Below are positions 1-48,241 of a stretch of DNA of 48,241 nucleotides, piece by piece. The notes below the pieces were generated by a model, which was given only the letters and a program-made list of their open reading frames with translations, ran no database searches and was not told where the DNA came from. Source of the DNA: a virus (lineage: Duplodnaviria; Heunggongvirae; Uroviricota; Caudoviricetes); IMG/VR virus record IMGVR_UViG_2617270956_000008, positions 1 through 48,241 of that record; one strand, given 5' to 3'. Both the position numbers and the translations under genes were made by a program. How positions within the stretch are numbered: position 1 is the stretch's first letter; every line of letters starts with the position of its first letter.

Positions 1-20402: not shown

Positions 20403-20755
20403 TGGTAATCCCCTTCTTCACCGTGGAACTCAAGATCAACCGTGCCTTCTTCGGCATTATGGTTCGCTTCGCCGTGCAGCCAGGCAGACGACAGTACATA
20501 GACCTGACCGTTCGCCAGCTCGGCAGTGATTGTCATCTCATCAGACGAGGTGATTTTGTTCACCGGAAAATTCTTCGGCACCTTGAAGGTCCCTTTAACA
20601 TAAGGCGCACGGTGAGTTTCCTTGCGGTCCACTGAACCGTCCAGGCCGATGATGTCATCATTGACCGTCCTGTTCATGGGCACCTCAATGCCGCCGGTCA
20701 GCGATAGCTGCTGACCGTCAATTTTGAAATAACAGGTTCCCCCGATACGGGCCAT
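20399..20755 (-). CDS. tail tube protein (Mu gpM-like), 118 aa
   Basis: Size and position between sheath and chaperone. Confidence 0.75.
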   Translation of the reverse strand: MARIGGTCYFKIDGQQLSLTGGIEVPMNRTVNDDIIGLDGSVDRKETHRAPYVKGTFKVPKNFPVNKITSSDEMTITAELANGQVYVLSSAWLHGEANHNAEEGTVDLEFHGEEGDYQ

Positions 20756-22251
20756 TATGCGGACTCCTCTGAATACTGAAGACGGAACTGGTTAACCACG
20801 GCAAAGACACGCAACTGGTTAACATAGTCAGGCGGGAACAGCGTGTTCAGGCGGTTCGGATCGCTGGCATCACGCTCCACAACCAGGTACTGCTTAAAAA
20901 GTTCGTAGTTTTCCACAATCCCCGCACGCTCGAGCTGACGGTAGGTTGCCAGCAGTTCCCCTTTGATCACCGCCGGGGTGACAATCGCCTGACCGGGACC
21001 AAAGCGGGTACCGTCGCTGGCAAGCTTGTGACGCCCGTACTTACTGGTAATGACGGATTTCAGTTTGCGCAGCACATACGCGCTGGTATGCAGCGTCTCG
21101 CTGTCGAGGTAGCTGTTATCCGCAACACCGTAAGCGTTTTTCCTGTACGTGGTGACATCACGCTGAATGCGCAGCACCCCGCTTTCGACATACGCCGTTG
21201 CCACGCCATGAGACAGCAGGGTCTGTTGTTCGGTCATCGTGAACCGTTTCCCCTTCGGCGCAGGCAGCATACCCACCAGCTCACCGGTCTGCGTGGGACG
21301 TGCCGGATCGTTGCGAATAAACACCGCTGCGCGGGCGGTACGGCTTGCCGCCAGCTCGTCGGCAGGCGTCTGGGTCTCTTTTTCGTATCCCGCCAGGGTA
21401 ATGTGCTGCTGGTTAAACTGGTCACCTGCGGTCACCAGTTCTGACAGCGTGCCGATCTTTGCCGTATACACATGACCATACAGCTGACGCGCATAGCTCC
21501 AGCGACCGCTGGTATCGTTCATCTCGGTCACCAGCGTGTTAACGGAGGCTGTGTCGTTGAACGGCAGGCCGATATAATCAAACGGCTCATCCGCCATTGC
21601 AGCCACCGCGCCGGTGAGAACCGGAGCACCCGTTCCGGCGGTACCCGTCGCCACGGCAATCTGTACGCCCGCTGGCAGCACTTCGCCCCCACCAAAGCCG
21701 TAGTAATTGAGGCTGACAGGAATTTCATTCCCGCAAAGCCCCTTATGACGCGCGGTCAGCGTGACAACACCAGCCGAAGATGAAGCTGTAAACGGCAGAG
21801 TCGGAACGGCATTGATGGCATCTTTGATACTGCTGGCAATCGTCGTGACGTTATCGCCGTTGGTCACCGAAGCCTGCACGCGGGTACGTCCCACATAGAC
21901 ATTCACCGTGCCGCTTTCGGTTGCTTCCCCGGTCACCGTCAGCGTAACCGTTGCCGCCGCGCCTGTGGCTTCCGGAACGGCAATCACATACAGCTCACCA
22001 AACGGGTCGGTCTGGCGATAAGCCTCGACCATACGCGCCAGCTGACTTCCCGCACCACAAATCTGGCGTGCATAGTCTGCCGACGGCATCAGCACCAGAC
22101 TGTTGGCAACAATCTCTGCACCGTTATTGGCATGACCAATCAGCAGCGATGCCCCGCTGTCCTGTGCAGTATTCGCAGCCTGGTTATCCATTTCCGCATA
22201 AAACAGCGGAACCAGCGTATTCGACGGAATGGTGTTAAAGCTTATCGTCAT
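20755..22251 (-). CDS. contractile tail sheath protein (Mu gpL-like), 498 aa
   Basis: Size and position; followed by tube and chaperone genes. Confidence 0.85.
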   Translation of the reverse strand: MTISFNTIPSNTLVPLFYAEMDNQAANTAQDSGASLLIGHANNGAEIVANSLVLMPSADYARQICGAGSQLARMVEAYRQTDPFGELYVIAVPEATGAAATVTLTVTGEATESGTVNVYVGRTRVQASVTNGDNVTTIASSIKDAINAVPTLPFTASSSAGVVTLTARHKGLCGNEIPVSLNYYGFGGGEVLPAGVQIAVATGTAGTGAPVLTGAVAAMADEPFDYIGLPFNDTASVNTLVTEMNDTSGRWSYARQLYGHVYTAKIGTLSELVTAGDQFNQQHITLAGYEKETQTPADELAASRTARAAVFIRNDPARPTQTGELVGMLPAPKGKRFTMTEQQTLLSHGVATAYVESGVLRIQRDVTTYRKNAYGVADNSYLDSETLHTSAYVLRKLKSVITSKYGRHKLASDGTRFGPGQAIVTPAVIKGELLATYRQLERAGIVENYELFKQYLVVERDASDPNRLNTLFPPDYVNQLRVFAVVNQFRLQYSEESA

Positions 22252-22405
22252 CGGTGTTCACCTTTTTATTCACGCGCCGAATATCACCCGCTGCTTCACG
22301 GCGCAGCCAGTAGTTGTTCTCATCAACATTTCGCCCTTCGGCGGGCAAAAGGTCGCCGCGGGCAGGGTCAGGCACTGACCGCCCTTTAACAGGTTTCACA
22401 AACAT
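22235..22405 (-). CDS. small phage protein (Mu gp38/DUF2635-like), 56 aa
   Basis: Not in the ORF track (under 60 aa). ATG at 22403-22405 with GAGGA SD 6 nt upstream, overlapping the stop of the upstream gene; ends inside the sheath start. Confidence 0.4.
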   Translation of the reverse strand: MFVKPVKGRSVPDPARGDLLPAEGRNVDENNYWLRREAAGDIRRVNKKVNTDDDKL

Positions 22406-22413
22406 GATGATCC

Positions 22414-22974
22414 TCAGGAAGGAAGGGGTATTTCGGTGTGATGTTCGATATCGCCGTCAGGCCCGTTACCGGGATCGAGATAATCAACATCAATCGCCAG
22501 CGTTCGCAGTTCATCCAGACTGTTCAGGTCATCCTGCTGGCGGGTATCGTCTTCGGTCAGCTCGCTGATGACCGAAAAATCGAACTGATAAATCAGCTCA
22601 TGACGATTCAGATCCAGCAGCGTGCCGCCGTCATAGGTAATCGGGTTACCGCACGCTTCCGGGTTCCAGCCCAGCAGGGCCTTAAAGAGCATCTGCCGGA
22701 CATCGTCCACCACATCATACGAAGCAAACTGACCGCGCTCATCACGCCCGTTACTCAGTATGACAACCACGGAGAAACCCTCTTTCAGCTCCTGCCAGTA
22801 GTCGGTCTGGCTTTTGTTTTCTCCCGGAGAATCATCACCCGGTACAACATATGCCGCCGGGAGTTTCAGCTTTCCGACCTCCGGCAGATTTTTGAACTGG
22901 GCCGCGCCTGCAACCCGGTTTTCAAAATACGGACAGCGGGCACGCAGTGCAGCAATAACAGGCGTCAGTTTCAT
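22414..22974 (-). CDS. tail terminator/completion-like protein (Mu gp37-like), 186 aa
   Basis: Synteny upstream of the sheath gene; no motif-level confirmation. Confidence 0.5.
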   Translation of the reverse strand: MKLTPVIAALRARCPYFENRVAGAAQFKNLPEVGKLKLPAAYVVPGDDSPGENKSQTDYWQELKEGFSVVVILSNGRDERGQFASYDVVDDVRQMLFKALLGWNPEACGNPITYDGGTLLDLNRHELIYQFDFSVISELTEDDTRQQDDLNSLDELRTLAIDVDYLDPGNGPDGDIEHHTEIPLPS

Positions 22975-23477
22975 CTGTGTCGTCGCTCCGGCTTCAGTGA
23001 TTTACGCAATTCCCGCGCCAGAAAATAGCGTGTCCAGCTGCGGTTCTTTTCAAGAGTTTCCACCATAAAGTTATTACGTGGAGCCAGCCGCCAGCCGCTG
23101 CCACCGGATGCACCACGATGATGACTACGACGACGTTTTGCTCCTCCCCGGACACCAAAAAACAGAAACGCCGGATAGAAGTCACCAGAGATCATCCGGT
23201 TCCCCTTCCCGTTGCGCTGGTTAGGGGCAATGCGTGTCATAAAACCGGCTCGCTTTTTACTGGCTCTCGGCACCATGTAACCAATCGAACGAGCCAGGCG
23301 TCCGGTCTGATAACCGGGGTTTTCACCCGGTGCCGACCGCGCACGGCGCATCACCAGCCGACGGGCATCACGCATATGACGCTGCCCAATCGTGACAAAC
23401 GCCCGCCGGACACGTGCGCGGTTAAAGCGCATCTCCGCGGGCTGCTGAACATCAACGTGAAAAAAGGGAGTCGCCAT
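22971..23477 (-). CDS. virion morphogenesis / head-tail joining protein (HK97 gp10-like), 168 aa
   Basis: Arg-rich protein between adaptor and tail genes. Confidence 0.45.
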   Translation of the reverse strand: MATPFFHVDVQQPAEMRFNRARVRRAFVTIGQRHMRDARRLVMRRARSAPGENPGYQTGRLARSIGYMVPRASKKRAGFMTRIAPNQRNGKGNRMISGDFYPAFLFFGVRGGAKRRRSHHRGASGGSGWRLAPRNNFMVETLEKNRSWTRYFLARELRKSLKPERRHR

Positions 23478-23862
23478 TGCTGCCTCCGTGACTCTGCCTA
23501 CATTCGCCCAGCTCCGTACACTCCAGCAGCAGAAAGCGCCGCGCCCCGTTCAGATCACGCTGACGTTTCACCCGGTACACACTGTCATCACAGACCACCT
23601 CATAATCAGCAGTGATCCCCCGGCGGTAGCGAATGGTGATGTAATGGGTGATGGCGTCTCCGATCTGCGCGGTTTCCTGCCAGGTGGTGGCACTGGTCTG
23701 GATAACCTTCGCCCATGCCCGGAACGCAACCGGGTATTGAGGCTCCACGCCAAAGTTATCCGCGGGCATATCCACCCGCTGGCGGATCAGGACGCGTTTA
23801 TTCAGCTCGCCTGGGTCAGGCAGAATGTAGGTTGCGCTGGTCTGCGCCTGACGAATTTTCAT
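23452..23862 (-). CDS. head-tail adaptor (head closure) protein, 136 aa
   Basis: Synteny after the gp6-like connector. Confidence 0.5.
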   Translation of the reverse strand: MKIRQAQTSATYILPDPGELNKRVLIRQRVDMPADNFGVEPQYPVAFRAWAKVIQTSATTWQETAQIGDAITHYITIRYRRGITADYEVVCDDSVYRVKRQRDLNGARRFLLLECTELGECRQSHGGSNGDSLFSR

Positions 23863-24182
23863 AGTGGTATAAGGCGATAAGGAGCAACCAACCAGTTAAA
23901 GCTCATTGGCAACTCCATTTTCTCAACGTCTGTAACCGTTGAGCGGTTTTCGTAGAAATGGCTGACAAGTAGCAGGAGCGCCAGCTTCACATCATCAGAT
24001 ATCACAAGCCCATCAGGATCATCCGCAGGCCTGTCATCTGCGGTTGCATACAACGTACGGTTAAGGAAGTTTTCCGTCCGACTCTGAGCGGCCTTCCCAA
24101 GTAGTTCAAGCAACTCATCTTCATCAGAGAAATCATCATCCAGACGAAGCTGAAGCTTAATCTCTTCCATTTTTAACAGCAT
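23859..24182 (-). CDS. head-tail connector protein (gp6-like), 107 aa
   Basis: First gene after the capsid terminator; AGGAGG SD; acidic N-terminus typical of the family. Confidence 0.6.
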   Translation of the reverse strand: MLLKMEEIKLQLRLDDDFSDEDELLELLGKAAQSRTENFLNRTLYATADDRPADDPDGLVISDDVKLALLLLVSHFYENRSTVTDVEKMELPMSFNWLVAPYRLIPL

Positions 24183-24214
24183 AAAACCTCCTGTGCCCGC
24201 AACACTGTGCGGGC

Positions 24215-24238
24215 ATAAAAAAACCGCGTCGGCGCGGT
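24215..24238 (-). terminator. rho-independent terminator after major capsid gene
   Basis: Minus strand: ACCGCGCCGACGCGGT hairpin followed by TTTTTTT; a second GC hairpin (24195-24214) lies immediately downstream. Confidence 0.65.
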
Positions 24239-24259
24239 CTGTAACTGAACAACGAGTGG

Positions 24260-25477
24260 TTATTTTCCAGTGAGCGCCTTGATGGCTGCCACATCTTCCA
24301 GCACACAGTCAAAACGATGGAAAGCCAGAAATGCCACCTGATCAAACTCAGCATAACGCTCAACCAGACGTTTCAGTTCCATATAAGTAACGCGGCGAAT
24401 GATAAAGCGGTTGAAATCCCCCAGGAAAATGAATTTTTTTCCGGTACCAATCCCGTCAATAGCCTGATCAATAACATAAGGGATCCCCAGCACAGTAGCT
24501 GGCGTACCGCCTGCAATATCCGGCAGCCATAACGGGCGTTTCTGTCCATCCTCCATCTCTTCAATAGTTTGCAATGTGGCATCATTGAATGCCCAGCGGT
24601 ATTTCGGCCCACCACGATATGCCGGATCAATGGCATGTTTCAGAGCATTCATTTCTTTCCAGGTGAAAGCGGCAGAGGCTGCAGTCTGGATGGTTCCCGT
24701 CACCGACGCTGCCAGCCCTTTTGGCTGTAACGGTGATCCAGTTCCGGTCCCCTGAACCAGATATTTCGCCTCTCCACGACCAATACGCTGGGCAATACGG
24801 TTTGCCAGATAAGATTCAATATCCACCCCACTGTCCTGGAGCAGCTCATTGGACACACGAATTATTTTTGATGACAGCTTTTTAGCCCCCAGAATAGCGG
24901 TCCCGAACGTCACATCCTGTTCCGTTGCGGCTGTATTTTCCGCCAGCAGTTCGCCCTCTTCAGTCGTGCCATCAGACGTTGACCAGGTGATATCCTGCCC
25001 GGTTGATGTGGTCAGAAGTTGCGCCACACTGGCAATCCCGCCATAAGCCTTCATGGTGTCAATGATTTTGTTACGCATCTGCGTGGGCACCGTATATCCG
25101 CCCTGAGAATCCGTTGTTACACTCTGAGCCCTCAGTTCACGCATCAGATTACGCTCTTCAGCATTCAGTTCTGCAAATCCGGCACGCAGAAAACGGTTAA
25201 ATGCCGCAGCGCGCTTCTCTTCCACCGCCTTTTTCCCGTTCTCCGCCTCATTATTCTGGCGCTCTTCCGGCCCGGACTCATCCACATATTCCTGATCCTG
25301 ACGGCGCAACTCTTCTTCACGGGCGATTTGCTCATCCAGCGCATCCAGCTCAGCTTTCGCCCTGTTCCACTCTGCCCGCTGCTCATCAGTCCATGCGTTA
25401 TCACCAATTTTTTCATGCAGTGCACGCATATCCTTTGCAATGGTGTTTCGTTTTTGCTTCATCTCATGAAGTTTCAT
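24260..25477 (-). CDS. major capsid protein (HK97 fold, with N-terminal delta/scaffold domain), 405 aa
   Basis: Coiled-coil N-terminal about 100 aa followed by an HK97-type capsid region; sits after the protease gene. Confidence 0.9.
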   Translation of the reverse strand: MKLHEMKQKRNTIAKDMRALHEKIGDNAWTDEQRAEWNRAKAELDALDEQIAREEELRRQDQEYVDESGPEERQNNEAENGKKAVEEKRAAAFNRFLRAGFAELNAEERNLMRELRAQSVTTDSQGGYTVPTQMRNKIIDTMKAYGGIASVAQLLTTSTGQDITWSTSDGTTEEGELLAENTAATEQDVTFGTAILGAKKLSSKIIRVSNELLQDSGVDIESYLANRIAQRIGRGEAKYLVQGTGTGSPLQPKGLAASVTGTIQTAASAAFTWKEMNALKHAIDPAYRGGPKYRWAFNDATLQTIEEMEDGQKRPLWLPDIAGGTPATVLGIPYVIDQAIDGIGTGKKFIFLGDFNRFIIRRVTYMELKRLVERYAEFDQVAFLAFHRFDCVLEDVAAIKALTGK

Positions 25478-25491
25478 CGTCAGTAGTATCC

Positions 25492-26091
25492 TTATGCATT
25501 AAGAAGGGTCAAAAGGCGCTCACGCGCCATTCGTTCGTTAACAGCTTTCTTCAGCGCACCACTCGCCCGCGCTTCCTGCCAGGCTTTCATTGAGCGGACA
25601 CCAGAGTCTGCGTCCTGATAGGCCGGATATGTCACCGGGCTGACGTCATACAGACGAGAAATGCGCGTGATTTCCCGGATAACAATCCCCTCGTCGTCTT
25701 CATACCAGCTCTCTCCGTCACGGGCGACACGAAACGCGAACGAGGACTGATTAATGTCACCACGCAACATTGGAGACAGCACCAGGTCACAAATAGTCGG
25801 AGTATCCGGTGCAACAATGTCATAACGTAAACCGCGTTCATCCACCGACAATGACAACGTGCCGGCAGAACTTCGTCCGAGAATGAAATTAGGATCATGA
25901 TTAAACAAGCCACGTACATCATCATTCAGTACATCGTCAAAAGCCCCCGGCTTGATGATTTCACGAAATCCCCACAGAGGTTCTGAACGACTGTTAAATA
26001 CCGAGCCATACCCCAGAATGTGGGTCGGGGCATTATCATATTGTTCTGCCCGCACTTCCCCGCTGTAACAGCGCGTCTCACGGTCATTCAT
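25492..26091 (-). CDS. prohead protease (HK97 family, S78-type), about 199 aa
   Basis: ATG at 26089-26091 with GAGGA SD, overlapping the portal TGA (ATGAATGA). The track ORF extends to 26130 but that start lacks an SD. Confidence 0.8.
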   Translation of the reverse strand: MNDRETRCYSGEVRAEQYDNAPTHILGYGSVFNSRSEPLWGFREIIKPGAFDDVLNDDVRGLFNHDPNFILGRSSAGTLSLSVDERGLRYDIVAPDTPTICDLVLSPMLRGDINQSSFAFRVARDGESWYEDDEGIVIREITRISRLYDVSPVTYPAYQDADSGVRSMKAWQEARASGALKKAVNERMARERLLTLLNA

Positions 26092-27310
26092 CGTTCTTTT
26101 CCTCTTTGCCTTTCGTATCTTTAAAATCATTCAACGGATTTGCTGCATTTACGCTGACCAGCATTTCATCCAGACCATCAACCGGGTTCATGTCCTCAAA
26201 TGCCCTCGCTTCATTCCGGCTCATCCAGCCATCTGTAATGGCAAAGTGATAGAACTGCGCACGCTCCTGTGGGGTCCCACGGAGCAACCCTGTGAGGTTG
26301 AAACGAACGTAATACCCGGCAGCCCGTTCTGTACGGGTAAACAGGCGACGGTTAAGCTCCTGCTCCCAGTTCGCAACCCAGGGCATCATCGTGTAGCGAA
26401 CAAACTGAATCGCCTGCTGTGTAATATTCGAAAATGTGGCTTTTTCCAGGTCATTAATCATGTGCGCAGGAATATTGAAAATACCGGCAATCATTGAACG
26501 GTTCAGTTTCATCATGTCAATGATTTGAGCGTCAACTGGCGACACAGTCAGTGCCTTGTAATCCAGATCGGCTGGCAGCAGCATGGTTTTGTTTTCCTGG
26601 CTGCGTAACGCCTGCGATGCCTTCTGCCACTGATCTTTAAGCCAGCCCCAGCTGTCCTTATTGAGTCCGCTTTTAACGGATACTATCCCCGCCGGACGGG
26701 CATTACCGCTGAAGAAGCTTTCTGTGTATTTCTGACCGCTCATCCCCATGCCTATTGTTTCGGCATGTTGCATAATCGGACTAAGCCCCATCTTCTGATT
26801 ATTACCCAGCGCACGGATGTGGATCATATCGTCGGGGCTGATCGCAAACGCCCCATATTCGTTGTACAAACCGTAGGTGTATCGGCCACCAGTATTCATC
26901 AGCGTCGTTTCCCACGGCATACAGCAATCCAGGGATATGACTTCACCGCGACGATTACGTTTCACCCAGGTATACCCATTTCCCCAGCCAAGGATGTGAC
27001 GTTGCTTCAGTTCGCGCCATTTGTAACTGGTTTGCCAGGTATTGGGCTCATCATGAACCAGATAAAACGCCGGATGATCGCGTGCGGGCTCAACCTTCCC
27101 ATTGTGCCTGCGCATAACATGCAACGGCATCTGGGCAAGGCTGGAAGACAGGACATAGATACAGGAATACACCGCAGCCAGTTTCATCGCAGTTTCAGGA
27201 CTGACATAAACGTCTGCCCGGAACAGCCCATCAGTATCAACGGCATCCCCGGTTATCGGGGTGGAAGGATTCTCCAGTGATTTACTTCTGAACAGAGCAT
27301 CAAGCAGCAC
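26084..27310 (-). CDS. portal protein (HK97 family), 408 aa
   Basis: GTG start with AAGGGGG SD; size and position between the terminase and protease genes. Confidence 0.9.
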   Translation of the reverse strand: MLLDALFRSKSLENPSTPITGDAVDTDGLFRADVYVSPETAMKLAAVYSCIYVLSSSLAQMPLHVMRRHNGKVEPARDHPAFYLVHDEPNTWQTSYKWRELKQRHILGWGNGYTWVKRNRRGEVISLDCCMPWETTLMNTGGRYTYGLYNEYGAFAISPDDMIHIRALGNNQKMGLSPIMQHAETIGMGMSGQKYTESFFSGNARPAGIVSVKSGLNKDSWGWLKDQWQKASQALRSQENKTMLLPADLDYKALTVSPVDAQIIDMMKLNRSMIAGIFNIPAHMINDLEKATFSNITQQAIQFVRYTMMPWVANWEQELNRRLFTRTERAAGYYVRFNLTGLLRGTPQERAQFYHFAITDGWMSRNEARAFEDMNPVDGLDEMLVSVNAANPLNDFKDTKGKEEKNDE

Positions 27311-27461
27311 GCGCCCCCCTTCTGGCCATAGCCAGTGCGCCCACCAGCAGTAAACCGCCGGACAGCATCAGAGCCGGAGCCATACCAAACTGCAGGTAAA
27401 ACCCGCACGTAAGCAGGCCAAAACCAGCCAGCCCGATAACATCAGCAATTATTGATTTCAT
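27300..27461 (-). CDS. small hydrophobic protein (53 aa) between terminase and portal
   Basis: Not in the ORF track. ATG overlaps the TerL stop (ATGA) and its TGA overlaps the portal start; predicted two-helix membrane peptide [46 protein letters not shown]. Confidence 0.4.
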
Positions 27462-29191
27462 AGAATTAAGAGAGCATCGTCCGGATCAAGAGATGAGAGG
27501 AAATCGTCGGGTTCTTTGAACATTGCCCGACCGATCGCCATAATCAGTGCAACCGCACCATCGATTTTGTTTTCCGCCTGCTCCTTGACAGGCTTCACCA
27601 CATCATCGTTACCAGGAATGGTTTTGCCGACCACGTTGCCGATACACCAGGTCATGATGGGATTGCCGTCATGATGAAAGCGCCCCGATTCAATCGCCGC
27701 TTCCAGCTCTTTCATCGGATCGGACATGTTGGTGTAGTTCTGAATGATAGTGATGGGGTTCAGGTCTTCATCAGCAAGGTCATGTGACAACCCGGTCGCC
27801 CCGAAGGGGTCGATGGGTGACTCACTGACCGGGCTGATTTTGTTCGCCGCTTTGGCCTCCTCGAGGATGTAGCGATAATCCACCTCCGCACCATCGGTAA
27901 CGGTCAGAACGCCCATTTCCACCCATTTCTGAAAGCGTTCGGCTGTCCGTCGATCTTCATTTTTCTCGACGCTGTACACCGTGTCATACGGTACCCAGAA
28001 ACGCGGGGCCACACTGTAGTAATGCGTTTTACCGTCAATCTCGCGGGTATAAAGTCGCGCCATGCTGTTCATATCCAGCTTACGCGCCAGGTCAAAGGCC
28101 AGAATGCACGGCTGCCCCTCGAACTGCTCAAGGGTCAATGATTTATCCTCGCAGCTCTGCCAGCTCACCAGGTTGAAATACGCCGAACGCGCCGACACCC
28201 AGATATTGAGGTGTTTTGTTTTAAAGACGTTTGCCAGACGGGCGTTATTTTTCGCACGCTGCTGCTGACTTAACAAAAATTCGCGATAAACCGACACGCC
28301 AATATTTGGATTGGCTTTTTCCAGCACCTGCGGGTCGGTCCAGTCATCACCTTCATCAACGGTATAGATGATCCCGAACAGTTCATCGTTGGGTACCGAA
28401 CCGTTGAGCATCTCGATGACTTCCCGCCGTTTGTCGTAGCACGGCCCCTCAATGTTGTATCCGGCGGTGGTGATAGCCCACATCAGTGGCTGACGTCGCG
28501 CCCCCATCCCGGTAAGCATCGTGGTATAAAGCGCATCGGTGGCGTGCTCGTGATATTCATCCACCACCGCACAGTGGGGTGATGAACCATCACCGGGGTT
28601 ACCGATCAGCGGTTCAAACCGCGCGCCATCCTCCGGACGGTTCATGTTTGAGGCGTTAACCTCAATCCCGAACGCTTCCGTCAGCATGGGTGTGCGTTTA
28701 CACATCAGTCGAGCCGGGCGAAAGACTTCCCACGCCTGTTTCTCTGTCGTGGCACCGGAATACACTTCCGCGCCAAACTCGTTATCACAGGCAAAACAAT
28801 ACAGGGCAACACCGGCAGAGATTGCCGATTTGCCGTTCTTACGAGGGATTTCGGTATACACCTCCCTGAAGCGGCGCAGCCGGGAGCCTTTATTGACCCA
28901 GCCAAACGCACAGCAGATCACAAAGAGCTGCCACGGCTCCAGCGTGATGGGCATCCTCTTGAATGCCCACTCACCCTTGGTGTGCGGCAACAGCTGAATA
29001 AATTTCGCGGCCCGTTCAGCCAGGTCCTTGTCGAAGCGGTAACGAAACAACTTACTTTTTTCCTCCATCAGGTCATCAAGATGGCGCTGGCAGGCCTGAA
29101 TCACAAACTGGCAGGCCACAATCTTTCCGCGCACGACATCACGGGCATACTGATTGGCAGCATTTACGTTGGGGTAAGATTTCCGGCTCAT
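27458..29191 (-). CDS. terminase large subunit, 577 aa
   Basis: Size, position after TerS with an ATGA overlap, and a terminase-type ATPase plus nuclease layout. Confidence 0.9.
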
Positions 29192-29682
29192 GATTCGATG
29201 ATTTTCAGAAACGGGTTAGTGGCTTTCTTCTGCCCCGCCAGGCCAATCAGACGCTGGCGGCTGCTGGGGTCGAGTCCGAGCATTGCCCCCGTACTGTTCA
29301 TCTCGGACTCCTGTTCTTTTTTGGCGGTCAGCTCCGGATTTTTGACCCTGCCGCCCATTGCACCGATGATGGTGTTGCCCTGTCTGGCAATATTTTTCAC
29401 GGCACGTCGCCAGAACTCGTAGGCCACGCACCACCGCTCAAGCACCGCGAGGTCAGTCACGCACAGCAGGCCCTGACCACAGAGTTCTTTGGTTGTCAGT
29501 TGCCACATGATCGTGGCGAGAGGGAGATCTTCTTCAGCGAACCACTCCGGTGGCTCAACACCTTTGATGGGCGTAAAAACAGGTTCATCTTTATTCAGGG
29601 CTCGCTTGCCGGGGTTTCCGGCCAGCGCCTTGCGCGCCGTTGGCTTGGGGCGACGCCCGGAACGCCCCGCCGTTCCAGCCAT
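29188..29682 (-). CDS. terminase small subunit (P27 family), about 164 aa
   Basis: ATG at 29680-29682 with AGGAG SD 8 nt upstream (the track start is an upstream GTG); N-terminus [14 protein letters not shown] typical of P27-type TerS. Confidence 0.8.
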
Positions 29683-29691
29683 ATGCGGCAC

Positions 29692-29807
29692 TCCTGGTTA
29701 AATTTCATTTTTCGCGGGTATAAAAAAACGATGGGGCGGGCAGTCCGGAAGACGTCAGGTCACAGGGATTTGCCCCGCCCCTCCCCTCTGGCAGTGGGAA
29801 CTGGTTC
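29692..29807. other. candidate cos/packaging-site region between HNH and TerS genes
   Basis: 116-bp intergenic region with a GC-rich imperfect inverted repeat GGGGCGGGCA ... TGCCCCGCCCC. HNH-plus-terminase phages usually place cos here. Confidence 0.3.
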
Positions 29808-30158
29808 TTACTTCAGCCGTTCACGGGCCGTCTTCGCCTTATGACACGGCCAGCACAGGCTCTGCAGATTACTGTCTGCATCGGTGCCGCCATGCGCTTT
29901 AGGGATGATGTGATCAACGGTTTTCGCCTCACGCACCACACCAGCACGCAGACATAACTGACACAGGCCTTTGTCACGCTTGAGCACACGTTCACGGATA
30001 ACATCCCATTTCGAACCATAACCGCGCTGATGACGGGATTGTCCTGGCTTGTATTGCTTCCAGCCTTCGCTTTTGTGGCTTTCGCAGTAGCCTGACGGGT
30101 CAGTCGTGGTATTGCGGCAGCCGCGAACACGGCAGGCTTTTGGGGTTCGTGGTGGCAT
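29808..30158 (-). CDS. HNH endonuclease (terminase-associated), 116 aa
   Basis: Cys pairs CxxC ... CxxC with a DHIIPKAHGG HNH core; located just upstream of TerS. Confidence 0.85.
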   Translation of the reverse strand: MPPRTPKACRVRGCRNTTTDPSGYCESHKSEGWKQYKPGQSRHQRGYGSKWDVIRERVLKRDKGLCQLCLRAGVVREAKTVDHIIPKAHGGTDADSNLQSLCWPCHKAKTARERLK

Positions 30159-30229
30159 TTAAAGTTTTCCTGCAATCATCACGATGATGTTTGTCCATGG
30201 TGATGGCAACAAAAAACGCCAGAAGGCGG

Positions 30230-30838
30230 CTATAAAATGTGCTCTAGAATCCGCATATTTCCTTCAAAAAGTATTTCCTTTTTTAACGGATCAACTATTT
30301 CACCACTCCAATATTTATGAGCTTTTTCTAAGGCAATATCATACGGTATATCGTCATTCATCAAATGTTCATCACTCGCCTCATGTATAACTCCATCCAA
30401 CTCAACTCTGAACACAGTCTGATTGTCCCCCAATCCCAACTGCGAAATCCAATAGTGAAGACTTTCTTCACCTTGTGAAACCCATAAGCATTTCTGTCTT
30501 GAAGGCTTTTTTGGGTAATATTCAACTCGAACGGCTTCCCAAATCAGTTCTCTAGTATATTTACAAAAATGCATAGCCAATTCTTGACCAACTGCCGCTA
30601 TATCCTGTACAGAACACTTAGTAGTAAGTGACCCTGTCTTTAGGCCATAAAGCCACTGCATTCTCGTATAGTCAGTTAGATGCCCGTTAACATTTACTGG
30701 TATTGGAGGGATGTTTGAACTTAAGAAATAATTAAAAAAGGGATTTGGGAATGAGGTGCTAGCTAAATCTCCTACTGCCAAAGGCCTATACTTAACCCAA
30801 GGATTTTGCGATTTAGTTGCTATGTAAAAATAGTCCAT
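30230..30838 (-). CDS. hypothetical protein (202 aa), AT-rich moron downstream of lysis cassette
   Basis: ORF in AT-rich DNA between Rz and HNH; preceded by two 12-bp direct repeats (CTTACCACTATA on the plus strand at 30844-30855 and 30866-30877). Confidence 0.55.
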   Translation of the reverse strand: MDYFYIATKSQNPWVKYRPLAVGDLASTSFPNPFFNYFLSSNIPPIPVNVNGHLTDYTRMQWLYGLKTGSLTTKCSVQDIAAVGQELAMHFCKYTRELIWEAVRVEYYPKKPSRQKCLWVSQGEESLHYWISQLGLGDNQTVFRVELDGVIHEASDEHLMNDDIPYDIALEKAHKYWSGEIVDPLKKEILFEGNMRILEHIL

Positions 30839-30943
30839 GCGTACTTACCACTATAAAAAAGACACCTTACCACTATATTTTACACAAGCAACCAACATTT
30901 AGCAGCACCTATTCGCAATAACTATTTATTCCAGCAAAAGAGT

Positions 30944-31411
30944 TTACTTCCGACACTGAGTGTCAATATATTCCTGTAACGCTCTCAATGATGCTTGATC
31001 TCTGATAATTCCGGATCTGATACCGAGAAGGTTTCGTCCAGCAATTGGAGAGAGTTCGACGGTGGCATCATTGCCCACGCTGGCGGTGCCGGAGGCTTTT
31101 GTTGTGGCTGGCACTGGACATTTGCCTTTGACGAGCACCCTACCACCATTATCAAGCTTGCGCCGAAGAGCATCATTTTCAGCTTTCGCATCAGCTAACT
31201 CCTTCGTGTATTTAGCATCAAGTGCATCAGCATCACGCTGGCGCTGCTGCATGTCAGTAATGGTGGCGGTCGCCAGCTGCAGCTCACTAACTTTTTTATC
31301 GCGCTGGTCTTTATAGGTGATGGCGTTGTCACGGTAATGATTAACAGACCATGACAGGCAGACGATGATGCAGATAACCAGAGCGGAGATAATCGCGGTG
31401 ACTCTGCTCAT
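30944..31411 (-). CDS. Rz: i-spanin Rz, 155 aa
   Basis: N-terminal half [21 protein letters not shown]...[22 protein letters not shown] closely matches lambda Rz as recalled. Confidence 0.85.
30985..31191 (-). CDS. Rz1: o-spanin Rz1 (lipoprotein) embedded in Rz, +1 frame
   Basis: Embedded ORF with lipobox LIMVVGCSS and a proline-rich stretch KPPAPPAW, as in lambda Rz1. Confidence 0.75.
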
Positions 31412-31884
31412 GCCTCCATCTCTCTGACCGTTCCGCCAGCTTCTTTAAATTTTGCAATCAGGCTGTCAGCCTTATGCTCGAACTGACCGTAACCAGCCCC
31501 CGGCAGTGAAGCCCAGATATTGCTGCAACGGTCGATAGCCTGACGAATATCACCGCGATCAATCATCGGTAAAGCGCCACGCTCTTTAATCTGCTGCAAT
31601 GCCACTGCGTCCTGGCTTTTGGGGGAGAAGTCTTTCAAACCAAGCTGTTTACGGTAAGCATCCCACCAGCGTGAAAGAAGCTGATAACGCCCGGCGGCTG
31701 TTGATTTGAGTTTGGGGTTTAGCGTGACAAGTTTGCGAGGGTGATCGGAGTAATCAGTAAATAGCTCTCCGCCTACAATGACGTCATAACCATGATTTCT
31801 GGTTTTCTGCCGTCCGTTATCCGTTCCTTCTGACCATGCCACCATATCGAGGAAAGCTTTACGCTGGGAATTTAGTATCTGCAT
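31408..31884 (-). CDS. R: endolysin (lambda R-type lytic transglycosylase), 158 aa
   Basis: Sequence [47 protein letters not shown]... is near-identical to lambda R as recalled. Confidence 0.9.
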
Positions 31885-31887
31885 AAA

Positions 31888-32223
31888 TTACTCCTTAGAG
31901 CCACTAAACTTATTACCGATTACTCGCATTGCAGCTCCACGAATGGCATCAACACCGATCAGCCCAACGCCACCACCAATGGCAACAGAAAGCGATTTAG
32001 GCCATCCGACATACTCAAGCGCGGATGCAAAAGTCAGCGTCAGAGCACCACAGAGCAAAATCTCGAGCGTTTTTCGCTTCCAGCCACCACCTCCGCCAAA
32101 ATAGGCGATACGCAAACCAGCCATAACGATCGACATAATCACTGCCCCCAGCGGGGTGTCTCCACGCCACCAGCTCTGGAACAACTCCAGCCAGTCCGGC
32201 CAAGTATTTGGGTTATGAGGCAT
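31888..32223 (-). CDS. putative holin, 111 aa
   Basis: Immediately upstream of the endolysin; hydrophobic segments and a charged C-terminus. Confidence 0.6.
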   Translation of the reverse strand: MPHNPNTWPDWLELFQSWWRGDTPLGAVIMSIVMAGLRIAYFGGGGGWKRKTLEILLCGALTLTFASALEYVGWPKSLSVAIGGGVGLIGVDAIRGAAMRVIGNKFSGSKE

Positions 32224-32319
32224 TTGTAGTTATCTCTCACCTGCGATTATTTGCGGGTGCTGTGTTGGAAATAAAAAGGCCACCCGAAGGCAGCCTGATT
32301 TAATTATTCACATTAATCG

Positions 32320-33711
32320 TCACTTAATAGGATTTGGTTTTATGTCGTCAAGCCAGTCGTTATCACCTCTTAGCTTGGCTACTCGTCCTTCAACATTAGT
32401 TAACGGTTTATAAGCAGAGTATTTGCCTATAGCCCTAGCAGAATGCTCTCCAGCAACACGATAATTTTGGAAGTCCAACTCAAGTCCATGCTGCTCCGCT
32501 CTCATTCGAATATAACCACGAAGCATGTTTTCTCTAAATCGAAACCAAGATGGACGATTCCCTAAAGCAGGGATGATGATGCATCCAAATGTCGGTTTCT
32601 TCAATGCATTGAACTTTCGCTCAAACGTGGATTTATCTAAAGGTGTTACATCAAGCGATTTGCAAATTTTAACGTACGATTCTGATATATGAGTCTTATG
32701 TCTGGTCAAATCAGCCATATCGGACATAGCCCAAAGAATATGCTTATATGACTCATCACGTCCCTCTGTTGCATCCGTGTAACTTTGCCTTAAAGTTTCC
32801 GAGACTGAATCAATTGCATCATTTAACCCTTTAATGAAAAGGTTGTAATCAACAGAGCTGTATTCACGTATTGAGCTTTGACATGTTAAAAGGATTTTTT
32901 CACAAATAAGATGAATGTAGTTCGGGAACCCGTCACTAAGACCCGCAATTTTATAGCGGACAGAATCATCGACAGTCAGGCCAAACTCATCGAAAGCATT
33001 ATCAATTATTTGAAAACGACCATTCCATGGTAAACTATCGAGATGTACCTGATGTATTTGTCGCTCACTTGATTTATGCCCTCCGATTAAAGTAACGAGA
33101 GAATCACCAATCCCCGTAAAAATTAATTTTACTTCACACGCCTGATCACCAAGTTGTTTAATGAGTGATCCAAACTTTTGTCGTTCTTCATCAGAGTCAA
33201 TTTGGTCAAACTCATCGATAACTATATAAGGAATCTTTGAGTGAACTTTAGTTAAAAATTGCAACGCCCGAACGGCTGCAGAAACTGAGTCAATTTTCAG
33301 TTCTGGATAATTATATTTTTGATTTTGACCAGCATTGATACCACCAATTCCAGCCACATTTAAGCCAAAGCTCCATCCCTGTGTATCGATTTTCTTATCC
33401 TGAGGTGTGCCTCGCAAAATAATGTCATTCATGACACTTGAAAAAGTGGATTCTTTCTCGCAGCCAACCAAAATAGGTTCAGCATCTTCCTGCAGCTTAA
33501 AAGCAACAGTTTGCGCTAAGGATGTCTTTCCTACTCCGCGATCACCATAAATGAAAGCATGCCGACCTGTAGCATAAAGCGCCAATTCGAGATCGGTTAC
33601 ATGTTTTTCACGTCCAAATAACAGTTCCATAGAAACAACTGGACCCGTTGGTCGCAAAACTTTATGCAGTTTATGCATAAAGTCTCGCAAAGAAAGACCT
33701 CCACAGAGCAT
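32320..33711 (-). CDS. P-loop NTPase (AAA/ORC-like ATPase) of unknown function, 463 aa, moron
   Basis: ATG with AGGAG SD; Walker A GDRGVGKTS and Walker B YIVIDEFD; LFGRE motif before Walker A; AT-rich (sampled blocks about 35-42 percent GC); between Q-like gene and holin. Confidence 0.7.
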   Translation of the reverse strand: MLCGGLSLRDFMHKLHKVLRPTGPVVSMELLFGREKHVTDLELALYATGRHAFIYGDRGVGKTSLAQTVAFKLQEDAEPILVGCEKESTFSSVMNDIILRGTPQDKKIDTQGWSFGLNVAGIGGINAGQNQKYNYPELKIDSVSAAVRALQFLTKVHSKIPYIVIDEFDQIDSDEERQKFGSLIKQLGDQACEVKLIFTGIGDSLVTLIGGHKSSERQIHQVHLDSLPWNGRFQIIDNAFDEFGLTVDDSVRYKIAGLSDGFPNYIHLICEKILLTCQSSIREYSSVDYNLFIKGLNDAIDSVSETLRQSYTDATEGRDESYKHILWAMSDMADLTRHKTHISESYVKICKSLDVTPLDKSTFERKFNALKKPTFGCIIIPALGNRPSWFRFRENMLRGYIRMRAEQHGLELDFQNYRVAGEHSARAIGKYSAYKPLTNVEGRVAKLRGDNDWLDDIKPNPIK

Positions 33712-33772
33712 TTTTATTCTCCTGCATTTTTTTCGAAAACTATAACATCATTCTTTTTGGCAAGCCTTTCCT

Positions 33773-33799
33773 AAACGCAAAAACCCGCACAATGGCGGG
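33773..33799 (-). terminator. rho-independent terminator (tR'-like) downstream of Q-like gene
   Basis: Minus strand: CCCGCCATTGTGCGGG hairpin followed by TTTTTGCGTTT. Confidence 0.6.
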
Positions 33800-33850
33800 T
33801 TCTTACTATTATGTTGCTCAGTTCGCTTTTCGTCCCGAGCTTATCACAAT

Positions 33851-34429
33851 TCAAGCACTTTCTTGCTCACTTTGCAATTTAAATCTGTCGCTATTTGTGC
33901 CAAACGCATCACATAGTGGAGCGTACAGGAGCGATTCGGCCAAACTTATCCATGTGTCAACTCGGCGGCGACAGGTAATGAGCGCCCAGTCAGGATGTTT
34001 AATATGAAGCTCATTGGCCATTTGCAACTTGCTCTTACGCAGACGATACCGGCCAACAATCACACCGTATAGAGAACGGTAATCATTATTCATCAGCACC
34101 GAGGCGATCACACCGTCAATCTTCAGGCCTTCATCGTCCGAGCAAAACGCCAGACTACTTTTGTTTTTACTGTTGAGTATTTCGCGCAAATAAGCTTCGA
34201 GCTCTGGTTTCGTAATGCCTGACTTTTTCATACGGCGCAGCGCATCGTTGATTGCAGTTTTGGTAATTTTGCTGGATACAAGCAGTTGGTTAAACATGTT
34301 ACCGCTAGTCCCTCCACTGATATAAGACCAACGCCCCCACATGCGGAGCTTCCCCTGAACCCAGATACTTTCCAGAGTACGAAGACGAACCATTTCACCC
34401 GTTTTGCCAATTTCAGAAGGATTAATCAT
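33851..34429 (-). CDS. putative late-gene antiterminator (Q-like), 192 aa
   Basis: Position immediately upstream of the tR'-like terminator and lysis region, after the DUF968-like gene as in Qin-type prophages; similarity is weak, so the call rests mainly on synteny. Confidence 0.45.
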   Translation of the reverse strand: MINPSEIGKTGEMVRLRTLESIWVQGKLRMWGRWSYISGGTSGNMFNQLLVSSKITKTAINDALRRMKKSGITKPELEAYLREILNSKNKSSLAFCSDDEGLKIDGVIASVLMNNDYRSLYGVIVGRYRLRKSKLQMANELHIKHPDWALITCRRRVDTWISLAESLLYAPLCDAFGTNSDRFKLQSEQESA

Positions 34430-34443
34430 TTAGAGTTCTCCAC

Positions 34444-35436
34444 TTACGCCAGCACGCCAATTGCCAGCGCACGATCAATAAAACGAAATATCAGCTCCAA
34501 CTGGGAGCCATACTTCTCTTCAAATACCACGGTATCCGCATGCAGCTCGTCGTGATGCTTTCTGCACAAAGGCAACACAAAAAGGTCATGCGCTTTTGTA
34601 CCCATTCCACCCTGACCGTGACCTATCAGGTGGTGGGCATCATCAGCAGGCTTTCCACAACATGCGCACGGCTGCGTCTTAACCCAGCGCGTGTACTTTT
34701 CATTAACCCAGCGGCGACGTTTTGGGCGTAACATAAAAGACTCCGGCGACTCCGGATCCACTTTCAGCGCCAGCACCTTTTTCGCTTTATCCTGGATGAT
34801 GCTGGTGGCAGGAACCGAAGGCACAAGGTCACTTTCCCGGGTGACAGATGGCACAACAGGCTTCGGTAATCTCAGTGCCTTACGGGCTGCACTTTCCGGT
34901 AAGGCATCCGCCAGGTCATTACGAACCAGCCACCAGCACAGTTCCGGCATTGTCACAACGTGACTATCATTAAAACCGAGATCCCGACGCACGACAGATA
35001 ACACCCACCGGGCACAGTTATCCGTTGCCATTGATTCCAGCCGTTCCGTGAACTGATCGCGCAGCTGGTTATCACAGTGCCAGCACAACACCATTGCGCC
35101 GGTACCATAACGGTGAATGACGGTTTCGCTGTGATGATAATCGCCGTGTGGCCACTGGCAGGATTTAATATGGCGCAACAGCCAGTCAGACAATGCACCA
35201 GCACCACCAGCAGCACGAATCACCCGTGCGTTACTGAAAAACGGCAGCAATGTTTTGTCTTCCACTAGCGGCTGGCGAACGGCAGGAACAACCCCGGACG
35301 GCAGATTACGCATGCTTTTCGGTTCCGGCTCCACCAGTACCCGGGTATTGTGGAATACCGGCATGGATTCACGGCCCGGCTTAACGATCACCAGCCCGAG
35401 TTCCGGTACCAGAACAGGTCGAAGTAATACCCGCAC
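34444..35436 (-). CDS. DUF968/YdfU-like protein with C-terminal HNH-like Cys/His cluster, 330 aa
   Basis: GTG start with GGAGG SD; C-terminal CACCGKPADDAHHLIGHGQGG...CRKHHDELH. Confidence 0.6.
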   Translation of the reverse strand: MRVLLRPVLVPELGLVIVKPGRESMPVFHNTRVLVEPEPKSMRNLPSGVVPAVRQPLVEDKTLLPFFSNARVIRAAGGAGALSDWLLRHIKSCQWPHGDYHHSETVIHRYGTGAMVLCWHCDNQLRDQFTERLESMATDNCARWVLSVVRRDLGFNDSHVVTMPELCWWLVRNDLADALPESAARKALRLPKPVVPSVTRESDLVPSVPATSIIQDKAKKVLALKVDPESPESFMLRPKRRRWVNEKYTRWVKTQPCACCGKPADDAHHLIGHGQGGMGTKAHDLFVLPLCRKHHDELHADTVVFEEKYGSQLELIFRFIDRALAIGVLA

Positions 35437-35437
35437 G

Positions 35438-35716
35438 TTACCTCCAGATGCGTTGCTGGAATGTGCGGGACGGACGCGGTGGGCGTTCAGAGTAAGGAAG
35501 CCTGACGGAGATTATCCAGTGACGATAATCGAGGCTGAGGGCTTTCCTAAACTCATACCCACGTCTGCGGTAGTTCTGAATCAGCCATTCGGCCTGTTCT
35601 TCAGTGCATGGGGCGTGCTGGAACCAGTCAGATTTGAATGCATGAGAACGCCGCCCGTGCCTGCTGGCAAAGACGGCTGAATTATCAGAATTGTGTAGTC
35701 TGGAATTTTGCGCCAT
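35438..35716 (-). CDS. hypothetical phage protein (92 aa)
   Basis: ORF coupled to the downstream gene (TAA then GTG). Confidence 0.4.
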   Translation of the reverse strand: MAQNSRLHNSDNSAVFASRHGRRSHAFKSDWFQHAPCTEEQAEWLIQNYRRRGYEFRKALSLDYRHWIISVRLPYSERPPRPSRTFQQRIWR

Positions 35717-35782
35717 CGGCTTTCTCCGGTGGCACAGTGTTACTCAACAGGGGTTCAGCCCTGCGCTGAATTGTAGATGAAT

Positions 35783-36046
35783 TCACTCATCTTCAAAAGC
35801 AGAAAAACCAGCCTTAATCCCAGCTTCTTTCAGAGACGGCAACGATGTGACAAATTCATTTGCACGCAAAATAAAACCATCCGTCACAAGCCCATCCACA
35901 AAATGAATTAACGCAGCTCCACTCTTCCTTTGTTGAGACTGTAAACATTTAATACGGCAGTGGCTGACAATAGCGCCATTCTCAACGCGCACAGTATAGA
36001 GGCCATCTTCACTAAAAATTTCACGTAATTCTTCGATTTTCATCAA
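35783..36046 (-). CDS. hypothetical phage protein (87 aa)
   Basis: ORF between hokD and the DUF968-like gene. Confidence 0.45.
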   Translation of the reverse strand: MMKIEELREIFSEDGLYTVRVENGAIVSHCRIKCLQSQQRKSGAALIHFVDGLVTDGFILRANEFVTSLPSLKEAGIKAGFSAFEDE

Positions 36047-36163
36047 CAGAATCCTTCCAGATAAATAGCACTCCCCTGTTCGGGGTCCATCCCTCTTCTC
36101 CCTGCGCGCTACTTAAGTATTTTTGATTCTATTCCGGCACAATCTAAAACTTCAAACGCGTTG

Positions 36164-36193
36164 AAAATAAAAACAAAAACCCGCCGAAGCGGG
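36164..36193 (-). terminator. rho-independent terminator downstream of hokD
   Basis: Minus strand: CCCGCTTCGGCGGG hairpin (UUCG loop) followed by TTTTTGTTTTTATTTT. Confidence 0.65.
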
Positions 36194-36263
36194 TTAAGTG
36201 CGGGTGCGTTGAGGATGCCTGACACATCAGAGGTGGCGAGGGATTTCTCCCCCGCCTGGTCTC

Positions 36264-36419
36264 TTACTCCTCAGGTTCGTAAGCTGTGAAGACAGCGACC
36301 TCCGTCTGGCCGGTTCGGATTCGTACCTCGCAGAGGTCTTTCCTCGTTACCAGTGCCGTCACTATGACGGTTAAACAGATGACGATCAGGGCGATTAACA
36401 TCGCCTTTTGCTGCTTCAT
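36264..36419 (-). CDS. hokD: Hok/Gef-family type I toxin (HokD/RelF-like), 51 aa
   Basis: MKQQKAMLIALIVICLTVIVTALVTRKDLCEVRIRTGQTEVAVFTAYEPEE matches HokD/RelF as recalled; AAGGAG SD 9 nt upstream of the internal ATG. Confidence 0.85.
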   Translation of the reverse strand: MKQQKAMLIALIVICLTVIVTALVTRKDLCEVRIRTGQTEVAVFTAYEPEE

Positions 36420-36630
36420 AGCCTGCTTCTCCTTGCCTTTCGGCACGTAAGAGGCTAACCTACGTTTGTGAAGCATAGATTGGGCCTCAGATTAATGTTA
36501 AACGTCTTGCAGGACGCGTAATGTTAACTGGGGCTTTTCTCTATCTGCCGTTGGTGTTCATGCCCGAGGCAGATAGCCTCAAGCACCCGCAGCAATTCTA
36601 CTTAACTCACGTCACCTCGCCAATATAAAA

Positions 36631-36720
36631 TCAATCAGAGAGGTGATTCATAAGAACGATAACAAGACAATAAATTGCCATTACTGCCGCAATAGCCAGC
36701 GCACATTTCAGAACCAGCAC
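36631..36720 (-). CDS. candidate small hydrophobic peptide (29 aa)
   Basis: GTG start 5 nt after GGAGG; peptide MLVLKCALAIAAVMAIYCLVIVLMNHLSD; lies in the hokD upstream leader. Unverified. Confidence 0.25.
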   Translation of the reverse strand: MLVLKCALAIAAVMAIYCLVIVLMNHLSD

Positions 36721-36962
36721 GATGACCTCCCATATTTGACGTACACGCGCATGGTTCAATATGTAGCAACCTATTTCTTGCTTCAATATAAAATCAGGTA
36801 TTGTTGTATAACTATTTAACTAACTCCCTATCCCCACATCTCAGGCGCTCAACGTCTGTGTGCGGGGCGTTTTTTTAATACCTCACATCCAGTGGCAAAT
36901 CGAATACACCACCAGCGCCACCGCTATTGCAATTCCTACCGTTGTGAATGCTTCAGGCCAGG

Positions 36963-37478
36963 TCATCGCAAAACATCCTCCGCGCTTATCAGTTCGTTCC
37001 GCTTCAGGTAGTCCATCGCCTTCTCCGGTAATTTGCAGTCTGGATTAGCTTTTTTCAGTTGACTGACCAGTCGTTTAACCCACATTGTTAATTCGCCAAC
37101 TTGGTTACTGGATGCTAATGGATTGTCGGCTTTACCCAGAATGACAGCACAGCAGGCCTCTTTGAGAACCCAATCAACAGCATCTTTCCATACTCCTGTT
37201 TCGACTGGTGGATTCTCACGCTTTACCTGTTCATAAAAGCGCACGGCTTTAACCAGTCCTTCTGATGTCACCGGGACTGGCGGGCCGATGAATAAGGCCT
37301 GAATTTCATAGTTCGGCCTGTCGTTACAATCCTCTTTTGTCGGTACATATTTCCAGTCACCAGCCCACGGCTTCCCCTGAAAGTCTGTAACGTCTTTTTT
37401 CACGTAGCGATATCGCCATGCAACTGGTTTTGCCTGCCCTGCCGTTTCATGCCCTTCCTGATAATTAATCTCGCTCAT
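36963..37478 (-). CDS. hypothetical phage protein (171 aa)
   Basis: ORF coupled to the upstream small ORF by an ATGA overlap. Confidence 0.5.
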   Translation of the reverse strand: MSEINYQEGHETAGQAKPVAWRYRYVKKDVTDFQGKPWAGDWKYVPTKEDCNDRPNYEIQALFIGPPVPVTSEGLVKAVRFYEQVKRENPPVETGVWKDAVDWVLKEACCAVILGKADNPLASSNQVGELTMWVKRLVSQLKKANPDCKLPEKAMDYLKRNELISAEDVLR

Positions 37479-37651
37479 TCATCGCCCCACTCATCACAAT
37501 ATGCTTCGACCGGAGTTTTTCCTGCTTCATAATCATCACGCCATGCTTCAGCATCAGCAGCACTGCCACCACGTAACTCTGCATAGTCCATTAACAGTTC
37601 ATGCCATGCTTCAAAACTGACGTTGTATTTAGTTGAACCAAAATCAGCCAT
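37475..37651 (-). CDS. small acidic protein (58 aa)
   Basis: Not in the ORF track; ATG at 37649-37651; stop overlaps the next gene's start. Confidence 0.4.
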   Translation of the reverse strand: MADFGSTKYNVSFEAWHELLMDYAELRGGSAADAEAWRDDYEAGKTPVEAYCDEWGDE

Positions 37652-37826
37652 TTTGCTCTTCCTCTTCGTCTTTTATTTCGTGATATGAGTAATTGCAGTA
37701 GTTAAAGAAAATATCTTTTGCTTCGTCATGTATTTCATCAGGCGTCGCATCATCATCCACTTCGAATTCATCCTCGAAATCTCCACCGGCTATTCCCGTT
37801 TCAATAATTATTTTAAACTTTCGCAT
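37644..37826 (-). CDS. small acidic protein (60 aa)
   Basis: ORF preceded by the SD-hairpin module. Confidence 0.4.
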   Translation of the reverse strand: MRKFKIIIETGIAGGDFEDEFEVDDDATPDEIHDEAKDIFFNYCNYSYHEIKDEEEEQNG

Positions 37827-37833
37827 TTAACTA

Positions 37834-37849
37834 CCGCCCTTTCGGGCGG
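37834..37849 (-). promoter_or_regulatory. GNRA-tetraloop hairpin (mRNA CCGCCCGAAAGGGCGG) inserted between SD-like AGGAGG and start codon, copy 1
   Basis: Minus strand reads AGGAGG-CCGCCCGAAAGGGCGG-TAGTTAA-ATG. Confidence 0.4.
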
Positions 37850-37919
37850 CCTCCTGATGTTCTGAGGGTGCAGAAATCCCTCCGGTTAAGGATTAAATTT
37901 TTAACAGAGCTAAATTTAA

Positions 37920-38276
37920 TTATTCAGTTCTGGATTTTGTCGCCCTGCGTATCCGCGCTTTCGCGTTACGCTCAATCTGAATTAGCTTTTCTATATTTTT
38001 TCGCCTTTCCCGCTCCTCCTGACGCAAGAGCCTTACATCATCTGCCAGTCTGGTTTCTCTTTTCGCCACAGAGAGCATCCAGTCAAATGGCTCCACAACT
38101 GCACCGCAGATTTTACAGCGGACCTGACGCTCTTTTTCGTCAACCCGGACAGAGGCGTGATGACAATATGGTCTTTCCGATGGCTCATAAAGAAAATTAA
38201 CCTGATTACGAGGGTCATCCTCTTTTACCGGAAATAAAACGATATTGCTTAACTCATCCTCTGGTTTTATTTCCAT
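37920..38276 (-). CDS. putative zinc-binding small protein (118 aa)
   Basis: Internal ATG with AAAGGAGAGGAG SD (the track start is GTG at 38333); CHH ... CKIC Cys/His pattern. Confidence 0.5.
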   Translation of the reverse strand: MEIKPEDELSNIVLFPVKEDDPRNQVNFLYEPSERPYCHHASVRVDEKERQVRCKICGAVVEPFDWMLSVAKRETRLADDVRLLRQEERERRKNIEKLIQIERNAKARIRRATKSRTE

Positions 38277-38397
38277 GCTCCTCTCCTTTGATGCGAATGC
38301 CAGCGGTAATTGAAGCCTGATAGCTAATTTCACTCACAGTACCGCCTCCTGAAAATTTAATGAACAATTCAATACGTTCTTTGGTAATAGTGGTCAT
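38254..38397 (-). CDS. candidate small ORF (47 aa)
   Basis: ATG with GGAG SD directly after the upstream stop; overlaps the start of the 118-aa gene. Confidence 0.3.
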   Translation of the reverse strand: MTTITKERIELFIKFSGGGTVSEISYQASITAGIRIKGEEHGNKTRG

Positions 38398-38407
38398 GTG
38401 TTACTCC

Positions 38408-38671
38408 TTAACCCGCAGTGCTTTCAACTGATGAGGGGAACAAAATCTTTTCATCAAACCCTGCATTCATATCATGAACAGCAACACACCAATCCATCGA
38501 CGAACGATTATCAAGAGCCTCCATGATTTCATCCATGCGGCGTAGGTCATACAGGTAAATGCTTTTATCGCCAATGGTGTAAAAGCCAATTTTTTTCGGT
38601 GATGGACAGCGATCAAGAACTTCCTGTAATTCGTTCAACCATGCCCGTTCTTTTTTTGTCAAAGTTGCCAT
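38408..38671 (-). CDS. hypothetical phage protein (about 87 aa)
   Basis: Internal ATG at 38669-38671, 1 nt after the stop of the upstream gene. Confidence 0.45.
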   Translation of the reverse strand: MATLTKKERAWLNELQEVLDRCPSPKKIGFYTIGDKSIYLYDLRRMDEIMEALDNRSSMDWCVAVHDMNAGFDEKILFPSSVESTAG

Positions 38672-38672
38672 A

Positions 38673-38891
38673 TCAGTTTTCCTTATACGGATTAATTTTA
38701 TTGTGCAGTGTGTTGAACGACGCCCATACAACGTCGGTATACAATTCAGTAACTGGCTCAATTATTTTCCCGATTGCCCAGACAAAAATTAGAGGGGATA
38801 TCGGTATCATCAATACGATAAACAGAATGAGAAACAAAAATTCTGTTGCCCTACTTTTTTGCGGATATTCTTTTCTGAATAATGTAGTCAT
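38673..38891 (-). CDS. small membrane protein (72 aa), possible Kil-like or exclusion function
   Basis: Hydrophobic core FLFLILFIVLMIPISPLIFVWAIG; preceded by the SD-hairpin module. Confidence 0.5.
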   Translation of the reverse strand: MTTLFRKEYPQKSRATEFLFLILFIVLMIPISPLIFVWAIGKIIEPVTELYTDVVWASFNTLHNKINPYKEN

Positions 38892-38897
38892 TTCTTA

Positions 38898-38913
38898 CCG
38901 CCCTTTCGGGCGG
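38898..38913 (-). promoter_or_regulatory. GNRA-tetraloop hairpin between SD-like GGGAGG and start codon, copy 2
   Basis: Minus strand reads GGGAGG-CCGCCCGAAAGGGCGG-TAAGAA-ATG; identical hairpin to copy 1. Confidence 0.4.
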
Positions 38914-38923
38914 CCTCCCGACA

Positions 38924-39136
38924 TTAATCGTTGTGGTAACTCATGGCTTCATTTGCAGCATCAACCGGATCAACCTCCCACCAGCAATAATTTGGTGCGT
39001 TTCCTTCAGGTGTCCACGGTTCTAATTCATTTTTTGCCACATTCTCGTCGCCAGTAATTTTAAAAATCTGCTCAGAGAATTTTTTCACCCACTCGTTATA
39101 TTTTTCAGTGTTAATAATTTTCTGTGTATTTGACAT
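38924..39136 (-). CDS. hypothetical phage protein (70 aa)
   Basis: ATG with GGAGG SD 7 nt upstream, inside a repeated roughly 60-bp leader element. Confidence 0.5.
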   Translation of the reverse strand: MSNTQKIINTEKYNEWVKKFSEQIFKITGDENVAKNELEPWTPEGNAPNYCWWEVDPVDAANEAMSYHND

Positions 39137-39331
39137 AGATATACCTCCAGTTAAGGATTAAATTTTATTTACAGTGCTGAACTTAATTATTCAGATTTGG
39201 ATTATGCTTTCTCTTCACGAAGTTCCGATTGTTAATTTGGCTCACAACAGCACCTTCTGAAAATTACCCTGATAGAAAGCCAGTACACGCTGCATAGCTT
39301 CGCTCTTCCGGCACTCGCTACAGATTATGTT

Positions 39332-39664
39332 TTAACGCCTGTCGTAGCGGCGTATTTCTCCGTCTGGTAATGACCAGATAAGGTCAGGATCAACCACAGA
39401 TGGTTTCTTCAGATTTGCCCTTGAGAGTTTTTTGCGGGCGTTTTGCCAGTCCTTACGCGCCTGTTCAGACGGGAATAACCCGTAACCAGAGTTGTATACA
39501 TCGCCACTGGCAACCAGCTCTCTGGCGAGAACACTCATCAGATATCTTGTCGCACCTGTCTTGGCTTCCAGTTGCCGCAACGTCTCGCGACCGCTCAGAC
39601 GTACAAGTTCAACAACCTGCCCTTTAATTTTTTCCCGCTCTTCTTGTGTAAATACTTTTGCCAT
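39332..39664 (-). CDS. hypothetical phage protein (about 110 aa)
   Basis: ATG (M6 of the track ORF) with GGAGG SD 5 nt upstream. Confidence 0.45.
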   Translation of the reverse strand: MAKVFTQEEREKIKGQVVELVRLSGRETLRQLEAKTGATRYLMSVLARELVASGDVYNSGYGLFPSEQARKDWQNARKKLSRANLKKPSVVDPDLIWSLPDGEIRRYDRR

Positions 39665-39679
39665 AAGCGCCTCCGGCAA

Positions 39680-40441
39680 TCACTTTTCCGATACAACACG
39701 GCGGGAAGAATCAGTAATCTGTCGAACAATATCCCGGTGCTTGTTCAGCTCCCGCAGCGCGGCGCAGACTCGCTCCCACTTCTGAACATCACTTTTCGCC
39801 CTGCGCAGCGCCAGGTTTGCCCTGCGAAGGGACGGAAAAATCAGCTCATCTGCTTGCGTTTCGGTAAACGATGGCAACGACTGCACAATGTCCGCCACAG
39901 TTTCTGTTTTAATTTCTTCCTGTGTTGCGGCTTCCCGGACTGGTAACGCAGCACCTGCTGGCTGAGGAAAGGCCTTACCATCACTTTCCTTTACCAGCGC
40001 GGCTTTCGGCTCTGCTGGTAAATTATCGCCCGGCATGCAGTAACGAAATTTACCGTTCTGATTAACGCGAATCAGACGACCTTTACTGATTGCCATTGCC
40101 AGCGTTGAAGCCACTTTGCGTGATGTGATGCCGAAAAACGTAGCCAGTTCATCCGCCGTTTGTGGGCCACGTTGTTCAATCGTCGCAGTTAAATCGCTCT
40201 CCGAAATTTTAGCGACTGTTGCCGTGGTGGTTTCTTCCGACAGTTCTGCCGGCGCTGGCTGTTCCCGCTGAACGTTGTTATAAGCCACACGCCAGGTGTA
40301 CGCGCTTTTATCAACGAAACCAGCCTTTTTCAGTTCCCATAGTTCGTTCAGCACTTCTTCACGACTGATATCAAGTCGCGCAGCCAGTTCTACCGACGTG
40401 GCTTTTCCCATCACTTTCAGTGCGTCAAAAACAGTCTCCAT
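39680..40441 (-). CDS. hypothetical protein, possible winged-helix DNA-binding protein (253 aa)
   Basis: Two HTH-like segments; downstream of the P-like gene. Confidence 0.45.
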
Positions 40442-40473
40442 AAATTTCCTCCCGGTAAAAATTACTTCTCAAC

Positions 40474-41139
40474 TCAAACAAACCCAGCCGCTTTCCGGCG
40501 TTCATATTCCTGTTTCAGCAACTCAATTGGCGTTGGCCCCGACGGGCGTTTGGGTGCCGCCAGTTGTCGCCGGACTGGCGGAACGCTCAGGCCGTTACTA
40601 ACATGCTTTGCCCATTTCGCCAGCTGCCGTTCTGCAAGCCGTTTTAATTCCCCTTCGGTCATCTGGCGCTCAATCCCCTTTGAACGCATCTCGAGGCAAA
40701 TGTGATACAGCACAGGCTGAGACCACGGGTACTTATCACTTCCGTCATATCGCCAGGACTCATTGCGCCAGCGGCGGTACTCCTCCATCACAGCATCCAC
40801 CGTCAGACCGAATGGATTGGCTCCGCTTTCCGAAATCAGTGCCACAAACTCAGCCAGGTCCGGAGGCCATGTTTCACCCGCCCGGCAGCGGTCCATGCAC
40901 TGGCGGCAGACCTGTCGGATTTGCTGCTCAGTCATCGCGCCAATCTGTGCAATCCAGAGCTTCGAAGGTGCGGCCCCGTTCTTCTGGGTCCAGCGGTTCG
41001 AATAAACCTCCCCCATGAGTTCCCACAGCTTCCAGACCGTTTCCGTCGCTGATAAATCCGTTTTCACGTTCCCACTGCTCACGTGCTGCCCGAATTTCCT
41101 GAACTGCCCGTGATGCGGTGCCACCTGGTGCTGCTGCAT
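40474..41139 (-). CDS. replication protein P-like (helicase loader), 221 aa
   Basis: Pattern GAMTEQQIRQV...YPWSQPVLYHICLEM...TEGELKRLAERQL parallels lambda P as recalled; overlaps the O-like ORF out of frame by 212 nt. Confidence 0.55.
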   Translation of the reverse strand: MQQHQVAPHHGQFRKFGQHVSSGNVKTDLSATETVWKLWELMGEVYSNRWTQKNGAAPSKLWIAQIGAMTEQQIRQVCRQCMDRCRAGETWPPDLAEFVALISESGANPFGLTVDAVMEEYRRWRNESWRYDGSDKYPWSQPVLYHICLEMRSKGIERQMTEGELKRLAERQLAKWAKHVSNGLSVPPVRRQLAAPKRPSGPTPIELLKQEYERRKAAGFV

Positions 41140-42043
41140 GGTTTACCCCCTTGCTGACTGGTTTAACCTGCGCCCTGACGTGATTTACGTGACGGGCGAA
41201 TTTCTGCTCCCACTGAATCTGCGTAAACACTTTCCCCTCCGCTGCCCAGTAGTCCCGGAAGGCGGCAAGTTCAGCAGGTGTAAATTCTGTCTCCGGCAAA
41301 GCCATCCCCCACAACGCAGCCCGTCGTCGAAAATCCCGTGACGGATACCAGCTATCGGTCATCGGAAATTTTCCGATGGGTTCGCTCAGGCCATCCAGGA
41401 ATACAAGGGGTGCTGCCTGTAACGACAAAACTTCCTGCTCACTGGTCGGAGCACTCTCGCGTGCGTTATGTGTGGGGTTTAGATCTTTGGGTTCCTTTGG
41501 GTTCCGTGATCCGTTTTTGGGTGTCTTTGATGGAAAATTTGGGTGTCTTTGGTTATTTTCCATGCAGCTAAGAGTTCCGTTTTTGGGTCTGTTTTGTGCT
41601 GAAACATAACCATTTTCGGTACTGTTTTTATTAACAGCACCAATTTTACCCACCTTTAAAGACTCCCGTTTTTGGGTGTATTCAGGCTCGGCAACACTTT
41701 CTTCTACACCGATAAGTCGGTACACCACAATTTGCTTTGTTCTGCCTTTTCTCTCACCGGTATCAACAATTAACCCAATCTCCATCAGGTGTCGTAAGCT
41801 GTCCTGCACAGTCTTTTTGTTCAGTTCCGTTACTTCTGCCAGTGCAGATACAGACGGGTATGCACACAAATCGGCACCGCACATATCAGCAAGCCAGGTC
41901 AATACAGACTTACTGGATGAACTGCCGGTTTTCACCTTTTTAGCCCATCGTAGTGCATCGATACTCATACAAACCCCTGGCAGACATTTGTTTATCTGCA
42001 AAGTAATATTGATATTGCTGACGATACGCATGCTTGAAAGCAA
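40928..42043 (-). CDS. replication initiator O-like protein (N-terminal HTH), up to 371 aa
   Basis: Position after the YdaT-like and Cro-like genes; the true start is probably the ATG at 41968 (MSIDALRWAKK...). Confidence 0.55.
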   Translation of the reverse strand: MLSSMRIVSNINITLQINKCLPGVCMSIDALRWAKKVKTGSSSSKSVLTWLADMCGADLCAYPSVSALAEVTELNKKTVQDSLRHLMEIGLIVDTGERKGRTKQIVVYRLIGVEESVAEPEYTQKRESLKVGKIGAVNKNSTENGYVSAQNRPKNGTLSCMENNQRHPNFPSKTPKNGSRNPKEPKDLNPTHNARESAPTSEQEVLSLQAAPLVFLDGLSEPIGKFPMTDSWYPSRDFRRRAALWGMALPETEFTPAELAAFRDYWAAEGKVFTQIQWEQKFARHVNHVRAQVKPVSKGVNHAAAPGGTASRAVQEIRAAREQWERENGFISDGNGLEAVGTHGGGLFEPLDPEERGRTFEALDCTDWRDD

Positions 42044-42491
42044 TAGCTTTTTCTATAAGCTCGTCAGTCTCACGTTCCACAACAGCTGGATCCGCAAAAA
42101 GCAGCCCGGACTCCACCACATCGCCATATTCTTTGTTTAATCCGGCGATCATGTACGTAATGCTTTTTCCATCACTGATCTCACGATACAACCTGAAATC
42201 ACTAATTCGGATAGCCTCCATAATTGCCGGAATCAGCGCCGTGAATTTTTTCCGCTTATCCCTGGTGTCGATAGCTTTCCAGCGTTCGAATATCTTCACC
42301 CGGTTAACGCCCAGCGCCCGTTGATCAACCTCGCCATCATTAAACGTGACGCGTTGAACATCGATGTTCGGGCGTTCTTTCAGAGCCCAGAATGCTTCCG
42401 TGATTAATATCGTCGCTTGCTCCTGTGTCATTCCTGGTCGACATACCCAGGCATCCAGAGCCTCACAAACCTGTTCAGGGGTGATTTTCAT
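41940..42491 (-). CDS. YdaT-like (CII-like) regulator, 183 aa
   Basis: Directly downstream of the Cro-like gene; the LIPAIMEAI segment resembles Rac YdaT as recalled. Confidence 0.45.
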   Translation of the reverse strand: MKITPEQVCEALDAWVCRPGMTQEQATILITEAFWALKERPNIDVQRVTFNDGEVDQRALGVNRVKIFERWKAIDTRDKRKKFTALIPAIMEAIRISDFRLYREISDGKSITYMIAGLNKEYGDVVESGLLFADPAVVERETDELIEKAIAFKHAYRQQYQYYFADKQMSARGLYEYRCTTMG

Positions 42492-42702
42492 TGTTCAACC
42501 GCCCCGCCCGCTTTGCCTTACGATATTCGTCATAAACTTTGGGGTCGTACTGAAGTTCCCCGCCGGATGCCTCCTGTAGACGCATCGCGCGACCTTCAGG
42601 AACCAGTTTCCCCCATGCAGCAACGCTTGCCAGCCTAACTCCTGCGGCATTGGCAAGCTTTGTTTTGCTGCCAAAAAACGCTATAGCATCAATTTTCAAC
42701 AT
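42475..42702 (-). CDS. dicC: Cro-like repressor DicC, 75 aa
   Basis: FFGSKTKLANAAGVRLASVAAW HTH; divergent from dicA; close to Qin DicC as recalled. Confidence 0.8.
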   Translation of the reverse strand: MLKIDAIAFFGSKTKLANAAGVRLASVAAWGKLVPEGRAMRLQEASGGELQYDPKVYDEYRKAKRAGRLNNENHP

Positions 42703-42778
42703 ATCGAACTCCTTAGATTTTCCTAAGGAAACTAGATCGTAGAGAAACCTAAGTCAAGAAAAATTAGAATTACCTAAT
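42703..42778. promoter_or_regulatory. divergent dicC/dicA promoter-operator region with four CCT(A/T)AG motifs
   Basis: CCTTAG 42711-42716, CCTAAGG 42722-42728, CCTAAG 42748-42753, CCTAAT 42773-42778. Confidence 0.5.
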
Positions 42779-43186
42779 ATGAAAAACGAAACCTTCGGTG
42801 CTCGCCTCTTATACAGGCGTAAAAAATTAAAACTGTCTCAGGCCGCATTAGGTAAGCTGGTCAAAGTGGCTCACGTAACAATTTCTCAATGGGAAAGAGA
42901 TGAAACACAGCCAGCAGGGAAGAGATTATTCGCACTGAGCCAGGCGCTTCAGTGCTCGCCGACTTGGCTTCTTTTTGGAGATGAAGATAAGCAACCAGGC
43001 GAACCGATCCCAGATAATCAGCCAGTTAATCTGACAGAAGATCAAAAAGAGTTGCTTCAACTGTTCGACGCACTGCCTGAGTCAGAGCAAAAGGCTCTGT
43101 TGTCAGAGATGCGTGCTCGAGTTGAGAATTTCAACAAACTTTTTGAAGAACTACTCAAAGCTCGCAAAAGAAGCGCAAATAAATAA
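42779..43186 (+). CDS. dicA: immunity repressor DicA (HTH-XRE, no peptidase domain), 135 aa
   Basis: Aligns along its length with Qin DicA as recalled (…SQWERDETQPAGKRLFALSQALQCSPTWLLFGDEDKQP…MRARVENFNKLFEELLKAR). Confidence 0.9.
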   Translation: MKNETFGARLLYRRKKLKLSQAALGKLVKVAHVTISQWERDETQPAGKRLFALSQALQCSPTWLLFGDEDKQPGEPIPDNQPVNLTEDQKELLQLFDALPESEQKALLSEMRARVENFNKLFEELLKARKRSANK

Positions 43187-43287
43187 CCCCCCCTTTTTTT
43201 TTCGCCACTCTCTGTAATAAAAAGCACAAACTTTCAAATACTTGTGTTTTTTACATCAAAAAACTTAGGTTTTTCTACATAAAAAGC

Positions 43288-43317
43288 TTGACCACAATTC
43301 TTAGGTTATTCTAAATT
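43288..43317 (+). promoter_or_regulatory. putative promoter of the ydfA-dicB operon with embedded CTTAGG operator motif
   Basis: -35 TTGACC (43288-43293), 18-bp spacer containing CTTAGG (43300-43305), -10 TAAATT (43312-43317). Confidence 0.35.
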
Positions 43318-43393
43318 CTACTCATCAAGACACCGCACGGTGTTCTCAGCAAACAGTTCCGCTACCCTGGCGTTAAGGGGAAATGAGGTCAGC

Positions 43394-43549
43394 ATGGATA
43401 CTATCGATCTTGGCAACAACGAATCTCTGGTATGCGGCGTGTTTCCCAACCAGGACGGCACGTTTACCGCGATGACGTATACCAGAAGCAAAACGTTTAA
43501 AACCGAAAATGATGCCCGTCGCTGGCTGGAAAGAAACTCAGGTGAGTGA
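43394..43549 (+). CDS. ydfA: YdfA-like protein, 51 aa
   Basis: Internal ATG with GAGG SD; MDTIDLGNNESLVCGVFPNQDGTFTAMTYTRSKTFKTENDARRWLERNSGE matches Qin YdfA as recalled. Confidence 0.8.
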   Translation: MDTIDLGNNESLVCGVFPNQDGTFTAMTYTRSKTFKTENDARRWLERNSGE

Positions 43550-43550
43550 T

Positions 43551-43754
43551 ATGGATTTCGACACAATCATGGAAAGGCTTACGAAGAATACTTCGAAGAC
43601 CTTGCCGAAGGCGAAGAAGCTCTCAGCTTCAGTGAGTTTAAACAGGCGCTTTCCAGCTCGGCAAAATCTAACGGCTGATAAGCGAAGTAGCACCGCGAGG
43701 AATCAGTATGCAGAAACGAGAACCCGTCATAATCGCGCCAGACTATACCGATGA
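43551..43754 (+). CDS. YdfB-like small protein (uncertain extent)
   Basis: ATG 1 nt after the ydfA TGA (MDFDTIMERL...); the ORF overlaps the ydfC start by 47 nt, so the real stop or frame may differ. Confidence 0.3.
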   Translation: MDFDTIMERLTKNTSKTLPKAKKLSASVSLNRRFPARQNLTADKRSSTARNQYAETRTRHNRARLYR

Positions 43755-43926
43755 TGAACTTTATGAGTGGATGCGCCAGAAAATTAATGCAGCGCAGGAT
43801 CTGAAATGGGCTAATGAAGCCAGGGCTAAGCAGGCTGAAAATCTGTCCGCTCTGGAGCAGGATATCACCAATCTGGAAAAAGCAGCGGCATTAAGCATTG
43901 CCAGAATGATTACATACCCGCGTTAA
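43708..43926 (+). CDS. ydfC: YdfC-like protein, 72 aa
   Basis: ATG with GAGGA SD 6 nt upstream; MQKREPVIIAPDYTDDELYEWMRQKINAAQ... matches Qin YdfC as recalled. Confidence 0.8.
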   Translation: MQKREPVIIAPDYTDDELYEWMRQKINAAQDLKWANEARAKQAENLSALEQDITNLEKAAALSIARMITYPR

Positions 43927-44267
43927 TAGCTAACCAACGAAGCTAAGGTTGGTAATTAAGGAGTTCTCCACGGGTGAGGTGGAGTGCGTGCGCCGGACAC
44001 GGGTGAGCATCCGGCACTGACAGTTTACTGAAAGGATATTTCCCTGAAAAGTCAGACCATAACGCGAAAGCGCACGGCGAGGTAGCTGGTTCATAGATAG
44101 CCTGTCGTTAAATTTTCGTCGACCGTGCGCTTCCGGTTGTGGCAATCCGCGAAATGGCGCGGCGGTAAGTATGGCGGGGGTATTTCTTCCCCCGTTGAGG
44201 ACACCGGGTTGTCAGGTTGACCATACGCTTAAGTGACAACCCCGCTGCAACGCCCTCTGTTATCAAT

Positions 44268-44325
44268 TTTCTGGTGACGTTTGGCGGTATCAGTTCTACT
44301 CCGTGACTGCTCTGCCGCCCTTTTT
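44268..44325 (+). ncRNA. dicF: DicF small regulatory RNA
   Basis: TTTCTGGTGACGTTTGGCGGTATCAGTTCTACTCCGTGACTGCTCTGCCGCCCTTTTT nearly matches DicF as recalled; GGCGG/CCGCC terminator stem plus T-run. Confidence 0.8.
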
Positions 44326-44799
44326 AAAGTGAATTTTGTGATGCGGTGAATGCGGCTAAGCGCACGCGGAACAGTTAAAACCAAAAACAGTGTTATGGGT
44401 GGATTCTCTGTATCCGGCGTTAATTGTTAACTGGTTAACGTCACCTGGAGGCACCAGGCACCGCATCAACAAAGTTCACTTCGGTGATGAAAGGTAGAGA
44501 AAATGTTGAATGTAGCTATTGAAAACCAGAACGGGTGGAATTATAGTGCACCAGCACCTCATAAAACGGGTGCCGGGCGTGGAAACCCGAAATCATTCAC
44601 GGCGCATAACCGCGCTCAGGCGGTTTTTTTATGCGTTAAGCACAGCCACATTCGCATTATGGTGGGGCGTGCAGGGCAGCCGCAAGGCTGGCCGGGTTCC
44701 GTGATGACCGGTATTTCCACCCCTGTACGTCTCACCACCCTTATGGTCGTGGAAAACCTCGGTGGTGAGTTAATCAAATTCATCGCGGAGGCTGCCATC

Positions 44800-45357
44800 A
44801 TGGCTACTATCCTTACCCTTTCTCACCCTGACGTAACCATCGAAAATGGTCGCGCTGTCACTACGTCTGTTGCGATCGCCGAGTTCTTTGGCAAACGCCA
44901 CGAACGAGTGTTGGATAAAATTCACAATCTGGACTGTTCAGCAAAATTCACTGAGCACAATTTTGTGTTGAGCGAATACACCGACTCAACCGGGCGCAAA
45001 CTCCCAATGTACCAAATCACCAAAAACGGCTTCGTTTTCCTGGTGATGGGGTTCACAGGTAAAAAAGCCGCAACTTTCAAAGAAGCCTACATCGCTGAGT
45101 TCGATCGCATGGAGGAAGAACTGCGCCAGAATAACGCCCCGTCTCCCGACAAAATGATTCACGGGGACGGACGCACCCTGGTTATCCGTCTCGACGAACA
45201 CGGCAATATCAAATTCACTGAAACCGTTCCTGACGGCGCAATGGTCTGCACCCTGGATACCTTCCGGTTTTATCTGGAGAAACAAGGATGGACTCTTGTA
45301 AACCGGAGCGCAATTAAAAATATGACTGTGGAGCAATTGCTAAAAATTCATTGTTGA
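44800..45357 (+). CDS. Rha-family phage regulatory protein (possible antirepressor), 185 aa
   Basis: ATG with GGAGG SD 8 nt upstream; Rha-type motif RAVTTSVAIAEFFGKRHERVLDKIHNLD. The track ORF starts at 44503, but its N-terminal 99 aa look non-coding. Confidence 0.6.
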   Translation: MATILTLSHPDVTIENGRAVTTSVAIAEFFGKRHERVLDKIHNLDCSAKFTEHNFVLSEYTDSTGRKLPMYQITKNGFVFLVMGFTGKKAATFKEAYIAEFDRMEEELRQNNAPSPDKMIHGDGRTLVIRLDEHGNIKFTETVPDGAMVCTLDTFRFYLEKQGWTLVNRSAIKNMTVEQLLKIHC

Positions 45358-45367
45358 GGACGCGATA

Positions 45368-45556
45368 ATGGAAACGTCACTACCAAACGTTAATACGTCT
45401 GACGGGTGCTTTAATATTGGTGTTCTGCTCAGTAACAGGGATTTCACCGAGGATGCAATCAATATGAGAAAATATGAACCCTACCTGCTGAATGACAATT
45501 CCATACTCTCCAGAATTGCCCTTCTTAAACTCGGTATTTTCGGAGAGTGGCGATGA
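45368..45556 (+). CDS. dicB: cell-division inhibitor DicB, 62 aa
   Basis: LPNVNTSDGCFNIGV...FTEDAIN matches the N-terminal half of DicB as recalled. Confidence 0.8.
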   Translation: METSLPNVNTSDGCFNIGVLLSNRDFTEDAINMRKYEPYLLNDNSILSRIALLKLGIFGEWR

Positions 45557-45756
45557 ACACATTATTCATACTCATTCTGACTGTATATCTCAATACTGGT
45601 GAGTCGCTTGATGCAATCACCGGCATGTACAACTCAATGAAAGAATGCATGGCTGCCGCAGCGGAACAGAAAATTCCCGGCAACTGTTATCCGGTCGATA
45701 AAGTTATTCACATGGACAATAACGAAATCCCGGCAGGATTAAAAACAGCGCCGTAA
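45553..45756 (+). CDS. ydfD: YdfD-like small lysis-associated membrane protein, 67 aa
   Basis: ATGA overlap with the dicB stop; MNTLFILILTVYLNTGESLDAITGMYNSMKECMAAAAEQKIPGNCYPVDKVIH matches YdfD as recalled. Confidence 0.8.
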   Translation: MNTLFILILTVYLNTGESLDAITGMYNSMKECMAAAAEQKIPGNCYPVDKVIHMDNNEIPAGLKTAP

Positions 45757-45835
45757 TTAATATCCAGTTTCATTTTTATATGCCAGCAATGGCAGGGATT
45801 TGTTCACCCTTAAATCTGTAATGAGGTAAAACAAA

Positions 45836-48241: not shown

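What the first reader, a model, noticed from the sequence alone, without database searches (positions are those of the whole stretch)
29692..29807. Candidate cos site between HNH endonuclease and TerS
The 116-bp intergenic region holds a GC-rich imperfect inverted repeat (GGGGCGGGCA ... TGCCCCGCCCC). In HK97-like phages the HNH protein assists terminase cleavage at a cos site located here.
Basis: partly seen in the sequence, partly recalled or inferred. Interest (0 to 1): 0.4.

Follow-up and report, generated by a model that had tools for sequence, protein, structure and literature searches.

The report
Known phage cos packaging site

Summary
GGGGCGGGCA (29733-29742) and TGCCCCGCCCC (29771-29781) lie in the 116-bp gap between an HNH gene and a P27-family terS, all on the minus strand.

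The cos interpretation is supported. The reverse complement of 29733-29742, TGCCCGCCCC, is exactly the 10-nt stretch missing from run-off sequencing of phage SfI virion ends. It aligns with the 'cos-site' feature of phage phiP27 (CGCCCGCCCC). The SfI and Edwardsiella phage EPP-1 records end and begin exactly at window 29733|29732.

The inverted repeat itself is not the signal. It is only weakly unusual and does not covary across about 30 Enterobacterales relatives.

The site has three separately conserved blocks:
- an upstream G-run plus AAATCYCT (29763-29785);
- GGAC plus the cohesive end (29733-29746);
- a nearly invariant TTTTTTATACCCGCGAAAAATGAAATTTAA (29698-29727), placed where HK97 TerS binds its own DNA.

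HK97 shares the upstream half in the same register, although its TerS shows no detectable sequence similarity. E. coli phage satellites carry only the 83-bp core (29703-29785).

Verdict: an already known cos type, correctly called, of low interest. The block architecture and the cos-pirating satellites are modest extras.

The parts
29808..30158 (-). HNH endonuclease gene (116 aa), the last gene before cos. It is the counterpart of HK97 gp74 and SfI SfI_0066.
   Evidence: Pfam PF01844, E 2.3e-16. PHROG 144 HNH endonuclease, E 2e-46. 38% identity over 65 aa to HK97 gp74, E 2e-10.
29763..29785 (-). Block A: GGGAGGGGCGGGGCAAATCCCTG, an upstream conserved G-run plus AAATCYCT. It lies on the DNA end that is packaged last. 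Proposed role: part of the nuclease (TerL/HNH) recognition or termination signal, analogous in position to lambda cosQ.
   Evidence: Columns 9-31 of alignment A2 are conserved across about 30 Enterobacterales loci. GG at 29779-29778, G at 29775, AAATC at 29771-29767 and CT at 29765-29764 are invariant or nearly so. Satellites that keep nothing else of the phage retain this block. HK97 has it with the same 34-nt spacing to the cut. The function is inferred.
29747..29762 (-). Variable spacer between block A and the cleavage block. Its length is conserved but its sequence is not.
   Evidence: Low information per column in A2; only one gap column in 30 sequences.
29733..29746 (-). Predicted nicks: on the coding (window minus) strand between 29733 and 29732, and on the window + strand between 29742 and 29743. 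These give 10-nt 3' overhangs.
   Evidence: Exact match to the 10-nt gap found by run-off sequencing of SfI virion ends (PMC3636060). Aligned with the phiP27 'cos-site' feature. The SfI and EPP-1 records end at this base and start at the next. HK97's overhang CGCCGCCAAA aligns in the same register. The exact sequence occurs once in the window. The 3' polarity is inferred from the 'gap' result and from HK97.
29698..29727 (-). Block C: TTTTTTATACCCGCGAAAAATGAAATTTAA, at +6 to +35 from the coding-strand nick, with an internal dyad ATTTTT-N9-AAAAAT. Proposed binding site of the P27-family small terminase (a cosB equivalent).
   Evidence: It is the most conserved stretch of the intergenic region, nearly invariant across about 30 species from about 20 genera whose TerS proteins are 70-97% identical. 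It lies directly upstream of a P27-family terS in every IMG/VR match long enough to show the neighbouring gene, apart from satellite copies, one locus with no detectable homologue and one chance match. It occupies the interval where HK97 TerS binds: essential bp 15-29, a G plus an A-tract (PMC11331095). Binding itself is inferred.
29703..29785 (-). The 83-bp core shared with E. coli phage satellites that have no HNH, TerL or P27-type TerS. This is an operational estimate of the minimal cos.
   Evidence: Megablast hits H54 and H55 cover only this stretch at 94-96% identity. The alignment shows homology starting and stopping sharply at its edges. Satellite context.
29188..29682 (-). Small terminase gene (P27 family). 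The likely start is ATG 29682, with Shine-Dalgarno AGGAG at 29695-29691.
   Evidence: Pfam PF05119, E 1e-20. PHROG 83, E 4e-59. Start position as annotated in SfV and SfI and conserved in the alignment.
27458..29191 (-). Large terminase gene (ATPase plus nuclease domains).
   Evidence: Pfam PF03354 and PF20441. 25% identity over 520 aa to HK97 gp2, E 3e-29.
26084..27310 (-). Portal protein gene.
   Evidence: Pfam PF04860, E 2e-98. 27% identity to HK97 gp3, E 6e-43.

Best explanation
Window 29698-29785 (minus strand) is the cos site of an SfV/SfI/phiP27-type lambdoid prophage of E. coli.

Proposed mechanism, each step marked as shown or inferred:
1. Concatemeric phage DNA is cut here by the large terminase together with the adjacent HNH endonuclease. 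Staggered nicks flank TGCCCGCCCC (29742-29733) and leave 10-nt 3' cohesive ends. The cut position is shown for relatives; the polarity and the enzymes are inferred by homology with HK97.
2. The P27-family small terminase recognises the nearly invariant A/T-tract-flanked ACCCGCG element 6-35 bp downstream of the cut (29727-29698). This positions the nuclease and sets the packaging direction towards terS, terL and portal, that is, towards lower window coordinates. This step is inferred from conservation and from the HK97 TerS footprint at +15 to +29.
3. The conserved G-run/AAATCYCT block upstream (29785-29763) is part of the signal read by the conserved TerL/HNH side, for cleavage or for termination at the end of the preceding genome. 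This is inferred from its retention in satellites and in HK97 at identical spacing.

It is not a selected hairpin.

The confidence of 0.88 applies to the identity of the site and the position of the cohesive end. Step 2 I would put at about 0.6 and step 3 at about 0.45.
For: Gene context HNH-cos-TerS-TerL-portal.

Cut position:
- Exact identity of 29733-29742 (reverse complement) with the 10-nt gap found at SfI virion ends (sequences).
- The phiP27 'cos-site' annotation aligns with it.
- The SfI and EPP-1 records terminate at exactly this base.
- Records of HK97-type phages differ by exactly the aligned 10 nt at their ends.

Conservation: three conserved blocks appear in 30 sequences from about 20 genera of Enterobacterales.

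Link to HK97:
- A position weight matrix (PWM, a column-by-column scoring profile) of blocks A+B from this family scores 25.7 bits on HK97, ending exactly at the last base of the HK97 record. The highest score in 300 random 80-kb sequences was 18.9.
- HK97 makes 10-nt 3' overhangs, its HNH stimulates cos cleavage, and its TerS binds bp 15-29 downstream of the cut (PMC9410871, PMC11331095).
- TerL, HNH and portal are homologous to HK97's.

Satellites retain only the 83-bp core. The region is present in 1166 of 5426 complete E. coli genomes.
Against: - There are no physical data for this particular prophage. It could be defective, although the head, tail, lysis and replication modules look complete.
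- The polarity of the overhang in the SfI group is my inference from the word 'gap'; the paper does not state it.
- TerS has no detectable sequence similarity to HK97 gp1, so the TerS-site analogy rests on position and composition only.
- The SfV record starts 7 nt upstream of the 10-mer, so the depositors of SfV placed the end differently.
- One satellite and one Atlantibacter prophage have a substitution inside the 10-mer (TGCCAGCCCC). The sequence is therefore not absolutely fixed.
Confidence: 0.88

Rival explanations
1. The inverted repeat is the functional element. It would form a hairpin or cruciform, or a symmetric binding site, recognised by terminase/HNH, with cleavage organised around its dyad.
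For: The repeat exists, is G+C-rich, and is the only such repeat in the window. In register, 78% of alignment cells can pair, against 50-56% when the partner column is slid.
Against: - The experimentally defined cohesive end coincides with one arm, not with the dyad centre.
- RNAalifold finds essentially no consensus structure: -1.7 kcal/mol, 4 pairs, no compensatory change.
- The longest complementary run within a sequence (mean 5.73) is no better than between arms taken from different species (5.54; 1266 of 10000 permutations reach the observed value).
- Covariation measures do not exceed shuffles.
- Many relatives keep only 3-5 complementary bases.
- Fold z-scores are -1.0 and -1.6.
Confidence: 0.07
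2. The stem followed by ATCGTTTTTTT on the transcribed (minus) strand is an intrinsic terminator ending the lysis/HNH transcript.
For: On the minus strand the arms are followed, 4 nt later, by a run of 7 T.
Against: - The loop is 28 nt, and the terminator scan reports nothing here.
- The stem is not conserved.
- In most relatives the T-run is only T5, and it is part of the invariant ATTTTTATACCCGCGAAAAAT block rather than a tail.
- terS, terL and the head genes lie immediately downstream on the same strand, and no sigma-70-like promoter is found between. Termination here would therefore cut off the packaging genes.
- From general knowledge of lambdoid phages (not tested here): late transcription is antiterminated.
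Confidence: 0.04
3. The sequence is a cos homologue but a dead one: the prophage is cryptic and the site is no longer used.
For: Nothing in the window shows induction. Prophages of this type are very common in E. coli, and many prophages are defective.
Against: - All three blocks match functional phages, with 3 differences from SfI over 89 bp and none in invariant columns.
- HNH, TerS, TerL, portal, capsid, tail and lysis ORFs are intact.
Confidence: 0.12

Closest known systems
cos site of Shigella/E. coli phages SfI, SfV, SfII, SfIV (serotype-converting, SfV-like myoviruses)
   Same: - The same gene order: HNH-cos-terS-terL.
- An identical 10-nt cohesive-end sequence, TGCCCGCCCC.
- 3 differences from SfI across the 89-bp conserved core (29698-29786).
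- The SfI record termini fall at window 29733|29732.
   Different: - Three point differences from SfI: G for T at 29773, C for T at 29766, and A for G at 29732.
- This prophage carries other cargo between the lysis genes and HNH: a DUF2441 gene at 30230-30838.
- There are no physical end data for this prophage itself.
cos site of Stx2e phage phiP27 (GenBank AJ298298, misc_feature 'cos-site' 21806-21815)
   Same: All three blocks are present in the same order and spacing. The annotated 10-mer CGCCCGCCCC aligns with window 29742-29733. TerS belongs to the P27 family.
   Different: - About 81% identity over the 77 nt of the region that align.
- The first base of the 10-mer is C, not T.
- Block C is altered after CGCGAAA (ATTAAAAATTT).
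- I could not read the basis of the depositors' annotation.
HK97 cos (10-nt 3' overhang, gp74 HNH-stimulated cleavage, TerS site at +15 to +29)
   Same: - HNH immediately upstream and terS immediately downstream; the terS ATG is 50-51 nt after the cut in both.
- A G-run plus ATCAAATC block with an identical 34-nt distance to the cut.
- 'AC' directly before a YGCCSCC-type 10-mer.
- An ACCCG motif next to an A/T tract downstream of the cut.
- TerL, portal and HNH are homologous.
   Different: - TerS shows no detectable sequence similarity: BLASTP finds nothing, and HK97 gp1 does not hit PF05119.
- The downstream (TerS-side) half of cos cannot be aligned.
- The overhang sequence differs: CGCCGCCAAA in HK97, TGCCCGCCCC here.
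lambda cos (cosQ-cosN-cosB, 12-nt 5' overhang, Nu1/IHF)
   Same: The tripartite logic is the same: an upstream element on the end packaged last, a nicking site, and a TerS-side element adjacent to terS.
   Different: - No HNH in lambda, and the overhang has the opposite polarity.
- No lambda cosN sequence is present here: the best matches in the window have 1-2 mismatches, lie elsewhere, and occur at chance frequency.
- The terminase families are different.
SaPIbov5-type cos satellites of S. aureus HNH-cos phages
   Same: The E. coli islands next to clpS likewise carry a copy of the helper-type cos plus a capsid-protein homologue, and they lack HNH and TerL (PMC5052747).
   Different: They are in a different host and have unrelated sequences. 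The E. coli islands also encode TerS-like proteins of other families (PHROG terminase-small-subunit families 141 and 57). Mobilisation by SfV/P27-type phages is untested.

Membership tests
SfI/SfV/phiP27-type cos site | Lies between an HNH endonuclease gene and a P27-family terS, followed by terL and portal on the same strand. | tested here: met
   ORFs and Pfam hits. The same arrangement is seen in SfI, SfV and phiP27 and in 93 of 120 IMG/VR matches; most of the rest are truncated at a locus end.
SfI/SfV/phiP27-type cos site | Contains the 10-nt cohesive-end sequence YGCCCGCCCC defined at virion ends. | tested here: met
   The reverse complement of window 29733-29742 is TGCCCGCCCC, identical to the SfI gap (PMC3636060). 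It is the only exact copy in the window.
SfI/SfV/phiP27-type cos site | Flanking sequence homologous to the cos region of the type phages. | tested here: met
   93-97% identity over 101 nt to SfII, vB_EcoM-720R4, 118970_sal3 and ST64B. The joined SfI ends align end to end with the window.
SfI/SfV/phiP27-type cos site | Virion DNA of this phage has its ends at the site. | not testable with these tools
   This needs induced particles. The only available evidence is by homology.
HK97-type (HNH-dependent, 3'-overhang) cos packaging system | HNH, TerL and portal homologous to HK97 gp74, gp2 and gp3. | tested here: met
   BLASTP E-values of 2e-10, 3e-29 and 6e-43.
HK97-type (HNH-dependent, 3'-overhang) cos packaging system | Small terminase homologous to HK97 gp1. 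| tested here: not met
   No BLASTP similarity. HK97 gp1 has no PF05119 hit. No solved relative was found by sequence. Fold-level similarity was not tested.
HK97-type (HNH-dependent, 3'-overhang) cos packaging system | cos DNA similar to HK97 cos. | tested here: inconclusive
   The upstream half plus the overhang matches in register: 25.7 bits, against a random maximum of 18.9. The downstream half shares only ACCCG plus an A/T tract at a similar distance.
HK97-type (HNH-dependent, 3'-overhang) cos packaging system | 10-nt 3'-protruding ends. | not testable with these tools
   The length of 10 nt is supported. The 3' polarity is inferred: run-off reads on SfI left a gap rather than an overlap, and HK97 has 3' overhangs.
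lambda-type cos | cosN GGGCGGCGACCT with Nu1-type TerS. | tested here: not met
   No match within 2 mismatches in or near the region; there are 4 matches elsewhere against 2.7 expected by chance. TerS is PF05119 / PHROG 83.
Intrinsic (Rho-independent) terminator | A conserved G+C-rich stem with a short loop, immediately followed by a U-run. | tested here: not met
   The loop is 28 nt and the scan makes no call here. The stem is not conserved and does not covary.

The most novel reading that the evidence does not exclude
The upstream G-run/AAATC block (window 29763-29785) may be a so-far undescribed packaging signal. It is conserved in sequence and in its exact 34-nt distance to the cut, both in P27-type cos sites and in HK97 cos sites. 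The TerS proteins and TerS-side DNA of these two groups show no detectable similarity.

On this reading, HNH-dependent cos sites would be modular:
- an ancient nuclease-side half read by TerL/HNH (a cosQ/cosN-like unit);
- an exchangeable TerS-side half.

An 83-bp unit of this kind would then be what a widespread family of E. coli satellites next to clpS copies in order to be packaged by SfV/P27-type helper phages.
Probability: 0.4. Interest if true: 0.4.

Novelty: already known. Interest (0 to 1): 0.2.

Why it matters
For this window it matters little. It confirms that the prophage is a cos-packaging, HNH-dependent phage of the SfV/P27 type, and it fixes the genome ends to the base (29733|29732 and 29742|29743). 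That is useful for annotation and for predicting the virion chromosome.

The comparative by-products are of modest wider use:
- a base-resolution three-block map of a cos type present in about one fifth of complete E. coli genomes;
- a candidate TerS site for the P27 family, for which sequence search found no solved structure;
- an upstream element shared with the HK97 model system, which could be tested directly in the existing HK97 in vitro packaging assay;
- a common class of E. coli satellites that appear to pirate this cos.

Tried and rejected
- **Hairpin or cruciform reading of the inverted repeat.** Rejected after RNAalifold, a within- versus between-species complementarity permutation and pair counts showed no co-evolution of the arms.
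- **A local hairpin inside block A** (GTAG...CTAC versus CAG...CTG variants looked like covariation by eye). Pair counts did not exceed shuffles, so I dropped it.
- **Intrinsic terminator.** No scan hit and no conserved stem.
- **Homology of TerS to HK97 gp1.** None by BLASTP, Pfam or PDB sequence search. I ran no further search on it.
- **A lambda-type second cos in the satellites or the window.** No lambda cosN was found.
- **Using IMG/VR contig ends as physical-end evidence.** The matches are mostly prophage-derived pieces, and contig ends did not coincide with the cut, so this was uninformative.
- **Papers not held in the library**: Allison 2002 (SfV) and Kala 2014 could not be retrieved by id, and a term search for the phiP27 genome paper found nothing. 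The SfV cos assignment and the basis of the phiP27 annotation were therefore not checked at source.
- **tRNA-like T-arm resemblance of GGGTCAAATCC.** ARAGORN finds no tRNA in the window, so I treated it as coincidence.

Full report
**1. What is in the sequence**

All relevant genes are on the minus strand. Reading that strand, the order is:
- lysis genes: holin 31888-32223, endolysin 31408-31884, Rz 30944-31411;
- an inserted DUF2441 gene (30230-30838);
- an HNH endonuclease (29808-30158; Pfam PF01844, E 2e-16);
- the intergenic region;
- a small terminase of the P27 family (29188-29691 from a GTG; PF05119, E 1e-20);
- a large terminase (27458-29191; ATPase plus nuclease domains);
- a portal (26084-27310).

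The perfect inverted core is 8 nt with 33 nt between the arms. Homologues begin terS at the ATG at 29682, behind an AGGAG Shine-Dalgarno (ribosome-binding) sequence. The true gap is therefore probably 125 bp rather than 116 bp.

**2. Is the repeat more than chance?**

Only marginally.
- The window holds 51 perfect inverted repeats with arms of at least 8 nt and loops of 3-40 nt. About 0.12 are expected per 116 nt.
- 6.8% of dinucleotide shuffles of the region contain one.
- Folding the region is unremarkable: z = -0.97 as RNA and z = -1.57 as DNA.

On statistics alone the repeat would not stand.

**3. What the region is**

Megablast against phage records finds the HNH-terS stretch at 93-96% identity in several E. 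coli and Salmonella phages. It finds partial matches in SfV, SfIV, SfI, SfII and ST64B that stop inside the intergenic region, because those linear records begin and end there.

The SfI paper reports direct sequencing of virion DNA ends from primers in HNH and terS. Compared with the prophage, the virion reads lacked '10 nucleotide (5'-TGCCCGCCCC-3')' (PMC3636060). That 10-mer is the reverse complement of window 29733-29742 and occurs exactly once in the window.

Further agreement on the same position:
- The SfI record ends ...GGACTGCCCGCCCC and starts GTCGTTTTTTTATACCC... Joined, it aligns with the window end to end, with 3 differences over the 89-bp conserved core (29698-29786).
- Edwardsiella phage EPP-1, isolated from wastewater, has a record ending ...GTACTGCCCGCCTC and starting CCCCAATTTTTATGACCGCGAAAAATG. 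Its termini fall at the same position.
- The phiP27 record carries a misc_feature 'cos-site' on CGCCCGCCCC, which aligns with the same 10 columns.

Polarity is an inference. A run-off read stops at the 5' end of its template, so a gap between the two run-offs, rather than an overlap, means 3'-protruding ends. This matches the 10-nt 3' overhangs of HK97 (PMC9410871 and PMC11331095).

**4. Anatomy from comparison**

A scan of one genome per species with the TerS protein gave 31 loci from about 20 genera of Enterobacterales, with 70-97% TerS identity. The region upstream of terS aligns almost without gaps. Per-column information shows three conserved blocks separated by variable sequence of fixed length.

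- **Block A**, window 29785-29763: GGGAGGGGCGGGGCAAATCCCTG. The invariant positions are GG, G, AAATC and CT.
- **Block B**, 29746-29733: GGAC plus the 10-mer, with consensus ACYGCCSCCYC.
- **Block C**, 29727-29698: TTTTTTATACCCGCGAAAAATGAAATTTAA. It is nearly invariant and contains a dyad ATTTTT-N9-AAAAAT.

An exact search for ACCCGCGAAAAATGAAA in IMG/VR returned 120 matches. Of these, 93 show HNH upstream and TerS plus TerL downstream. Most of the others are cut by locus ends, four are satellite copies and one is a chance match.

**5. The inverted repeat is not the selected feature**

- RNAalifold on the 30 sequences gives 4 pairs, -1.7 kcal/mol and no compensatory change.
- The longest complementary run between block A and block B averages 5.73 nt within a sequence and 5.54 nt between sequences. 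1266 of 10000 permutations reach the observed value.
- In Photorhabdus, Xenorhabdus, Morganella and others only 3-5 complementary bases remain.
- A local hairpin that I suspected inside block A also failed the same test.

The repeat arises because a G-rich block and a C-rich cohesive end are each conserved.

**6. Relation to HK97**

Protein comparisons:
- HNH: 38% identity over 65 aa, E 2e-10.
- TerL: 25% identity over 520 aa, E 3e-29.
- Portal: 27% identity, E 6e-43.
- TerS: no detectable similarity to HK97 gp1.

The cos DNA mirrors this split. The HK97 right end reads ...CAGGGGGGGGGATCAAATCTTCAAAACCTTTGCCCCAAATGAC CGCCGCCAAA. It has a G-run plus ATCAAATC, exactly 34 nt from AAATC to the end (as in the window), and 'AC' before the 10-mer.

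A position weight matrix (PWM) of blocks A+B, built only from the P27-type family, scores 25.7 bits on HK97. The match ends on the last base of the HK97 record. The best score in 300 random 80-kb sequences was 18.9, and the second-best score in the 48-kb window is 0.6.

HK97, HK022 and HK75 records end after CGCCGCCAAA. HK633, HK140 and AsXd-1 records end just before it. This confirms that these 10 nt are the overhang and that the register is right.

Downstream of the cut the two families cannot be aligned, but the layout is the same:
- the terS ATG is at +50 in HK97 and +51 here;
- HK97 TerS needs bp 15-29, a G plus an adjacent A-tract (CTAACCCGATTTTTT);
- here +15 to +29 is CCCGCGAAAAATGAA, the invariant heart of block C.

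I therefore propose block C as the TerS site, and blocks A+B as the part read by the conserved TerL/HNH nuclease. Both proposals are inferences.

**7. Independent support from satellites**

Two E. coli hits covered only window 29703-29785, at 94-96% identity. They lie at the very end of about 10-kb islands next to clpS. These islands encode a primase (DUF927), Icd-like and SSB proteins, a capsid or protease-capsid fusion, a decoration protein, and TerS-like proteins of other families (PHROG 141 and 57). They have no HNH, no TerL and no P27-type TerS.

Homology to the phage starts at GGGAGGGGCGGG and stops at GAAAAATGAAA. At least 80% of a 391-nt fragment from the satellite end is present in 338 of 5426 complete E. 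coli genomes. Four IMG/VR contigs show the same junction.

An element that keeps only this 83-bp stretch of a phage is what a cos-pirating satellite should look like; SaPIbov5 and its HNH-cos helpers are the known parallel (PMC5052747). This argues that blocks A, B and most of C together make up the functional cos. Mobilisation has not been tested.

**8. Rivals**

- **Terminator reading.** It fails on loop length, on the lack of a conserved stem, and on the T-run being part of invariant block C.
- **Structural-hairpin reading.** It fails the covariation tests.
- **Dead site in a cryptic prophage.** This cannot be excluded without induction. However, every invariant column is intact, and the structural, lysis and replication genes look complete.
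- **Lambda-type cos.** None is present.

**9. Verdict**

This cos type has been in the literature for more than a decade, and similar sequence is found in 1166 of 5426 complete E. coli genomes. The finding is therefore already known and of low interest.

What may be new is modest:
- the three-block map;
- the candidate TerS site of the P27 family;
- the upstream block shared with HK97 in exact register;
- the abundant satellites that carry only the cos core.

I could not read Juhala 2000, Kala 2014, Allison 2002 or the phiP27 paper, so some of this may already be described there.

Noticed in passing
L005 9001-9083 (NZ_CP024855.1 365089-365171) and L006 9001-9083 (NZ_CM135151.1 4030497-4030579); corresponds to window 29703-29785: Phage-satellite-like islands of about 10 kb next to clpS end with a copy of only the 83-bp cos core. 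They encode a primase, Icd-like and SSB proteins, a capsid or protease-capsid fusion, a decoration protein and TerS-like proteins of other PHROG families. They have no HNH, TerL or P27-type TerS. At least 80% of the 391-nt end fragment is present in 338 of 5426 complete E. coli genomes. They probably pirate SfV/P27-type helper phages, as SaPIbov5 does in S. aureus.
   Followed up: partly
L004 681-733 (HK97 right end) compared with window 29733-29785: HK97 cos shares the upstream G-run/ATCAAATC block, the 34-nt spacing to the cut, and 'AC' before the overhang with the P27-type cos. The family PWM scores 25.7 bits, ending exactly at the HK97 record end. The TerS proteins and the TerS-side DNA of the two families show no detectable similarity. 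I did not find this described in the papers I could read.
   Followed up: partly
window 29704-29724: Block C contains a conserved dyad, ATTTTT-N9-AAAAAT, around ATACCCGCG. Both arms are invariant, so covariation cannot be assessed. It may reflect A-tract shape read-out by an oligomeric TerS.
   Followed up: no
window 30230-30838 (-): A 202-aa DUF2441 protein (PF10386, PHROG 9842, unknown function) is inserted between the Rz spanin gene and HNH. SfV has no such gene at this position. It has no PADLOC hit.
   Followed up: partly
window 32320-33711 (-): A 463-aa AAA/STAND-like ATPase (PF13191 AAA_16, weak nSTAND1, PHROG 6841) lies just upstream of the holin, a typical cargo position in lambdoid prophages. 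Its only PADLOC match is marginal (mad8, E 2e-4). It could be a defence gene.
   Followed up: partly
window 29680-29695: The mechanical ORF starts at GTG 29691. The conserved start is ATG 29682, with an AGGAG Shine-Dalgarno at 29695-29691, as annotated in SfV and SfI.
   Followed up: yes
L001 1-17 (SfV U82619.2 left end): The SfV record starts 7 nt upstream of the 10-nt cohesive end (TCCGGAC|TGCCCGCCCC). The deposited SfV termini therefore do not coincide with the cut positions found for SfI. SfIV and VIT_AJPSC copy the same start.
   Followed up: partly
L130 2270 (+) and L121 2474 (-), IMG/VR loci: L130 has complete blocks A-C but no detectable homologue of the window's HNH, TerS or TerL nearby. 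L121 has block C and TerS/TerL but a divergent upstream half and no HNH within 1.2 kb. These may be further modular variants of this cos type.
   Followed up: no

Follow-up and report, generated by a model that had tools for sequence, protein, structure and literature searches.

A DUF2441 protein with an ADP-ribosyltransferase fold, putatively an NAD+-dependent modifier, in an exchangeable cargo slot of a lambdoid prophage

The cargo slots of temperate phages are rich in virulence and anti-phage genes. Comparison systems for such slots are the morons of the HK97/HK022 type (Juhala, Hendrix and colleagues) and lambda bor with its E. coli homolog iss, a known serum-resistance gene that encodes an outer-membrane lipoprotein and is transcribed from the opposite strand under its own promoter. 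Several ADP-ribosyltransferases (ARTs) serve as comparison enzymes. T4 Alt, ModA and ModB are phage-encoded cytoplasmic ARTs of the R-S-E class that modify host proteins in infection and that this virulent phage produces early or injects. DarT, the toxin of DarTG, ADP-ribosylates thymidine or guanosine of single-stranded DNA in an abortive-infection defence; Arr, the rifampin ADP-ribosyltransferase, is a minimal, partner-less H-Y-[DE] enzyme found on mobile elements; and the RNA 2'-phosphotransferase Tpt1/KptA binds nucleic-acid phosphate through an Arg cluster with NAD+ as co-substrate. Here we describe a slot that alternates between iss/bor and a gene of the DUF2441 family, which comprises about 1,400 sequence clusters, has had its fold known from a crystal structure for 20 years and is still without an assigned activity.

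The window, that is the whole stretch of 48,241 nucleotides that was analysed, contains at positions 30230–30943 a gene and its leader between the lysis and packaging genes. We favour, with confidence slightly above even, the reading of this segment as an exchangeable cargo cassette that encodes an ART-fold, putative NAD+-dependent modifier in a lambdoid E. coli prophage of the HK97 packaging type. The slot and its edges are made up as follows, in order of coordinates.

29808..30158, minus strand: HNH endonuclease gene, part of a packaging module of the HK97 type, downstream edge of the cargo slot (Pfam HNH, E 2.3e-16)
30230..30838, minus strand: coding sequence of the DUF2441/BC2332-like ART-fold protein, ATG start, 202 aa, identical to RefSeq WP_000384431.1
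30839..30943, minus strand: AT-rich leader of 105 bp from the Rz stop codon to the DUF2441 start codon, specific to one prophage lineage
30944..31411, minus strand: Rz spanin gene, upstream edge of the cargo slot (Pfam Phage_lysis, E 1.5e-29)
30985..31191, minus strand: Rz1, embedded in Rz, taken from the ORF list

DUF2441 is the only gene between Rz and HNH, so that the slot holds a single-gene cassette, and the genes for TerS and TerL follow downstream beside the HNH gene. The first-pass annotation had described an AT-rich gene of 202 aa after Rz in a moron position and had compared it to lambda bor, and both the base composition and the distribution of the gene bear this out. Its GC content is 0.379 (GC3 0.325), as against 0.50 in Rz, 0.56 in HNH, 0.54 in TerL (GC3 0.50–0.64 in these three) and 0.476 in the whole window. 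It is present in 50 of 5,426 complete E. coli genomes (about 1%), several of them labelled O25b:H4-ST131. The same Rz and HNH flanks enclose other contents elsewhere, namely iss/bor, DUF6979 together with a hypothetical gene, or two hypothetical genes; phages SfI and SKA5 carry one hypothetical gene each in this slot, and a related O157:H7 prophage has iss exactly there. Conservation as a core function in all relatives, which the first-pass annotation had named as the finding that would speak against a moron, is thus not what these prophages show. Homology around the slot breaks off close to its edges: in the best phage-collection matches it extends through Rz to the region of the Rz stop codon (window ~30944–30969), at related prophage loci the upstream homology reaches only ~31164–31182, inside Rz, and the downstream flank is shared with related prophages up to 30158 and with phage SKA5 up to 30229. 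Homologs at 41–60% identity have unrelated lysis cassettes before them and unrelated terminases behind them, the position right after the lysis cassette being kept across mosaic phages. Together these data support the slot as a cargo (moron) position and the DUF2441 gene as exchangeable.

Like bor and iss, the DUF2441 gene lies after Rz and before the packaging genes, differs in composition from its neighbours, is missing from this position in close relatives and is followed, in homologs, by a terminator. Unlike bor and iss, it encodes a cytoplasmic protein and is co-oriented with the late operon, and the allele in the window lacks a recognisable promoter and has a degraded terminator. The gene is under strong constraint (dN/dS 0.07). 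A 485-aa glycosyltransferase gene follows it at two homolog loci (L032 and L035) and was considered as an obligatory partner; it is found at none of the others and represents further cargo, and no recurrent partner gene was seen across the homolog loci. As it stands, the locus is a well-behaved but ordinary moron.

The gene had also been called an orphan, a label that did not survive the remote homology and structure search which the first-pass annotation itself had proposed. The protein matches PF10386 (DUF2441) with 44.2 bits against a gathering cutoff of 25 (E 2.5e-11), PGAP/RefSeq already names the identical protein "DUF2441 domain-containing protein", and the family profile aligns over its full length to a solved structural homolog, BC2332 of Bacillus cereus (PDB 2AUA, E 8.8e-34). 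The AF2 model of the window protein has a pLDDT of 85, and the protein is assigned the split beta-sheet of the ART fold. In agreement with this, SCOP places the "BC2332-like" family (d.166.1.6) in the ADP-ribosylation superfamily (PMC3000352), Pfam assigns DUF2441 to its ART clan (PMC7955679), and ProFunc matched a site of 2AUA to the catalytic site of diphtheria toxin (PMC3024214). The window gene therefore encodes a conserved, cytoplasmic, stand-alone member of the DUF2441/BC2332-like family, and the fold of this family, whose clusters come from Bacillota, Bacteroidota, Nitrospirota and other phyla, is that of the ARTs. Membership gives the fold and not the function, because BC2332 is itself functionally uncharacterised; no experimental paper or published assay was found in the literature for any DUF2441 protein. 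Profile searches of the PDB returned 2AUA as the sole match and no characterised ART, and a fold search of BFVD returned uncharacterised phage proteins only. A sequence tie to a characterised ART was dropped, since E. coli KptA, compared by hhalign with the family alignment of 121 sequences, reached a probability of 0.1% and hence showed no sequence-profile link.

Across 166 family representatives, a set of residues is 92–100% conserved, most of them invariant or differing in one sequence, and the window protein has all of these (N32, R96, E97, E101, R104, P112-S113-R114, W119, W130, Y176-W177-x-G179, E188 and G193). The set includes an Arg/Glu cluster, fully retained in the window protein, and the putative catalytic E188, which is present in 165 of the 166 representatives. 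The N-terminal strand carries the motif [FY]-H-I, with His in 134 (81%) and Tyr in 20 (12%) of the representatives; the window protein belongs to the minority, having Tyr5 in place of the conserved beta1 His. By order of secondary structure elements and by alignment to 2AUA, the candidate triad maps to [H/Y]5, W119 (Tyr in 2AUA) and E188. BC2332 and the window protein share the motifs RE..xE..R, PSR, YW.G and E.L..G and, in the strand after PSR, an aromatic residue. They differ in that BC2332 has the classical H-Y-E arrangement, in which beta1 carries the His and Tyr takes the place of W119. Inspection of the N-terminus, MDYFYIATKSQNPWVKYRPL, revealed no hydrophobic signal sequence, and no B-subunit gene was found at the locus; thus signal peptide and B-subunit or delivery gene, the traits of secreted ART exotoxins of the cholera, diphtheria and ArtAB types, are missing here.

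Each of the named ARTs resembles the DUF2441 protein in part. With DarT it shares that it is a small cytoplasmic bacterial ART with a plausible nucleic-acid target, and we take its beta1 motif to resemble the aromatic-H-hydrophobic-[ST] type of DarT. It differs from DarT in that no macrodomain antitoxin gene lies next to it, the sequences are not similar, PADLOC gave no match, and between beta1 and the next core strand it carries an insertion of roughly 110 residues with its own invariant Arg/Glu cluster. Arr is likewise stand-alone but comprises only about 140 aa without this insert, acts on a small molecule and is 13% identical in sequence. Tpt1/KptA, which served as the model for the role proposed below for the Arg cluster, differs in domain architecture and shows no detectable profile similarity, and T4 Alt, ModA and ModB show no detectable similarity to the window protein.

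Our best guess is that the window protein acts in the cytoplasm as an NAD+-dependent modifying enzyme and serves in phage–host or phage–phage conflict. NAD+ would be held in a cleft lined by [H/Y]5 of beta1, the aromatic W119 and the invariant E188, and the family-specific cluster of R96, E97, E101, R104, S113 and R114 may grip a phosphate-rich target, which could be a nucleic acid or a nucleotide-bound protein. The target would be ADP-ribosylated or otherwise modified, and the gain would lie in conflict between phages or with the host, for example in superinfection defence or host takeover. A more specific proposal, to which we assign a low probability, is that DUF2441/BC2332-like proteins are single-gene NAD+-dependent conflict effectors carried as prophage cargo, providing a stand-alone ART defence without antitoxin in which the Arg/Glu cluster recognises the target. 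Such an effector might ADP-ribosylate nucleic acid or a factor needed for replication or translation, belonging to a superinfecting phage or, late in infection, to the host. In this lineage, the repeats and stem-loop of the leader, described below, could make its translation depend on whether the transcript comes from an own promoter or from late read-through. If the family turns out to act as an NAD+-dependent modifier, a partner-less ART would join the enzymes of phage conflict and a widespread DUF would gain a function.

The genomic context of the family points only weakly to a role in conflict. Family members also occur outside phages, where one homolog lies inside a type I restriction-modification (R-M) operon and one beside Septu PtuAB. 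A further homolog lies beside a KAP-NTPase candidate defence gene. Such an association was seen at only 3–4 of about 25 loci, and 56 further neighbours at about 20 distant loci gave almost no defence signal, so that a general association of the family with defence islands is suggestive only. The window protein itself matched no known defence protein (0 families of PADLOC v2 at E <= 1) and 0 families of NCBIfam, and no cognate antitoxin of the DarTG, RES-Xre or ParST type adjoins its gene. A possible connection with gipd474, a published defence gene of Gifsy, was discarded, as its product is a ParA-like ATPase encoded near the immunity region and is unrelated.

Expression of the cassette has to be considered together with four small features in and around the leader.

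30211..30228, minus strand: degenerate remnant of an intrinsic terminator, in which CGCC-TTCT-GGCG and then T6 come right behind the stop codon
30813..30895, minus strand: possible mRNA stem-loop, weakly supported, in which codons 2–9 pair with leader sequence that takes in the first half of repeat copy 1
30844..30855, minus strand: direct repeat copy 2, counted in the direction of the gene, TATAGTGGTAAG, which stops 5 nt short of the ATG and overlaps the probable ribosome-binding region
30866..30877, minus strand: direct repeat copy 1 (in gene orientation), TATAGTGGTAAG, with a TATAGT −10-like hexamer and, together with the next base, a UAAGG Shine-Dalgarno-like motif

The gene lies on the strand of the late operon between Rz and the packaging genes and is therefore expected to be transcribed by Q-antiterminated read-through in lytic growth. 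The terminators of homologs and the promoter-like sites upstream of some of them indicate that members of the family are also autonomous units expressible from the prophage. In the predicted RNA fold, the stem-loop encloses the Shine-Dalgarno region and the AUG with about 22 bp and two bulges; the z-score of the whole-region fold is only −1.56, with 13 of 200 shuffles folding as well, and the leader offers no sequence variation for a covariation analysis. Searched against Rfam, the leader gave nothing at E <= 1.

The first-pass annotation had seen in the two 12-bp repeats a sign of control by a dedicated regulator. In such a reading, which we regard as quite improbable, the repeats would be operator or activator sites of a DNA-binding protein that switches the moron, for instance for expression in the lysogen from a −35-less promoter with TATAGT boxes. 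The repeats themselves are as reported: CTTACCACTATA occurs exactly at 30844–30855 and 30866–30877, immediately before the start codon, with 22 bp from start to start and a gap of 10 bp. This spacing is about two helical turns and would thus place both copies on the same face of the DNA. Both carry the −10-like TATAGT, which agrees with the consensus in 5 of 6 bases and, with no usable −35 element, would suit an activator-dependent promoter, and both carry the Shine-Dalgarno-like GGTAAG. An exact 12-bp repeat is also improbable within a leader of 105 bp. Over the whole window the pair is only marginally unusual, because 15% of windows obtained by block-wise dinucleotide shuffling hold at least one exact non-overlapping direct repeat of at least 12 bp within 50 bp (0.165 expected per window); it is notable mainly for falling inside the intergenic leader. 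Against the regulator stands the distribution of the repeats. The pair and the entire leader are confined to a prophage lineage of at least 99% identity, one member of which (L031) has a spacer 1 nt shorter, and no diverged homolog has the repeats upstream, not even the 78% homolog L032, where DNA homology stops at the ATG with none upstream. There is no third copy in the 48-kb window with up to 2 mismatches allowed, the cassette contains no regulator gene, and a 122-bp leader query in sensitive mode returned from the 5,426 E. coli genomes the same 50 genomes only, so that the leader precedes no other gene. Compared by eye, the repeats show no convincing match to the consensus sites of CRP, LexA, CpxR, PhoP, NarL or IHF. 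Two further origins were rejected: a simple 22-bp tandem duplication, since the 10 nt after each copy agree at only about 2 of 10 bases, and a portable regulatory element, since an IMG/VR search for TATAGTGGTAAG-N6-14-TATAGTGGTAAG matched only the same prophage lineage and irrelevant coding repeats. The latter were collagen-like GYSGKSGYSG repeats on two unrelated contigs. The repeats are thus a lineage-specific feature of the 5' leader of this allele and not an operator conserved across the gene family; they carry little evidential weight, and a dedicated regulator is unsupported.

A second alternative holds that the gene is not a lysogen-expressed moron but a late lytic-cycle accessory, expressed from the Q-dependent late transcript and directed, late in infection, at a component of the host or of the phage that it would modify, with possible roles in protecting progeny, in countering NAD+- or ADP-ribosylation-based host defence or in host shut-off. 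Strand and operon path are shared with the lysis and packaging genes, no terminator was called between Rz and the DUF2441 gene in the window, and no sigma70-like site of at least 9/12 was found on the minus strand upstream of the gene, the best leader site by eye being CTGCTA-17-TAAAAT (8/12). No promoter-like site was found upstream of the gene in L032 either. At five homolog loci (L038–L042) the gene starts only 35–48 bp past the Rz stop codon, which leaves little space for an independent promoter and suggests co-expression with the late operon, and the conserved position behind the lysis cassette fits this as well. Against it stands the terminator, a hallmark of autonomous units that would be purposeless for a gene served purely by read-through: an intact ACCGCC-TYCG-GGCGG-T6 follows the gene at five homolog loci (L003, L032, L037, L039 and L042), the copy in L032 scoring as a 9-pair terminator, whereas the remnant in the window folds as a 4-bp stem only and went uncalled in the terminator scan. 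In addition, promoter-like sites of 10/12 lie directly upstream of the gene in L060 and L062, closely related prophages dispense with the gene, and family members sit outside phages in R-M and Septu neighbourhoods; we therefore consider a purely late role unlikely. A third alternative concerns the protein, which might be a catalytically dead ART-fold pseudo-enzyme acting as a stoichiometric binder of a nucleotide, a nucleic acid or a protein. Loss of the beta1 His abolishes NAD+ binding in some ART families, and both Tyr5 in the window allele and the missing profile match to KptA could be read in this way. However, His and Tyr interchange at this position among close enterobacterial relatives in the same genomic slot, which suggests that the two residues are functionally equivalent, and the near-invariance of E188 and the complete Arg/Glu cluster speak against a pseudo-enzyme. 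The low dN/dS points in the same direction, although a binding protein would fit it too. On this evidence a pseudo-enzyme is improbable, and an enzymatic modifier carried as exchangeable cargo remains the reading that we prefer.

Lastly, an RNA-seq table for cultured cells (PMC9867438) lists a DUF2441 gene of Salmonella as differentially expressed, the only hint, and an indirect one, of expression from the repressed prophage.

The DUF2441 gene, an ATG-initiated ORF of 202 aa at 30230..30838 (-), was found where the first-pass annotation had placed it, in the slot between the lysis cassette and the packaging genes:

farther upstream than Rz, same strand as the DUF2441 gene: endolysin and holin
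30944..31411 (-): Rz, upstream of the DUF2441 gene (Pfam Phage_lysis, E 1.5e-29), with an embedded Rz1 ORF
29808..30158 (-): HNH endonuclease, downstream of the DUF2441 gene
downstream of the DUF2441 gene, same strand: P27-type small terminase and large terminase

Its AT-richness is likewise as described, with a GC content of 0.379 and GC3 of 0.325 versus 0.50–0.56 for Rz, HNH and TerL and 0.476 for the window. Because comparison with a 78%-identical homolog yields a dN/dS of 0.07 (dN 0.144, dS 2.04), we regard it as a constrained protein-coding gene. Its description as an orphan does not hold: the product matches Pfam DUF2441 with 44.2 bits (threshold 25) and phrog_9842 end to end, and an identical protein, WP_000384431.1, is named “DUF2441 domain-containing protein” in RefSeq. 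A word-indexed search returned 28 relatives with 31–100% identity from Escherichia, Citrobacter, Enterobacter, Scandinavium and metagenomes, and an exhaustive profile search yielded 1,427 clusters (at 50% identity) with E ≤ 1e-3 and 692 with E ≤ 1e-10, whose members are nearly all stand-alone proteins of ~200 aa. One Bacilli MAG (L012 5719–6938) carries two tandem paralogs, ORFs 5719–6333 and 6345–6938.

The structure of one family member, BC2332 of Bacillus cereus (PDB 2AUA), has been solved, and a 121-sequence family profile aligns to it over the full length (E 8.8e-34). SCOP lists a “BC2332-like” family, d.166.1.6, within the ADP-ribosylation superfamily (PMC3000352), DUF2441 belongs to the Pfam ART (ADP-ribosyltransferase) clan (PMC7955679), and ProFunc analysis at MCSG matched a site in 2AUA to the diphtheria toxin catalytic site (PMC3024214). 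Gene family, fold assignment and moron slot are known already, the protein having been named by PGAP, and we are confident that the gene is cargo and that its product belongs to the DUF2441/BC2332 ART-fold family. Conservation was counted in an alignment of 166 family representatives:

N32: 163/166
R96-E97: R96 153/166, E97 invariant
E101: invariant
R104: invariant
P112-S113-R114: 165/166
W119: aromatic in all 166
W130: invariant
Y176-W177-x-G179: Y176 and W177 invariant, G179 157/166
E188: 165/166
G193: 164/166

Read from the strand order of the predicted model and the 2AUA alignment rather than from a superposition, the N-terminal strand motif [FY]-[HY]-I would correspond to ART beta1 and its “H” position, C-L-W119-V to the aromatic strand (with Tyr at the W119 position in BC2332) and K-E188-x-L-F-x-G to the strand of the catalytic Glu, giving a candidate site of H-Y-E-like arrangement. 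At the beta1 position, 81% of the 166 representatives have His and 12% have Tyr, as does the window protein. Close enterobacterial relatives in the same genomic slot alternate His and Tyr here, which argues for functional equivalence of the two residues and is not proof of activity; this alternation at the presumed NAD-binding position is new. Profile comparison of the family with E. coli KptA gave no match. The insert of ~110 residues between beta1 and the next core strand contains a long helix (residues 77–107), which bears an invariant Arg/Glu cluster, and after it the PSR loop; this cluster might bind a phosphate-rich acceptor, in the manner of the Arg tetrad of Tpt1. The predicted catalytic activity with NAD+ is in our view a serious prospect, if just short of an even one. 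Our literature search found no report of an assay on any DUF2441 family member, and the gain to be had is the experimental deorphanising of DUF2441.

The slot itself behaves as the moron position that the first-pass annotation had proposed. Of 5,426 complete E. coli genomes, 50 contain the 714-bp feature (gene and leader) at ≥99% identity; every copy is chromosomal, and several of the carriers are labelled O25b:H4-ST131. A 1.8-kb query spanning the slot matched 4,995 genomes, with its middle covered only in the same 50. Far from being a core gene of all relatives, DUF2441 is replaced by other genes in prophages with the same Rz and/or HNH flanks, and the analogy with lambda bor is borne out by a bor homolog:

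O157:H7 strain AC-5: iss (bor homolog)
strain VTB97584v: DUF6979 and a 67-aa ORF
strain N53: two hypothetical genes
phage SfI: hypothetical gene, 124 aa
phage SKA5: hypothetical gene, 106 aa

Homology in the flanks stops at the HNH start codon (30158) on one side and, in the related prophage loci, inside Rz (31164–31182) on the other; in SKA5 alone the HNH-side homology extends to 30229, one base short of the DUF2441 stop codon. Homologs of 41–60% identity occupy the same position between differing lysis modules (lambda-type holin, lysozyme and Rz; holin_2_3 and lysozyme; holin_8 and holin_3_7 with GH19) and packaging modules (HNH and P27-type TerS; Nu1 and gpA; DUF2280 and P22-like terminase). 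This recurrent placement of an ART-fold family right after the lysis cassettes of mosaic enterobacterial phages is a new observation. Among 50,697 deposited phage genomes, a detectable homolog was present only in Cronobacter phage phiES15. A glycosyltransferase of 485/486 aa (phrog_1579, “moron/auxiliary” category; 73% identical between L032 7850–9307, the locus of the 78% homolog, and L035 6770–8230) is found behind the DUF2441 gene in these two phage contigs, directly in L035 and separated from it by one ORF in L032; evidently this slot between lysis and packaging genes can hold several cargo genes in a row.

Directly 3′ of the stop codon, three homolog loci (L003, L037 and L039) carry an intrinsic terminator, ACCGCC-T(C/T)CG-GGCGG-T6, with variants in L032, where it scores as a 9-pair stem, and L042. 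The window retains a remnant at 30211–30228 (CGCC-TTCT-GGCG-T6, one G lost), which a terminator scan of the window did not call. The same terminator and the next ~15 bases follow the unrelated 106-aa cargo gene of SKA5 (L054 2702–2772); the terminator and the ensuing ATTGCCAT... are shared by the three DUF2441 homolog loci and SKA5 (region 30159–30229 of the window). Different cargo genes appear to have been swapped in and out before a shared terminator and HNH leader, and this conserved terminator with apparent cassette exchange ahead of it is likewise new.

Upstream of the gene, the first-pass annotation had reported two identical 12-bp repeats and suggested control by a dedicated regulator. 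The repeats are indeed there: CTTACCACTATA is exact at 30844–30855 and 30866–30877, each copy reads TATAGTGGTAAG on the gene strand, the proximal copy ends 5 nt short of the ATG, and no third copy exists in the window even at two mismatches. In block-wise dinucleotide shuffles of the window, exact direct repeats of ≥12 bp within 50 bp arose 0.165 times per window, and 15% of shuffles contained at least one, so that the pair, though real, is only weakly surprising at the scale of the window. Apart from it, the window has just one such repeat, formed by the replication-origin iterons: several CCGTTTTTGGGTGT-type repeats lie at ~41480–41690 within ORF 40928..42043 (-), a 371-aa replication-initiator-like gene, among them two exact 14-bp copies spaced 22 bp apart, at 41516 and 41538; iterons inside the initiator gene are the usual lambdoid ori arrangement.

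The regulator reading gains no support from comparison with other loci and we consider it improbable; the repeat itself is all that speaks for it. In IMG/VR, the repeat-pair pattern occurs only in the ≥99% lineage, one contig of which has a spacer shorter by one T, and in collagen-like Gly-X-Y coding repeats (GYSGKSGYSG...) of unrelated viral contigs (L048 12950–13070, L052 1–1450), which we dismissed as chance matches. DNA similarity to the 78% homolog begins 19 bp past the stop codon and breaks off exactly at the ATG, and diverged homologs have no repeat and nothing alignable upstream of the gene. The leader precedes no other gene in the 5,426 E. coli genomes and has no Rfam match. Each copy combines TATAGT (5/6 of the -10 consensus) with GGTAAG(G), similar to the 5′ portion of a Shine-Dalgarno sequence, and the description that fits the repeats best is a peculiarity of the promoter and ribosome-binding region of this allele, confined to its lineage; that they are not a conserved control element is shown here for the first time. 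The leader RNA can fold (30813–30895, -) into a ~22-bp stem with two bulges that pairs the copy 1 region with codons 2–9 and encloses the Shine-Dalgarno region and AUG. Such a stem could make translation dependent on the transcript start point; it is not significantly better than in shuffles (z -1.56), and the leader offers no variation for covariation.

Since the late transcript must cross the gene to reach the packaging genes, DUF2441 should unavoidably be part of the Q-dependent late transcript, and in five loci (L038–L042) it begins just 35–48 bp past the Rz stop codon. The conserved terminator suggests that genes of this family are autonomous units as well. Sigma70-like sites scoring 10/12 occur in two homolog loci, where they end 11 and 31 bp before the ATG; L032 has none upstream of the gene, and the gene strand of the window has none of ≥9/12, the best candidate by eye being CTGCTA-17-TAAAAT (8/12). 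Autonomous expression of the window allele is putative.

No signal sequence is visible in the protein, and neither an antitoxin nor a B-subunit gene adjoins its gene. The protein is predicted to be a cytoplasmic NAD+-dependent ART-fold enzyme that would serve phage–phage or phage–host conflict. Three homolog contexts are suggestive: a Clostridium MAG (L015 3024–9112) embeds the gene in a type I R-M operon, hsdM-hsdS-DUF2441-hsdR; in Citrobacter sp. ANG330 (L004 3493–6609) Septu PtuA/PtuB (E 2.7e-162 and 2.3e-104) are encoded ~360 bp upstream of it, and a single small antisense ORF occupies the interval; and in an IMG/VR contig (L036 3520–6615) it comes after genes for a KAP-family NTPase (PADLOC candidate PDC-S20) and a Q-like protein and precedes the holin, which places it in the other classical slot. 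The protein itself has no PADLOC or NCBIfam defence match, and almost nothing related to defence turned up among 56 further neighbours at ~20 distant loci. We treat a putative role in defence or superinfection as a tentative proposal, and the main alternative, a late-acting lytic accessory, as somewhat less probable still.

The window holds a second AT-rich cargo gene (GC 0.40) at 32320..33711 (-), with a Q-like DUF1133 gene (33851..34429, -) on one side and the holin on the other. Its product, a 463-aa AAA_16/STAND-like P-loop ATPase (phrog_6841), has only weak matches to PADLOC (mad8, PDC-S01) and NCBIfam (orc1/cdc6-like; DS41_1 antiphage, E 0.005), and the gene looks like a candidate defence gene. 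In the same prophage of E. coli DA33137 (L001 11554–12177), RefSeq annotates rem and the type I toxin gene hokD upstream of DUF968 and Q-like genes, which is ordinary lambdoid accessory content.

Follow-up and report, generated by a model that had tools for sequence, protein, structure and literature searches.

An AT-rich AAA+ ATPase gene carried between antiterminator and holin in an Escherichia coli prophage is a candidate single-gene exclusion factor

Prophage cargo genes and ATPase-based defence systems

Lambdoid phages carry morons between the antiterminator gene Q and the holin gene S, including stx in Stx phages, nmpC in DLP12 and csp genes in Qin. These classical Q-to-S morons have a deviant GC content and their own expression signals, and they are read through from pR' after Q action. 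Their cargo is a toxin, a porin or a cold-shock protein, whereas the cargo described here is a cytoplasmic AAA+ ATPase. Most known ATPase-based defences pair the ATPase with a nuclease, an NADase or a partner protein. However, GiPD474 of the Salmonella prophage Gifsy-1 is a single-gene prophage ATPase that, when cloned, protects against T4, FO1, and Alf5 (PMC12724215), indicating that single-gene prophage ATPases can be complete defence systems. Like GiPD474, the present protein is one prophage-encoded P-loop ATPase with an uncharacterised extra domain and no obvious effector, but GiPD474 is of the ParA/MinD type (Walker A GGVGKT, AAA_31), is about 360 aa long and is encoded in the immunity region (PMC12724215). 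Since our ATPase had no ParA, MinD, or AAA_31 match, a GiPD474-like identity was rejected; the two ATPase classes are unrelated.

Other systems offer partial likenesses. BrxC/PglY of BREX, mad8 of MADS and TnsC/MuB work only with partner genes, whereas the ATPase gene has no conserved neighbour. MADS comprises eight genes (mad1-8), of which mad6, mad7, and mad8 are mandatory; membership was rejected because the ATPase gene is flanked by Q and holin and has no conserved neighbours in 85 loci. Membership in the TnsC/TniB/MuB group was likewise rejected, there being no conserved adjacent transposase and a TniB HMM match in only 4 of 54 aligned family members. Antiviral STAND NTPases (Avs, bNACHT, NLR-like) have a core of nucleotide-binding domain (NBD), helical domain and winged helix which the ATPase resembles, and they share with it residence in prophages and defence islands. 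Unlike them, the ATPase has neither an effector domain nor a repeat sensor and is less than half the usual length. Brenes and Laub are said to have described prophage-encoded STAND clades 260 and 534 in 2025, and a 2026 survey describes STAND clades that are encoded by prophages and have defence roles (PMC12803255).

The closest known structures are those of the archaeal proteins PABY2304 and SSO1545 (PDB 2qen and 2fna; ATPase_2, PF01637/COG1672), at about 15% identity. The ATPase is about 100 residues longer than these chains (350 and 352 residues), and its family is bacterial and resides on mobile elements, in contrast to the archaeal proteins, which have no known function either.

Anatomy, composition and expression signals of the cassette

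The window, i.e., the whole 48,241-nt stretch of DNA analysed, contains the ATPase gene and its surroundings as follows:

33851..34429, minus strand: Q-like late antiterminator gene of the DUF1133 type, upstream boundary of the cargo slot
33773..33806, minus strand: tR'-like intrinsic terminator directly 3' of Q (AACCCGC-CATTGT-GCGGGTT plus a U-run)
33739..33747, minus strand: extended -10 element TGTTATAGT, putative own promoter of the cassette, 36 nt 5' of the ATG
33719..33723, minus strand: Shine-Dalgarno sequence AGGAG, 7 nt from the ATG
32320..33711, minus strand: ATPase ORF with ATG start, 463 aa, a stand-alone AAA+ ATPase
32269..32296, minus strand: own intrinsic terminator AGGCTGCC-TTCG-GGTGGCCT plus TTTTTATTT, between ATPase and holin
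31888..32223, minus strand: lambda-family holin S gene, downstream boundary of the slot

A preliminary description of this DNA had placed an AT-rich NTPase gene of foreign origin, with its own Shine-Dalgarno sequence, between a Q-like gene with a tR'-like terminator and the holin, and each of these points held. The upstream gene matched Pfam DUF1133 (5.3e-89), Phage_antitermQ (2.9e-8) and PHROG 753, 'anti-termination protein Q-like' (2e-66), and the downstream gene matched Phage_holin_3_1 (2.6e-27) and PHROG 126. The ATPase itself corresponds to RefSeq WP_021562676.1, 'ATP-binding protein', and to PHROG 6841, annotated as of unknown function. The ORF together with the 139-nt spacer between Q and the ATPase gene extends to position 33850.

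The GC content of the ATPase ORF is 39.8% (GC3 31%), as compared to 46-59% for the flanking genes; values for individual comparators were 52.7% for the holin, 46.3% for Q, 54.1% for DUF968 and 53.7% for terL (GC3 64%). Between positions 10001 and 48241, just 1.1% of 1392-bp windows were as AT-rich. A comparison with the 92%-identical Enterobacter copy gave a dN of 0.056 with synonymous sites saturated, showing that this is a real gene under selection, and by dN/dS comparison the gene as a whole is under strong purifying selection. Diversifying selection was also sought by dN/dS; with synonymous saturation even at 92% protein identity, the comparison speaks to overall purifying selection only. 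Values of dN were 3-5-fold higher in an insert of the NBD, the lid end, the winged-helix helices and the tail than in the core. The ATPase gene is foreign, self-contained and located in the cargo slot of a lambdoid-type E. coli prophage.

The cassette is bracketed by terminators on both sides. RNA folding of the hairpin that follows Q (33801-33782 plus U-run) gave -19.7 kcal/mol (z -5.2), with 0 of 200 shuffles as stable, and the same hairpin lies 3' of the DUF1133-type Q genes in three other loci. The terminator between ATPase and holin folds at -13.1 kcal/mol (z -2.9), its hairpin and T-run are conserved in 6/6 close homologs, and similarity to Enterobacter stops just past it. At the 5' end, GGAG of the Shine-Dalgarno sequence is kept in the Enterobacter copies, and TGnTAnnnT occurs at -36/-37 in five of six close homologs, across three unrelated upstream contexts; a clade at 44% identity has TATAAT at about -38. 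A generic two-hexamer promoter scan returned 5 matches vs. 5.8 expected, i.e., not above chance, and missed the extended -10 element; the suggested promoter of the cassette is a 9-nt motif. An Rfam search of the cassette returned no RNA family. Transcription with the late operon, as initially proposed, stands in part, but the conserved extended -10 element and the cassette's own terminator argue against that being the only mode. Given these two elements, the gene is probably expressed in the lysogen as well as with the late operon.

Architecture of the ATPase and its relation to known families

An AlphaFold (AF2) model of the ATPase (pLDDT 83.9, pTM 0.78) shows 30 residues ahead of an AAA+ core, then the lid and a helical linker, and finally a winged helix of strongly basic character with a disordered tail. 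Its principal elements are encoded as follows:

33520..33546, minus strand: Walker A GDRGVGKTS, residues 56-64, invariant in the 54-member alignment
33232..33441, minus strand: hypervariable insert between beta2 and beta3, residues 91-160, entropy about 3 bits
33208..33231, minus strand: Walker B YIVIDEFD, residues 161-168
32482..32706, minus strand: winged helix and next helix, residues 336-410, strongly basic

Both nucleotide-binding motifs of the proposed 463-aa NTPase are intact and fit the AAA+/P-loop patterns GxxxxGK[ST] and hhhhDE. The invariant positions among the 54 sequences are G56, R58, G59, G61, K62, and S64 in Walker A and D166, E167, and F168 in Walker B. The C-terminal portion, formerly described as a large domain of unknown function, can now be read from the AF2 model as lid, helical linker, and basic winged helix. 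Only the last of these and the disordered tail follow the lid. The winged helix has a net charge of +9 (family median +7), and sequence variability concentrates in its helices and in the insert, where, among copies with an identity of 71% or more, 60-80% of the positions are variable. Residues 107-134 of the insert are disordered in the model (pLDDT <50).

Three general Pfam models matched above their cut-offs: AAA_16 (39.8 bits vs. 32.6), AAA_22 (30.1 vs. 27) and AAA (22.5 vs. 21.2). With Pfam ATPase_2 the score was 24.7 bits, short of the 33.2 required, so the ATPase is not a curated member, but the same model matches 52 of the 54 relatives at E<=1e-3 (best 3.9e-11), and the ATPase is related to this family though below threshold. 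We place it in the AAA_16/ATPase_2 (Orc1/Cdc6- and STAND-like) branch of AAA+ proteins. The Orc1/Cdc6 model TIGR02928, with its cut-off at 181 bits, gave only 35.6 bits and covered residues 29-115 only, and membership was rejected. Unlike Orc1/Cdc6, the gene is accessory, mobile and without origin linkage. The insert occupies what appears to be the topological position of the Orc1/Cdc6 initiator-specific motif (ISM), but it is disordered and hypervariable where the Orc1/Cdc6 counterpart is a conserved helix pair.

The best structural matches were archaeal ATPase_2 proteins, Orc1/Cdc6, TnsC, MuB, BrxC, and NLR/Apaf-1 cores; the Foldseek matches to the AF2 model included Cdc6/ORC, ZAR1/NRC, Apaf-1, and CED-4. 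A search of the PDB with the family profile gave P-loop-level matches only (ArsA, Clp, Cdc6), the C-terminal 177 residues alone had no PDB match at E<=10, and a library of viral structures yielded solely clamp-loader and RFC-type AAA+ proteins, with no informative phage protein among them. Neither an enzymatic effector (nuclease, TIR, protease, or other) nor sensor repeats were found in the ATPase. Since it has no such effector, any exclusion function requires that an effector-less mechanism be postulated.

These matches also bear on whether the ATPase is a minimal STAND-type sensor, which would bind a phage protein, oligomerise and kill or arrest the cell by abortive infection, by means of runaway ATP hydrolysis, by sequestering the phage protein it has bound or by recruiting an effector encoded by the host. 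Weak STAND matches run through the 54 members (nSTAND1 in 51, best 1.7e-9; nSTAND6 in 19; nSTAND3 in 17; NACHT in 14), and the lid contains an SDGFPxYxH motif, with G261, P263, and H267 invariant in the alignment, at what we take to be the place of the STAND GxP motif. Homologs reside on mobile elements and in defence islands, in keeping with such a sensor, and Foldseek aligned the model to the NBD-HD-WHD cores of Apaf-1, CED-4, and ZAR1/NRC over about 410-450 columns, but with a TM of only 0.31-0.44. Against this reading, the nSTAND1 score of the ATPase itself (22.4 bits) falls under the Pfam cut-off of 27.1, PADLOC models for Avs or NLR proteins gave no match, and ATPase_2 and Orc/Cdc6 rather than NLRs are the best structural matches. 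In addition, the protein, at 463 aa, is far shorter than a typical Avs or bNACHT, it has no C-terminal repeat sensor or N-terminal effector, and its invariant R217 appears to lie at the position of the trans-acting arginine finger of classical AAA+ proteins, a residue that STANDs would usually lack. We consider a minimal STAND sensor unlikely.

Distribution, genomic neighbourhood and proposed function

Of 5426 complete E. coli genomes, 56 carry the ATPase gene, and 53 of these copies are identical. Members of the family occur in prophages of ST131 E. coli, Salmonella, Klebsiella, and Citrobacter. Six close copies (76-92% identical) each lie between antiterminator and holin, in prophages that differ in holin (3_1; 8 plus 3_7; 3_3), endolysin (GH24, GH108, GH19, M15) and terminase. 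The suggestion that this position carries variable cargo was borne out, as in related E. coli prophages it is occupied by a gene for a TIR-domain protein or for hypothetical proteins of 67, 111, or 198 aa instead. With presence or absence between conserved flanks and a deviant composition, the cassette is a horizontally mobile, classic moron, and the antiterminator-to-holin slot (the Stx position) is a hotspot that trades defence-type cargo, e.g., the ATPase and the TIR protein.

This distribution decides against a conserved phage late-function protein, i.e., one for lysis control or packaging, to which we assign next to no chance. Although the gene lies inside the late transcription unit, directly 5' of the lysis cassette, it is restricted to the few E. 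coli genomes noted above, near-identical slots of related prophages do without it, and 50,697 phage records held no homolog except two, both from actinophages. Homologs are also found on plasmids and in non-phage islands. The late-function reading, which the preliminary description had itself set against a defence role, is refuted by these observations. The idea that the ATPase triggers the adjacent lysis cassette as its effector was also rejected as a general mechanism, since no lysis genes lie close to the homologs that plasmids, ICEs, and islands carry.

The 346 relatives found among representative genomes of 185,579 species are patchily distributed over Alpha-, Beta-, and Gammaproteobacteria and Acidobacteriota. 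When 1.84 billion representatives were searched with a profile, 958 clusters (50% identity) were obtained at E<=1e-30, and no domain fusions occurred among the best 150 of the 958 representatives, all of which were about 410-470 aa long. The two actinophage homologs are gp30 of mycobacteriophage Kevin1, encoded in the central variable region of cluster N beside the repressor, the integrase and a HicB-like gene, and gp34 of Gordonia phage Cashline. An Edwardsiella homolog is oriented in the same direction as cI and HipA_2, near the integrase; like the actinophage homologs, it is a distant one in a slot on the lysogeny side. Another homolog resides on an ICE. Plasmid homologs occur on IncF plasmids, where one adjoins rep, and on Yersinia pestis pMT1, which accounts for 63 of the 80 plasmid records with a match and carries the gene between parAB and an anti-restriction leading region (ArdA, orphan methylase). 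ORF calling and all-against-all clustering of six neighbours on either side revealed no conserved partner gene in 85 loci; the commonest neighbour, a serine recombinase, occurred in 14 loci at variable positions. The candidate system is therefore a single gene.

A role outside conflict was also considered, in which mobile elements would use the AAA+ protein, bound to DNA, for regulation or for their own maintenance. Such a protein could be an Orc1/Cdc6-like replication or partition accessory, a target selector akin to TnsC, MuB, or TniB, or a transcription regulator of the LAL/MalT type that alters host expression. The rank of Orc1/Cdc6, TnsC, and MuB among the top structural matches would fit this role, as would the basic winged helix, the adjoining parAB and rep genes and the frequent serine recombinase and integrase neighbours. 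However, the 85 loci share no transposase, origin, or partition gene beside the ATPase, the profile matches are poor (Orc1/Cdc6 far below its cut-off, TniB in few members), the gene is accessory within a prophage lineage, and the prophage in the window already encodes its own DnaT-like and P-type replication genes. We see only a slim chance that the gene has no part in conflict.

The neighbourhoods of the homologs include defence genes. One homolog adjoins Gabija GajA/GajB, and others neighbour GajA, PDC-S28, Ppl, ZorD-like, and DpdE-like proteins. At E<=1e-15, the genes around 31 loci (140 neighbours) included type IIG and type II restriction-modification systems, PtuA+PtuB (Septu), a type IV REase, NsnA, ThsB, PD-T4-2, PD-T4-7, and PDC candidates; further neighbours were Mrr_cat, MmeI, AAA_15/AAA_21, and NA-iREase1. 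The proximity to defence genes that had been looked for is thus present as an association, given here as families matched and not as per-protein counts or as an enrichment over background. The ATPase itself matches no characterised defence family, as first reported. Its best PADLOC (v2.0.0) match was mad8 at 2.2e-4, over residues 46-79 only, with no family covering most of a model, and the best value across 54 relatives (8e-8) was again at the P-loop level. NCBIfam and Pfam searches with the ATPase and its 54 aligned relatives returned generic AAA/P-loop models plus sub-threshold ATPase_2, nSTAND1, and Orc1/Cdc6. WP_021562676.1 was found neither in a literature search nor in the searchable part of the DefensePredictor supplement text.

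Taken with its residence in prophage slots and on plasmids, these neighbours make the ATPase a credible candidate for a single-gene anti-phage or anti-plasmid exclusion factor, with a defence phenotype suggested by context. In the best overall explanation, to which we give an even chance, the moron encodes a single-gene exclusion factor, an oligomerising, nucleic-acid-binding switch driven by ATP. In this scheme, the cassette (extended -10 element, Shine-Dalgarno sequence, ORF, and terminator) would be expressed independently in the lysogen, and after induction Q-modified polymerase would read through it. The insert (residues 91-160) and the winged helix would serve to recognise the target, a nucleic acid or nucleoprotein of foreign origin, and ATP binding would lead to oligomerisation via the trans-acting arginine R217; fold and charge are consistent with both DNA binding and oligomerisation. 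The assembly might then sterically block replication, packaging, or transcription of the invader, and the carrier element would benefit as competing phages, or mobile DNA of other kinds, are kept out.

Alternatively, the ATPase may serve the lytic cycle or transfer of its carrier as a counter-defence or competition factor, for instance by remodelling or blocking a host defence complex or by blocking rival prophages and satellites that are induced at the same time. All six close copies are confined to the Q-dependent late-operon leader, which could reflect a role in lytic growth instead of lysogeny. The placement on pMT1, beside the leading region with ArdA and the orphan methylase, fits plasmid maintenance or counter-defence equally well, and in one related prophage the neighbouring slot is occupied by an anti-defence gene resembling Acb2/Tad1. 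However, the promoter-like element and strong terminator of the cassette suggest that it is uncoupled from the late operon, other homologs share their direction with repressor and integrase, and still others share chromosomal islands with Gabija, Septu, or restriction-modification genes, where counter-defence would be unexpected. Known anti-defence proteins, moreover, are mainly small and expressed early. We therefore hold a lytic or counter-defence role to be decidedly improbable.

The exclusion-factor reading may extend to the family as a whole, which would then form a widespread, unnamed class of effector-less immunity, an Orc1/Cdc6-like 'clamp' on invading DNA or nucleoprotein that polymerises with ATP. 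We offer this generalisation tentatively and regard it as rather doubtful. In it, the rapidly diversifying insert and the winged helix would recognise the DNA of a phage or plasmid, or else a nucleoprotein intermediate, and an ATP-dependent polymer would block replication or packaging, with no cutting, modification, or killing involved. Its carriers would be temperate phages of Proteobacteria and Actinobacteria, ICEs, and Y. pestis pMT1.

If the ATPase proves protective, it would constitute a compact, 1.5-kb single-gene system that acts without a recognisable enzymatic effector, and non-destructive, DNA-occluding immunity would become directly testable. Since the family is broad and includes members in pathogens (ST131 E. 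coli, Y. pestis pMT1), it may shape phage-therapy outcomes and the traffic of plasmids and prophages. With its variability concentrated in two surface elements, the family lends itself to the mapping and re-programming of specificity. In the databases, members of the family are listed under the generic names 'ATP-binding protein', 'AAA family ATPase', and 'DNA-binding protein'.

The ATPase cassette and its signals

In the window, the ATPase gene and the elements around it are arranged as follows, from the antiterminator to the holin:

33851-34429, Q-like antiterminator gene, upstream of the ATPase gene (DUF1133, 5e-89; Phage_antitermQ, 2.9e-8; PHROG 753)
33806-33773, tR'-like hairpin with U-run directly 3' of Q (fold -19.7 kcal/mol, z = -5.2)
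36 nt 5' of the ATPase ATG, extended -10 element TGTTATAGT
7 nt 5' of the ATPase ATG, Shine-Dalgarno (SD) sequence AGGAG
32320-33711 (-), ATPase ORF, ATG start, 463 aa; Walker A GDRGVGKTS at residues 56-64, Walker B YIVIDEFD at residues 161-168
32296-32269, second hairpin with T-run, 3' of the ATPase stop codon
31888-32223, lambda-family holin gene, downstream of the ATPase gene

Past the holin gene, the order is GH24 endolysin, Rz, HNH protein and terminase. The GC content of the ATPase ORF is 39.8% (GC3, 31%), compared with 46% for Q, 53% for the holin gene, and 54% for both DUF968 and terL (GC3 of terL, 64%), and only 1.1% of windows of the same length within the prophage part are equally AT-rich. 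The preliminary description had reported an AT-rich, 463-aa P-loop ORF with its own SD, placed between Q and the holin behind a tR'-like terminator. Since the ORF, motifs, HMM-identified flanks, GC content, and SD were all measured as reported, that description is accurate, and the strong hairpin after Q occupies the position expected for a tR'-like terminator. Compared with a 92%-identical Enterobacter copy, dN was 0.056 with synonymous sites saturated. The ATPase gene is genuine and subject to selection, and strong purifying selection is well supported.

A TGnTAnnnT motif occurs at -36 or -37 in five of the six closest homologs, with upstream sequences of three unrelated kinds, and in a clade further removed TATAAT is matched perfectly at about -38. 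From this placement, the extended -10 element is probably active as a promoter. A generic two-hexamer promoter scan gave nothing above chance and missed the extended -10 motif. The downstream hairpin and T-run are kept in all six close copies, and similarity to the Enterobacter copy stops just past them. With a promoter-like element, SD, ORF, and terminator, the ATPase unit therefore has the layout of a textbook moron.

Protein family and predicted architecture

Among Pfam models, the ATPase exceeded the curated cut-offs of AAA_16 (39.8 bits; cut-off, 32.6) and AAA_22 (30.1 bits; cut-off, 27) and fell below those of ATPase_2 (24.7 bits; cut-off, 33.2) and nSTAND1 (22.4 bits; cut-off, 27.1), as it did for the NCBIfam Orc1/Cdc6 model TIGR02928 (35.6 bits; cut-off, 181). 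The PHROGs match, phrog_6841 (6e-103; no cut-off), is of unknown function. Assignments across the HMM libraries were thus all generic or sub-threshold, and the 54 aligned relatives gave the same picture. PADLOC returned P-loop-level matches only, and a search of the PDB by sequence found no match past the P-loop. The protein had earlier been left outside the characterised defence families, and indeed it fits no family of PADLOC v2 or NCBIfam release 20.

On the 54-sequence alignment, AlphaFold2 gave a confident model (pLDDT 83.9, pTM 0.78). It predicts a short N-terminal helix, an AAA+ core (about 30-225) with an insert between strands beta2 and beta3 (disordered at 107-134), a helical lid (229-280) followed by a helical linker, a canonical winged helix (321-392) with one more helix after it, and a disordered C-terminal tail. 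Structural matches were the archaeal ATPases 2qen (18.7) and 2fna (18.5), Orc2 (15.9), Cdc6 (14.9), TnsC (14.8), BrxC (14.1), and MuB (13.9); Foldseek also matched ORC, RFC, and the NBD-HD-WHD cores of ZAR1/NRC, Apaf-1, and CED-4. The winged-helix segment has a net charge of +9 (family median, +7), other segments being neutral or acidic, and sequence and structure searches found no effector-like part (nuclease, TIR, protease, or other). It is well supported that the protein is an AAA+ ATPase whose winged helix is basic and which has no effector domain.

In its mode of action, the protein appears closest to the AAA+ switches of the Orc1/Cdc6 and ATPase_2 group, although it scores below the curated thresholds of both. 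Its core resembles that of STAND proteins, yet the sensor and effector by which Avs and NLR-like defence proteins are defined are both missing. We consider it rather unlikely that the ATPase is a minimal STAND sensor, triggering abortive infection on recognition of a phage protein. Lee et al. (PMC12803255) mention prophage-encoded STAND clades as validated by Brenes & Laub 2025. Three observations argue weakly against the ATPase family being already among the tested clades: none of the 56 E. coli carriers has an ECOR strain name, the ATPase accession WP_021562676.1 was not found in the DefensePredictor supplement text (one file in part), and database names for the family are all generic. The validating study is reportedly linked to ECOR strains.

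Outside the Walker motifs, H212, S214, R217, R232, G261, P263, H267, Y311, W327, R337, Y346, E394, R398, and G399 are invariant in the alignment. Classical AAA+ proteins carry a trans-acting arginine where the helix preceding beta5 ends; R217 ends that helix in the model and is by its position the putative counterpart. Variability is concentrated in the beta2-beta3 insert (91-160), the lid end (271-285), the winged-helix helices (346-375), and the tail, both family-wide and among close relatives, and dN in these four places is 3-5 times that of the core. In Orc1/Cdc6, DNA is contacted by two elements, the winged helix and an insertion at the same topological position as the insert; by analogy, the insert and winged helix of the ATPase may be their equivalents.

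Within the disordered tail (residues about 415-463; window 32320-32470), a short motif, Y-(K/R/Q)-P-L-(T/S)-x-(V/I)-E, is conserved among gammaproteobacterial members of the alignment only. It is predicted as a lone helix (439-448) and could be a docking or autoinhibitory peptide.

Distribution, neighbours, and possible function

The ATPase gene occurs in 56 of 5426 complete E. coli genomes, always chromosomal and single-copy; 53 of these copies show 100% identity and several carriers have an ST131 label, so that the E. coli distribution is mostly that of one prophage in one successful lineage. Its 90%-identity cluster also takes in Salmonella, Klebsiella oxytoca, and Citrobacter. Six close homologs (76-92% identity) lie in six prophages, all between antiterminator and holin, and since these prophages differ in holin families, endolysins (GH24, GH108, GH19, M15), and terminases, the cassette moves between unrelated late regions. 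A conserved late-function protein, which would have counted against the proposal of defence cargo, is excluded by this distribution. Variable cargo was indeed found on comparing related E. coli prophages that share its DUF968, Q, and holin neighbours: the slot held a TIR-domain protein or hypothetical proteins of 67, 111, or 198 aa. The TIR-domain protein (271 aa, opposite strand; positions 2181-2996 of the locus taken from E. coli E700025, NZ_CM128597.1) is another defence-type cargo of the antiterminator-to-holin hotspot.

More distant homologs lie, in Vibrio parahaemolyticus (48%), in the variable segment that separates DUF968 from the lysis genes and, in Edwardsiella ictaluri (53%), near an integrase and in the same direction as cI and HipA_2/DUF3037. 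By profile, mycobacteriophage Kevin1 gp30 (3e-48) and Gordonia phage Cashline gp34 (5e-46) are full-length members. Kevin1 gp30, an orpham, lies in the cluster N central variable region, which the Kevin1 genome announcement flagged as a place to seek prophage-mediated defence genes. A full-length, 44%-identical homolog on Y. pestis pMT1 (WP_002211751.1; CO92, NC_003134.1 66212-67603, positions 7001-8392 of the extracted locus) lies 385 bp past parAB, ahead of a leading region that encodes ArdA and an orphan methylase. Yersinia accounted for 63 of 80 plasmid matches; IncF plasmids and a Pectobacterium ICE carry homologs too. In a scan covering 185,579 species with one genome each, 346 relatives turned up, with a scattered occurrence in Gamma-, Beta-, and Alphaproteobacteria, Acidobacteriota, and other groups. 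Searching 1.84 billion representatives with a profile gave 958 at E<=1e-30, the best 150 of which were all about 410-470 aa and without fusions. Neighbour clustering across 85 loci found no conserved partner gene; the commonest neighbour, a serine recombinase, occurred at 14 loci in variable position. That the gene is mobile, self-contained, single-gene cargo of prophages, plasmids, and islands is well supported.

HMM scans of three genes on either side were run separately on two halves of the family. In the gammaproteobacterial half, neighbours included prophage and mobile-element genes (integrases, DUF968, Q, RusA, ANT/Rha) and defence-type genes (GajA, PDC-S28, Ppl, ZorD-like, DpdE-like, McrBC). 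In the other half (140 proteins, 31 loci, E<=1e-15), they included restriction-modification genes (type IIG, type II, type IV restriction enzyme, Mrr), PtuA and PtuB of Septu, NsnA, ThsB, PD-T4-2, PD-T4-7, several PDC candidates, and resolvases. As a general figure, defence systems usually take up roughly 1% of genes; the share near the homologs appears to lie far above it, in qualitative terms because the scan gives families and not per-protein counts. One Pseudomonas homolog (contig SRR5192052_82, positions 1-6642 of the extracted locus) lies in an integrase-bounded island beside Gabija (GajA OLD-TOPRIM, GajB UvrD) and an 833-aa DEAD/ResIII helicase with a 327-aa uncharacterised partner.

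We favour, as somewhat probable, a role in inter-element conflict, in which the ATPase would shield its carrier and host from other phages or mobile DNA. Its place in the late operon and, on pMT1, the neighbouring leading region suggest instead a competition or counter-defence factor acting in the lytic cycle or at transfer, which we regard as distinctly unlikely, and a non-conflict regulator or maintenance ATPase seems more improbable still. For the conflict role, GiPD474 of Gifsy-1, a single prophage ATPase gene that is a complete defence system (PMC12724215), is a conceptual precedent, but it is a ParA/MinD-type ATPase and unrelated. The earlier proposal is a well-founded candidate: a prophage-borne, single-gene, effector-less, Orc1/Cdc6-like ATPase as candidate defence system. 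Its mechanism can be sketched only tentatively. The ATPase might bind nucleic acid or nucleoprotein and oligomerise with ATP, in the manner of Orc1/Cdc6, TnsC, MuB, or BrxC; the variable insert and winged helix would set target specificity, and the assembly would occlude replication, packaging, or transcription of an invader instead of destroying it. The weight of the finding would grow considerably if non-enzymatic DNA occlusion were demonstrated.

Other features of the window

Four further regions were observed:

1-10000, very AT-rich (31-44% GC) region beyond the tail-fibre gene, encoding an H-NS paralog (5759-6163), DUF4756, DUF6404, DUF6387, a RepL-like protein, and an HHH_3 protein
30230-30838 (-), second AT-rich moron (37.9% GC; GC3, 32.5%) between the Rz and HNH/terminase genes, encoding a 202-aa DUF2441 protein (PHROG 9842, unknown function)
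36264-36588 (-), hok/sok type I toxin-antitoxin, with sok at 36414-36588 (Rfam, 113 bits) and a Hok-like 70-aa ORF at 36264-36476 (-), named hokD in RefSeq
44269-44742 (+), three prophage sRNAs in a row: DicF (44269-44320), isrK (44554-44630), and C4 antisense RNA (44655-44742)

PADLOC gave no matches in positions 1-10000, which look like a separate cargo or island region, and none for the DUF2441 protein. In related prophages, the DUF2441 slot past the lysis genes is occupied by DUF6979, a GrlR-family regulator, DUF6236, or an Acb2/Tad1-hairpin (anti-CBASS/Thoeris-type) protein. Both isrK and the C4 antisense RNA lie within the 5' part of an Ash/Rha-family gene (44503-45357).

Follow-up and report, generated by a model that had tools for sequence, protein, structure and literature searches.

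The hok locus of this Escherichia coli prophage very probably comprises two adjacent, separately promoted units on the minus strand: an intact hok/mok/sok cassette and an independent 29-codon gene. We examined it within a window of 48,241 nt, the whole stretch of DNA that was analysed (positions 1 to 48,241 of IMG/VR record IMGVR_UViG_2617270956_000008), and all coordinates refer to this window. The cassette (Unit 1) occupies 36623-36168, and the 29-codon gene (Unit 2) occupies 36786-36631. The hok part is an already described system, hokW-sokW, and nothing in it is new. What is new here is modest and concerns the 29-codon gene, which is under selection and is unannotated in the RefSeq records listed.

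The 48-kb window represents a lambdoid prophage of E. coli. Over the 801 bases surrounding the locus, it is 100% identical to the chromosomes of THO-006 and FDAARGOS_1259/1260, and 99.9% identical to that of SMS-3-5. In these records the locus occupies a nin-like position, with replication genes on one side and a Q-type antiterminator and lysis genes on the other. The genes at the locus all lie on the minus strand, which is the direction of the early-right operon, and the sole annotation across the locus in RefSeq records is “hokD: type I toxin-antitoxin system toxin HokD.” Elsewhere in the window, the plus strand carries DicF, IsrK and C4-type RNAs at 44.3-44.7 kb.

The toxin gene (36264..36419, minus strand) encodes 51 aa and was assigned by tblastn, by its matches to PF01848 and phrog_251, and from the RefSeq annotation hokD. 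By tblastn, its product is identical to K-12 HokD over 51/51 aa, in agreement with the original prediction of a HokD/RelF match. It scored 82.9 bits against PF01848 (E 1.2e-23; cut-off 22), identifying it as a Hok/Gef family toxin, and matched phrog_251, a “MokW-like” PHROG, with an E value of 2.8e-33. A mok-like frame of 70 codons (36264..36476, minus strand), which is in frame with hok and encloses it, was present in the ORF list and matches mokW of phage 933W base for base. It had also been claimed that the sequence upstream of hok contains no RelB/RelE-sized ORFs. This was correct; the ORF list holds none between hok and the next upstream gene, and K-12 RelB and RelE, used as tblastn queries, found no match in the whole 48-kb window. 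The window does not have the relBE-hokD (relBEF) arrangement, in which relB and relE lie directly upstream of hok and are co-transcribed with it. The absence of relBE is not the anomaly it had been taken for, because intact hok loci normally have no RelB/RelE-sized ORF upstream, and the annotation “hokD” does not imply a relBEF operon.

The relBE-hokD locus of the K-12 Qin prophage, which encodes the identical Hok protein, shares 98% DNA identity with the window from 36433 (14 nt before the hok ATG) through rem, and the downstream neighbours rem and DUF968/ydfU are common to both. Upstream of this point, K-12 has relB-relE in place of the window's hok promoter, tac, mok start, Sok target and sok promoter. 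Because the homology begins only 14 nt before the hok ATG, K-12 relBE-hokD is a truncated derivative in which only the hok ribosome-binding site and CDS were kept. The window holds the intact form of the locus that is seen truncated in K-12.

A promoter scan placed the hok promoter at 36595..36623 on the minus strand, with a -35 element TTGGCG (36623-36618), a 17-nt spacer and a -10 element TAGAAT (36600-36595). TTGGCG-17-TAGAAT is kept in 114 of the 119 copies collected from viral contigs (see below), and in the window it ends 7 nt upstream of the first base (36588) of the Rfam hok-leader match. This match, to RF01794 (“sok”), covers the full model on the minus strand (36588-36414) and scores 113.1 bits, above the gathering score of 59. 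The alignment stops at the AUG of hok, so the model depicts the hok mRNA leader. From the Rfam match, the identity to 933W and the predicted fold, we placed a full-length hok mRNA of ∼417 nt at 36172..36588 (minus strand), consisting of the leader, mok/hok, a 3′ fbi element and the terminator. A terminator scan identified the intrinsic terminator of this mRNA at 36168..36195 (minus strand), where a 7-bp stem with 5 GC pairs is followed by a T-run.

The extended inverted repeats that had drawn attention to this leader are genuine, and CTATCTGCC (36541-36549) and GGCAGATAG (36568-36576) form a conserved hok-leader helix. Together these arms make up the 5′ hairpin of the leader in the tac region (36541..36576, minus strand; inverted repeat I1), which the RF01794 alignment has as its first helix and which also appears in the minimum free energy (MFE) fold. 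When the 417-nt hok mRNA was folded, the predicted structure had an energy of -172 kcal/mol (z -6.2), with the 5′ end closed onto the 3′ end. In both the MFE and centroid folds, nt 1-12 of the mRNA (GGGUGCUUGAGG, 36588-36577) pair with CCUCAACGCACCC (36202..36214, minus strand), which is located just upstream of the hok terminator; the same pairing appears as inverted repeat I4 (9/9, 100% complementary). The predicted GGGUGCUUGAGG/CCUCAACGCACCC pairing corresponds to the tac-fbi closure typical of hok mRNAs, with CCUCAACGCACCC as the fbi element. Other Rfam matches near hok were weak and were set aside, all being sub-threshold: isrK (24.9 bits), rsmX, ceN48 and a plus-strand sok match (17 bits).

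On the opposite strand, the sequence contains a sok promoter (36433..36461, plus strand) with a -35 element TTGCCT, a 17-nt spacer and a -10 element TAACCT, and both hexamers are identical in 933W. The -10 bases are those altered by primer YO-421 in the promoter-less construct (PMC8621323). Transfer of the sokW misc_RNA feature of 933W placed a Sok antisense RNA of ∼71 nt at 36468..36538 (plus strand), opposite the site of mok translation initiation, to which it is complementary. Folded alone, the Sok region (73 nt) is predicted to leave its 5′ tail unpaired, ahead of a long hairpin that a U-run follows (-26.9 kcal/mol, z -4.4). Thus the search that had been proposed, for a sok-like promoter and an antisense RNA opposite the hok 5′ region, yielded predictions of both on the plus strand, at the position of sokW in 933W.

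The window is 94.7% identical at the DNA level to hokW-mokW-sokW of Stx2 phage 933W/Sakai prophage Sp5 over 36608-36192, and the 933W annotation maps onto it exactly, with mokW at 36476-36264 (-), hokW at 36419-36264 (-) and sokW at 36468-36538 (+). The two share the sok promoter, Sok RNA, mok, hok, tac/fbi and a lambdoid prophage setting. They differ in a few residues at the Hok C-terminus, where the window has the HokD sequence, and in what lies upstream; the hok promoter of 933W differs in its -35 region and comes directly after a 27-aa ORF, and the ∼270-bp module with the 29-aa ORF is absent. The 933W cassette also lies in another part of the phage genome. [quoted passage not shown] The hok/sok (parB) locus of plasmid R1 has the same architecture and the same predicted mechanism (PF01848, mok coupling, Sok, tac-fbi closure). 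R1 Hok is only distantly similar, with a reported identity of 44% between it and HokW (PMC8621323), and the R1 system resides on a plasmid whereas that of the window resides in a prophage. The reported roles differ as well: plasmid maintenance for R1 and aiding phage release for prophage hok/sok (PMC8621323).

By analogy with these systems, the cassette most likely acts as described for hok/sok. Base pairing between tac at the 5′ end and fbi at the 3′ end would keep the full-length hok mRNA inert. Sok RNA, transcribed from the plus-strand sok promoter, would pair with the mok initiation region and block translation of mok and, via coupling, of hok. If Sok were lost, Hok would be synthesised and would damage the inner membrane. 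Prophage induction is one possible trigger of Sok loss; transcription of the early-right operon would cross the cassette in the hok direction, head-on to sok. In the work of Takada et al. [quoted passage not shown]

Loci of this kind are widespread. The leader of the window's hok, used as a query, matched 15,044 places in complete E. coli genomes, and 5422 of the 5426 genomes searched had a match; prophage hok loci are common, and a recent preprint reports that hok is enriched in prophages (10.1101/2025.08.07.668861). Activity is nevertheless not guaranteed for the window locus, because chromosomal hok loci have been reported not to give post-segregational killing; 10.1101/2025.08.07.668861 summarises this for the chromosomal hok loci of K-12, C and ECOR24. 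The locus could accordingly be an inactive relic, like several of the chromosomal hok loci of K-12, where hokD lacks the regulatory region. We consider this unlikely, as all regulatory elements are intact here and nearly identical to those of the experimentally active hokW-sokW, no IS element interrupts the hok locus in the near-identical RefSeq records, and the Hok sequence is that of HokD, which is reported to be toxic upon expression (10.1101/2025.08.07.668861).

The second unit contains a 29-codon ORF, MLVLKCALAIAAVMAIYCLVIVLMNHLSD, at 36631..36720 on the minus strand, defined from the ORF list and by allele comparison. It begins with GTG at 36720 and ends with a TGA stop at 36633-36631, and a Shine-Dalgarno sequence (SD), GGAGG (36730-36726), lies 5 nt upstream of the start. 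The product is almost wholly hydrophobic, with ∼20 consecutive hydrophobic residues. A candidate sigma-70-type promoter is located at 36758..36786 (minus strand), with TTGAAG and CATATT separated by a 17-nt spacer. Its position and hexamers are kept in all untruncated alleles while the spacer sequence varies; among the viral-contig copies, the -10 CATATT is found in 119/119 and a -35 of TTGAAT or TTGAAG in 105/119. This conservation suggests that TTGAAG-17-CATATT functions as the promoter of the 29-aa ORF. Its predicted strength is moderate.

The original prediction had placed a hydrophobic ORF with a strong SD in the hok leader. Such an ORF does exist, but it is a separate upstream gene and not part of the leader, because its stop precedes the hok promoter (by 7 nt from the -35 element) and the hok mRNA starts further downstream, at 36588. 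The left end of the homology with 933W likewise puts the ORF outside the hok transcript. The terminator scan predicted no terminator between the ORF and hok, which makes read-through into hok plausible, and the transcript of the 29-aa ORF probably runs on into hok.

We searched IMG/VR viral contigs with a pattern anchored on the non-coding flanks (the SD region and the hok -35), with a freedom of ±10 nt between them. In all 119 of the 119 viral contigs found, a sample that may under-represent decayed copies because its flanks are conserved, the 29-codon frame is intact and free of indels, and the spacing between the anchors is invariant. There are 32 distinct alleles, in which 14, 8 and 22 of 28 columns vary at the first, second and third codon positions, respectively. 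Of the changes on a minimum spanning tree of the alleles, 49 are synonymous and 35 nonsynonymous, against an expected synonymous share of 25% (p 1.7e-10). In pairwise comparisons of ten alleles drawn from genomes, plasmids and metagenomes, divergent pairs had pN/pS values of 0.1-0.3. The alleles are closely related, most being 85-90% identical, and their conservation partly reflects recent common ancestry; this ancestry does not explain the ratio of synonymous to nonsynonymous changes.

The boundaries of the frame are marked in the same comparisons. The alleles diverge freely in the in-frame sequence ahead of the GTG, which favours the GTG as the start. The SD is conserved among alleles, and the most divergent allele, from a plasmid, has ATG in place of GTG with the SD spacing kept. 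Antisense ORFs, as called in phage HannyBb, were rejected, since other alleles have stop codons in those frames.

These data bear on whether the ORF is translated at all. It might be a chance, untranslated ORF in conserved non-coding DNA, for example in a regulatory region of the hok promoter; the fair similarity of the alleles to each other would fit this, as would the lack of any protein-family match and the fact that PGAP leaves the ORF unannotated in the ∼95 RefSeq records listed. Such a chance ORF would not be expected to vary most at the third codon position, to show the synonymous excess, or to remain intact and without indels in every copy. Nor would it account for the replacement of GTG by ATG at the same SD spacing, or for the free divergence that sets in upstream of the start. 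We therefore regard a chance ORF as highly improbable.

The gene is common in E. coli. A 163-nt query covering the promoter and the ORF had 2,149 DNA matches, in 1903 of 5426 complete E. coli genomes (∼35%), and the module is also carried by the sequenced phages mEp460, HannyBb, Evi and Tritos. The ORF nearly always lies directly upstream of the hok promoter or its remnant. It is also found intact without hok, in the chromosomes of A38 and S. flexneri and on the Shigella/EIEC virulence plasmid pINV. On pINV the ORF is 100% identical in 134 plasmids, where it lies ∼290 nt upstream of icsP, beside a decayed hok promoter and leader. There is no copy at the hokD locus of K-12, and none in K-12 DLP12, including ylcH, ylcJ, ylcG and the region upstream of ompT. 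Absence from all of K-12, if true, would account for small-protein surveys having missed the gene.

Searches of protein and literature resources returned little. Neither the 29-aa nor the 51-aa form of the ORF matched any family above threshold in NCBIfam, Pfam, PHROGs or PADLOC; the hits obtained were noise. In a collection of 15 billion proteins, the ORF matched only entries named “hypothetical” or “membrane protein” from Escherichia and Shigella; two cluster members of ∼500 aa from the same collection were discarded as unrelated artefacts. A degenerate codon pattern searched against one genome per species had four matches, all in Escherichia/Shigella-like DNA and none outside the genus, and a literature search with the 29-aa peptide string found no mention of it.

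Judged from its sequence, the 29-aa ORF is a real, selected and separately promoted small gene, and its product is predicted to be a single-pass membrane peptide; both its expression and its membrane location are inferred. Most likely, it would be an accessory gene (“moron”) of the prophage whose product is a small inner-membrane protein made in the lysogen. Its carriers include about one third of complete E. coli genomes, several temperate phages and the Shigella virulence plasmid.

Many small hydrophobic proteins of this kind, both the toxins TisB, ZorO, ShoB and IbsC and the non-toxic KdpF, MgtS and YohP, are ∼20-35 aa long and consist of a single hydrophobic helix with a few charges on its flanks. 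The 29-aa product resembles all of these in length, single helix and flanking charges, and has no detectable sequence similarity to any protein family. The suggestion that it is a second toxin-like peptide gained no support, since only size and hydrophobicity speak for it and we found no conserved antisense promoter or RNA structure. Unlike the small type I toxins, the ORF has neither a conserved promoter for an antisense or divergent sRNA nor a structured long 5′ UTR.

We considered whether the ORF could be the toxin of a second type I toxin-antitoxin system, with a plus-strand antisense RNA as the antitoxin. This RNA would start at a promoter-like site, TTAACT-18-TAAAAT (36602-36631), cross the ORF, and end ∼240 nt downstream at a terminator-like hairpin with a U7 run (36832-36878). 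The antisense site, the only good candidate promoter antisense to the ORF in the window, matched 9/12 positions in the scan and had the top PWM score, and the likeness to TisB, ZorO, ShoB and Ibs in size, hydrophobicity and single helix is in keeping with such a system. However, a key A of the -10 element is polymorphic: 65 copies have TAAAAT and 54 have TGAAAT or TGCAAT, while the ORF, its SD and the sense promoter stay intact. The promoter of an essential antitoxin should not be dispensable while the toxin is intact, so this polymorphism counts against a second system. The pINV and A38 alleles have no such promoter-like site. The hairpin on the plus strand is confined to the allele type represented by the window and L015, and neither L003 nor L015 combines it with the good promoter. 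We rejected a conserved cis-antisense RNA over the ORF on two grounds, the polymorphic -10 element and the lack of co-occurrence of promoter and terminator.

The RNA structure of the region adds no clear support for a second system. RNAalifold predicted helices across nine alleles, with essentially no covariation (covariation term -0.37, one compensatory pair), and no conserved structure that would sequester the ribosome-binding site was apparent. With its short 5′ UTR and a strong SD left exposed, the predicted mRNA does not resemble the mRNAs known for type I toxins. Complementarity of Sok and of the hairpin RNA to the initiation region of the ORF was not above background, and pairing in trans of either RNA with this region was rejected, being no better than in shuffled controls. 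A divergent sRNA was rejected as well; its promoter, TTGATT-16-TATAGT, occurs only in alleles L003, L005, L006 and L008 and not in the window. Taken as a whole, a second type I system at this locus appears quite improbable.

An alternative is a mainly cis-acting role of the ORF and its promoter towards hok, with the peptide being secondary. Transcription, and possibly translation, across the hok promoter would then yield hok mRNAs extended at the 5′ end, or cause occlusion at the promoters of hok and sok, tuning the ratio of toxin to antitoxin. The arrangement is compatible with this: in nearly every copy, only 7 nt separate the ORF stop from the hok -35, read-through would meet no predicted terminator, and the ORF is almost always directly upstream of the hok promoter or a remnant of it. 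On the other hand, the amino-acid sequence itself is under selection, as seen in the 49 synonymous versus 35 nonsynonymous changes and in the lack of any disrupted copy, and many hok cassettes have no such module, including the functional hokW-sokW of 933W. Moreover, the ORF remains intact after hok loss (on pINV and in the S. flexneri and A38 chromosomes), which suggests that the peptide itself is functional rather than that the role is purely in cis. A role mainly in cis is therefore doubtful.

In addition to the accessory membrane protein that we favour, the peptide might be a partner of Hok, acting as a second membrane-active toxin, a holin-like peptide or a modulator of Hok insertion or activity; we would call this a long shot. 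The ORF would then be co-transcribed with hok, either from its own promoter or from the early-right operon upon induction. If this were the case, a protein component would be added to ∼14% of prophage hok/sok cassettes, a proportion that sets 2,149 ORF matches against 15,044 hok-leader matches from two separate searches of complete E. coli genomes with unpaired copies. The 29-codon gene is a cheap and well-defined small-protein target, and it offers a way to ask whether small membrane peptides accompany type I toxins for cause.

The 29-codon gene predicted to encode a membrane peptide was found intact at loci where the hok cassette is degraded or replaced. On the Shigella/EIEC virulence plasmid pINV (L006 2440–2710), an intact allele of the 29-aa ORF, with an ATG start, is positioned ∼290 nt 5′ of icsP (at L006 2904) and adjoins a decayed hok promoter and leader, of which TTGGCG-18-TAGAAT remains. 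This pINV allele was 100% identical in 134 virulence plasmids. On the chromosomes of E. coli strains M10 (L003) and A38 (L005), the 29-aa module lies at one common site, adjoining an MFS transporter gene, where it forms the boundary of a prophage remnant. The module is followed by hokD in M10; in A38, where the 29-aa ORF is also intact, a DUF1971 gene in the opposite orientation takes the place of the hok cassette.

Upstream of the 29-aa gene, we identified a candidate second tiny hydrophobic ORF of 27 aa (MTWPEAFTTVGIAIAVALVVYSICHWM; window 36883–36966, minus strand), whose start overlaps the stop of the upstream 171-aa gene (ATGA). A homologue occupies the equivalent position in phage 933W (L011 1398–1481), immediately 5′ of the promoter of hokW, the orthologue of the window hok. 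When the putative coding sequences from the window and 933W were compared, approximately 8 codon changes were nonsynonymous and 2 synonymous. In the interval that separates the upstream operon from the 29-aa gene, the plus strand carries a hairpin followed by U7 (36832–36878), resembling an intrinsic terminator, with no plus-strand gene nearby. This hairpin is common only to the window and the L015-type comparison allele, and it might serve as a stop for antisense transcription or for transcription reading through from Sok.

Within the cassette itself, the Rfam model RF01794, named 'sok antitoxin', matched the hok-sense strand (36414–36588, minus strand), with the match ending at the hok AUG. 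RF01794 is therefore a model of the hok mRNA leader and not of the Sok RNA, and strand calls based upon it can mislead. Codon 47 of hok (36278–36281, minus strand) is Tyr, encoded by TAC and followed by G. The resulting UACG presents the same context as that in which a 2026 preprint describes A-to-I editing by TadA (Tyr to Cys) in the hokC, hokD, and hokE mRNAs.

Elsewhere in the prophage, the Rfam models for DicF (72 bits), IsrK (68 bits), and C4 antisense RNA (82 bits) all scored above threshold, with consecutive matches on the plus strand of the leftward early region (44269–44742). In lambdoid phages, the interval between antiterminator and holin is often a site of accessory or defence cargo. 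A 463-aa gene (32320–33711, minus strand), annotated as 'ATP-binding protein' in the identical record of E. coli strain THO-006, is flanked in that record by a Q-like antiterminator and a holin.

What the first reader, a model, noticed from the sequence alone, without database searches (positions are those of the whole stretch)
37827..39210. Recurrent SD-hairpin-ATG module and a roughly 60-bp repeated leader in the early region
Two small genes (starts 37826 and 38891) are each preceded by the same arrangement: an AGGAGG or GGGAGG, then the identical 16-nt GNRA-tetraloop hairpin CCGCCCGAAAGGGCGG, then 6-7 nt, then ATG. This places the SD about 23 nt from the start unless the hairpin folds, a split ribosome-binding site reminiscent of T4 gene 38. 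In addition a roughly 60-bp element (CTGAATAATTAA...AAATTTAATCCTTAAC-GGAGG on the mRNA strand) recurs at 37878-37945 and 39144-39210. Alternatives are boxB-like antitermination hairpins or RNA processing sites.
Basis: seen in the sequence. Interest (0 to 1): 0.55.

Follow-up and report, generated by a model that had tools for sequence, protein, structure and literature searches.

The report
Hairpin-split ribosome site in prophage linker
Two small genes in an E. coli lambda-like prophage follow the same conserved spacer, in which a very stable RNA hairpin sits between the ribosome-binding sequence and the start codon; it probably works like the split ribosome site of phage T4 gene 38 and also marks a boundary where these prophages swap accessory genes.

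Summary
CCGCCCGAAAGGGCGG occurs exactly twice (minus strand, 37834-37849 and 38898-38913). Each copy directly follows GGAGG and lies 7 or 6 nt before an ATG that Pfam and homologues support (DUF7167, DUF4014). The "60-bp leader" also recurs.

The two features are the two ends of one intergenic linker cassette. It reads: stop-rich CTGAATAATTAA, AT-rich stretch, AATCCTTAAC, SD1, then a 22-nt filler or a 70-aa gene, SD2, hairpin, 6-9 nt, ATG.

The cassette is in 2372 of 5426 complete E. coli genomes, always unannotated, and only in E. coli lambdoid phages. It joins at least 4 upstream gene families to 6 downstream ones.

Its geometry matches T4 gene 38, which I read directly (SD, 16-nt tetraloop hairpin, 6 nt, AUG). 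Five of the six downstream families have no other SD, and their hairpin-less homologues carry a normal SD 4-8 nt from the ATG. At two stem pairs, G.U-preserving variants outnumber disruptive ones 99 loci to 11, which favours a sense-strand RNA structure.

The most likely function is a hairpin-bridged RBS within a recombination linker. This is untested experimentally. There is no support for boxB, a terminator or any Rfam family. I class it as a new member of a known kind, of moderate interest.

The parts
37878..37927 (-). Linker cassette copy 1, 5' half. It holds CTGAATAATTAA (37927-37916; stops in all three frames, including the TAA of the 118-aa gene), an AT-rich stretch, AATCCTTAAC (37894-37885) and SD1 CGGAGGG (37884-37878).
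   Evidence: (D2, D6)
37856..37877 (-). 22-nt filler ATTTCTGCACCCTCAGAACATC between SD1 and SD2 (cassette form ii). It is the most variable part of the cassette.
37850..37855 (-). SD2 AGGAGG, directly abutting the hairpin.
   Evidence: duplex with the anti-SD -10.3 kcal/mol
37834..37849 (-). Hairpin CCGCCC-GAAA-GGGCGG, copy 1.
37827..37833 (-). 7-nt A/U-rich spacer TAGTTAA with no SD-like motif. Its first T can pair with the last G of SD2.
37644..37826 (-). DUF7167 gene (60 aa), served by copy 1.
39144..39194 (-). Linker cassette copy 2, 5' half. It holds CTGAATAATTAA (39194-39183), an AT-rich stretch, AATCCTTAAC (39159-39150) and SD1 TGGAGG (39149-39144). Here SD1 is the ordinary SD of the 70-aa gene, 7 nt before its ATG.
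38924..39136 (-). 70-aa gene of unknown function that occupies the cassette between SD1 and SD2 (cassette form i).
38914..38919 (-). SD2 GGGAGG, copy 2.
38898..38913 (-). Hairpin CCGCCC-GAAA-GGGCGG, copy 2.
38892..38897 (-). 6-nt spacer TAAGAA.
38673..38891 (-). DUF4014 gene (72 aa), served by copy 2.
38895..38924 (-). 9-codon mini-ORF (ATG TCG GGA GGC CGC CCG AAA GGG CGG TAA). It starts in the TAATG overlap with the 70-aa gene's stop, spans SD2 and the hairpin, and ends 3 nt before the DUF4014 ATG. It exists only in cassette form i.
   Evidence: read; the GATTAATGTC[A/G]GGAGG context recurs

Best explanation
The hairpin module and the '60-bp leader' are the 3' and 5' ends of one conserved intergenic linker cassette of about 100 nt, found in E. 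coli lambdoid prophages. The cassette sits between accessory genes of the delayed-early operons. Here that is the nin-like region downstream of the O/P-like replication genes; in Stx2a phages it is the early-left region. Its 3' end, GGAGG followed by the 16-nt C(GAAA)G hairpin and 6-9 A/U-rich nucleotides, most likely acts as a hairpin-bridged ('split') ribosome-binding site. In that model the hairpin folds in the mRNA and loops out 16 nt. The SD, 22-23 nt away in the linear sequence, is then brought to an effective 6-7 nt from the AUG, as shown experimentally for T4 genes 38 and 25. Because the same 21-23-nt unit precedes many unrelated genes, it also serves as a shared boundary at which accessory genes are exchanged by homologous recombination. 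Shown here: the anatomy, the distribution, the mosaic contexts, the match to the T4 gene 38 geometry, the lack of another SD, and the strand-specific preservation of pairing. Inferred: that ribosomes initiate through the folded hairpin, and that recombination in the unit is what shuffles the genes.
For: (1) The T4 gene 37/38 junction, read directly, is TAAGGAG-A-GGGGC-UUCG-GCCCU-UCUAAAU-AUG: an SD, a 16-nt hairpin with an extra-stable tetraloop, 6 nt and AUG, 22 nt in all. Here the arrangement is GGAGG, a 16-nt hairpin, 6 or 7 nt and AUG, 22 or 23 nt in all. The T4 mechanism is described in PMC3014915. (2) The hairpin is very stable and forms in context with pairing probability of at least 0.97 for each of the six core pairs. 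The SD and AUG are at least partly unpaired. GGAGG pairs with the anti-SD at -10.3 kcal/mol; the buried GGGCGG would reach only -6.6. (3) Five of the six downstream gene families (DUF7167, DUF4014, MTELTKE.., MQEIKEN.., MAELTKEW..) have 6-9-nt spacers with no SD-like motif. (4) Homologues of three of these families that lack the hairpin have a canonical SD 4-8 nt from the ATG. These are DUF7167 in Klebsiella phages (GGAGGCTGAGTGATG, GGGAGACTGTGTAATG), DUF4014 (GGGAGTGATATG) and MTELTKE (AAGGAAAACTGAAATG). (5) Variant scans of IMG/VR show that at pair C4-G3' 48 loci carry C>U (a G.U pair) and none carries any other change on either side. At the loop-closing pair C6-G1' 51 loci carry C>U, against 4 C>A, 4 G>A and 3 G>U. 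G.U pairing is valid only in RNA of the sense strand. (6) SD2 and the hairpin are never found apart within the cassette. They vary less than the adjacent filler. (7) Linker behaviour: an identical core lies between 2 upstream contexts and 6 downstream gene families, and the 5' half follows at least 4 unrelated gene ends. BLAST breakpoints against relatives fall at the cassette edges at 39206/39203, 38921, 38894, 37872 and 37834/37832. (8) The cassette is in 2372 of 5426 complete E. coli genomes, up to 5 copies each, and always intergenic.
Against: There are no expression, toeprint or structure-probing data. All copies are closely related E. coli sequences, so conservation alone is weak evidence. 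No double (compensatory) stem change was seen. The variant counts are loci, not independent mutations, and C>T bias on the non-template strand could contribute to the asymmetry. Variants that break one pair do exist (C2>G in L284; C6>A, G1'>A and G1'>U). One downstream family (MEITKER..) has its own GGAG after the hairpin, so the hairpin is not always needed as a bridge. In the context-A fold SD2 is partly paired with the UCCU of AATCCTTAAC, with unpaired probability 0.13-0.75. In cassette form i a mini-ORF offers a coupling route that would melt the hairpin.
Confidence: 0.5

Rival explanations
1. The hairpin is mainly an mRNA stability or processing element. It could be a 3' protective stem-loop for the upstream cistron after RNase E cuts the A/U-rich spacer, or a barrier to exonucleases. 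Its position next to the SD would then be incidental, and the downstream genes would be translated weakly or by coupling.
For: A stable G+C-rich hairpin is followed by an A/U-rich single strand. The MEITKER family carries its own SD after the hairpin. Sense-strand RNA selection fits this reading equally well.
Against: It does not explain why the SD always abuts the stem with no gap. It does not explain why five families have 6-9-nt spacers without an SD, nor why hairpin-less homologues have a normal SD. The geometry is that of T4 gene 38.
Confidence: 0.15
2. The element is a pure DNA-level recombination linker, or simply hitch-hiking sequence. On this reading the 21-23-bp unit and the 5' half are conserved only because recombination between prophages spreads them, and the RNA structure has no role.
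For: The same core joins different gene pairs, and breakpoints lie at its edges. Short conserved flanking sequences at lambdoid module boundaries have been proposed before (Clark et al. 2001, as cited in PMC2327257). The copies are too similar for conservation to prove function.
Against: Variation is strongly strand-asymmetric and wobble-preserving: 99 loci with C>U against 4 with G>A at the two pairs scanned. This is not expected for a DNA-level site. Orientation relative to the genes is constant, and the position relative to the ATG is exact.
Confidence: 0.12
3. The hairpin is a negative or regulated translational element. It could hold the SD out of range, or serve as the operator for an RNA-binding protein, so that these accessory genes are kept low or switched.
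For: The linear SD-AUG spacing of 22-23 nt is non-functional if the geometry is not accommodated. The GNRA loop is a common protein- and RNA-contact motif. SD2 is partly sequestered in the context-A fold.
Against: The identical geometry enhances initiation in T4 genes 38 and 25 (PMC3014915). No candidate binding protein was identified. Loop variants GGAA, TAAA and GGCA occur.
Confidence: 0.1
4. For copy 2 (cassette form i) only, the mechanism is a termination-reinitiation relay. Ribosomes finishing the 70-aa gene would restart at the overlapping UAAUG and translate the 9-codon mini-ORF through SD2 and the hairpin. They would stop at UAA and reinitiate 3 nt downstream at the DUF4014 AUG.
For: The mini-ORF (38924-38895) is in the sequence, and the GATTAATGTC[A/G]GGAGG context recurs in all form-i copies. 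TA(A/G) always follows the hairpin in that frame.
Against: There is no start codon in that frame in form ii (copy 1), which has the same SD-hairpin-AUG unit 90 nt from the nearest stop. The relay would make both SD2 and the hairpin's stability pointless.
Confidence: 0.08
5. The hairpin is a boxB-like N-utilisation (antitermination) hairpin, or an intrinsic terminator.
For: It is a GNRA-type loop on a short G+C-rich stem, which resembles lambda boxB only superficially.
Against: There is no boxA near either copy; matches across the window are at chance level and none lies on the right strand nearby. The two copies sit deep inside the operon, directly before start codons, with up to 5 copies per genome. 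No N gene is annotated in the identical prophage. The loop is a true tetraloop, not the boxB pentaloop. There is no U-tract on either strand and the terminator scan found nothing here. There is no Rfam match.
Confidence: 0.02

Closest known systems
Split (hairpin-bridged) translation initiation region of phage T4 gene 38
   Same: An SD is followed at once by a 16-nt hairpin (6 pairs and an extra-stable tetraloop closed by C-G), then 6-7 A/U-rich nt, then AUG. The linear spacing is 22-23 nt. The site lies directly after the preceding gene.
   Different: The loop is GAAA rather than UUCG, and the stem is more stable (-12.4 against -8.6 kcal/mol). The host is a temperate lambdoid prophage, not a T-even phage. 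The same unit serves several unrelated genes and is a mosaic joint. Function is untested here.
T4 gene 25 'accommodated' ribosome-binding site (26-25 junction) and the E. coli thrS split RBS
   Same: A secondary structure lies between the SD (or upstream ribosome contact) and the AUG, and the ribosome accommodates it without unfolding it (PMC3014915; PMC3936740).
   Different: In gene 25 the spacing goes from 27 to 11 nt, through a different structure. The thrS hairpin is a large operator bound by ThrRS for autoregulation. No regulator is known here.
Short conserved 'linker' sequences at module boundaries of lambdoid phages (Clark et al. 2001, HK620; cited in PMC2327257)
   Same: Short conserved intergenic sequences flank exchangeable genes and are shared by a subset of related phages. 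Breakpoints of homology coincide with them.
   Different: I could not read the original paper, so I cannot say whether this particular sequence was among those described. No paper in the searchable library contains the 16-mer.
Lambda/P22 nut-site boxB hairpins
   Same: A short G+C-rich stem with a GNRA-like loop in an early operon.
   Different: There is no boxA, the element is not promoter-proximal, it occurs in several copies, it has a tetraloop rather than a pentaloop, and it always abuts an SD and precedes an ATG.
Intercistronic stabiliser hairpins (REP-type or malE-malF-type)
   Same: A stable hairpin between cistrons of a polycistronic mRNA.
   Different: Those lie after the stop codon and well before the next RBS. 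This one lies inside the RBS, between the SD and the AUG.

Membership tests
Split / hairpin-bridged RBS (T4 gene 38 type) | A strong SD lies too far (>15 nt) upstream of the authentic start codon in the linear sequence. | tested here: met
   GGAGG lies 23 and 22 nt from ATGs that are fixed by in-frame stops, full-length Pfam matches and homologue N-termini.
Split / hairpin-bridged RBS (T4 gene 38 type) | A stable hairpin is wholly contained between the SD and the AUG, and the folded spacing falls in the functional range (about 5-11 nt). | tested here: met
   The hairpin is 16 nt, at -12.4 to -14.4 kcal/mol, with pairing probability of at least 0.97 for each core pair. The residual spacers are 6-7 nt here and 6-9 nt across families. 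T4 gene 38, read directly, has the same layout.
Split / hairpin-bridged RBS (T4 gene 38 type) | No alternative SD lies at normal distance from the AUG. | tested here: met
   The spacers TAGTTAA, TAAGAA, TAATGAAAA, TAACAAATA and TAATAAAA have no SD-like motif. The exception is the MEITKER family, with TGGAGATAATA.
Split / hairpin-bridged RBS (T4 gene 38 type) | The structure is conserved in relatives, with pair-preserving changes. | tested here: inconclusive
   99 loci carry G.U-preserving C>U and 11 carry pair-breaking changes at the two pairs scanned, and only C>U was seen at the inner pair. No double compensatory change was found, the counts are not independent events, and there are no relatives outside E. 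coli phages.
Split / hairpin-bridged RBS (T4 gene 38 type) | Disrupting the hairpin lowers translation, and restoring it rescues translation. | not testable with these tools
   This needs reporter fusions or toeprinting.
Lambdoid mosaic 'linker' sequence | The same short sequence lies between non-homologous gene pairs in different phages. | tested here: met
   The core has 2 upstream contexts and 6 downstream families, and the 5' half follows at least 4 unrelated gene ends.
Lambdoid mosaic 'linker' sequence | Homology breakpoints between genomes coincide with the sequence. | tested here: met
   HSP ends cluster at 39206/39203, 38921/38918, 38894/38890, 37879/37872 and 37832. Other gene boundaries are breakpoints too.
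nut site (boxA + boxB) | A boxA (CGCTCTTTA-like) lies a few nt upstream of the hairpin on the same strand. | tested here: not met
   One search found no minus-strand match near either copy, and the window total is at chance level.
nut site (boxA + boxB) | A single promoter-proximal site per early operon, and an N-type antiterminator gene. | tested here: not met
   Two copies lie 3-4 kb into the operon, with up to 5 copies per genome. No N gene is annotated in the identical prophage.
Intrinsic terminator | A U-tract directly after the stem. | tested here: not met
   The stem is followed by UAGUUAAAUG or UAAGAAAUG, and the terminator scan found nothing at these sites on either strand.
Any curated RNA family (Rfam 15) | A covariance-model match. 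| tested here: not met
   There was no match at gathering threshold, and only noise at E<=10, in 37400-39700.

The most novel reading that the evidence does not exclude
The cassette is a portable, self-insulating translation-initiation unit. A fixed SD plus an ultra-stable hairpin would give a context-independent RBS to whatever gene is joined 6-9 nt downstream. The stop-rich 5' block would end whatever gene is joined upstream. The cassette's sequence identity would let prophage recombinases swap accessory genes at it. It would thus be a natural 'plug-and-play' gene-cassette system that shapes the accessory content of lambdoid prophages in nearly half of E. coli genomes.
Probability: 0.3. Interest if true: 0.6.

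Novelty: new member of a known kind. Interest (0 to 1): 0.42.

Why it matters
Hairpin-bridged ribosome-binding sites are documented for only a few genes (T4 genes 38 and 25, and E. coli thrS). This would be a further natural case, in a different phage lineage. It is present in about 44% of complete E. coli genomes, including Stx2a-converting phages, and the same unit serves several unrelated genes. It bears on start-site and RBS prediction, because gene finders and RBS calculators would score these starts as lacking an SD. It also offers a ready-made natural 'insulated RBS' part. Finally, it gives a concrete, testable example of the long-proposed linker sequences that may guide module exchange in lambdoid phages.

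Tried and rejected
- **Rfam.** No family matched at gathering threshold over the whole window, or at E<=10 over 37400-39700.
- **Promoter and terminator scan.** Nothing was found at either element.
- **Second hairpin.** A possible GAGGG/CCCTC hairpin in the filler is not supported, because natural variants (GATGG, CCATC, CCCTA) break it and the apparent compensatory case is a register shift.
- **Other hairpins in the same architecture.** A search of 1.17 Mb of related loci for other hairpins in an SD-hairpin-ATG layout found none of note, so this is one sequence family and not a general structural class.
- **Degenerate scan of genome contigs.** It was flooded by chance hits, Bacteroidota terminators and high-GC coding sequence.
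- **Protein-guided locus searches.** They returned almost only near-identical E. coli copies.
- **K-12.** The Rac and Qin prophages lack the element, so K-12 data sets cannot be used.
- **Literature.** No paper holds the 16-mer, and there were no relevant hits for DUF4014, DUF7167 or split-SD terms beyond T4 and thrS. Clark et al. 2001 is not held.
- **L038.** This exact 21-mer match lies inside a P2-like gpM coding sequence and is a coincidence.
- **boxA.** The search gave chance-level matches only.
Full report
**Context**

The window matches a prophage in the E. coli THO-006 chromosome at 100% identity. It is a Qin/Rac-like lambdoid prophage with dicB, ydfC, a DicA/DicC-like switch, a YdaT-like protein, O/P-like replication genes, hokD/sok, and holin and lysis genes. 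The finding lies on the minus strand, in the nin-like stretch of small genes between the replication genes (40474-42043) and hokD.

PGAP and ORF listing give the following genes, in order on the minus strand:
- a DUF977 pseudogene, 39242-39664
- a 70-aa gene, 38924-39136
- DUF4014, 38673-38891
- genes of 87, 47 and 118 aa
- DUF7167, 37644-37826
- a 58-aa gene
- a LygF-like gene

Most of these genes overlap or are separated by 15 nt or less. The only long gaps are the three that hold the features in question, of 105, 32 and 93 nt.

**Check of the observation**

The 16-mer CCGCCCGAAAGGGCGG occurs exactly twice, at 37834-37849 and 38898-38913 on the minus strand. With up to 2 mismatches allowed, 0.03 matches are expected by chance. 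On the mRNA strand the two sites read:
- AGGAGG-hairpin-TAGTTAA-ATG
- GGGAGG-hairpin-TAAGAA-ATG

Both ATGs are preceded by in-frame stops. Both start full-length Pfam matches, DUF7167 over profile positions 1-60 of 60 and DUF4014 over 1-72 of 72. Klebsiella phage homologues of DUF7167 begin with the same MRK/RFK residues. The starts are therefore secure.

The hairpin folds as six G-C pairs, plus a G.U pair that uses the last G of the SD, around a GAAA loop. Its free energy is -12.4 to -14.4 kcal/mol, and each of the six core pairs has a pairing probability of at least 0.97 in 110-nt contexts. The ~60-bp repeat is also real: 37872-37939 versus 39137-39206, at 81-90% identity.

**What the two features are**

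The core has only two upstream contexts:
- Context A: ...AATCCTTAAC-CGGAGGG-ATTTCTGCACCCTCAGAACATC-AGGAGG-hairpin
- Context B: the end of the 70-aa gene, ...GATTAATGTC(A/G)-GGAGG-hairpin

Conversely, only two things ever follow AATCCTTAAC:
- Form i: YGGAGG-TATATCT-ATG, then the 70-aa gene, which ends in context B.
- Form ii: context A, with the 22-nt filler.

In copy 2 the 70-aa gene separates them (form i). In copy 1 the 22-nt filler separates them (form ii). The two cassette copies in the window bracket a four-gene block.

**The 5' half**

The 5' half begins with CTGAATAATTAA, which has a stop in each reading frame. At least four unrelated upstream gene ends run into it, and they use two of the three stops:
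- ...KSRTE*
- ...AEQIRAPE*, an Ead/Ea22-like end
- ...LQIRISE*
- ...HNPNLNN*

A small A/U hairpin (CUGAAU/AUUYAG) is predicted there. I did not test it further.

**The 3' half**

Six gene families follow the hairpin:
- DUF7167
- DUF4014
- MTELTKE..
- MQEIKEN..
- MAELTKEW..
- MEITKER..

Sequence divergence between contexts begins immediately 5' of GGAGG and immediately 3' of GGGCGG(TA).

**Breakpoints**

Homology breakpoints between this window and other phages fall at the cassette edges.
- Stx2a phages start at 39203.
- Phage Ro157c2YLVW spans 39206-37872.
- phiSTEC1589 spans 38921-37832, that is hairpin to hairpin.
- pPE4 starts at 38894.
- Rac-SA53 ends at 37834.

A local BLAST against 284 loci shows end clusters at the same places. 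It also shows clusters at other gene boundaries, which is typical of lambdoid mosaicism.

**Distribution**

The context-A 65-mer is found in 19 of 50,697 phage records. Eighteen are E. coli lambdoid phages (Rac-like, Stx2a-converting, mEp460). The other is labelled an Actinobacillus phage, a label I doubt. The 65-mer is in 2372 of 5426 complete E. coli genomes, at 1-5 copies, and never under an annotated feature. K-12 Rac and Qin lack it. No paper in the searchable library contains the 16-mer.

**Evidence on mechanism**

1. Geometry. I read the T4 gene 37/38 junction directly: TAAGGAG-A-GGGGC-UUCG-GCCCU-UCUAAAU-AUG. That is an SD, a 16-nt hairpin with an extra-stable tetraloop closed by C-G, six nucleotides and AUG, 22 nt in all. 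The module here has 22 and 23 nt, a 16-nt hairpin with C(GAAA)G, and 6 and 7 nt. For T4 genes 38 and 25 the structure brings the SD to a functional distance (22 to 5 nt, and 27 to 11 nt). Mutations that destabilise the structure reduce initiation (PMC3014915).

2. No other SD. Five of the six downstream families have 6-9-nt A/U spacers with no SD-like motif. MEITKER.. is the exception, with TGGAGATAATA-ATG. The 3' arm GGGCGG is a poor SD (-6.6 against -10.3 kcal/mol) and is buried in the stem.

3. Hairpin-less homologues have ordinary SDs at ordinary spacing.
   - DUF7167 in Klebsiella phages: GGAGG-CTGAGTG-ATG and GGGAG-ACTGTGTA-ATG.
   - DUF4014: GGGAG-TGAT-ATG.
   - MTELTKE: AAGGA-AAACTGAA-ATG.
   
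   Deleting the 16 nt from the E. coli versions gives GGAGG plus 6-9 nt plus ATG, which is a canonical RBS.

4. RNA-level selection. IMG/VR scans that force a non-canonical base at one stem position gave the following.
   - C6: 51 loci with C>U, in at least 13 flank contexts, and 4 with C>A.
   - G1', its partner: 4 loci with G>A, all in the MEITKER family that has its own SD, and 3 with G>U.
   - C4: 48 loci with C>U in the cassette and nothing else.
   - G3', its partner: no variant in the cassette.
   
   Pair-keeping changes therefore outnumber pair-breaking ones by 99 loci to 11. All of the breaking changes are at the loop-closing pair. Among transitions, C>U outnumbers G>A by 99 to 4. 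A G.U pair is possible only in RNA of the sense strand. This argues for a sense-strand RNA structure and against a DNA-level or antisense role.
   
   There are caveats. Loci are not independent events, and non-template-strand C>T bias may contribute. No double compensatory change was seen. One phage clade carries a disruptive C2>G.

5. SD2 and the hairpin are never found apart within the cassette. They vary less per nucleotide than the filler between SD1 and SD2.

**Alternatives**

- boxB/nut fails its defining features. There is no boxA, the element is not promoter-proximal, it occurs in several copies, it has a tetraloop, and no N gene is annotated.
- An intrinsic terminator fails. There is no U-tract, and the scan found nothing.
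- There is no Rfam family match.
- A role in mRNA stability or processing cannot be excluded. It fits the RNA-level selection equally well, but it does not explain points 1 to 3.
- A purely DNA-level linker is disfavoured by point 4.
- In form i only, a 9-codon mini-ORF (38924-38895) starts in the TAATG overlap with the 70-aa gene's stop. It runs through SD2 and the hairpin and ends 3 nt before the DUF4014 ATG. This could act as a termination-reinitiation relay. Form ii has no start codon in that frame, so this cannot be the general mechanism.
- The fold of context A also pairs part of SD2 with the UCCU of AATCCTTAAC. I regard this as weak.

**Verdict**

The 'repeated leader' is reinterpreted as the other end of the same cassette. 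That cassette behaves as the kind of short conserved boundary sequence proposed for lambdoid module exchange (Clark et al. 2001, as cited in PMC2327257).

I rate it a new member of a known kind: a hairpin-bridged RBS, here deployed as a portable unit at mosaic joints. My confidence is about 0.5 in the split-RBS mechanism. It is about 0.85 that the element is a conserved linker cassette, and about 0.7 that the hairpin is maintained as a sense-strand RNA structure.

Noticed in passing
window 36264-36588 (-): A hok/sok type I toxin-antitoxin locus lies here. The sok RNA (Rfam RF01794, 113 bits) is at 36414-36588, and the hokD ORF lies inside 36264-36476. It sits immediately downstream of the small-gene region.
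   Followed up: no
window 44269-44742 (+): Three known small RNAs lie in a row: DicF (44269-44320), isrK (44554-44630) and C4 antisense RNA (44655-44742). The last two overlap the start of a Rha-family gene (44503-45357). This looks like a P1/P7-like c4/ant-type control module next to dicB.
   Followed up: no
window 39242-39664 (-): The DUF977 gene is a pseudogene with an internal TAA at 39332-39334 (PGAP: 'internal stop'). Its natural end overlaps (GTGA) a 20-codon ORF that runs into the cassette's stop block. In other loci that ...HNPNLNN* end closes an open reading frame of at least 40 codons.
   Followed up: partly
window 41486-41682: Iteron-like direct repeats (TTTGGGTGTCTTTG, 3 copies; CCGTTTTTGGGT.., 3 copies) lie inside the O-like (DnaT-like domain) replication gene. 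They probably mark the prophage replication origin.
   Followed up: no
window 38319-38357 vs 39227-39265: This is a third short homology (39 nt, 77%). The end of DUF977 with its GTGA overlap resembles a segment inside the 47-aa ORF and the start of the 137-aa reading frame. It may be another remnant boundary sequence.
   Followed up: no
PP818812.1 (hits H13, H56, H83): A record named 'Actinobacillus phage vB_Apl-pPE4' carries the E. coli cassette at 100% identity and the adjacent gene block at 93%. The host assignment looks doubtful, or the transfer is very recent.
   Followed up: no
L038 11456-11476: The identical 21-mer GGAGGCCGCCCGAAAGGGCGG occurs inside the coding sequence of a P2-like terminase gpM homologue (...QEAARKGG...). 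This is a coincidence, unrelated to the cassette.
   Followed up: yes
L156 and L124 (IMG/VR loci): These are rare rearranged cassettes. L156 has a novel joint inside the 3' arm of the hairpin. L124 and two others have a deletion that removes SD2 and part of the 5' arm upstream of DUF7167, leaving a 4-bp stem and no obvious SD.
   Followed up: partly
window 37916-37927 and 39183-39194 (-): The cassette starts with CTGAATAATTAA, which has stop codons in all three frames. It is followed by a small predicted A/U hairpin (CUGAAU/AUUYAG) whose two window copies differ by pair-keeping changes. I did not test whether this is more than AT-richness.
   Followed up: partly

What the first reader, a model, noticed from the sequence alone, without database searches (positions are those of the whole stretch)
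42703..43317. DicA-type immunity switch: repressor without a protease domain and repeated CCTAAG operator motifs
The repressor is 135 aa with an HTH but no LexA/S24-like cleavage domain, so induction cannot proceed by RecA-stimulated autocleavage and probably needs an antirepressor. CCT(A/T)AG hexamers occur four times in the 76-bp dicC/dicA divergent region and twice more around the predicted ydfA-dicB promoter, consistent with one repressor controlling both.
Basis: partly seen in the sequence, partly recalled or inferred. Interest (0 to 1): 0.4.

Follow-up and report, generated by a model that had tools for sequence, protein, structure and literature searches.

The report
DicA/DicC prophage immunity switch operators
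This is the ordinary, already well-studied DicA/DicC (P22-like) immunity switch of an E. coli prophage; the repeated CCTAAG hexamers are real and are the half-sites of five 20-bp repressor-binding sites, in a variant that differs by one base from the K-12 version.

Summary
CCT(A/T)AG occurs 11 times in 48 kb and 6 of those lie in 42711-43305. The repressor is a full-length DicA-family protein (135 aa, HTH only, no S24 domain).

The hexamer is a half-site of 20-bp dyads, nnCTTAG-N6-CTAAGnn. There are three between dicC and dicA (O1, O2, O3) and two at the ydfA-dicF-dicB promoter (OL-A, OL-B). The layout matches the P22 immC operators and K-12 Oc/Om/Oa.

Across 42 distinct DicA alleles, the base before TTAG tracks the DicA HTH. 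It is C with "SQ(A/S)A" helix 2, as in this window, and G with "TQR" as in K-12. It does not track DicC. This window is therefore a heteroimmune DicA allele whose repressor reads both promoters.

The antirepressor idea is established for K-12 DicA, whose antirepressor is Rem. A Rem homolog (72% identity) lies at 35783-36046. Its promoter has no LexA box, so the "LexA-controlled antirepressor" part is not supported. The only strong LexA-like box sits inside the O-like replication gene, among iterons, and is unexplained.

Verdict: a new member of a known kind, low interest. Repressor binding and induction are inferred from sequence and homologs, not measured.

The parts
42475..42702 (-). dicC-like Cro gene (75 aa)
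   Evidence: ORF list. Pfam P22_Cro E 2.5e-13. NCBIfam DicC 167.4 bits. 84% identical to K-12 DicC.
42710..42729 (.). O1, TCCTTAG-ATTTTC-CTAAGGA: a perfect 7-6-7 dyad, the positional homolog of K-12 Oc. It lies over the predicted start region of the dicC transcript.
   Evidence: Sequence. Exact TTAG-N6-CTAA and CTTAG-N6-CTAAG match. Found at -69 from the dicA ATG in all 42 alleles. K-12 Oc TTGTTAGTCATAACTAACAA binds DicA in vivo (PMC3441716).
42729..42757 (-). Predicted dicC promoter: -35 TTGACT (42757-42752), 17-nt spacer, -10 TAGTTT (42734-42729).
   Evidence: Read from the sequence. Same arrangement as the K-12 TTGACT-17-TATCTT next to Oc (PMC3441716). Inference: this promoter was below the threshold of the scan.
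42736..42755 (.). O2, ATCGTAG-AGAAAC-CTAAGTC: one consensus half and one near-consensus half. It overlaps the -35 and spacer of the dicC promoter. Homolog of P22 OR2 and K-12 Om.
   Evidence: 94% complementary over 16 nt to OL-A (I2). P22 OR2 ACTAAAGGAATCTTTAGTcaag has the same -35 overlap.
42761..42780 (.). O3, AAATTAG-AATTAC-CTAATAT: a weak dyad with ATTAG halves. It covers the predicted dicA -10 (TAGAAT, 42765-42770) and abuts or overlaps the dicA ATG. Homolog of P22 OR3 and K-12 Oa.
   Evidence: Exact TTAG-N6-CTAA match. 88% complementary over 17 nt to OL-B (I3). Conserved at -18/-19 in nearly all alleles. P22 OR3 abuts the c2 ATG in the same way.
42779..43186 (+). dicA-like repressor gene (135 aa): an N-terminal P22-C2-like HTH domain and a helical C-terminal domain, with no S24 protease.
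   Evidence: NCBIfam DicA 241.6 bits over the full length. PDB P22 C2 N-terminal domain E 1e-21. Pfam finds HTH families only. 63% identical to K-12 DicA. Low-confidence all-helical model.
43262..43281 (.). OL-A, AACTTAG-GTTTTT-CTACATA, just upstream of the -35 of the ydfA-dicB promoter.
   Evidence: Direct repeat with OL-B at 36-bp spacing (D1). Conserved position and half-site class across alleles.
43288..43317 (+). dicBp-like (PL-like) promoter, TTGACC-18-TAAATT.
   Evidence: Promoter scan. Aligns with K-12 TTGACC-17-TAATCT upstream of ydfA. dicBp is repressed by DicA in K-12 (PMC10448788).
43298..43317 (.). OL-B, TTCTTAG-GTTATT-CTAAATT. It fills the spacer and the -10 of the dicBp-like promoter.
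   Evidence: Exact TTAG-N6-CTAA match..
43394..45556 (+). Cargo of the repressed operon: ydfA (43394-43549), frameshifted ydfB, ydfC (43708-43926), DicF RNA (44269-44320), an inserted isrK/C4 RNA plus Rha-family gene module (44554-45357), and dicB (45368-45556).
   Evidence: Pfam DUF1391. RefSeq annotation of an identical locus. Rfam DicF 72.4, isrK 67.7 and C4 81.9 bits. NCBIfam DicB and Rha.
35783..36046 (-). rem homolog (87 aa), the candidate antirepressor of this DicA. It has its own TTGAAG-17-TAGAAT promoter and no LexA box.
   Evidence: 72% identical to K-12 Rem. The upstream region is 96% identical to K-12. Sequence. Rem derepresses dicBp 165-fold in K-12 (PMC10448788).

Best explanation
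The region is the immunity switch (immC) of an E. coli lambdoid prophage of the DicA/DicC, P22-like type.

Operators. A dimeric 135-aa DicA-family repressor is predicted to bind 20-bp dyads with consensus nnCTTAG-N6-CTAAGnn. O1 and O2 overlap the start site, -10, spacer and -35 of the leftward dicC (cro-like) promoter. O3 overlaps the -10 and start codon of dicA itself, giving autoregulation; the dicA mRNA is probably leaderless or nearly so. OL-A and OL-B flank the -35 and cover the spacer and -10 of the rightward promoter that drives ydfA-ydfC-DicF-(isrK/C4/Rha)-dicB. One repressor therefore shuts both early promoters. DicC, the Cro analogue, binds the shared TTAG...CTAA core and shuts off dicA when the switch flips.

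Specificity. Immunity specificity lies in the base before TTAG: C here, G in K-12 Qin. DicA reads that base and DicC does not. The likely determinant lies outside the recognition helix; the candidate is helix-2 residue 22, Ala or Ser in this class against Arg in the K-12 class.

Induction. The repressor has no S24 domain, so it cannot self-cleave. Derepression is expected through the Rem-type antirepressor encoded 6.7 kb away, and/or through spontaneous or stress-driven flipping as in K-12.

Shown here: the sites, their enrichment, their conservation, their co-variation with the HTH, and the family memberships. Inferred: actual binding, occupancy order, promoter positions, the leaderless start, and the action of Rem on this allele.
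For: Enrichment:
- Six of 11 CCTWAG matches lie in 1.3% of the window (P 2e-9).
- Three of 4 exact TTAG-N6-CTAA matches, and all three CTTAG-N6-CTAAG matches with at most one mismatch, are here.
- There are 5 dyads against 0.19 expected in AT-matched shuffles of the two non-coding stretches (0 of 5000 shuffles reach 5).
- An unbiased repeat search pairs O2 with OL-A (94% over 16 nt), O3 with OL-B (88% over 17 nt) and OL-A with OL-B.

Family membership: DicA, DicC and DicB NCBIfam matches are all above their cut-offs. The N-terminal domain aligns to P22 C2 residues 2-69 at E 1e-21.

Comparison with K-12 and P22:
- K-12 Oc, TTGTTAG-TCATAA-CTAACAA, has the same 7-6-7 geometry and position, and DicA binds it in vivo (PMC3441716).
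- P22-type OR1/OR2/OR3, read directly, have the same layout. OR2 overlaps the TTGACT -35 and OR3 abuts the repressor ATG.
- K-12 DicC ChIP-seq shows sites on both sides of dicA and a palindromic motif, TT(A/C/T)G...C(G/A/T)AA (PMC11430063).

Co-variation across 42 unique alleles, tallied by helix-2 start over all core-matching dyads in each locus:
- Operators sit at fixed positions.
- SQ(A/S)A alleles have C before TTAG: 110 C against 1 G at OR, 58 C against 3 G at OL.
- TQR alleles have G there: 50 G against 0 C.
- DicA HTH identity tracks operator class: 92-96% within the class against 54-71% across classes.
- DicC does not track it: 93-95% identical to G-class loci.
- Operator core positions are the least variable in the intergenic region: 2.8% non-consensus, against 6.9% in the spacers and 16.6% elsewhere.

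Induction: the Rem homolog is 72% identical to K-12 Rem. Rem derepresses K-12 dicBp 165-fold (PMC10448788).
Against: - No binding data exist for this allele.
- In K-12, DicA bound Oc but not Om or Oa in an in vivo assay (PMC3441716, data not shown there). O2 and O3 may therefore be weak DicA sites or DicC-only sites.
- The CCTAAG of O2 is also conserved in loci whose O1 and OL sites are GTTAG-type. Its conservation partly reflects the -35 of the dicC promoter.
- The allele counts are not phylogenetically independent. The C/G split may represent only one or two evolutionary events.
- The dicA and dicC promoters were not detected by the consensus scan.
- It is untested whether Rem acts on this DicA, whose C-terminal domain is 67% identical to K-12's.
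- The prophage carries several pseudogenes (int, ydfB, DUF977), so the switch may govern only cargo genes.
Confidence: 0.8

Rival explanations
1. One reading: induction is wired to the SOS response through a LexA-box-controlled antirepressor, as in Gifsy prophages, phage 186 Tum or N15 AntC.
For: - The repressor is of the short, non-cleavable class that Lemire et al. linked to LexA-controlled antirepressors, with DicA named as a member (PMC3121763).
- A small antirepressor homolog (rem) lies outside the immunity region.
- One strong LexA-like box exists in the window at 41620-41639 (score 20.5, next best 10.0).
Against: - The rem promoter (TTGAAG-17-TAGAAT) has no LexA box and is 96% identical to K-12's.
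- In K-12, spontaneous and urea-induced derepression are independent of recA and rem, and the inducer of Rem is unknown (PMC10448788).
- The only LexA-like box is inside the O-like replication gene, not in front of any antirepressor-like ORF.
- No dinI-, tum- or gfoA-like gene is annotated in the identical RefSeq prophage.
Confidence: 0.1
2. The dyads are mainly DicC (Cro) sites. DicA uses only O1, and perhaps OL-B, as K-12 data for Om and Oa suggest. On this view the 'three plus two operators for one repressor' picture over-reads the repeats.
For: [quoted passage not shown]
- The DicC ChIP motif is the shared core TTNG...CNAA (PMC11430063).
- O3 has ATTAG rather than CTTAG halves, and OL-A and O2 each have one degenerate half.
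Against: - The DicA-specific base (C here) is present in O1 (both halves), O2, OL-A and OL-B. In G-class alleles it switches to G in O1 and in both OL sites, which is not expected if only O1 mattered to DicA.
- Lambdoid repressors commonly fill weak sites cooperatively, and a single-site in vivo assay would miss that.
Confidence: 0.25
3. The hexamer repeats are a by-product of AT-rich promoter DNA or of shared ancestry, with no operator function.
For: The two non-coding stretches are AT-rich (GC 0.32 and 0.39, against 0.48 for the window). The whole intergenic region is well conserved among close relatives.
Against: - AT-matched shuffles give 0.19 dyads against 5 observed (0 of 5000 reach 5).
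- The hexamer is under-represented elsewhere in the window.
- Half-site identity co-varies with the repressor HTH at both OR and OL.
- The homologous K-12 site is a genetically proven DicA operator (PMC3441716).
Confidence: 0.03

Closest known systems
E. coli K-12 Qin prophage dicC-dicA-dicBp locus (DicA, DicC, Oc/Om/Oa, Rem)
   Same: - Same gene order: dicC, dicA, ydfA, ydfB, ydfC, dicF, dicB.
- Both repressors are 135 aa.
- Same 20-bp 7-6-7 dyads at the same positions relative to the promoters and the dicA ATG.
- Same promoter hexamers: TTGACT for dicC and TTGACC for dicBp.
- A Rem homolog next to hokD.

   Different: - DicA is only 63% identical overall and 54% in the HTH.
- The half-site is CTTAG instead of GTTAG, so the two are predicted to be heteroimmune.
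- An isrK/C4/Rha module is inserted between dicF and dicB.
- The prophage still carries replication, lysis and morphogenesis genes, whereas Qin is heavily deleted.

Phage P22 immC (C2 repressor, Cro, OR1-3 / OL)
   Same: - The N-terminal domain aligns to P22 C2 over residues 2-69 at E 1e-21.
- There are three operators between the divergent genes, with OR2 over the TTGACT -35 and OR3 abutting the repressor ATG.
- Half-site tetrads are 10 bp apart: TTAA-N6-TTAA in P22 and TTAG-N6-CTAA here.
- The Cro protein belongs to the P22_Cro family.

   Different: - P22 C2 has a C-terminal S24 autocleavage domain and is RecA-inducible. This repressor has a ~50-residue helical C-terminal domain instead.
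- The half-site is CCTTAG(A/G) against ATTTAAG in P22.

Salmonella Gifsy-1/-2/-3 repressors (GfoR, GtgR, GfhR) with the antirepressors GfoA, GftA and GfhA
   Same: Short HTH repressors that cannot self-cleave and are inactivated by small antirepressors encoded outside the immunity region. DicA is named as a member of this group (PMC3121763).
   Different: Gifsy antirepressor genes sit behind a LexA box next to a dinI homolog. No such arrangement exists in this window.

Membership tests
DicA-family prophage repressor (NCBIfam NF007257) | Full-length match to the DicA model above its curated cut-off | tested here: met
   241.6 bits against a cut-off of 101, covering residues 1-135 of 135. 63% identical to K-12 DicA.
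DicA-family prophage repressor (NCBIfam NF007257) | N-terminal P22-C2-like HTH, short length, no S24 autocleavage domain | tested here: met
   HTH_3 E 4e-14, and no Peptidase_S24 match at E<=10. P22 C2 N-terminal domain E 1e-21. An Ala46-Gly47 pair exists, but it lies inside the HTH domain and there is no catalytic domain.
DicA-family prophage repressor (NCBIfam NF007257) | Divergent DicC (P22_Cro-type) partner and a downstream DicA-repressed promoter driving ydfABC-dicF-dicB | tested here: met
   DicC 167.4 bits. ydfA, ydfC, DicF and dicB identified. The promoter TTGACC-18-TAAATT is overlapped by OL-B. Repression itself was not tested.
DicA-family prophage repressor (NCBIfam NF007257) | Binds a 20-bp inverted repeat (Oc) at the dicC promoter | not testable with these tools
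   The sequence homolog O1 is present at the same position with the same geometry. Binding needs EMSA or footprinting.
LexA / lambda CI-type self-cleaving repressors (Peptidase S24) | C-terminal S24 domain with a Ser-Lys dyad and a cleavable Ala-Gly in the linker | tested here: not met
   No S24 hit. The C-terminal 50 residues are predicted all-helical, from a low-confidence model.
Gifsy/186-type SOS circuit (LexA-controlled antirepressor) | Small antirepressor gene outside the immunity region | tested here: met
   The rem homolog at 35783-36046 is 72% identical to the experimentally validated K-12 Rem (PMC10448788).
Gifsy/186-type SOS circuit (LexA-controlled antirepressor) | LexA box overlapping the antirepressor promoter | tested here: not met
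   A PWM scan gives one site at or above 12.9 bits (the lowest score among the 20 training sites) in the window, at 41620-41639 inside the O-like gene. Nothing was found upstream of rem. The PWM was built from LexA sites recalled from memory.
P22/lambdoid immC operator architecture | Three dyad operators between divergent repressor and cro genes overlapping both promoters, with related operators at PL | tested here: met
   O1, O2 and O3 lie 26 and 25 bp apart. OL-A and OL-B lie 36 bp apart. The layout was compared with the P22-type OR read directly. A third OL site was not found.

The most novel reading that the evidence does not exclude
Two modestly novel readings remain open.

(a) Heteroimmunity inside the DicA family may be set by a helix-2 residue, not by the recognition helix. 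Position 22 is Ala or Ser where the operator has C and Arg where it has G. Alleles with an identical recognition helix (AHVTISQWE) use different operators, and the Cro partner (DicC) is blind to that base.

(b) SOS input to this non-cleavable-repressor prophage may come from the conserved LexA-like box embedded among the iterons of the O-like replication gene (41620-41639), acting as a second lock on replication, rather than through an antirepressor promoter.

The probability given is for at least one of the two being true. Reading (a) is the likelier.
Probability: 0.35. Interest if true: 0.35.

Novelty: new member of a known kind. Interest (0 to 1): 0.15.

Why it matters
The practical value is small.

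- It gives a concrete operator map and a predicted immunity class (CTTAG against GTTAG) for a DicA allele common in E. coli. The region matches thousands of genomes, and 229 of them carry the whole 1.3-kb stretch.
- This DicA allele also sits in the PPompW prophages listed with, or recorded jointly with, Stx2a-converting phages.
- The C/G co-variation offers a clean test of how P22-type HTH repressors diverge in specificity.

It does not change the understanding of prophage induction.

Tried and rejected
- **LexA box at an antirepressor promoter.** I looked with the pattern CTGT-N8-ACAG and with a PWM. Nothing lies at rem. The one strong site is intragenic in the O-like gene. It is absent from the 11 genome loci and from about half of the 80 IMG/VR loci, and conserved at the same place in the other 42.
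- **Rha-family protein as a Rem-like fusion.** A weak PHROG hit (phrog_340, E 4.5e-6) suggested this. Direct BLASTP shows no similarity (E 0.6), so I dropped it.
- **Extra DicA operators elsewhere in the prophage.** I searched near rem, the C4/Rha module and the late genes. No site with at most one mismatch exists outside the finding. The lone exact TTAG-N6-CTAA at 1007 lies in an unrelated element to the left of the prophage.
- **K-12-type GTTAG dyads.** They are not enriched here.
- **The original 1986 and 1988 Bejar/Cam papers.** They are not held in the library.
- **Single-sequence AlphaFold model.** Confidence was too low (pLDDT 58) to justify a fold search.
- **Large protein databases.** I did not query them, because family assignment was already unambiguous.

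Full report
**What is there.** The window is E. coli DNA. The 1.3 kb around the finding is 100% identical to three RefSeq chromosomes, and parts of it match 3,878 of 5,426 complete genomes.

In the identical record the region lies in a prophage next to tRNA-Ser and mtfA. That prophage has lambdoid early genes, myovirus-type tail genes and several pseudogenes.

The local gene order is:
- a YdaT/CII-like gene and dicC (42475-42702, minus strand);
- a 76-bp gap;
- dicA (42779-43186, plus strand);
- about 200 bp of non-coding DNA;
- ydfA (43394-43549), a frameshifted ydfB and ydfC (43708-43926);
- DicF RNA (44269-44320);
- an inserted isrK/C4-RNA plus Rha-family gene module;
- dicB (45368-45556).

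NCBIfam places the two regulators in the DicA and DicC families. DicA scores 241.6 bits against a cut-off of 101, over its full length. DicC scores 167.4 against 130.

**Checking the observation.** CCT(A/T)AG is rare in the window: 11 matches on both strands against 27.9 expected.
- The clustering is far beyond chance: P is about 2e-9, or 8e-8 with the overlapping pair counted once.
- The repressor is 135 aa. Pfam finds only HTH families, and no Peptidase_S24 even at E<=10.

**What the hexamers are.** Read in context, they are half-sites of 20-bp inverted repeats with 7-6-7 geometry:

| Site | Coordinates | Sequence |
|---|---|---|
| O1 | 42710-42729 | TCCTTAG ATTTTC CTAAGGA (perfect dyad) |
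| O2 | 42736-42755 | ATCGTAG AGAAAC CTAAGTC |
| O3 | 42761-42780 | AAATTAG AATTAC CTAATAT |
| OL-A | 43262-43281 | AACTTAG GTTTTT CTACATA |
| OL-B | 43298-43317 | TTCTTAG GTTATT CTAAATT |

Statistical support:
- The core TTAG-N6-CTAA occurs exactly four times in 48 kb (0.42 expected), and three of those are here.
- All three CTTAG-N6-CTAAG matches with at most one mismatch are here.
- Shuffling only the two AT-rich non-coding stretches gives 0.19 such dyads against five observed (0 of 5000 shuffles reach five).
- An unbiased repeat search independently pairs O2 with OL-A (94% over 16 nt), O3 with OL-B (88% over 17 nt) and OL-A with OL-B.

**Relation to promoters.** Only the first of these promoters was detected by the scan; the other two are read from the sequence and are inferences.
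- OL-B fills the spacer and -10 of the one promoter the scan detects, TTGACC-18-TAAATT at 43288-43317. OL-A lies just upstream of its -35.
- On the minus strand, TTGACT (42757-42752), a 17-nt spacer and TAGTTT (42734-42729) form a dicC promoter. Its -35 and spacer are covered by O2, and its start region by O1.
- A TAGAAT at 42765-42770 sits 8 nt before the dicA ATG and has no Shine-Dalgarno sequence. It lies inside O3, which suggests a nearly leaderless, autoregulated dicA transcript.

**Comparison with K-12 and P22.**
- The K-12 Qin sequence has the same layout. Oc is TTGTTAG TCATAA CTAACAA next to TTGACT-17-TATCTT. Oa is GATTTAG CATTAG CTAACTA and runs into the dicA ATG. Two dyads (ATGTTAG...) lie at TTGACC-17-TAATCT upstream of ydfA.
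- Yun et al. showed genetically that DicA binds Oc, represses dicC and activates dicA. In their assay it did not bind Om or Oa (PMC3441716).
- K-12 DicC ChIP-seq shows its strongest binding on both sides of dicA and a palindromic motif, TT(A/C/T)G...C(G/A/T)AA (PMC11430063). That motif matches the shared core found here.
- The N-terminal domain aligns to P22 C2 residues 2-69 at E 1e-21.
- OR read directly from a P22-immC phage has ATTAAAGAACACTTAAAT, ACTAAAGGAATCTTTAGT (overlapping the TTGACT -35) and ATTTAAGATGACTTAACT abutting the c2 ATG. This is the same architecture.
- The P22 18-bp site corresponds to positions 2-19 of the 20-bp DicA site. PMC4267663 gives the contacted bases as 2-7 and 12-17.

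**Comparative test.** I collected 11 loci from GTDB genomes and 80 from IMG/VR. Together with K-12 (the window's own allele recurs among the IMG/VR loci) these give 42 distinct combinations of DicA N-terminal domain and upstream region.
- Operators sit at fixed positions: O1 at -69 and O3 at -18/-19 in nearly all alleles, O2 at -43 in most C-class alleles, and OL-A and OL-B 36 bp apart.
- Tallied over all core-matching dyads in each locus, the base preceding TTAG splits cleanly by the start of helix 2. SQ(A/S)A alleles, including the window, have C: 110 C against 1 G at OR, and 58 C against 3 G at OL. TQR alleles (K-12, E. ruysiae, E. albertii, Citrobacter, Buttiauxella, Yersinia) have G: 50 G against 0 C.
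- DicA HTH identity to the window tracks this class. It is 92-96% for the Pantoea and Enterobacter C-class loci that are only 74% identical overall, and 54-71% for G-class loci.
- DicC does not track it. The window's DicC is 93-95% identical to DicC of the G-class loci L006 and L007, but only 66-68% identical to that of the C-class loci L003 and L004.
- The TQRE group shares the window's recognition helix (AHVTISQWE) yet uses G-type operators. The determinant is therefore outside helix 3. Helix-2 residue 22 (Ala or Ser against Arg) is the obvious candidate, but this is an inference.
- Within the window's class, operator core positions are the least variable part of the intergenic region: 2.8% non-consensus, against 6.9% in the spacers and 16.6% elsewhere.
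- Two caveats apply. The alleles are not independent, so the C/G split may reflect few evolutionary events. The CCTAAG of O2 is also kept in G-class loci, where it overlaps the -35, so that copy is weaker evidence.

**Induction.**
- DicA is shorter than P22 C2 and lacks the cleavage apparatus.
- It belongs with the Gifsy repressors, which are inactivated by small antirepressors (PMC3121763).
- In K-12 the Qin protein Rem derepresses dicBp 165-fold (PMC10448788).

The window encodes a Rem homolog (72% identity) at 35783-36046, next to hokD/sok as in K-12.
- Its upstream region is 96% identical to K-12's. It carries TTGAAG-17-TAGAAT and has no LexA box.
- A PWM scan, built from LexA sites recalled from memory, finds one strong site in the whole window: TACTGTTTTTATTAACAGCA at 41620-41639. 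It scores 20.5 against a next best of 10.0, and 1 of 200 shuffles reaches 20.
- That site lies inside the O-like replication gene, between iteron-like repeats. It is not in front of any antirepressor gene.
- It is conserved at the same place, with CTGT and ACAG intact, in 42 of 80 IMG/VR loci. It is also coding sequence, so its meaning is open.

The Gifsy-style "LexA-controlled antirepressor" is therefore not supported here. K-12 work also shows rem- and recA-independent flipping of the switch, spontaneously and with urea or heat (PMC10448788).

**Verdict.** It belongs to a thoroughly studied system, the DicA/DicC, P22-like immunity region. What is new is the operator map and the predicted CTTAG immunity class of this allele, plus a tidy co-variation that points to a helix-2 specificity determinant. 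Nothing was measured: binding, occupancy order, promoter starts and Rem sensitivity are all inferred. Interest is low (0.15). Novelty: a new member of a known kind.

Noticed in passing
window 41620-41639 (inside the O-like gene 40928-41968, minus strand): A single strong LexA-box-like sequence, TACTGTTTTTATTAACAGCA (PWM 20.5; next best in 48 kb is 10.0). It lies between iteron-like repeats CCGTTTTTGGGT at 41504-41682, which probably mark the prophage origin. It is conserved at the same position, with CTGT and ACAG intact, in 42 of 80 related IMG/VR loci. It is also coding sequence (AVNKNST), so whether it has a function is unknown.
   Followed up: partly
window 44554-45357: Rfam finds isrK (44554-44630) and C4 antisense RNA (44655-44742) directly upstream of a Rha-family, anti-repressor-like ORF. 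The annotated ORF is 44503-45357. The likely true start is ATG 44800, which has a GGAGG Shine-Dalgarno sequence. This looks like a Gifsy-1 isrK-anrP or P1 immI-like module inserted in the DicA-controlled operon between dicF and dicB. The 'Ash' Pfam match covers the RNA-coding stretch.
   Followed up: partly
window 44390-44473 and 45368-45556: A partial dicB pseudogene precedes the inserted isrK/C4/Rha module and an intact dicB follows it. This suggests the module inserted with, or caused, a duplication of the dicB 5' end.
   Followed up: no
window 43551-43680: ydfB is frameshifted relative to K-12. The reading frame changes after MDFDTIME. The identical RefSeq locus annotates it as a frameshifted pseudogene.
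   Followed up: yes
window 36124-36140 (minus strand), spacer of the rem promoter: In a region otherwise 96% identical to K-12, four of the differences cluster in the promoter spacer and create TTTTAGATT. This resembles the left half of O1 (CTTAGATT), but there is no right half. It could be chance or a weak DicA half-site.
   Followed up: no
window 36414-36588: A sok antisense RNA (Rfam 113 bits) with hokD lies next to rem, the same neighbourhood as in K-12 Qin.
   Followed up: no
L006 / L007 (E. ruysiae, E. albertii) compared with the window: The conservation pattern is mosaic. DicC is 93-95% identical to the window's, and O3 and the right half of O2 are nearly identical. O1, the OL sites and the DicA HTH belong to the other specificity class. 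This suggests that repressor and operators co-evolved or were replaced inside an otherwise shared immunity region.
   Followed up: partly
window 1-~9000: The left end of the window is a different element: RepL, H-NS-like proteins and a restriction endonuclease in the identical RefSeq record. It holds the only exact TTAG-N6-CTAA match outside the finding (1007-1020).
   Followed up: no

What the first reader, a model, noticed from the sequence alone, without database searches (positions are those of the whole stretch)
43927..44325. DicF sRNA with a highly structured GC-rich upstream leader
DicF is present at 44268-44325. The roughly 340 nt upstream contain several inverted repeats (for example GCGCACGG...CCGTGCGC and GGTTGTCA...TGACAACC), consistent with the processed precursor from which DicF is released by RNase cleavage. 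I first considered this a novel structured RNA, but DicF-precursor structure explains most of it.
Basis: partly seen in the sequence, partly recalled or inferred. Interest (0 to 1): 0.4.

Follow-up and report, generated by a model that had tools for sequence, protein, structure and literature searches.

The report
Conserved pseudoknotted RNA upstream of DicF
The stretch in front of the small RNA DicF is not plain spacer: it contains a compact, conserved folded RNA that about four in five E. coli genomes and phage P1 carry just ahead of a transcription stop signal, that no database names, and whose job is still unknown.

Summary
DicF is real (Rfam 72.4 bits, window 44269-44320). "Precursor structure" does not explain the region, though. 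It has three parts:
- Module A, 43966-44055: three hairpins with no covariation support.
- Helix B, 44057-44142: a long helix that covaries between phage lineages.
- A roughly 100-nt core, 44147-44241: helices P2 to P5 plus a 6-bp pseudoknot, GUAUGG (44169-74) with CCAUAC (44221-26).

The core is supported by compensatory changes: 15 pairs against 5.3 in shuffles, 0 of 500 shuffles as high.

The core matches no Rfam 15 family. It occurs in 4415 of 5426 complete E. coli genomes, in P1/P7-like phage-plasmids, and in Citrobacter, Trabulsiella, Erwinia and Izhakiella. All 136 loci examined have an intrinsic terminator after it. It occurs without DicF: in P1 it follows the Pban promoter, and in cdtI, Ayreon and 2H10 it follows the predicted early-left (PL-equivalent) promoter. 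DicF-like RNAs also occur without it, in two phages that encode N.

My best guess (about 0.35-0.4) is a cis-acting leader RNA that controls termination or read-through in early operons of phages lacking N. It is not related to HK022 put. The function is untested.

The parts
43708..43926 (+). ydfC coding sequence; its stop codon is the 5' boundary of the leader
   Evidence: 72-aa ORF. Aligns to K-12 ydfC. No Pfam family.
43966..44055 (+). Module A: three hairpins at 43966-84, 43992-44015 and 44017-55. Two of them have ACGGGUGAG in the loop.
   Evidence: Predicted in the MFE and centroid folds. Conserved in sequence in many prophages, but 0 of 43 predicted pairs in modules A+B show a change on both sides within the E. 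coli set. In other prophages a minus-strand gene starts directly upstream of this module.
44057..44142 (+). Helix B. Strand 'a' CCAUAAC plus AAGCGCACGGCGA (44057-80) pairs with UCGACCGUGCGCUU plus strand 'b' GUUGUGG (44119-42), closing a variable apex at 44081-44118.
   Evidence: Forms in the MFE fold. Duplex energies of -23 to -34 kcal/mol in 18 loci, with apex lengths of 22-128 nt. 97.1% of cells paired; 7 of 18 pairs changed on both sides between the window, cdtI, Erwinia and Trabulsiella types; slid controls 0-2.
44147..44162 (+). P2 hairpin of the core: CCGCG-AAAUGG-CGCGG
   Evidence: 94.8% of cells paired in A3. Only one-sided changes (U-G), so there is no compensatory support. Absent in pHX138.
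44163..44206 (+). P3 (CGGU 44163-66 with ACCG 44203-06) enclosing the variable hairpin P4 (CGGGG 44175-79 with CCCCG 44190-94)
   Evidence: P3 is 100% paired; U-A becomes C-G in P7-like copies and U-G in L097. P4 has 3 of 5 pairs changed on both sides, and its loop length differs by 1-5 nt between copies, which excludes coding. Compared with K-12, the window has one extra G-C pair in P4.
44169..44174 (+). Pseudoknot 5' strand: GUAUGG
   Evidence: Pairs with CCAUAC at 44221-26. 99.5% of cells paired. The second pair is U-A in 28 sequences, U-G in 2 and C-G in 2 (P1-type: GCAUGG with CCAUGC). In the viral-contig set the counts are U-A 52, U-G 3, C-G 3. The pseudoknot was not part of the covariance model used to build these alignments.
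44207..44241 (+). The loop holds the pseudoknot 3' strand CCAUAC (44221-26).
   Evidence: 5 of 8 pairs changed on both sides, for example GGGUAAC/GUUACCC in Izhakiella and GUGAUCA/UGAUCGC in pHX138. The loop pattern retrieved copies from at least 6 genera. Only 3 kinds of loop variant were seen among 125 loci fetched with a pattern outside the loop.
44245..44251 (+). Strand 'c', CUGCAAC: nearly the same sequence as strand 'a', and an alternative partner for strand 'b' GUUGUGG (candidate closing stem P1)
   Evidence: All observed variants (CCACAAC, CUACAAC, CCACAAU and others) keep pairing with GUUGUGG through wobble pairs. There is no true two-sided change among the lambdoid copies. The MFE fold prefers a:b. 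Whether b:c ever forms is unresolved.
44259..44278 (+). Linker hairpin GUUAUCA (44259-65) with UGGUGAC (44272-78). The DicF 5' end (44269) lies in its AU-rich loop.
   Evidence: Predicted in folds of all Qin-type loci. RNase E dependence of the DicF 5' end comes from Faubladier 1990 as cited in PMC5069750. The cleavage was not tested here.
44269..44320 (+). DicF sRNA
   Evidence: Rfam RF00039, 72.4 bits, E = 3.8e-14. One loop difference from K-12: GUUCUAC instead of GUUUUAC.
44283..44325 (+). Intrinsic terminator: the DicF 3' hairpin (GGCGGUAUCAG ... CUGCUCUGCCGCC) followed by U5
   Evidence: Every one of 136 loci that carry the core has a hairpin plus U-run within 52-144 nt after the P5 loop.

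Best explanation
Shown: the leader is the Qin-type ydfC-dicF spacer, and it is a composite. It consists of three unsupported hairpins (module A), a covarying long helix with a variable tip (helix B, 44057-44142), and an autonomous, pseudoknotted RNA core of about 100 nt (44147-44241). The core is a previously unnamed RNA family of temperate enterobacterial phages. It is transcribed on the DicF strand, and an intrinsic terminator follows it in every locus examined.

Inferred mechanism: the core folds on the nascent early transcript and acts in cis on the transcribing RNA polymerase or its termination decision. It would set how much transcription stops at the next terminator, releasing a short RNA such as DicF. 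The rest would read through that terminator and later ones into the early genes: here STnc100-like, isrK, C4 and the Rha antirepressor; in Qin dicB; in P1 the tRNA-ban operon. In function this would resemble N-independent antitermination of the HK022 put type, but carried out by an unrelated RNA.

Confidence is split. That the conserved structured RNA domain exists: about 0.9. That it works in cis on termination or read-through: about 0.35-0.4.
For: Structure:
- A covariance model built from 25 sequences finds exactly one copy per locus, at 80-146 bits.
- On 32 distinct sequences, 94.5% of cells pair and 15 pairs changed on both sides, against 5.3 +/- 1.6 in shuffles (0 of 500 as high) and 2-5 in slid controls.
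- 59 distinct viral-contig sequences give 96.4% paired and 9 pairs against 3.5.
- The pseudoknot covaries: U-A, U-G, C-G.

Autonomy from DicF: the core occurs without an Rfam DicF in P1, P7, pHX138, cdtI, pPE4 and four other genera. DicF-like RNA occurs without the core in phiSTEC1589 and PhiR5_2.

Position:
- In P1 the model match starts about 20 nt, and the core's P2 about 35 nt, after the start site implied by the annotated C1-controlled P1ban -10 element. A terminator follows directly, then the tRNA-ban operon.
- In Ayreon the core lies about 280 nt after the predicted early-left promoter, in a roughly 580-nt leader without real genes. A second annotated terminator lies inside the same operon.
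- cdtI, 2H10, Stx2c phages and pPE4 have the same layout directly after the repressor gene.

Terminator: present in 136 of 136 loci. Its distance (25 to about 100 nt) and its sequence both vary. That fits a mechanism that does not depend on distance and argues against a fixed alternative-pairing platform.

N gene: the five phages with a promoter-proximal core have no annotated N, and no N of two types was found in any of the loci then held, about 260. Both phages without the core encode N. No put-like sequence occurs in the loci.

The near-invariant loops are shared by otherwise unrelated phages (P1-like and lambdoid) in at least 6 genera. This points to a conserved host partner such as RNA polymerase.

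A 2025 paper notes that N-less lambdoid phages related to 2H10 have no known early antitermination mechanism and guesses at put (PMC12315714).
Against: - No experiment bears on function, and nothing here measures read-through.
- HK022 has put sites on both early operons. These phages have a single copy and none on the rightward (PR) side.
- In this window and in Qin the core lies about 900 nt from the likely promoter, behind ydfABC, so it is not promoter-proximal here.
- According to the literature, a large share of Qin transcripts terminate at DicF. A strong antiterminator just upstream would not predict that.
- The N anti-correlation rests on 7 phages, several of them closely related, and on only two N types plus depositor annotation.
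- The repeated strands a, b and c (CAYAAC, GUUGUGG, CYRCAAC) hint at a switch that I could not resolve.
Confidence: 0.4

Rival explanations
1. Trans-acting structured ncRNA. Termination at the DicF-type terminator, plus RNase E cleavage where DicF is present, would release a stable RNA of roughly 120-300 nt containing the core. Its invariant loops would bind a host protein or RNA, acting as a decoy, a sponge, or an early anti-defence or takeover factor.
For: - In P1 the layout is promoter, core, terminator, which is that of an sRNA gene of about 170-180 nt.
- The core is always followed by a terminator.
- The loop sequences are invariant across genera.
- It sits in early regions that also carry anti-defence genes, for example Tad2 downstream in pHX138.
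- The tip of helix B in Erwinia, Izhakiella and L053 carries two perfect T-arm-like hairpins, which suggests a larger RNA built from recognition modules.
Against: - No target complementary to the loop was found in the window above chance.
- No stable species of this kind is reported in the DicF literature I could read.
- In Qin and this window the core is internal to an mRNA, not a discrete gene.
Confidence: 0.25
2. Plain DicF precursor. The hairpins only provide context for RNase E or RNase III processing, or protect the 3' end of the upstream ydfABC mRNA, or keep a long untranslated leader folded so that Rho cannot load. There would be no specific partner.
For: - The leader is the Qin spacer.
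- The DicF 5' end lies in the AU-rich loop of a hairpin immediately 3' of the core.
- RNase E processing is documented.
- Long untranslated leaders, about 580 nt in Ayreon, would be Rho targets if unstructured.
Against: - The core occurs without DicF, and DicF-like RNAs occur without the core.
- In P1, cdtI and Ayreon there is no upstream cistron to protect.
- Generic structure does not need a covarying pseudoknot or a 19-nt loop conserved from P1 to Erwinia prophages.
Confidence: 0.12
3. Riboswitch-like attenuator. The core would be an aptamer for a metabolite or ion, and ligand binding would decide whether the downstream terminator forms.
For: - The core has a compact multi-helix fold with a pseudoknot and invariant junction and loop nucleotides.
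- It sits in a 5' leader just before an intrinsic terminator.
- The repeated strands a, b and c could form mutually exclusive helices.
Against: - No Rfam riboswitch family matches even at E<=10.
- The spacer between core and terminator varies from about 25 to 100 nt and is unrelated in sequence between lineages.
- I found no antiterminator pairing that is conserved or covaries across the P1, pHX138, cdtI and Qin types (inspection).
- In Qin the core is not in a 5' leader.
Confidence: 0.1
4. Not an RNA element at all: either protein-coding on one strand (annotators often place hypothetical proteins here) or a DNA-level site such as an operator, attachment site or origin.
For: - ORFs of 71 and 52 aa lie on the minus strand.
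- Several phage records annotate a hypothetical protein across the match.
- In other prophages module A lies in a divergent intergenic region.
Against: - No Pfam hit for any ORF in the leader.
- Copies differ by 1-, 2-, 4- and 5-nt indels inside P4.
- Substitutions are compensatory in helices and include G-U pairs that exist on the + strand only.
- NCBI's PGAP annotates nothing here in nearly all E. coli genomes listed.
Confidence: 0.02

Closest known systems
DicF sRNA and its ydfABC-dicF-dicB precursor (Qin prophage, E. coli K-12)
   Same: Same locus type. DicF scores 72.4 bits, and the leader is 97% identical to K-12 with ydfA and ydfC upstream. DicF's terminator hairpin is the terminator that follows the core here.
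   Different: The literature treats the 342-nt leader as untranslated spacer or 3'UTR. The core is a separate module that is found without DicF and is missing from some DicF-like loci. In this window DicF is followed by STnc100-like, isrK, C4 and a Rha antirepressor, not by dicB.
HK022 put RNAs (putL, putR): factor-independent processive antiterminator RNAs
   Same: Both are structured RNAs on the nascent early transcript of temperate phages that lack N. Both lie downstream of a repressor-controlled promoter and upstream of terminators. Both are shared across phages, so they presumably recognise a host machine.
   Different: There is no sequence or model similarity: the covariance model finds nothing in HK022 at E<=1, and putL/putR find nothing real in the loci. 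Put is two stem-loops of about 70 nt. This RNA is four helices plus a pseudoknot, about 100 nt. There is one copy per phage rather than one on each early operon. Antitermination activity is untested.
Lambda-type nut sites (boxA/boxB) with N protein
   Same: Both are leader RNA elements in the early-left operon. P2 is a 5-bp hairpin with a purine-rich loop that superficially resembles boxB, and the 3' strand of helix B in some lineages resembles boxA (UGCUCUUU in Trabulsiella) (inspection).
   Different: No N gene was found in phages that carry the core. The boxA-like string is base-paired in helix B and is not conserved in the window type. The two phages that encode N lack the core.
C4 (P1/P7) and P4 CI RNAs: antisense RNAs processed out of phage leader transcripts (Rfam RF01695)
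   Same: Both are compact structured RNAs embedded in a phage early or immunity leader, with conserved loops, and both are found in P1-like and lambdoid elements. A genuine C4 copy lies 400 nt downstream in this window.
   Different: The C4 model does not match the core. No target complementary to the loop was found in the window. The complementarity of the conserved loop is internal, forming the pseudoknot.
Transcription-terminating riboswitches
   Same: Both have a pseudoknotted, multi-helix, sequence-invariant fold followed by an intrinsic terminator.
   Different: No family match, no conserved expression platform, variable distance to the terminator, and no known ligand.

Membership tests
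DicF (Rfam RF00039) | Match to the covariance model at or above the gathering score (48 bits) | tested here: met
   72.4 bits, model positions 1-52 of 52, window 44269-44320
DicF (Rfam RF00039) | 3' Rho-independent terminator hairpin with a U-run | tested here: met
   Stem 44283-93 with 44307-19, U5 at 44321-25
Qin-type ydfABC-dicF precursor | Leader similar in sequence to the Qin ydfC-dicF spacer, with ydfA/B/C upstream | tested here: met
   97.1% identity over 342 nt to a K-12-type chromosome (H17). Annotation dicC, dicA, ydfA, ydfB, ydfC. YdfA matches DUF1391. ydfB carries a 1-nt deletion here.
Qin-type ydfABC-dicF precursor | DicF 5' end made by RNase E, 3' end by termination or RNase III | not testable with these tools
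   Literature only (PMC5069750, PMC9438474)
HK022 put RNA | Sequence or structure similarity to putL/putR | tested here: not met
   Model R1 gives no hit in the whole HK022 genome at E<=1. blastn with putL/putR finds only 20-24-nt matches 8-10 kb from the core, in sequence that does not look like put.
HK022 put RNA | Two adjacent stem-loops of about 70 nt in total | tested here: not met
   The core is P2, P3/P4 and P5 plus a pseudoknot, about 100 nt. Put architecture as described in PMC9378689.
HK022 put RNA | Located on the nascent early transcript, downstream of a repressor-controlled promoter, in a phage without N | tested here: inconclusive
   Met in P1, Ayreon, cdtI, 2H10 and Stx2c phages. 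In this window and Qin the core lies about 900 nt downstream, behind ydfABC. There is one copy per phage, not two.
HK022 put RNA | Factor-independent suppression of pausing and termination through the RNA polymerase beta-prime zinc-binding domain | not testable with these tools
   Needs in vitro transcription and rpoC mutants
Lambda nut / N antitermination | A cognate N protein encoded next to boxA-boxB | tested here: not met
No N is annotated in Ayreon or in the cdtI and 2H10 regions. Limit: only two N types were tried.
Any Rfam 15 family (riboswitches, ribozymes, tRNA-like RNAs, C4, isrK and others) | cmscan match within 43927-44268 | tested here: not met
   No match at gathering thresholds or at E<=10 with permissive filters. 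ARAGORN finds no tRNA or tmRNA.
Terminating riboswitch | Conserved alternative pairing between the aptamer's 3' part and the terminator (an expression platform) | tested here: not met
   The spacer is about 25-100 nt and unrelated between lineages. Candidate pairings seen in P1 or Qin are not kept in pHX138 or cdtI (inspection, not a formal search).
Terminating riboswitch | Specific ligand binding | not testable with these tools
   Needs in-line probing or ITC
C4/CI-type antisense RNA | Loop sequences complementary to target sites in the same operon | tested here: not met
   Apart from the element itself, complements of the P5 loop occur in the window only at chance level. The window ends 3.9 kb downstream.

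The most novel reading that the evidence does not exclude
The P2-P5/pseudoknot core may be a new class of self-sufficient regulatory RNA on phage early transcripts. One reading is a second, structurally unrelated solution to N-independent processive antitermination. The other is a sensor that gates early-operon read-through. Either way it sits unannotated in E. coli K-12 (Qin), in phage P1 right after the Pban promoter, and in about 81% of complete E. coli genomes. In O157-type and other strains it would set the balance between DicF release and expression of downstream toxic or regulatory genes (dicB, kil, antirepressor).
Probability: 0.3. Interest if true: 0.85.

Novelty: new variant of a known kind. 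Interest (0 to 1): 0.62.

Why it matters
- DicF is one of the oldest known sRNAs, and Qin and P1 are textbook elements. An undescribed RNA domain with covariation support next to them, present in 4415 of 5426 complete E. coli genomes (up to 8 copies each) and in about 500 P1-like plasmids, is a gap in annotation.
- If it controls termination, it would explain how lambdoid phages without N or put (cdtI, Ayreon, 2H10, Stx2c phages) express distal early genes. A 2025 paper leaves this question open.
- It would also explain how cells tune the ratio of DicF to the toxic downstream products. That ratio bears on cell division, on metabolism and, in EHEC, on virulence regulation by DicF.
- The hypothesis can be tested directly with simple reporter fusions and one compensatory pseudoknot mutant.

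Tried and rejected
- **Rfam:** searched at gathering thresholds and at E<=10; nothing in the leader.
- **tRNA or tmRNA likeness:** ARAGORN negative in the window and in 8 loci. A resemblance to 5S rRNA helix IV/V that I noticed by eye is not backed by Rfam.
- **put homology:** rejected.
- **Antisense target of the invariant loop within the window:** chance level only.
- **Coding potential:** rejected.
- **Second, diverged copies:** for example on the rightward operon; none found.
- **More distant relatives:**
  - The genome scan gave 19 true hits in 6 genera and 2 chance hits.
  - A viral scan anchored outside the loop gave mostly cdtI-type copies and few loop variants.
  - A metagenome scan for P5-stem variants gave only 2 contigs.
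  - The family is therefore narrow in sequence, and covariation at the invariant positions cannot be improved with these collections.
- **Covariation in module A:** none.
- **Closing stem P1 (b:c):** its apparent two-sided changes come from poorly aligned P1-phage rows. I now treat it as an unproven alternative to the a:b pairing.
- **boxA/boxB reading:** of helix B's 3' strand plus P2; not conserved in the window type.
- **SD-ATG inside the Erwinia-type terminator hairpin:** the peptide is not conserved and the ATG is ATA in one Trabulsiella copy.
- **Promoter scan upstream of the Izhakiella copy:** nothing found.
- **Literature:** the key older papers were not available: Faubladier 1990 and 1994, Lobocka 2004 on P1, Murashko 2017, Melson 2019. 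Prior mention of this conserved block beyond P1's "dicF-like region" annotation therefore cannot be excluded.
Full report
**1. The observation**

Rfam places DicF at window 44269-44320 on the + strand: 72.4 bits against a gathering score of 48, matching the whole model. The terminator U-run runs to 44325.

GCGCACGG is at 44070-77 with CCGTGCGC at 44123-30. GGTTGTCA is at 44207-14 with TGACAACC at 44234-41.

The 399 nt fold better than all 100 dinucleotide shuffles on either strand: z = -2.8 on + and -3.85 on -. Energy alone shows structure but does not pick a strand.

**2. Identity of the leader**

The 342 nt between the ydfC stop codon (43926) and DicF match 4426 of 5426 complete E. coli genomes. 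They are 97.1% identical, end to end, to a K-12-type chromosome. There the match lies between ydfC and dicB, with dicC, dicA, ydfA and ydfB upstream.

Pfam confirms the neighbours in the window:
- a DicA-like HTH protein (42779-43186)
- a P22-Cro-like protein on the other strand (42475-42702)
- YdfA/DUF1391 (43394-43549)
- a Rha-family antirepressor downstream (44800-45357)

The literature I could read describes DicF as released from this transcript by RNase E at the 5' end and by termination or RNase III at the 3' end. It calls the region only a "long untranslated region" or the ydfC 3'UTR (PMC5069750, PMC9438474).

**3. The leader is modular**

BLAST against phage genomes gives partial matches with sharp boundaries:
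- query positions 21-215 in phiSTEC1589 and PhiR5_2
- 30-102 in phi367
- 121-342 in HannyBb
- 210-333 in cdtI, Ayreon, 2H10 and Stx2c phages
- 221-318 in P1, P7 and relatives

The last block lies upstream of DicF. In the P1 record it overlaps a feature annotated only as a "dicF-like region". Aligning these copies showed two invariant stretches, GGCGCGGCGGUAAGUAUGGC and CAGGUUGACCAUACGCYURAGUG, separated by hairpins whose stems change in a compensatory way.

**4. The core domain**

I collected copies in three steps:
- an exact-pattern scan of viral contigs (120 loci)
- one scan of one genome per species, which gave 19 true hits in E. coli, E. albertii, E. ruysiae, Shigella, Citrobacter, Trabulsiella, Erwinia tracheiphila and Izhakiella, plus mis-binned MAG contigs and 2 chance hits
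- a covariance model built from 25 representatives

The model finds exactly one copy in every locus, at 80-146 bits. It finds none in HK022, phiSTEC1589, PhiR5_2 or phi367.

Window coordinates of the fold:

| Element | 5' strand | 3' strand |
|---|---|---|
| P2 | 44147-51 | 44158-62 |
| P3 | 44163-66 | 44203-06 |
| P4 | 44175-79 | 44190-94 |
| P5 | 44207-14 | 44234-41 |
| Inner P5b | 44215-17 | 44227-29 |
| Pseudoknot | GUAUGG 44169-74 | CCAUAC 44221-26 (inside the 19-nt P5 loop) |

On 32 distinct sequences, 94.5% of cells are standard pairs. Fifteen pairs show changes on both sides, against 5.3 +/- 1.6 in column shuffles (0 of 500 reach the observed value) and 2-5 when partners are slid by 1-3 columns. 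An overlapping set of 59 distinct viral-contig sequences gives 96.4% paired and 9 pairs against 3.5.

Support by helix:
- P5: 5 of 8 pairs changed on both sides.
- P4: 3 of 5.
- P3: 1 of 4 (U-A to C-G in P7-like copies, with a U-G intermediate).
- Pseudoknot: 1 of 6 (U-A in most copies, U-G in two lineages, C-G in P1-type copies).
- P2: no compensatory support.

The pseudoknot was not in the model, so those columns were not fitted to it.

Many G-U pairs would be A-C mismatches on the opposite strand, so the RNA is on the DicF strand. Copies differ by 1-5-nt indels in the P4 loop, and no ORF in the leader has a Pfam match. The region is not coding, although several phage records place "hypothetical proteins" on it.

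**5. Helix B and module A**

In 18 loci the same helix forms at -23 to -34 kcal/mol around tips of 22-128 nt.

Between the window type (AAGCGCACGG with CCGUGCGCUU) and the cdtI, Citrobacter, Erwinia and Trabulsiella types (GAGAGCAUUG with CAGUGCUCUC; AAGAGCAUUC with GAGUGCUCUU), 7 of 18 pairs change on both sides. Overall 97.1% of cells pair, and slid controls give 0-2. Two caveats apply: I picked the strands with a duplex search, and the changes represent few independent events.

The helix includes the pairing of CAYAAC (strand a) with GUUGUG (strand b). Strand b could instead pair with the nearly identical CYRCAAC (strand c, 44245-51) on the far side of the core, which I first drew as closing stem P1. 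MFE folds prefer a:b. The evidence for b:c is only that all variants of c remain wobble-compatible. I leave this as a possible switch, unresolved.

The three hairpins of module A (43966-44055) are conserved in sequence, but 0 of 43 predicted pairs in modules A+B vary on both sides within the E. coli set.

**6. Where the core sits**

- **P1 and P7.** The model match starts about 20 nt, and the core's P2 about 35 nt, after the start site implied by the annotated C1-controlled P1ban promoter. A strong terminator, GCCCAUCUUCGGGUGGGC followed by a U-run of 6-8, follows directly, ahead of the tRNA genes and the ban operon.
- **Ayreon** (a complete, viable K-12 phage). The core lies about 280 nt after the predicted early-left promoter that follows cI, inside a leader of about 580 nt. 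A DicF-like terminator follows it, and another annotated terminator lies within the same operon. The genome encodes Q but no annotated N, and has a single core copy.
- **cdtI, 2H10, a Stx2c phage and pPE4** have the same layout directly after the repressor gene.
- **Izhakiella and related E. coli prophages.** The RNA starts next to a divergent region that carries two operator-like repeats.
- **All 136 loci with enough flank** have a hairpin plus U-run 52-144 nt after the P5 loop. For Qin-type loci my script's first hit, at +58, is inside DicF; the real U-run is at +85.

Rfam finds no DicF (E<=0.01) beside the core in P1, pHX138, cdtI, pPE4, Citrobacter, Trabulsiella, Erwinia or Izhakiella. Conversely, phiSTEC1589 and PhiR5_2 keep module A, helix B and a DicF-like RNA, but have GGUUGUG-AAUAA-CAACA where the core would be. 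Both of these phages encode N.

The core and DicF are therefore separable modules. What stays constant is the sequence core, then terminator.

**7. Mechanism**

Shown:
- a conserved, pseudoknotted RNA domain on the early transcript
- loops that are near-invariant across unrelated phages and at least 6 genera
- a terminator that always follows, at a variable distance and with a variable sequence
- frequent promoter-proximal position in phages with no detectable N or put

Inferred: the core acts in cis on the elongating polymerase or on the termination decision. It would set the split between a short terminated RNA (DicF here) and read-through into downstream early genes. That would make it a functional analogue of put.

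The variable spacer argues against a classical riboswitch platform and for a mechanism that does not depend on distance. The shared host machinery would explain why such different phages keep the same sequence. A 2025 study notes that N-less relatives of 2H10 have no known early antiterminator (PMC12315714).

Points against this reading:
- nothing functional has been measured
- there is one copy per phage, with none on the rightward operon
- in this window and Qin the core lies about 900 nt from the likely promoter (a TTGACC-18-TAAATT match at 43288-43317)
- much Qin transcription is reported to stop at DicF

I put about 0.9 on the existence of the RNA domain and about 0.35-0.4 on this mechanism. 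The main rival is a released, trans-acting structured RNA (0.25). The remaining rivals are generic precursor, stabiliser or anti-Rho structure (0.12), a ligand-sensing attenuator (0.1), and a coding or DNA-level element (0.02).

**8. Comparison with known systems**

- **DicF:** membership met.
- **Qin precursor:** membership met.
- **put:** membership fails on sequence or model similarity and on architecture. Only the position resembles it.
- **nut/N:** fails because no N was found.
- **C4/CI-type antisense RNA:** fails because there is no model match and no target.
- **Rfam 15 in general:** no family matches.

I could not read Faubladier 1990 or 1994, or the P1 genome paper. Some earlier recognition of sequence conservation here, as in P1's "dicF-like region" label, is likely. 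I found no description of the fold, and the region is unannotated in RefSeq genomes.

**9. Spread and verdict**

The 102-nt core matches 4415 of 5426 complete E. coli genomes, with a median of 2 copies and a maximum of 8. It also matches 509 PLSDB plasmids, mostly non-mobilizable P1-like elements of about 95 kb in Escherichia, Salmonella, Klebsiella and Shigella.

The finding is real.

Noticed in passing
window 43551-43680 (ydfB): Compared with K-12, the window lacks one A in the run ATGGAAAAGG (about 43572-43575). This shifts the ydfB frame, so ydfB is a pseudogene here or the base is a sequencing error (the frame problem was first seen).
   Followed up: partly
window 44332-44473 (+): Sub-threshold match to Rfam STnc100 (38 bits against a gathering score of 47, E = 2e-6) directly after DicF. 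Similar sub-threshold matches lie downstream of the core or of DicF-like RNAs in pPE4, phiSTEC1589 and even P1. This suggests another conserved noncoding block travelling with this region.
   Followed up: no
window 44541-45357 (+): An immunity-type RNA cluster follows DicF instead of dicB: a weak c4-a1b1 match (44541-93), isrK (44554-44630, with its own terminator), C4 antisense RNA (44655-44742) and a Rha-family antirepressor ORF (44800-45357). At least two terminators therefore lie in series between the likely promoter and the antirepressor.
   Followed up: partly
window 36414-36588 (-): A full-length sok antitoxin RNA (Rfam 113 bits), implying a hok/sok-type toxin-antitoxin locus elsewhere in the prophage.
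   Followed up: no
L148:4430-4520, L149 about 2270-2360, L053 (tip of helix B in Erwinia, Izhakiella and one viral contig): The variable tip of helix B carries two perfect T-arm-like hairpins, GCAGG-UUCAAUU-CCUGC and GUCCG-UUCAAUU-CGGAC. ARAGORN calls no tRNA there. This may be a tRNA-like or T-loop recognition module in a larger leader RNA.
   Followed up: partly
window 44057-63, 44136-42, 44245-51; L149 downstream of the core: Repeated complementary strands: a (CAYAAC), b (GUUGUGG), c (CYRCAAC) and, in Izhakiella and pPE4-type loci, a fourth strand d (GUUGUG or UGUUG) that pairs with c. The layout 1:2, 2:3, 3:4 recalls an attenuator, but the c:d hairpin is not followed by a U-run.
   Followed up: partly
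L012, L020, L024, L027 and others, immediately upstream of module A: In many prophages ydfABC is absent. Instead a minus-strand gene starts right next to module A (CATTTCACCCTCC or CATTTTATCCTCCAT, which reads as a ribosome-binding site plus ATG on the minus strand). Module A then lies in a divergent intergenic region and may hold promoters.
   Followed up: no
L021, L032, L051, L101, L149 and others, about 100-200 nt upstream of the core: Two direct repeats, TTGTTGGGGA(T/A)A, followed by a conserved hairpin CCAC-CUCGCCUGAC-GUGG and then UUAAAAGCAGGCACACAAC. These look like operators plus a further leader hairpin of the early-left promoter region. The simple promoter scan found nothing.
   Followed up: partly
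L007:2694-2760 and L260 (phiSTEC1589, PhiR5_2): Phages that encode N carry a DicF variant with a different 5' part, AUUGCUGUGUGUAGUCAUUGGCGG... (Rfam DicF 35.6 bits, below threshold). The same variant 5' part follows the core in Erwinia, Izhakiella and Trabulsiella. DicF-like sRNAs therefore appear to form a wider family than RF00039 captures.
   Followed up: no
phage records under the match (for example cdtI orf40, Ayreon SJJBTUD_0036 and 0037, 2H10 gp36, pPE4 gp07): Depositors annotate short hypothetical proteins on either strand across the core and its leader. Indels and compensatory substitutions indicate that these are spurious gene calls.
   Followed up: partly
L155:11527-11652: One viral-contig copy has changes that break P3 (CGG to AGG, U to C without a partner change) and put a G-U pair in the pseudoknot (UCAUAC). 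It may be a decaying copy.
   Followed up: no
L256 (E. coli O103 RM8385), 4 kb upstream of a 99.4%-identical leader: The same leader plus ydfC sits behind a different immunity region (HigB/HigA toxin-antitoxin, an ECs_2282-family zinc-binding protein, a YdaT-type module) and is followed by dicB. This illustrates how freely the block is shuffled between prophages.
   Followed up: no

What the first reader, a model, noticed from the sequence alone, without database searches (positions are those of the whole stretch)
44326..45357. Rha-family regulator inserted between dicF and dicB
As recalled for Qin, dicB follows dicF closely. Here about 1 kb including a Rha-domain gene separates them, preceded by clustered GTTAAC palindromes (44419-44440). 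Rha proteins can act as antirepressors or interfere with lysogeny, which would suit a repressor lacking a cleavage domain.
Basis: partly seen in the sequence, partly recalled or inferred. Interest (0 to 1): 0.5.

Follow-up and report, generated by a model that had tools for sequence, protein, structure and literature searches.

The report
P4-type RNA-immunity cassette with Rha gene
The roughly 0.9 kb between dicF and dicB is a self-contained phage switch of a known type (two small regulatory RNAs that keep a Rha-family regulator gene silent); it is ordinary in kind and unusual only in where it sits.

Summary
DicF (44269-44320) and dicB (45368-45556) are 1047 nt apart, against 174 nt in K-12 Qin. 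The difference is one block of about 874 bp (about 44469-45342). It occurs at this place in 315 of 5426 complete E. coli genomes; 3838 have the short K-12 form. The GTTAAC pair lies outside the block and is also in K-12.

The block is more than a Rha gene. The 5' third of the 284-aa ORF holds a sigma-70-like promoter, an isrK/seqA-type sRNA with terminator (44554-44630) and a C4/CI-type antisense RNA (44655-44742). The C4 loops are complementary to the Shine-Dalgarno region of an in-frame internal start (ATG 44800), which gives a 185-aa Rha protein. This matches the immunity design of satellite phage P4 (nested eta/kil genes with CI RNA), P1/P7 immI (c4-icd-ant) and Salmonella Gifsy-1 (isrK-orf45-anrP). 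In 98 related leaders the loops and their targets co-vary.

The antirepressor idea is plausible by analogy, because the C-terminal domain is shared with AnrP-type effectors and the DicA-like repressor has no cleavage domain. It is untested, and there is no LexA box. Verdict: a new member and placement of a known kind; modest interest.

The parts
44269..44320 (+). DicF sRNA. It is the upstream neighbour and not part of the insert; its terminator T-run extends to about 44326.
   Evidence: Rfam RF00039, 72.4 bits against a gathering score of 48; nearly identical to K-12.
44332..44473 (+). Conserved dicB leader shared with K-12. It contains the GTTAAT/GTTAAC/GTTAAC hairpin (44416-44442) and the CCTGG/CCAGG hairpin. 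The insert truncates it.
   Evidence: Identical in K-12. Sub-threshold Rfam STnc100 match: 38 bits, model positions 22-154. K-12 matches the whole model, 1-206.
44469..45342 (+). The extra block relative to K-12 Qin (about 874 bp). It is flanked by a degenerate direct repeat of the dicB leader: ACAAAGTTCAC..GAAAGG..ATG on the left and AAAAATTCATT..GAGGA..ATG on the right.
   Evidence: Alignments to K-12; junction comparison with other prophages.
44503..45357 (+). Long ORF (284 aa, 'Ash' + Rha), the counterpart of P4 eta. It starts upstream of the internal promoter and is probably translated only from transcripts coming from upstream (the dicBF operon).
   Evidence: PGAP CDS WP_032290540.1. Pfam Phage_ASH at aa 14-109 and Phage_pRha at aa 120-205. 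The N-terminal 110 aa align with P4 Eta at 44% identity. The frame is stop-free in 56 of 56 related leaders, with 0 polymorphic stop positions against 14 and 15 in the other two frames. An upstream ATG is present in 53 of 54 contexts.
44519..44547 (+). Internal sigma-70-type promoter (TTGAAA-17 nt-TATAGT), the counterpart of P4 PLE and Gifsy-1 PisrK.
   Evidence: Consensus scan, 10 of 12 matches. It is at the same position as the Gifsy-1 isrK promoter TTGACA/TATATT (PMC4825925).
44554..44630 (+). isrK/seqA-type sRNA. It carries decoy sites a1 (44579-44585 GUGGAAA) and b1 (44597-44602 UCACGG) and ends in an intrinsic terminator (stem 44608-44625, then a U-run).
   Evidence: Rfam RF01394, 67.7 bits against a gathering score of 50; terminator scan; complementarity to C4.
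44655..44742 (+). C4/CI-type antisense RNA. Recognition loop b' is at 44697-44707 (UUCCGUGAUGA) and single-stranded a' at 44714-44720 (UUUCCAC).
   Evidence: Rfam RF01695, 81.9 bits against a gathering score of 45. Covariation in 45 leaders: 91.6% of cells paired, hairpin 1 with 5 of 5 compensatory pairs.
44749..44791 (+). Target region: a2 (44749-44755 GUGGAAA), b2 (44780-44790 UCAUCGCGGAG) and the Shine-Dalgarno GGAGG (44787-44791) of the nested start.
   Evidence: Contiguous pairing of 7 nt and 11 nt with a' and b'. Across 98 leaders there are 35 different b' loops, each matched by its own b2 (median 10.5 nt) ending 8-9 nt before the ATG.
44800..45357 (+). Nested short gene (185 aa). It has a Rha domain (aa 21-106) and a C-terminal domain of about 60 aa shared with AnrP-type effectors. 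Its start is homologous to the P4 kil start.
   Evidence: Pfam Phage_pRha, E 2.6e-30. Third-codon-position variation begins exactly here: 59/52/101 variable columns by codon position, against no periodicity upstream. EAAIMAT(I/T)LT is conserved with P4. C-terminal domain is 43-44% identical to ORF6N- and Bro-N-type effectors, E about 1e-19.
45368..45556 (+). dicB (62 aa; 64% identical to K-12 DicB). It starts 10 nt after the Rha stop and so lies downstream of the cassette's internal promoter.
   Evidence: Pfam DicB, E 1.3e-32; comparison with K-12.

Best explanation
The block is a portable RNA-immunity and effector cassette of the P4/P1 type, sitting in the early-left (dicBF) operon of a Qin-like prophage.

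Shown here by sequence and comparison:
- An internal constitutive-looking promoter (44519-44547) would start a transcript at about 44554.
- The first 77 nt form an isrK/seqA-type RNA that ends in an intrinsic terminator.
- Read-through RNA contains a C4/CI-type antisense RNA. Its a' and b' elements are complementary to a2 and b2 just downstream, and b2 overlaps the Shine-Dalgarno sequence of ATG 44800. They are also complementary to decoy sites a1 and b1 in the isrK-like RNA.
- A long ORF that starts upstream of the promoter (ATG 44503) runs in frame through both RNA genes into the Rha gene.

Inferred from P4, P1 and Gifsy-1:
- In the repressed prophage only the internal promoter fires. It yields the two small RNAs.
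- C4 blocks translation of the 185-aa Rha protein and probably causes premature termination. That would also keep the downstream toxic dicB silent despite the internal promoter.
- When DicA repression is lifted, transcripts from the dicBF promoter that pass DicF carry the upstream start. Ribosomes translating the long ORF would melt the terminator and the C4 pairings, as Eta translation does in P4. The 284-aa form and dicB would then be made, insensitive to the RNA immunity.
- Excess isrK-like RNA could also titrate C4 and switch on the short form, as in Gifsy-1.
- The protein belongs to the domain-shuffling 'Bro network' and most likely acts as an antirepressor-like regulator of a prophage repressor. 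The target is unknown; the resident DicA-like protein is one candidate.
For: - RNA genes: isrK and C4 score above Rfam gathering thresholds, in the same order and spacing as in Gifsy-1, a Stx2a phage, P4 and P1.
- Promoter and terminator are found at the expected places.
- Complementarity: a'/a2 is 7 nt and b'/b2 is 11 nt, overlapping the Shine-Dalgarno sequence. a1 and b1 lie in the isrK-like RNA.
- Comparative proof of pairing: 98 unique leaders from viral contigs carry 35 b' and 16 a' variants, each matched by its own targets. Cognate b'-b2 pairing has a median of 10 nt against 7 nt for non-cognate pairs; only 4% of non-cognate pairs reach the cognate median.
- On alignment A5 the covariation score is 0.241 against 0.117 in shuffles (0 of 500 shuffles reach it). 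All 9 b'-b2 pairs show changes on both sides.
- Nested-gene design: codon periodicity starts at 44800. The upstream frame is nevertheless kept open in 56 of 56 leaders, with only 3-nt length changes (141 or 138 nt) and no polymorphic stops, against 14 and 15 in the other frames.
- An upstream in-frame ATG, often with a GGAGG Shine-Dalgarno, is present in 53 of 54 contexts.
- The N-terminus aligns with P4 Eta, and the nested start aligns with the kil start.
- Published mechanisms: the P4 mechanism is summarised in PMC10111431, the Gifsy-1 mechanism in PMC4825925, and the P1 immI features are annotated in NC_005856.
- Effector class: leaders of this type precede Rha, ORF6N (AnrP), AntA and Bro-N proteins. 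The window's C-terminal domain is shared with these.
Against: - No expression data were examined. The promoter, terminator and RNA processing are predictions.
- The region upstream of 44800 shows no codon periodicity, so translation of the long form rests only on the conserved open frame and upstream ATG.
- In the window the long ORF has its own weak Shine-Dalgarno sequence (GAAAGG). It is not translationally coupled to an upstream gene as eta is in P4.
- DicF's terminator lies between the dicBF promoter and the cassette.
- No repressor target is identified. The N-terminal domain (Rha) differs from AnrP (ORF6N) and from P1 Ant (ANT/KilAC).
- The structure model is only moderate (pLDDT 67.9; the C-terminal domain is poor) and has no significant PDB match.
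- The prophage carries several pseudogenes, so the cassette may no longer serve induction.
Confidence: 0.72

Rival explanations
1. Plain protein gene. The 284-aa ORF is simply a two-domain (Ash + Rha) transcriptional regulator, as annotated by PGAP, and the RNA-family matches are incidental.
For: PGAP and most databases call a 282-285-aa protein. Pfam has an 'Ash' family that matches aa 14-109. The frame is kept open.
Against: Both Rfam matches are well above gathering score. The loops and their targets co-vary across 35 variants. A promoter and an intrinsic terminator sit inside the ORF. The 'Ash' part shows no codon periodicity. The Pfam Ash match in P4 lies over the experimentally established CI RNA (PMC10111431).
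Confidence: 0.04
2. Same cassette, different effector role. The Rha protein is not an antirepressor. It could be a DNA-binding transcription factor, or a host-directed or killing function like P4 Kil or P1 Icd, expressed together with DicB.
For: The Rha domain is described as a winged-helix DNA-binding module (PMC8951638). The top, non-significant Foldseek matches are PadR-like winged-helix regulators. A Bro-network member (CapR) acts as a repressor (PMC10111431). At the homologous position P4 has Kil, and P1 has the division inhibitor Icd.
Against: The C-terminal domain is shared with AnrP-type proteins, and AnrP drives Gifsy-1 induction (PMC4825925). Other effectors behind this leader carry AntA and Bro-N antirepressor-associated domains. 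None of this is direct evidence.
Confidence: 0.25
3. Relic. The cassette is an inert passenger in a decaying prophage; only DicF and DicB matter to the host.
For: The prophage has a frameshifted integrase and ydfB, an internal stop in a DUF977 gene and a truncated stfP. K-12 Qin does without the cassette.
Against: Every element is intact: promoter, terminator, both RNAs, all four target sites, the Shine-Dalgarno sequence and both starts. The cassette is kept at this locus in 315 genomes at 83-100% identity, with the frame preserved.
Confidence: 0.12

Closest known systems
Satellite phage P4 immunity region (PLE-seqA-cI RNA-seqC, with nested genes eta and kil)
   Same: Order and spacing of the isrK/seqA-type and C4/CI-type RNAs are the same. 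A long ORF starts upstream of the internal promoter and runs through both RNAs. The nested in-frame start has a conserved EAAIMAT(T/I)LT..SHP context. The N-terminal 110 aa are 44% identical to Eta.
   Different: Beyond the first 12 or so codons, the effector is a Rha-domain protein of 185 aa and not the 65-aa Kil. The long ORF has its own start and is not coupled to an upstream vis/alpA gene. The host element is a lambdoid Qin-like prophage, not a satellite.
Phage P1/P7 immI operon (c4-icd-ant1/ant2)
   Same: The layout is a1, b1, then C4 RNA, then a2, b2, with b2 over the ribosome-binding site of the first gene. An antirepressor-class effector is present. In both cases a cell-division inhibitor is co-transcribed: Icd in P1, DicB here.
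   Different: There is no icd gene. The effector has a Rha domain where P1 Ant has an ANT/KilAC domain. No prophage-repressor operator was found at the promoter. P1 lacks the isrK-type terminator match.
Salmonella Gifsy-1 isrK-orf45-anrP-isrJ locus (Hershko-Shalev 2016, PMC4825925)
   Same: The promoter, isrK, terminator, C4-like STnc1160, target sites and effector come in the same order. The effector's C-terminal domain is homologous.
   Different: In Gifsy-1 orf45 is a separate 45-codon ORF whose stop overlaps the anrP start. Here the same ATG (44659) reads in frame into the effector. The N-terminal domain is Rha, not ORF6N. There is no isrJ. In Gifsy-1 the locus sits next to the Q antiterminator; here it is in the early-left operon.
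Rha/'antirepressor' genes of Stx-converting phages (for example Stx2a_1447, between cII and O)
   Same: The leader and Rha domain are 75-80% identical in DNA, with the same nested design and open frame.
   Different: The genomic position differs (early-right operon). The long ORF is longer (383 aa, start overlapping the cII stop). The C-terminal domain and the a'/b' specificities are different.

Membership tests
Rfam C4 antisense RNA (RF01695; P1/P7 C4, P4 CI) | Covariance-model score above the gathering threshold, with the long closing helix and two hairpins | tested here: met
   81.9 bits against a threshold of 45, full model 1-87. Helices are 99-100% paired in 45 homologues, and hairpin 1 is fully compensatory.
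Rfam C4 antisense RNA (RF01695; P1/P7 C4, P4 CI) | Loop b' and single strand a' are complementary to downstream a2/b2, with b2 over the ribosome-binding site | tested here: met
   Pairing of 11 nt and 7 nt, with b2 overlapping GGAGG at 44787-44791. The pairing co-varies in 98 leaders.
Rfam C4 antisense RNA (RF01695; P1/P7 C4, P4 CI) | The mature RNA is excised from the leader transcript (RNase P / PNPase) | not testable with these tools
   Needs RNA end-mapping.
Rfam isrK / P4 seqA (RF01394) | Score above the gathering threshold, own promoter, intrinsic terminator, and a1/b1 sites complementary to C4 | tested here: met
   67.7 bits against a threshold of 50. Promoter matches 10 of 12 positions and the terminator is found. 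a1 is 7 nt and b1 is 6 nt. Promoter activity itself was not tested.
P4 eta/kil-type nested 'Bro network' gene | A long ORF begins upstream of the internal promoter and spans the immunity RNAs in frame with a shorter gene whose start is under RNA control | tested here: met
   ATG 44503 lies 16 nt upstream of the -35 element. The frame is open in 56 of 56 leaders, with no polymorphic stops. The ORF aligns with Eta and the kil start.
P4 eta/kil-type nested 'Bro network' gene | [quoted passage not shown] | tested here: not met
   In the window no upstream gene overlaps the start; a TGA at 44488 is followed by ATG 44503 with its own GAAAGG. Coupling is seen in the Stx2a phage, where the start overlaps the cII stop. 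The anti-termination effect cannot be tested here.
P1 immI operon | An icd gene directly after b2, followed by ant with an ANT/KilAC domain | tested here: not met
   The Rha gene follows b2 directly. P1 Ant1 has PF03374, whereas the window protein has PF09669 only.
Gifsy-1 isrK-orf45-anrP | A separate upstream ORF (orf45) whose stop overlaps the effector start; effector with an ORF6N domain | tested here: not met
   The ATG 44659 frame continues into Rha, 141 nt, phase 0. AnrP has ORF6N. Only the C-terminal domain is shared.
Pfam Phage_pRha (PF09669) | Domain score above the Pfam cut-off | tested here: met
   105.3 bits against a cut-off of 29.9, aa 21-106 of the short form.
LexA-controlled antirepressors (Gifsy GfoA type, N15 AntC, SPC32H Ant; recalled from the literature) | A LexA box at the antirepressor promoter | tested here: not met
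   No match to the 20-nt consensus at up to 3 mismatches anywhere in the window. No CTGT-N8-ACAG at up to 1 mismatch between 43646 and 48241.
Antirepressor (functional class) | Binds and inactivates a prophage repressor | not testable with these tools
   Only indirect support: cassette type, Bro-network domains and an AnrP-like C-terminal domain.

The most novel reading that the evidence does not exclude
The cassette rewires the dicBF operon. Because its internal promoter lies upstream of dicB, the toxic division inhibitor DicB (and the genes after it) would come under C4-RNA immunity. The dual-coding leader (RNA genes that are also an open reading frame) would act as a translational bypass: only transcripts from the DicA-controlled promoter make the long Rha form plus DicB. 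If the Rha protein in turn inactivates DicA, this would be a self-reinforcing induction switch for a repressor that cannot be cleaved. It would have been assembled independently into the same logic as P1 immI (C4 RNA, division inhibitor, antirepressor).
Probability: 0.15. Interest if true: 0.55.

Novelty: new member of a known kind. Interest (0 to 1): 0.3.

Why it matters
- For annotation: genes called 'Rha family regulator' with an 'Ash domain' in E. coli and Stx phages contain a promoter and two regulatory RNAs. The Pfam Ash family largely reflects the translated RNA genes. Work on Stx-phage regulatory regions still treats Ash as a protein domain of unknown function (PMC8951638).
- For biology: about 6% of complete E. 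coli genomes carry this cassette between dicF and dicB. In those strains DicB expression, and perhaps prophage derepression, is probably governed by an RNA-immunity layer that K-12 lacks. Conclusions about dicBF drawn from K-12 may therefore not transfer.
- None of this is a new principle. The P4, P1 and Gifsy-1 systems already explain the design.

Tried and rejected
- LexA box: none near the cassette.
- DicA-operator-like palindrome: CCTTAG-N6-CTAAGG is present between dicC and dicA at 42711-42728, but there is none near the cassette promoter.
- GTTAAC palindromes as insertion signals: rejected. They are present in K-12 and are not enriched in the window.
- 'The 284-aa ORF is merely an over-call': this was my working view after the promoter, RNA and periodicity results. 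I revised it when the frame proved to be protected from stops, with a conserved upstream ATG and homology to P4 Eta.
- Structure route: the AlphaFold2 model from a shallow alignment reached pLDDT 67.9, with a poorly modelled C-terminal domain. Foldseek against the PDB gave no match with E below 0.2, and phmmer against PDB sequences found nothing. This route is uninformative.
- Homology search with the C-terminal 90 aa alone returned only fragments of the same protein. The shared C-terminal domain was found by comparing effectors extracted from the viral loci instead.
- Literature: no paper held in the library mentions a Rha gene in the dicBF operon. Forti et al. 1999 on P4 eta/kil is not held; I relied on its summary in PMC10111431.

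Full report

Rfam places DicF at 44269-44320, and Pfam identifies dicB at 45368-45556. In K-12 MG1655, fetched as locus L002, DicF ends 174 nt before dicB. In the window the distance is 1047 nt.

Alignments to K-12 are nearly identical up to about 44468 and again from about 45343. One block of about 874 bp accounts for the difference.

The window is 100% identical over 44200-45600 to E. coli THO-006. There PGAP annotates a 284-aa 'Rha family phage regulatory protein' at exactly 44503-45357.

Among 5426 complete E. coli genomes, 315 have the window-type dicF-insert-dicB stretch. A contiguous K-12-type dicF-dicB is found in 3838, and 394 carry this cassette anywhere.

The GTTAAC sites at 44426 and 44434 lie outside the block and are identical in K-12. 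They are not enriched in the window. They form a hairpin of a conserved dicB leader that gives a sub-threshold STnc100 match, which the insert truncates.

**2. What is in the block?**

An Rfam gathering-threshold scan found two RNA genes inside the 5' third of the ORF:
- isrK at 44554-44630 (67.7 bits);
- C4 antisense RNA at 44655-44742 (81.9 bits).

A TTGAAA-17-TATAGT promoter lies at 44519-44547, and an intrinsic terminator at 44608-44625 followed by a T-run.

The C4 hairpin loop (44697-44707) pairs over 11 nt with 44780-44790, which overlaps the GGAGG Shine-Dalgarno sequence 8 nt before ATG 44800. The single-stranded UUUCCAC (44714-44720) pairs with GUGGAAA at 44749-44755. The same two C4 elements also match sites in the isrK-like RNA, at 44579-44585 and 44597-44602. 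This is the a1-b1 / C4 / a2-b2 layout annotated for the phage P1 immI operon.

The same order of elements occurs in three other places:
- Salmonella Gifsy-1, upstream of anrP;
- a Stx2a phage, between cII and O;
- satellite phage P4.

**3. Comparative test of the pairing**

An exact-match scan of viral contigs with the conserved 3' strand of C4 returned 120 loci. From these I extracted 98 unique leaders. They carry 35 different b' loops and 16 different a' segments.

Each leader has matching b2 sites (median 10.5 nt contiguous) and a2 sites (7 nt), and usually matching b1 and a1. The b2 site ends 8-9 nt before the effector ATG. Cognate pairings are longer than non-cognate ones.

On a 45-sequence alignment, 91.6% of cells pair. 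The covariation score is 0.241 against 0.117 in shuffles, and sliding the partners abolishes the signal. All nine b'-b2 pairs and all five pairs of C4 hairpin 1 show changes on both sides. The RNA interactions are therefore under selection, as in P1/P7 and P4.

**4. Where does the protein start?**

Among 56 unique Rha-type homologues, third-codon-position variation appears only from 44800 onward. Variable columns by codon position are 59/52/101 there, against 14/14/14 in the C4 region. The SD-ATG at 44800 is also the C4 target. The 185-aa form is thus clearly a coding unit.

Against my first expectation, the upstream frame is also protected:
- It contains no stop in any of the 56 leaders.
- The distance from the ATG at the 5' edge of C4 (44659) to ATG 44800 is always 141 or 138 nt.
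- There are 0 polymorphic stop positions in this frame, against 14 and 15 in the other two.
- In 53 of 54 distinct genomic contexts an in-frame ATG, often with a GGAGG Shine-Dalgarno, lies at least 51 nt upstream of the isrK 5' end.

This is the nested-gene design of P4. The long gene eta starts upstream of the constitutive promoter PLE and runs through seqA, CI and seqC in frame with the short gene kil.

The window ORF aligns with P4 Eta over its first 110 residues (44% identity). The nested start context EAAIMAT(I/T)LT..SHP is conserved with the kil start.

PMC10111431, citing Forti et al. 1999, summarises the P4 mechanism in four steps:
- The internal promoter gives a quickly terminated transcript that is processed into CI RNA.
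- Kil is made only on read-through.
- Full-length Eta is translated only from an upstream promoter.
- Eta translation prevents termination.

The same paper lists Phage_ASH among 'Bro network' domains and notes that the Rfam C4 and isrK models detect CI and seqA relatives.

The Pfam 'Ash' match of the window ORF (aa 14-109) coincides with the two RNA genes. In P4 it coincides with the CI RNA inside the obsolete 'cI protein' CDS.

**5. The effector**

The 185-aa protein has a Phage_pRha domain (aa 21-106) and a C-terminal domain of about 60 aa.

Leaders of this type precede proteins with Rha, ORF6N (AnrP), AntA or Bro-N N-terminal domains, or a small 'Derepression'-like protein. The window's C-terminal domain is 43-44% identical (E about 1e-19) to that of ORF6N- and Bro-N-type effectors. 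It clusters with Gifsy-1 AnrP.

According to PMC4825925, AnrP raises antQ expression and induces Gifsy-1. P1 Ant, in contrast, has an ANT/KilAC domain.

An AlphaFold2 model was only moderately confident (pLDDT 67.9) and found no significant PDB neighbour. An antirepressor-like role is therefore an inference from cassette type and domain family; it has not been demonstrated.

**6. Context**

The surrounding element is a nearly full-length Qin-family prophage. Its genes include dicC, a dicA-like gene, ydfA/B/C, dicF, dicB, a DUF1482 gene, exonuclease, replication, hokD/sok, lysis and a contractile-tail morphogenesis module. Several genes are pseudogenes.

Its DicA-like repressor is 63% identical to K-12 DicA and has only an HTH domain. 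DicB is 64% identical to K-12 DicB.

Neither a LexA box nor a DicA-operator-like palindrome lies near the cassette.

The left edge of the cassette resembles the dicB leader and start (ACAAAGTTCAC..GAAAGG..ATG). The block is thus flanked by a degenerate direct repeat. Other prophages share the left junction but have a different right junction and dicB allele. This fits modular exchange, and deletion between the repeats could give the K-12 form.

**7. Mechanism, novelty and verdict**

Most likely mechanism:
- In the repressed prophage the internal promoter produces the isrK-like and C4-like RNAs.
- C4 occludes the Rha ribosome-binding site and probably imposes polarity. This also shields the cell from dicB expression driven by the internal promoter.
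- Transcripts arriving from the DicA-controlled promoter carry ATG 44503. Translation of the long frame would disrupt the terminator and the C4 pairings, giving the long Rha form and DicB.
- Excess isrK-like RNA could also titrate C4.

The steps up to the RNA pairings and the nested frames are shown by sequence comparison. The regulatory outcomes and the protein's target are inferred from P4, P1 and Gifsy-1.

This is a known kind of system. The cassette's residence in the dicBF operon, and its possible consequence for dicB control, do not appear in the papers I could search. The finding is a correct observation with a partly right interpretation, of modest interest.

Noticed in passing
window 44542-44829 (aa 14-109 of the 284-aa ORF); L125 (phage P4) 8329-8521: The Pfam family Phage_ASH (PF10554) matches the conceptual translation of the isrK/seqA and C4/CI RNA genes. 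In P4 it falls on the obsolete 'cI gene product' CDS that contains the CI RNA. The 'Ash domain' annotated in many Rha proteins therefore mostly reflects RNA genes that are kept in an open frame.
   Followed up: yes
window 44332-44473; L002 (K-12) 2619-2828: The dicF-dicB spacer, including the GTTAAC hairpin, gives a sub-threshold match to Rfam STnc100 (38 and 34.4 bits; gathering score 47). K-12 matches the whole model, reaching into the first codons of dicB. In the window the cassette cuts the match at model position 154.
   Followed up: partly
window 44390-44473; L002 2691-2984: In K-12 a GTG 105 nt upstream of dicB is in frame with dicB without any stop, giving a possible 97-aa form. This explains the PGAP 'DicB, partial' pseudogene called upstream of the cassette in THO-006. 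Whether the extension is ever translated is unknown.
   Followed up: partly
loci L011, L022, L035, L039 and others (IMG/VR): In cassettes whose predicted effector is a 77-aa 'MANRKQ..' protein (weak Pfam 'Derepression' match), the ORF starting at the 5' ATG of C4 continues for at least 120 codons in a different frame. The true effector or a nested arrangement there may have been mis-called by my script.
   Followed up: no
window 36414-36588 (-): A sok antisense RNA (Rfam, 113 bits) lies next to an annotated hokD toxin gene: a type I toxin-antitoxin pair inside the prophage.
   Followed up: no
window 41622-41637, 10858-10873, 26329-26344: Three perfect CTGT-N8-ACAG sequences (LexA-box-like half-sites). 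CTGT-N8-ACAG with up to 1 mismatch is more frequent than in shuffles (27 found, 14 +/- 4 expected). None lies near the cassette.
   Followed up: no
window 1-about 9000: Beyond the tail-fibre end of the prophage lies a block with repL, two H-NS-family genes, an HTH regulator and a ComEA-family gene. It looks like a separate mobile island or plasmid-derived segment.
   Followed up: no
window 43550-43680 (ydfB); 48213-48241 and beyond (integrase start; gene runs off the window end); about 39240-39665 (DUF977); about 12135-12440 (stfP): PGAP marks ydfB and the integrase as frameshifted, a DUF977 gene as having an internal stop and stfP as truncated. The prophage is probably defective although nearly full length.
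   Followed up: no
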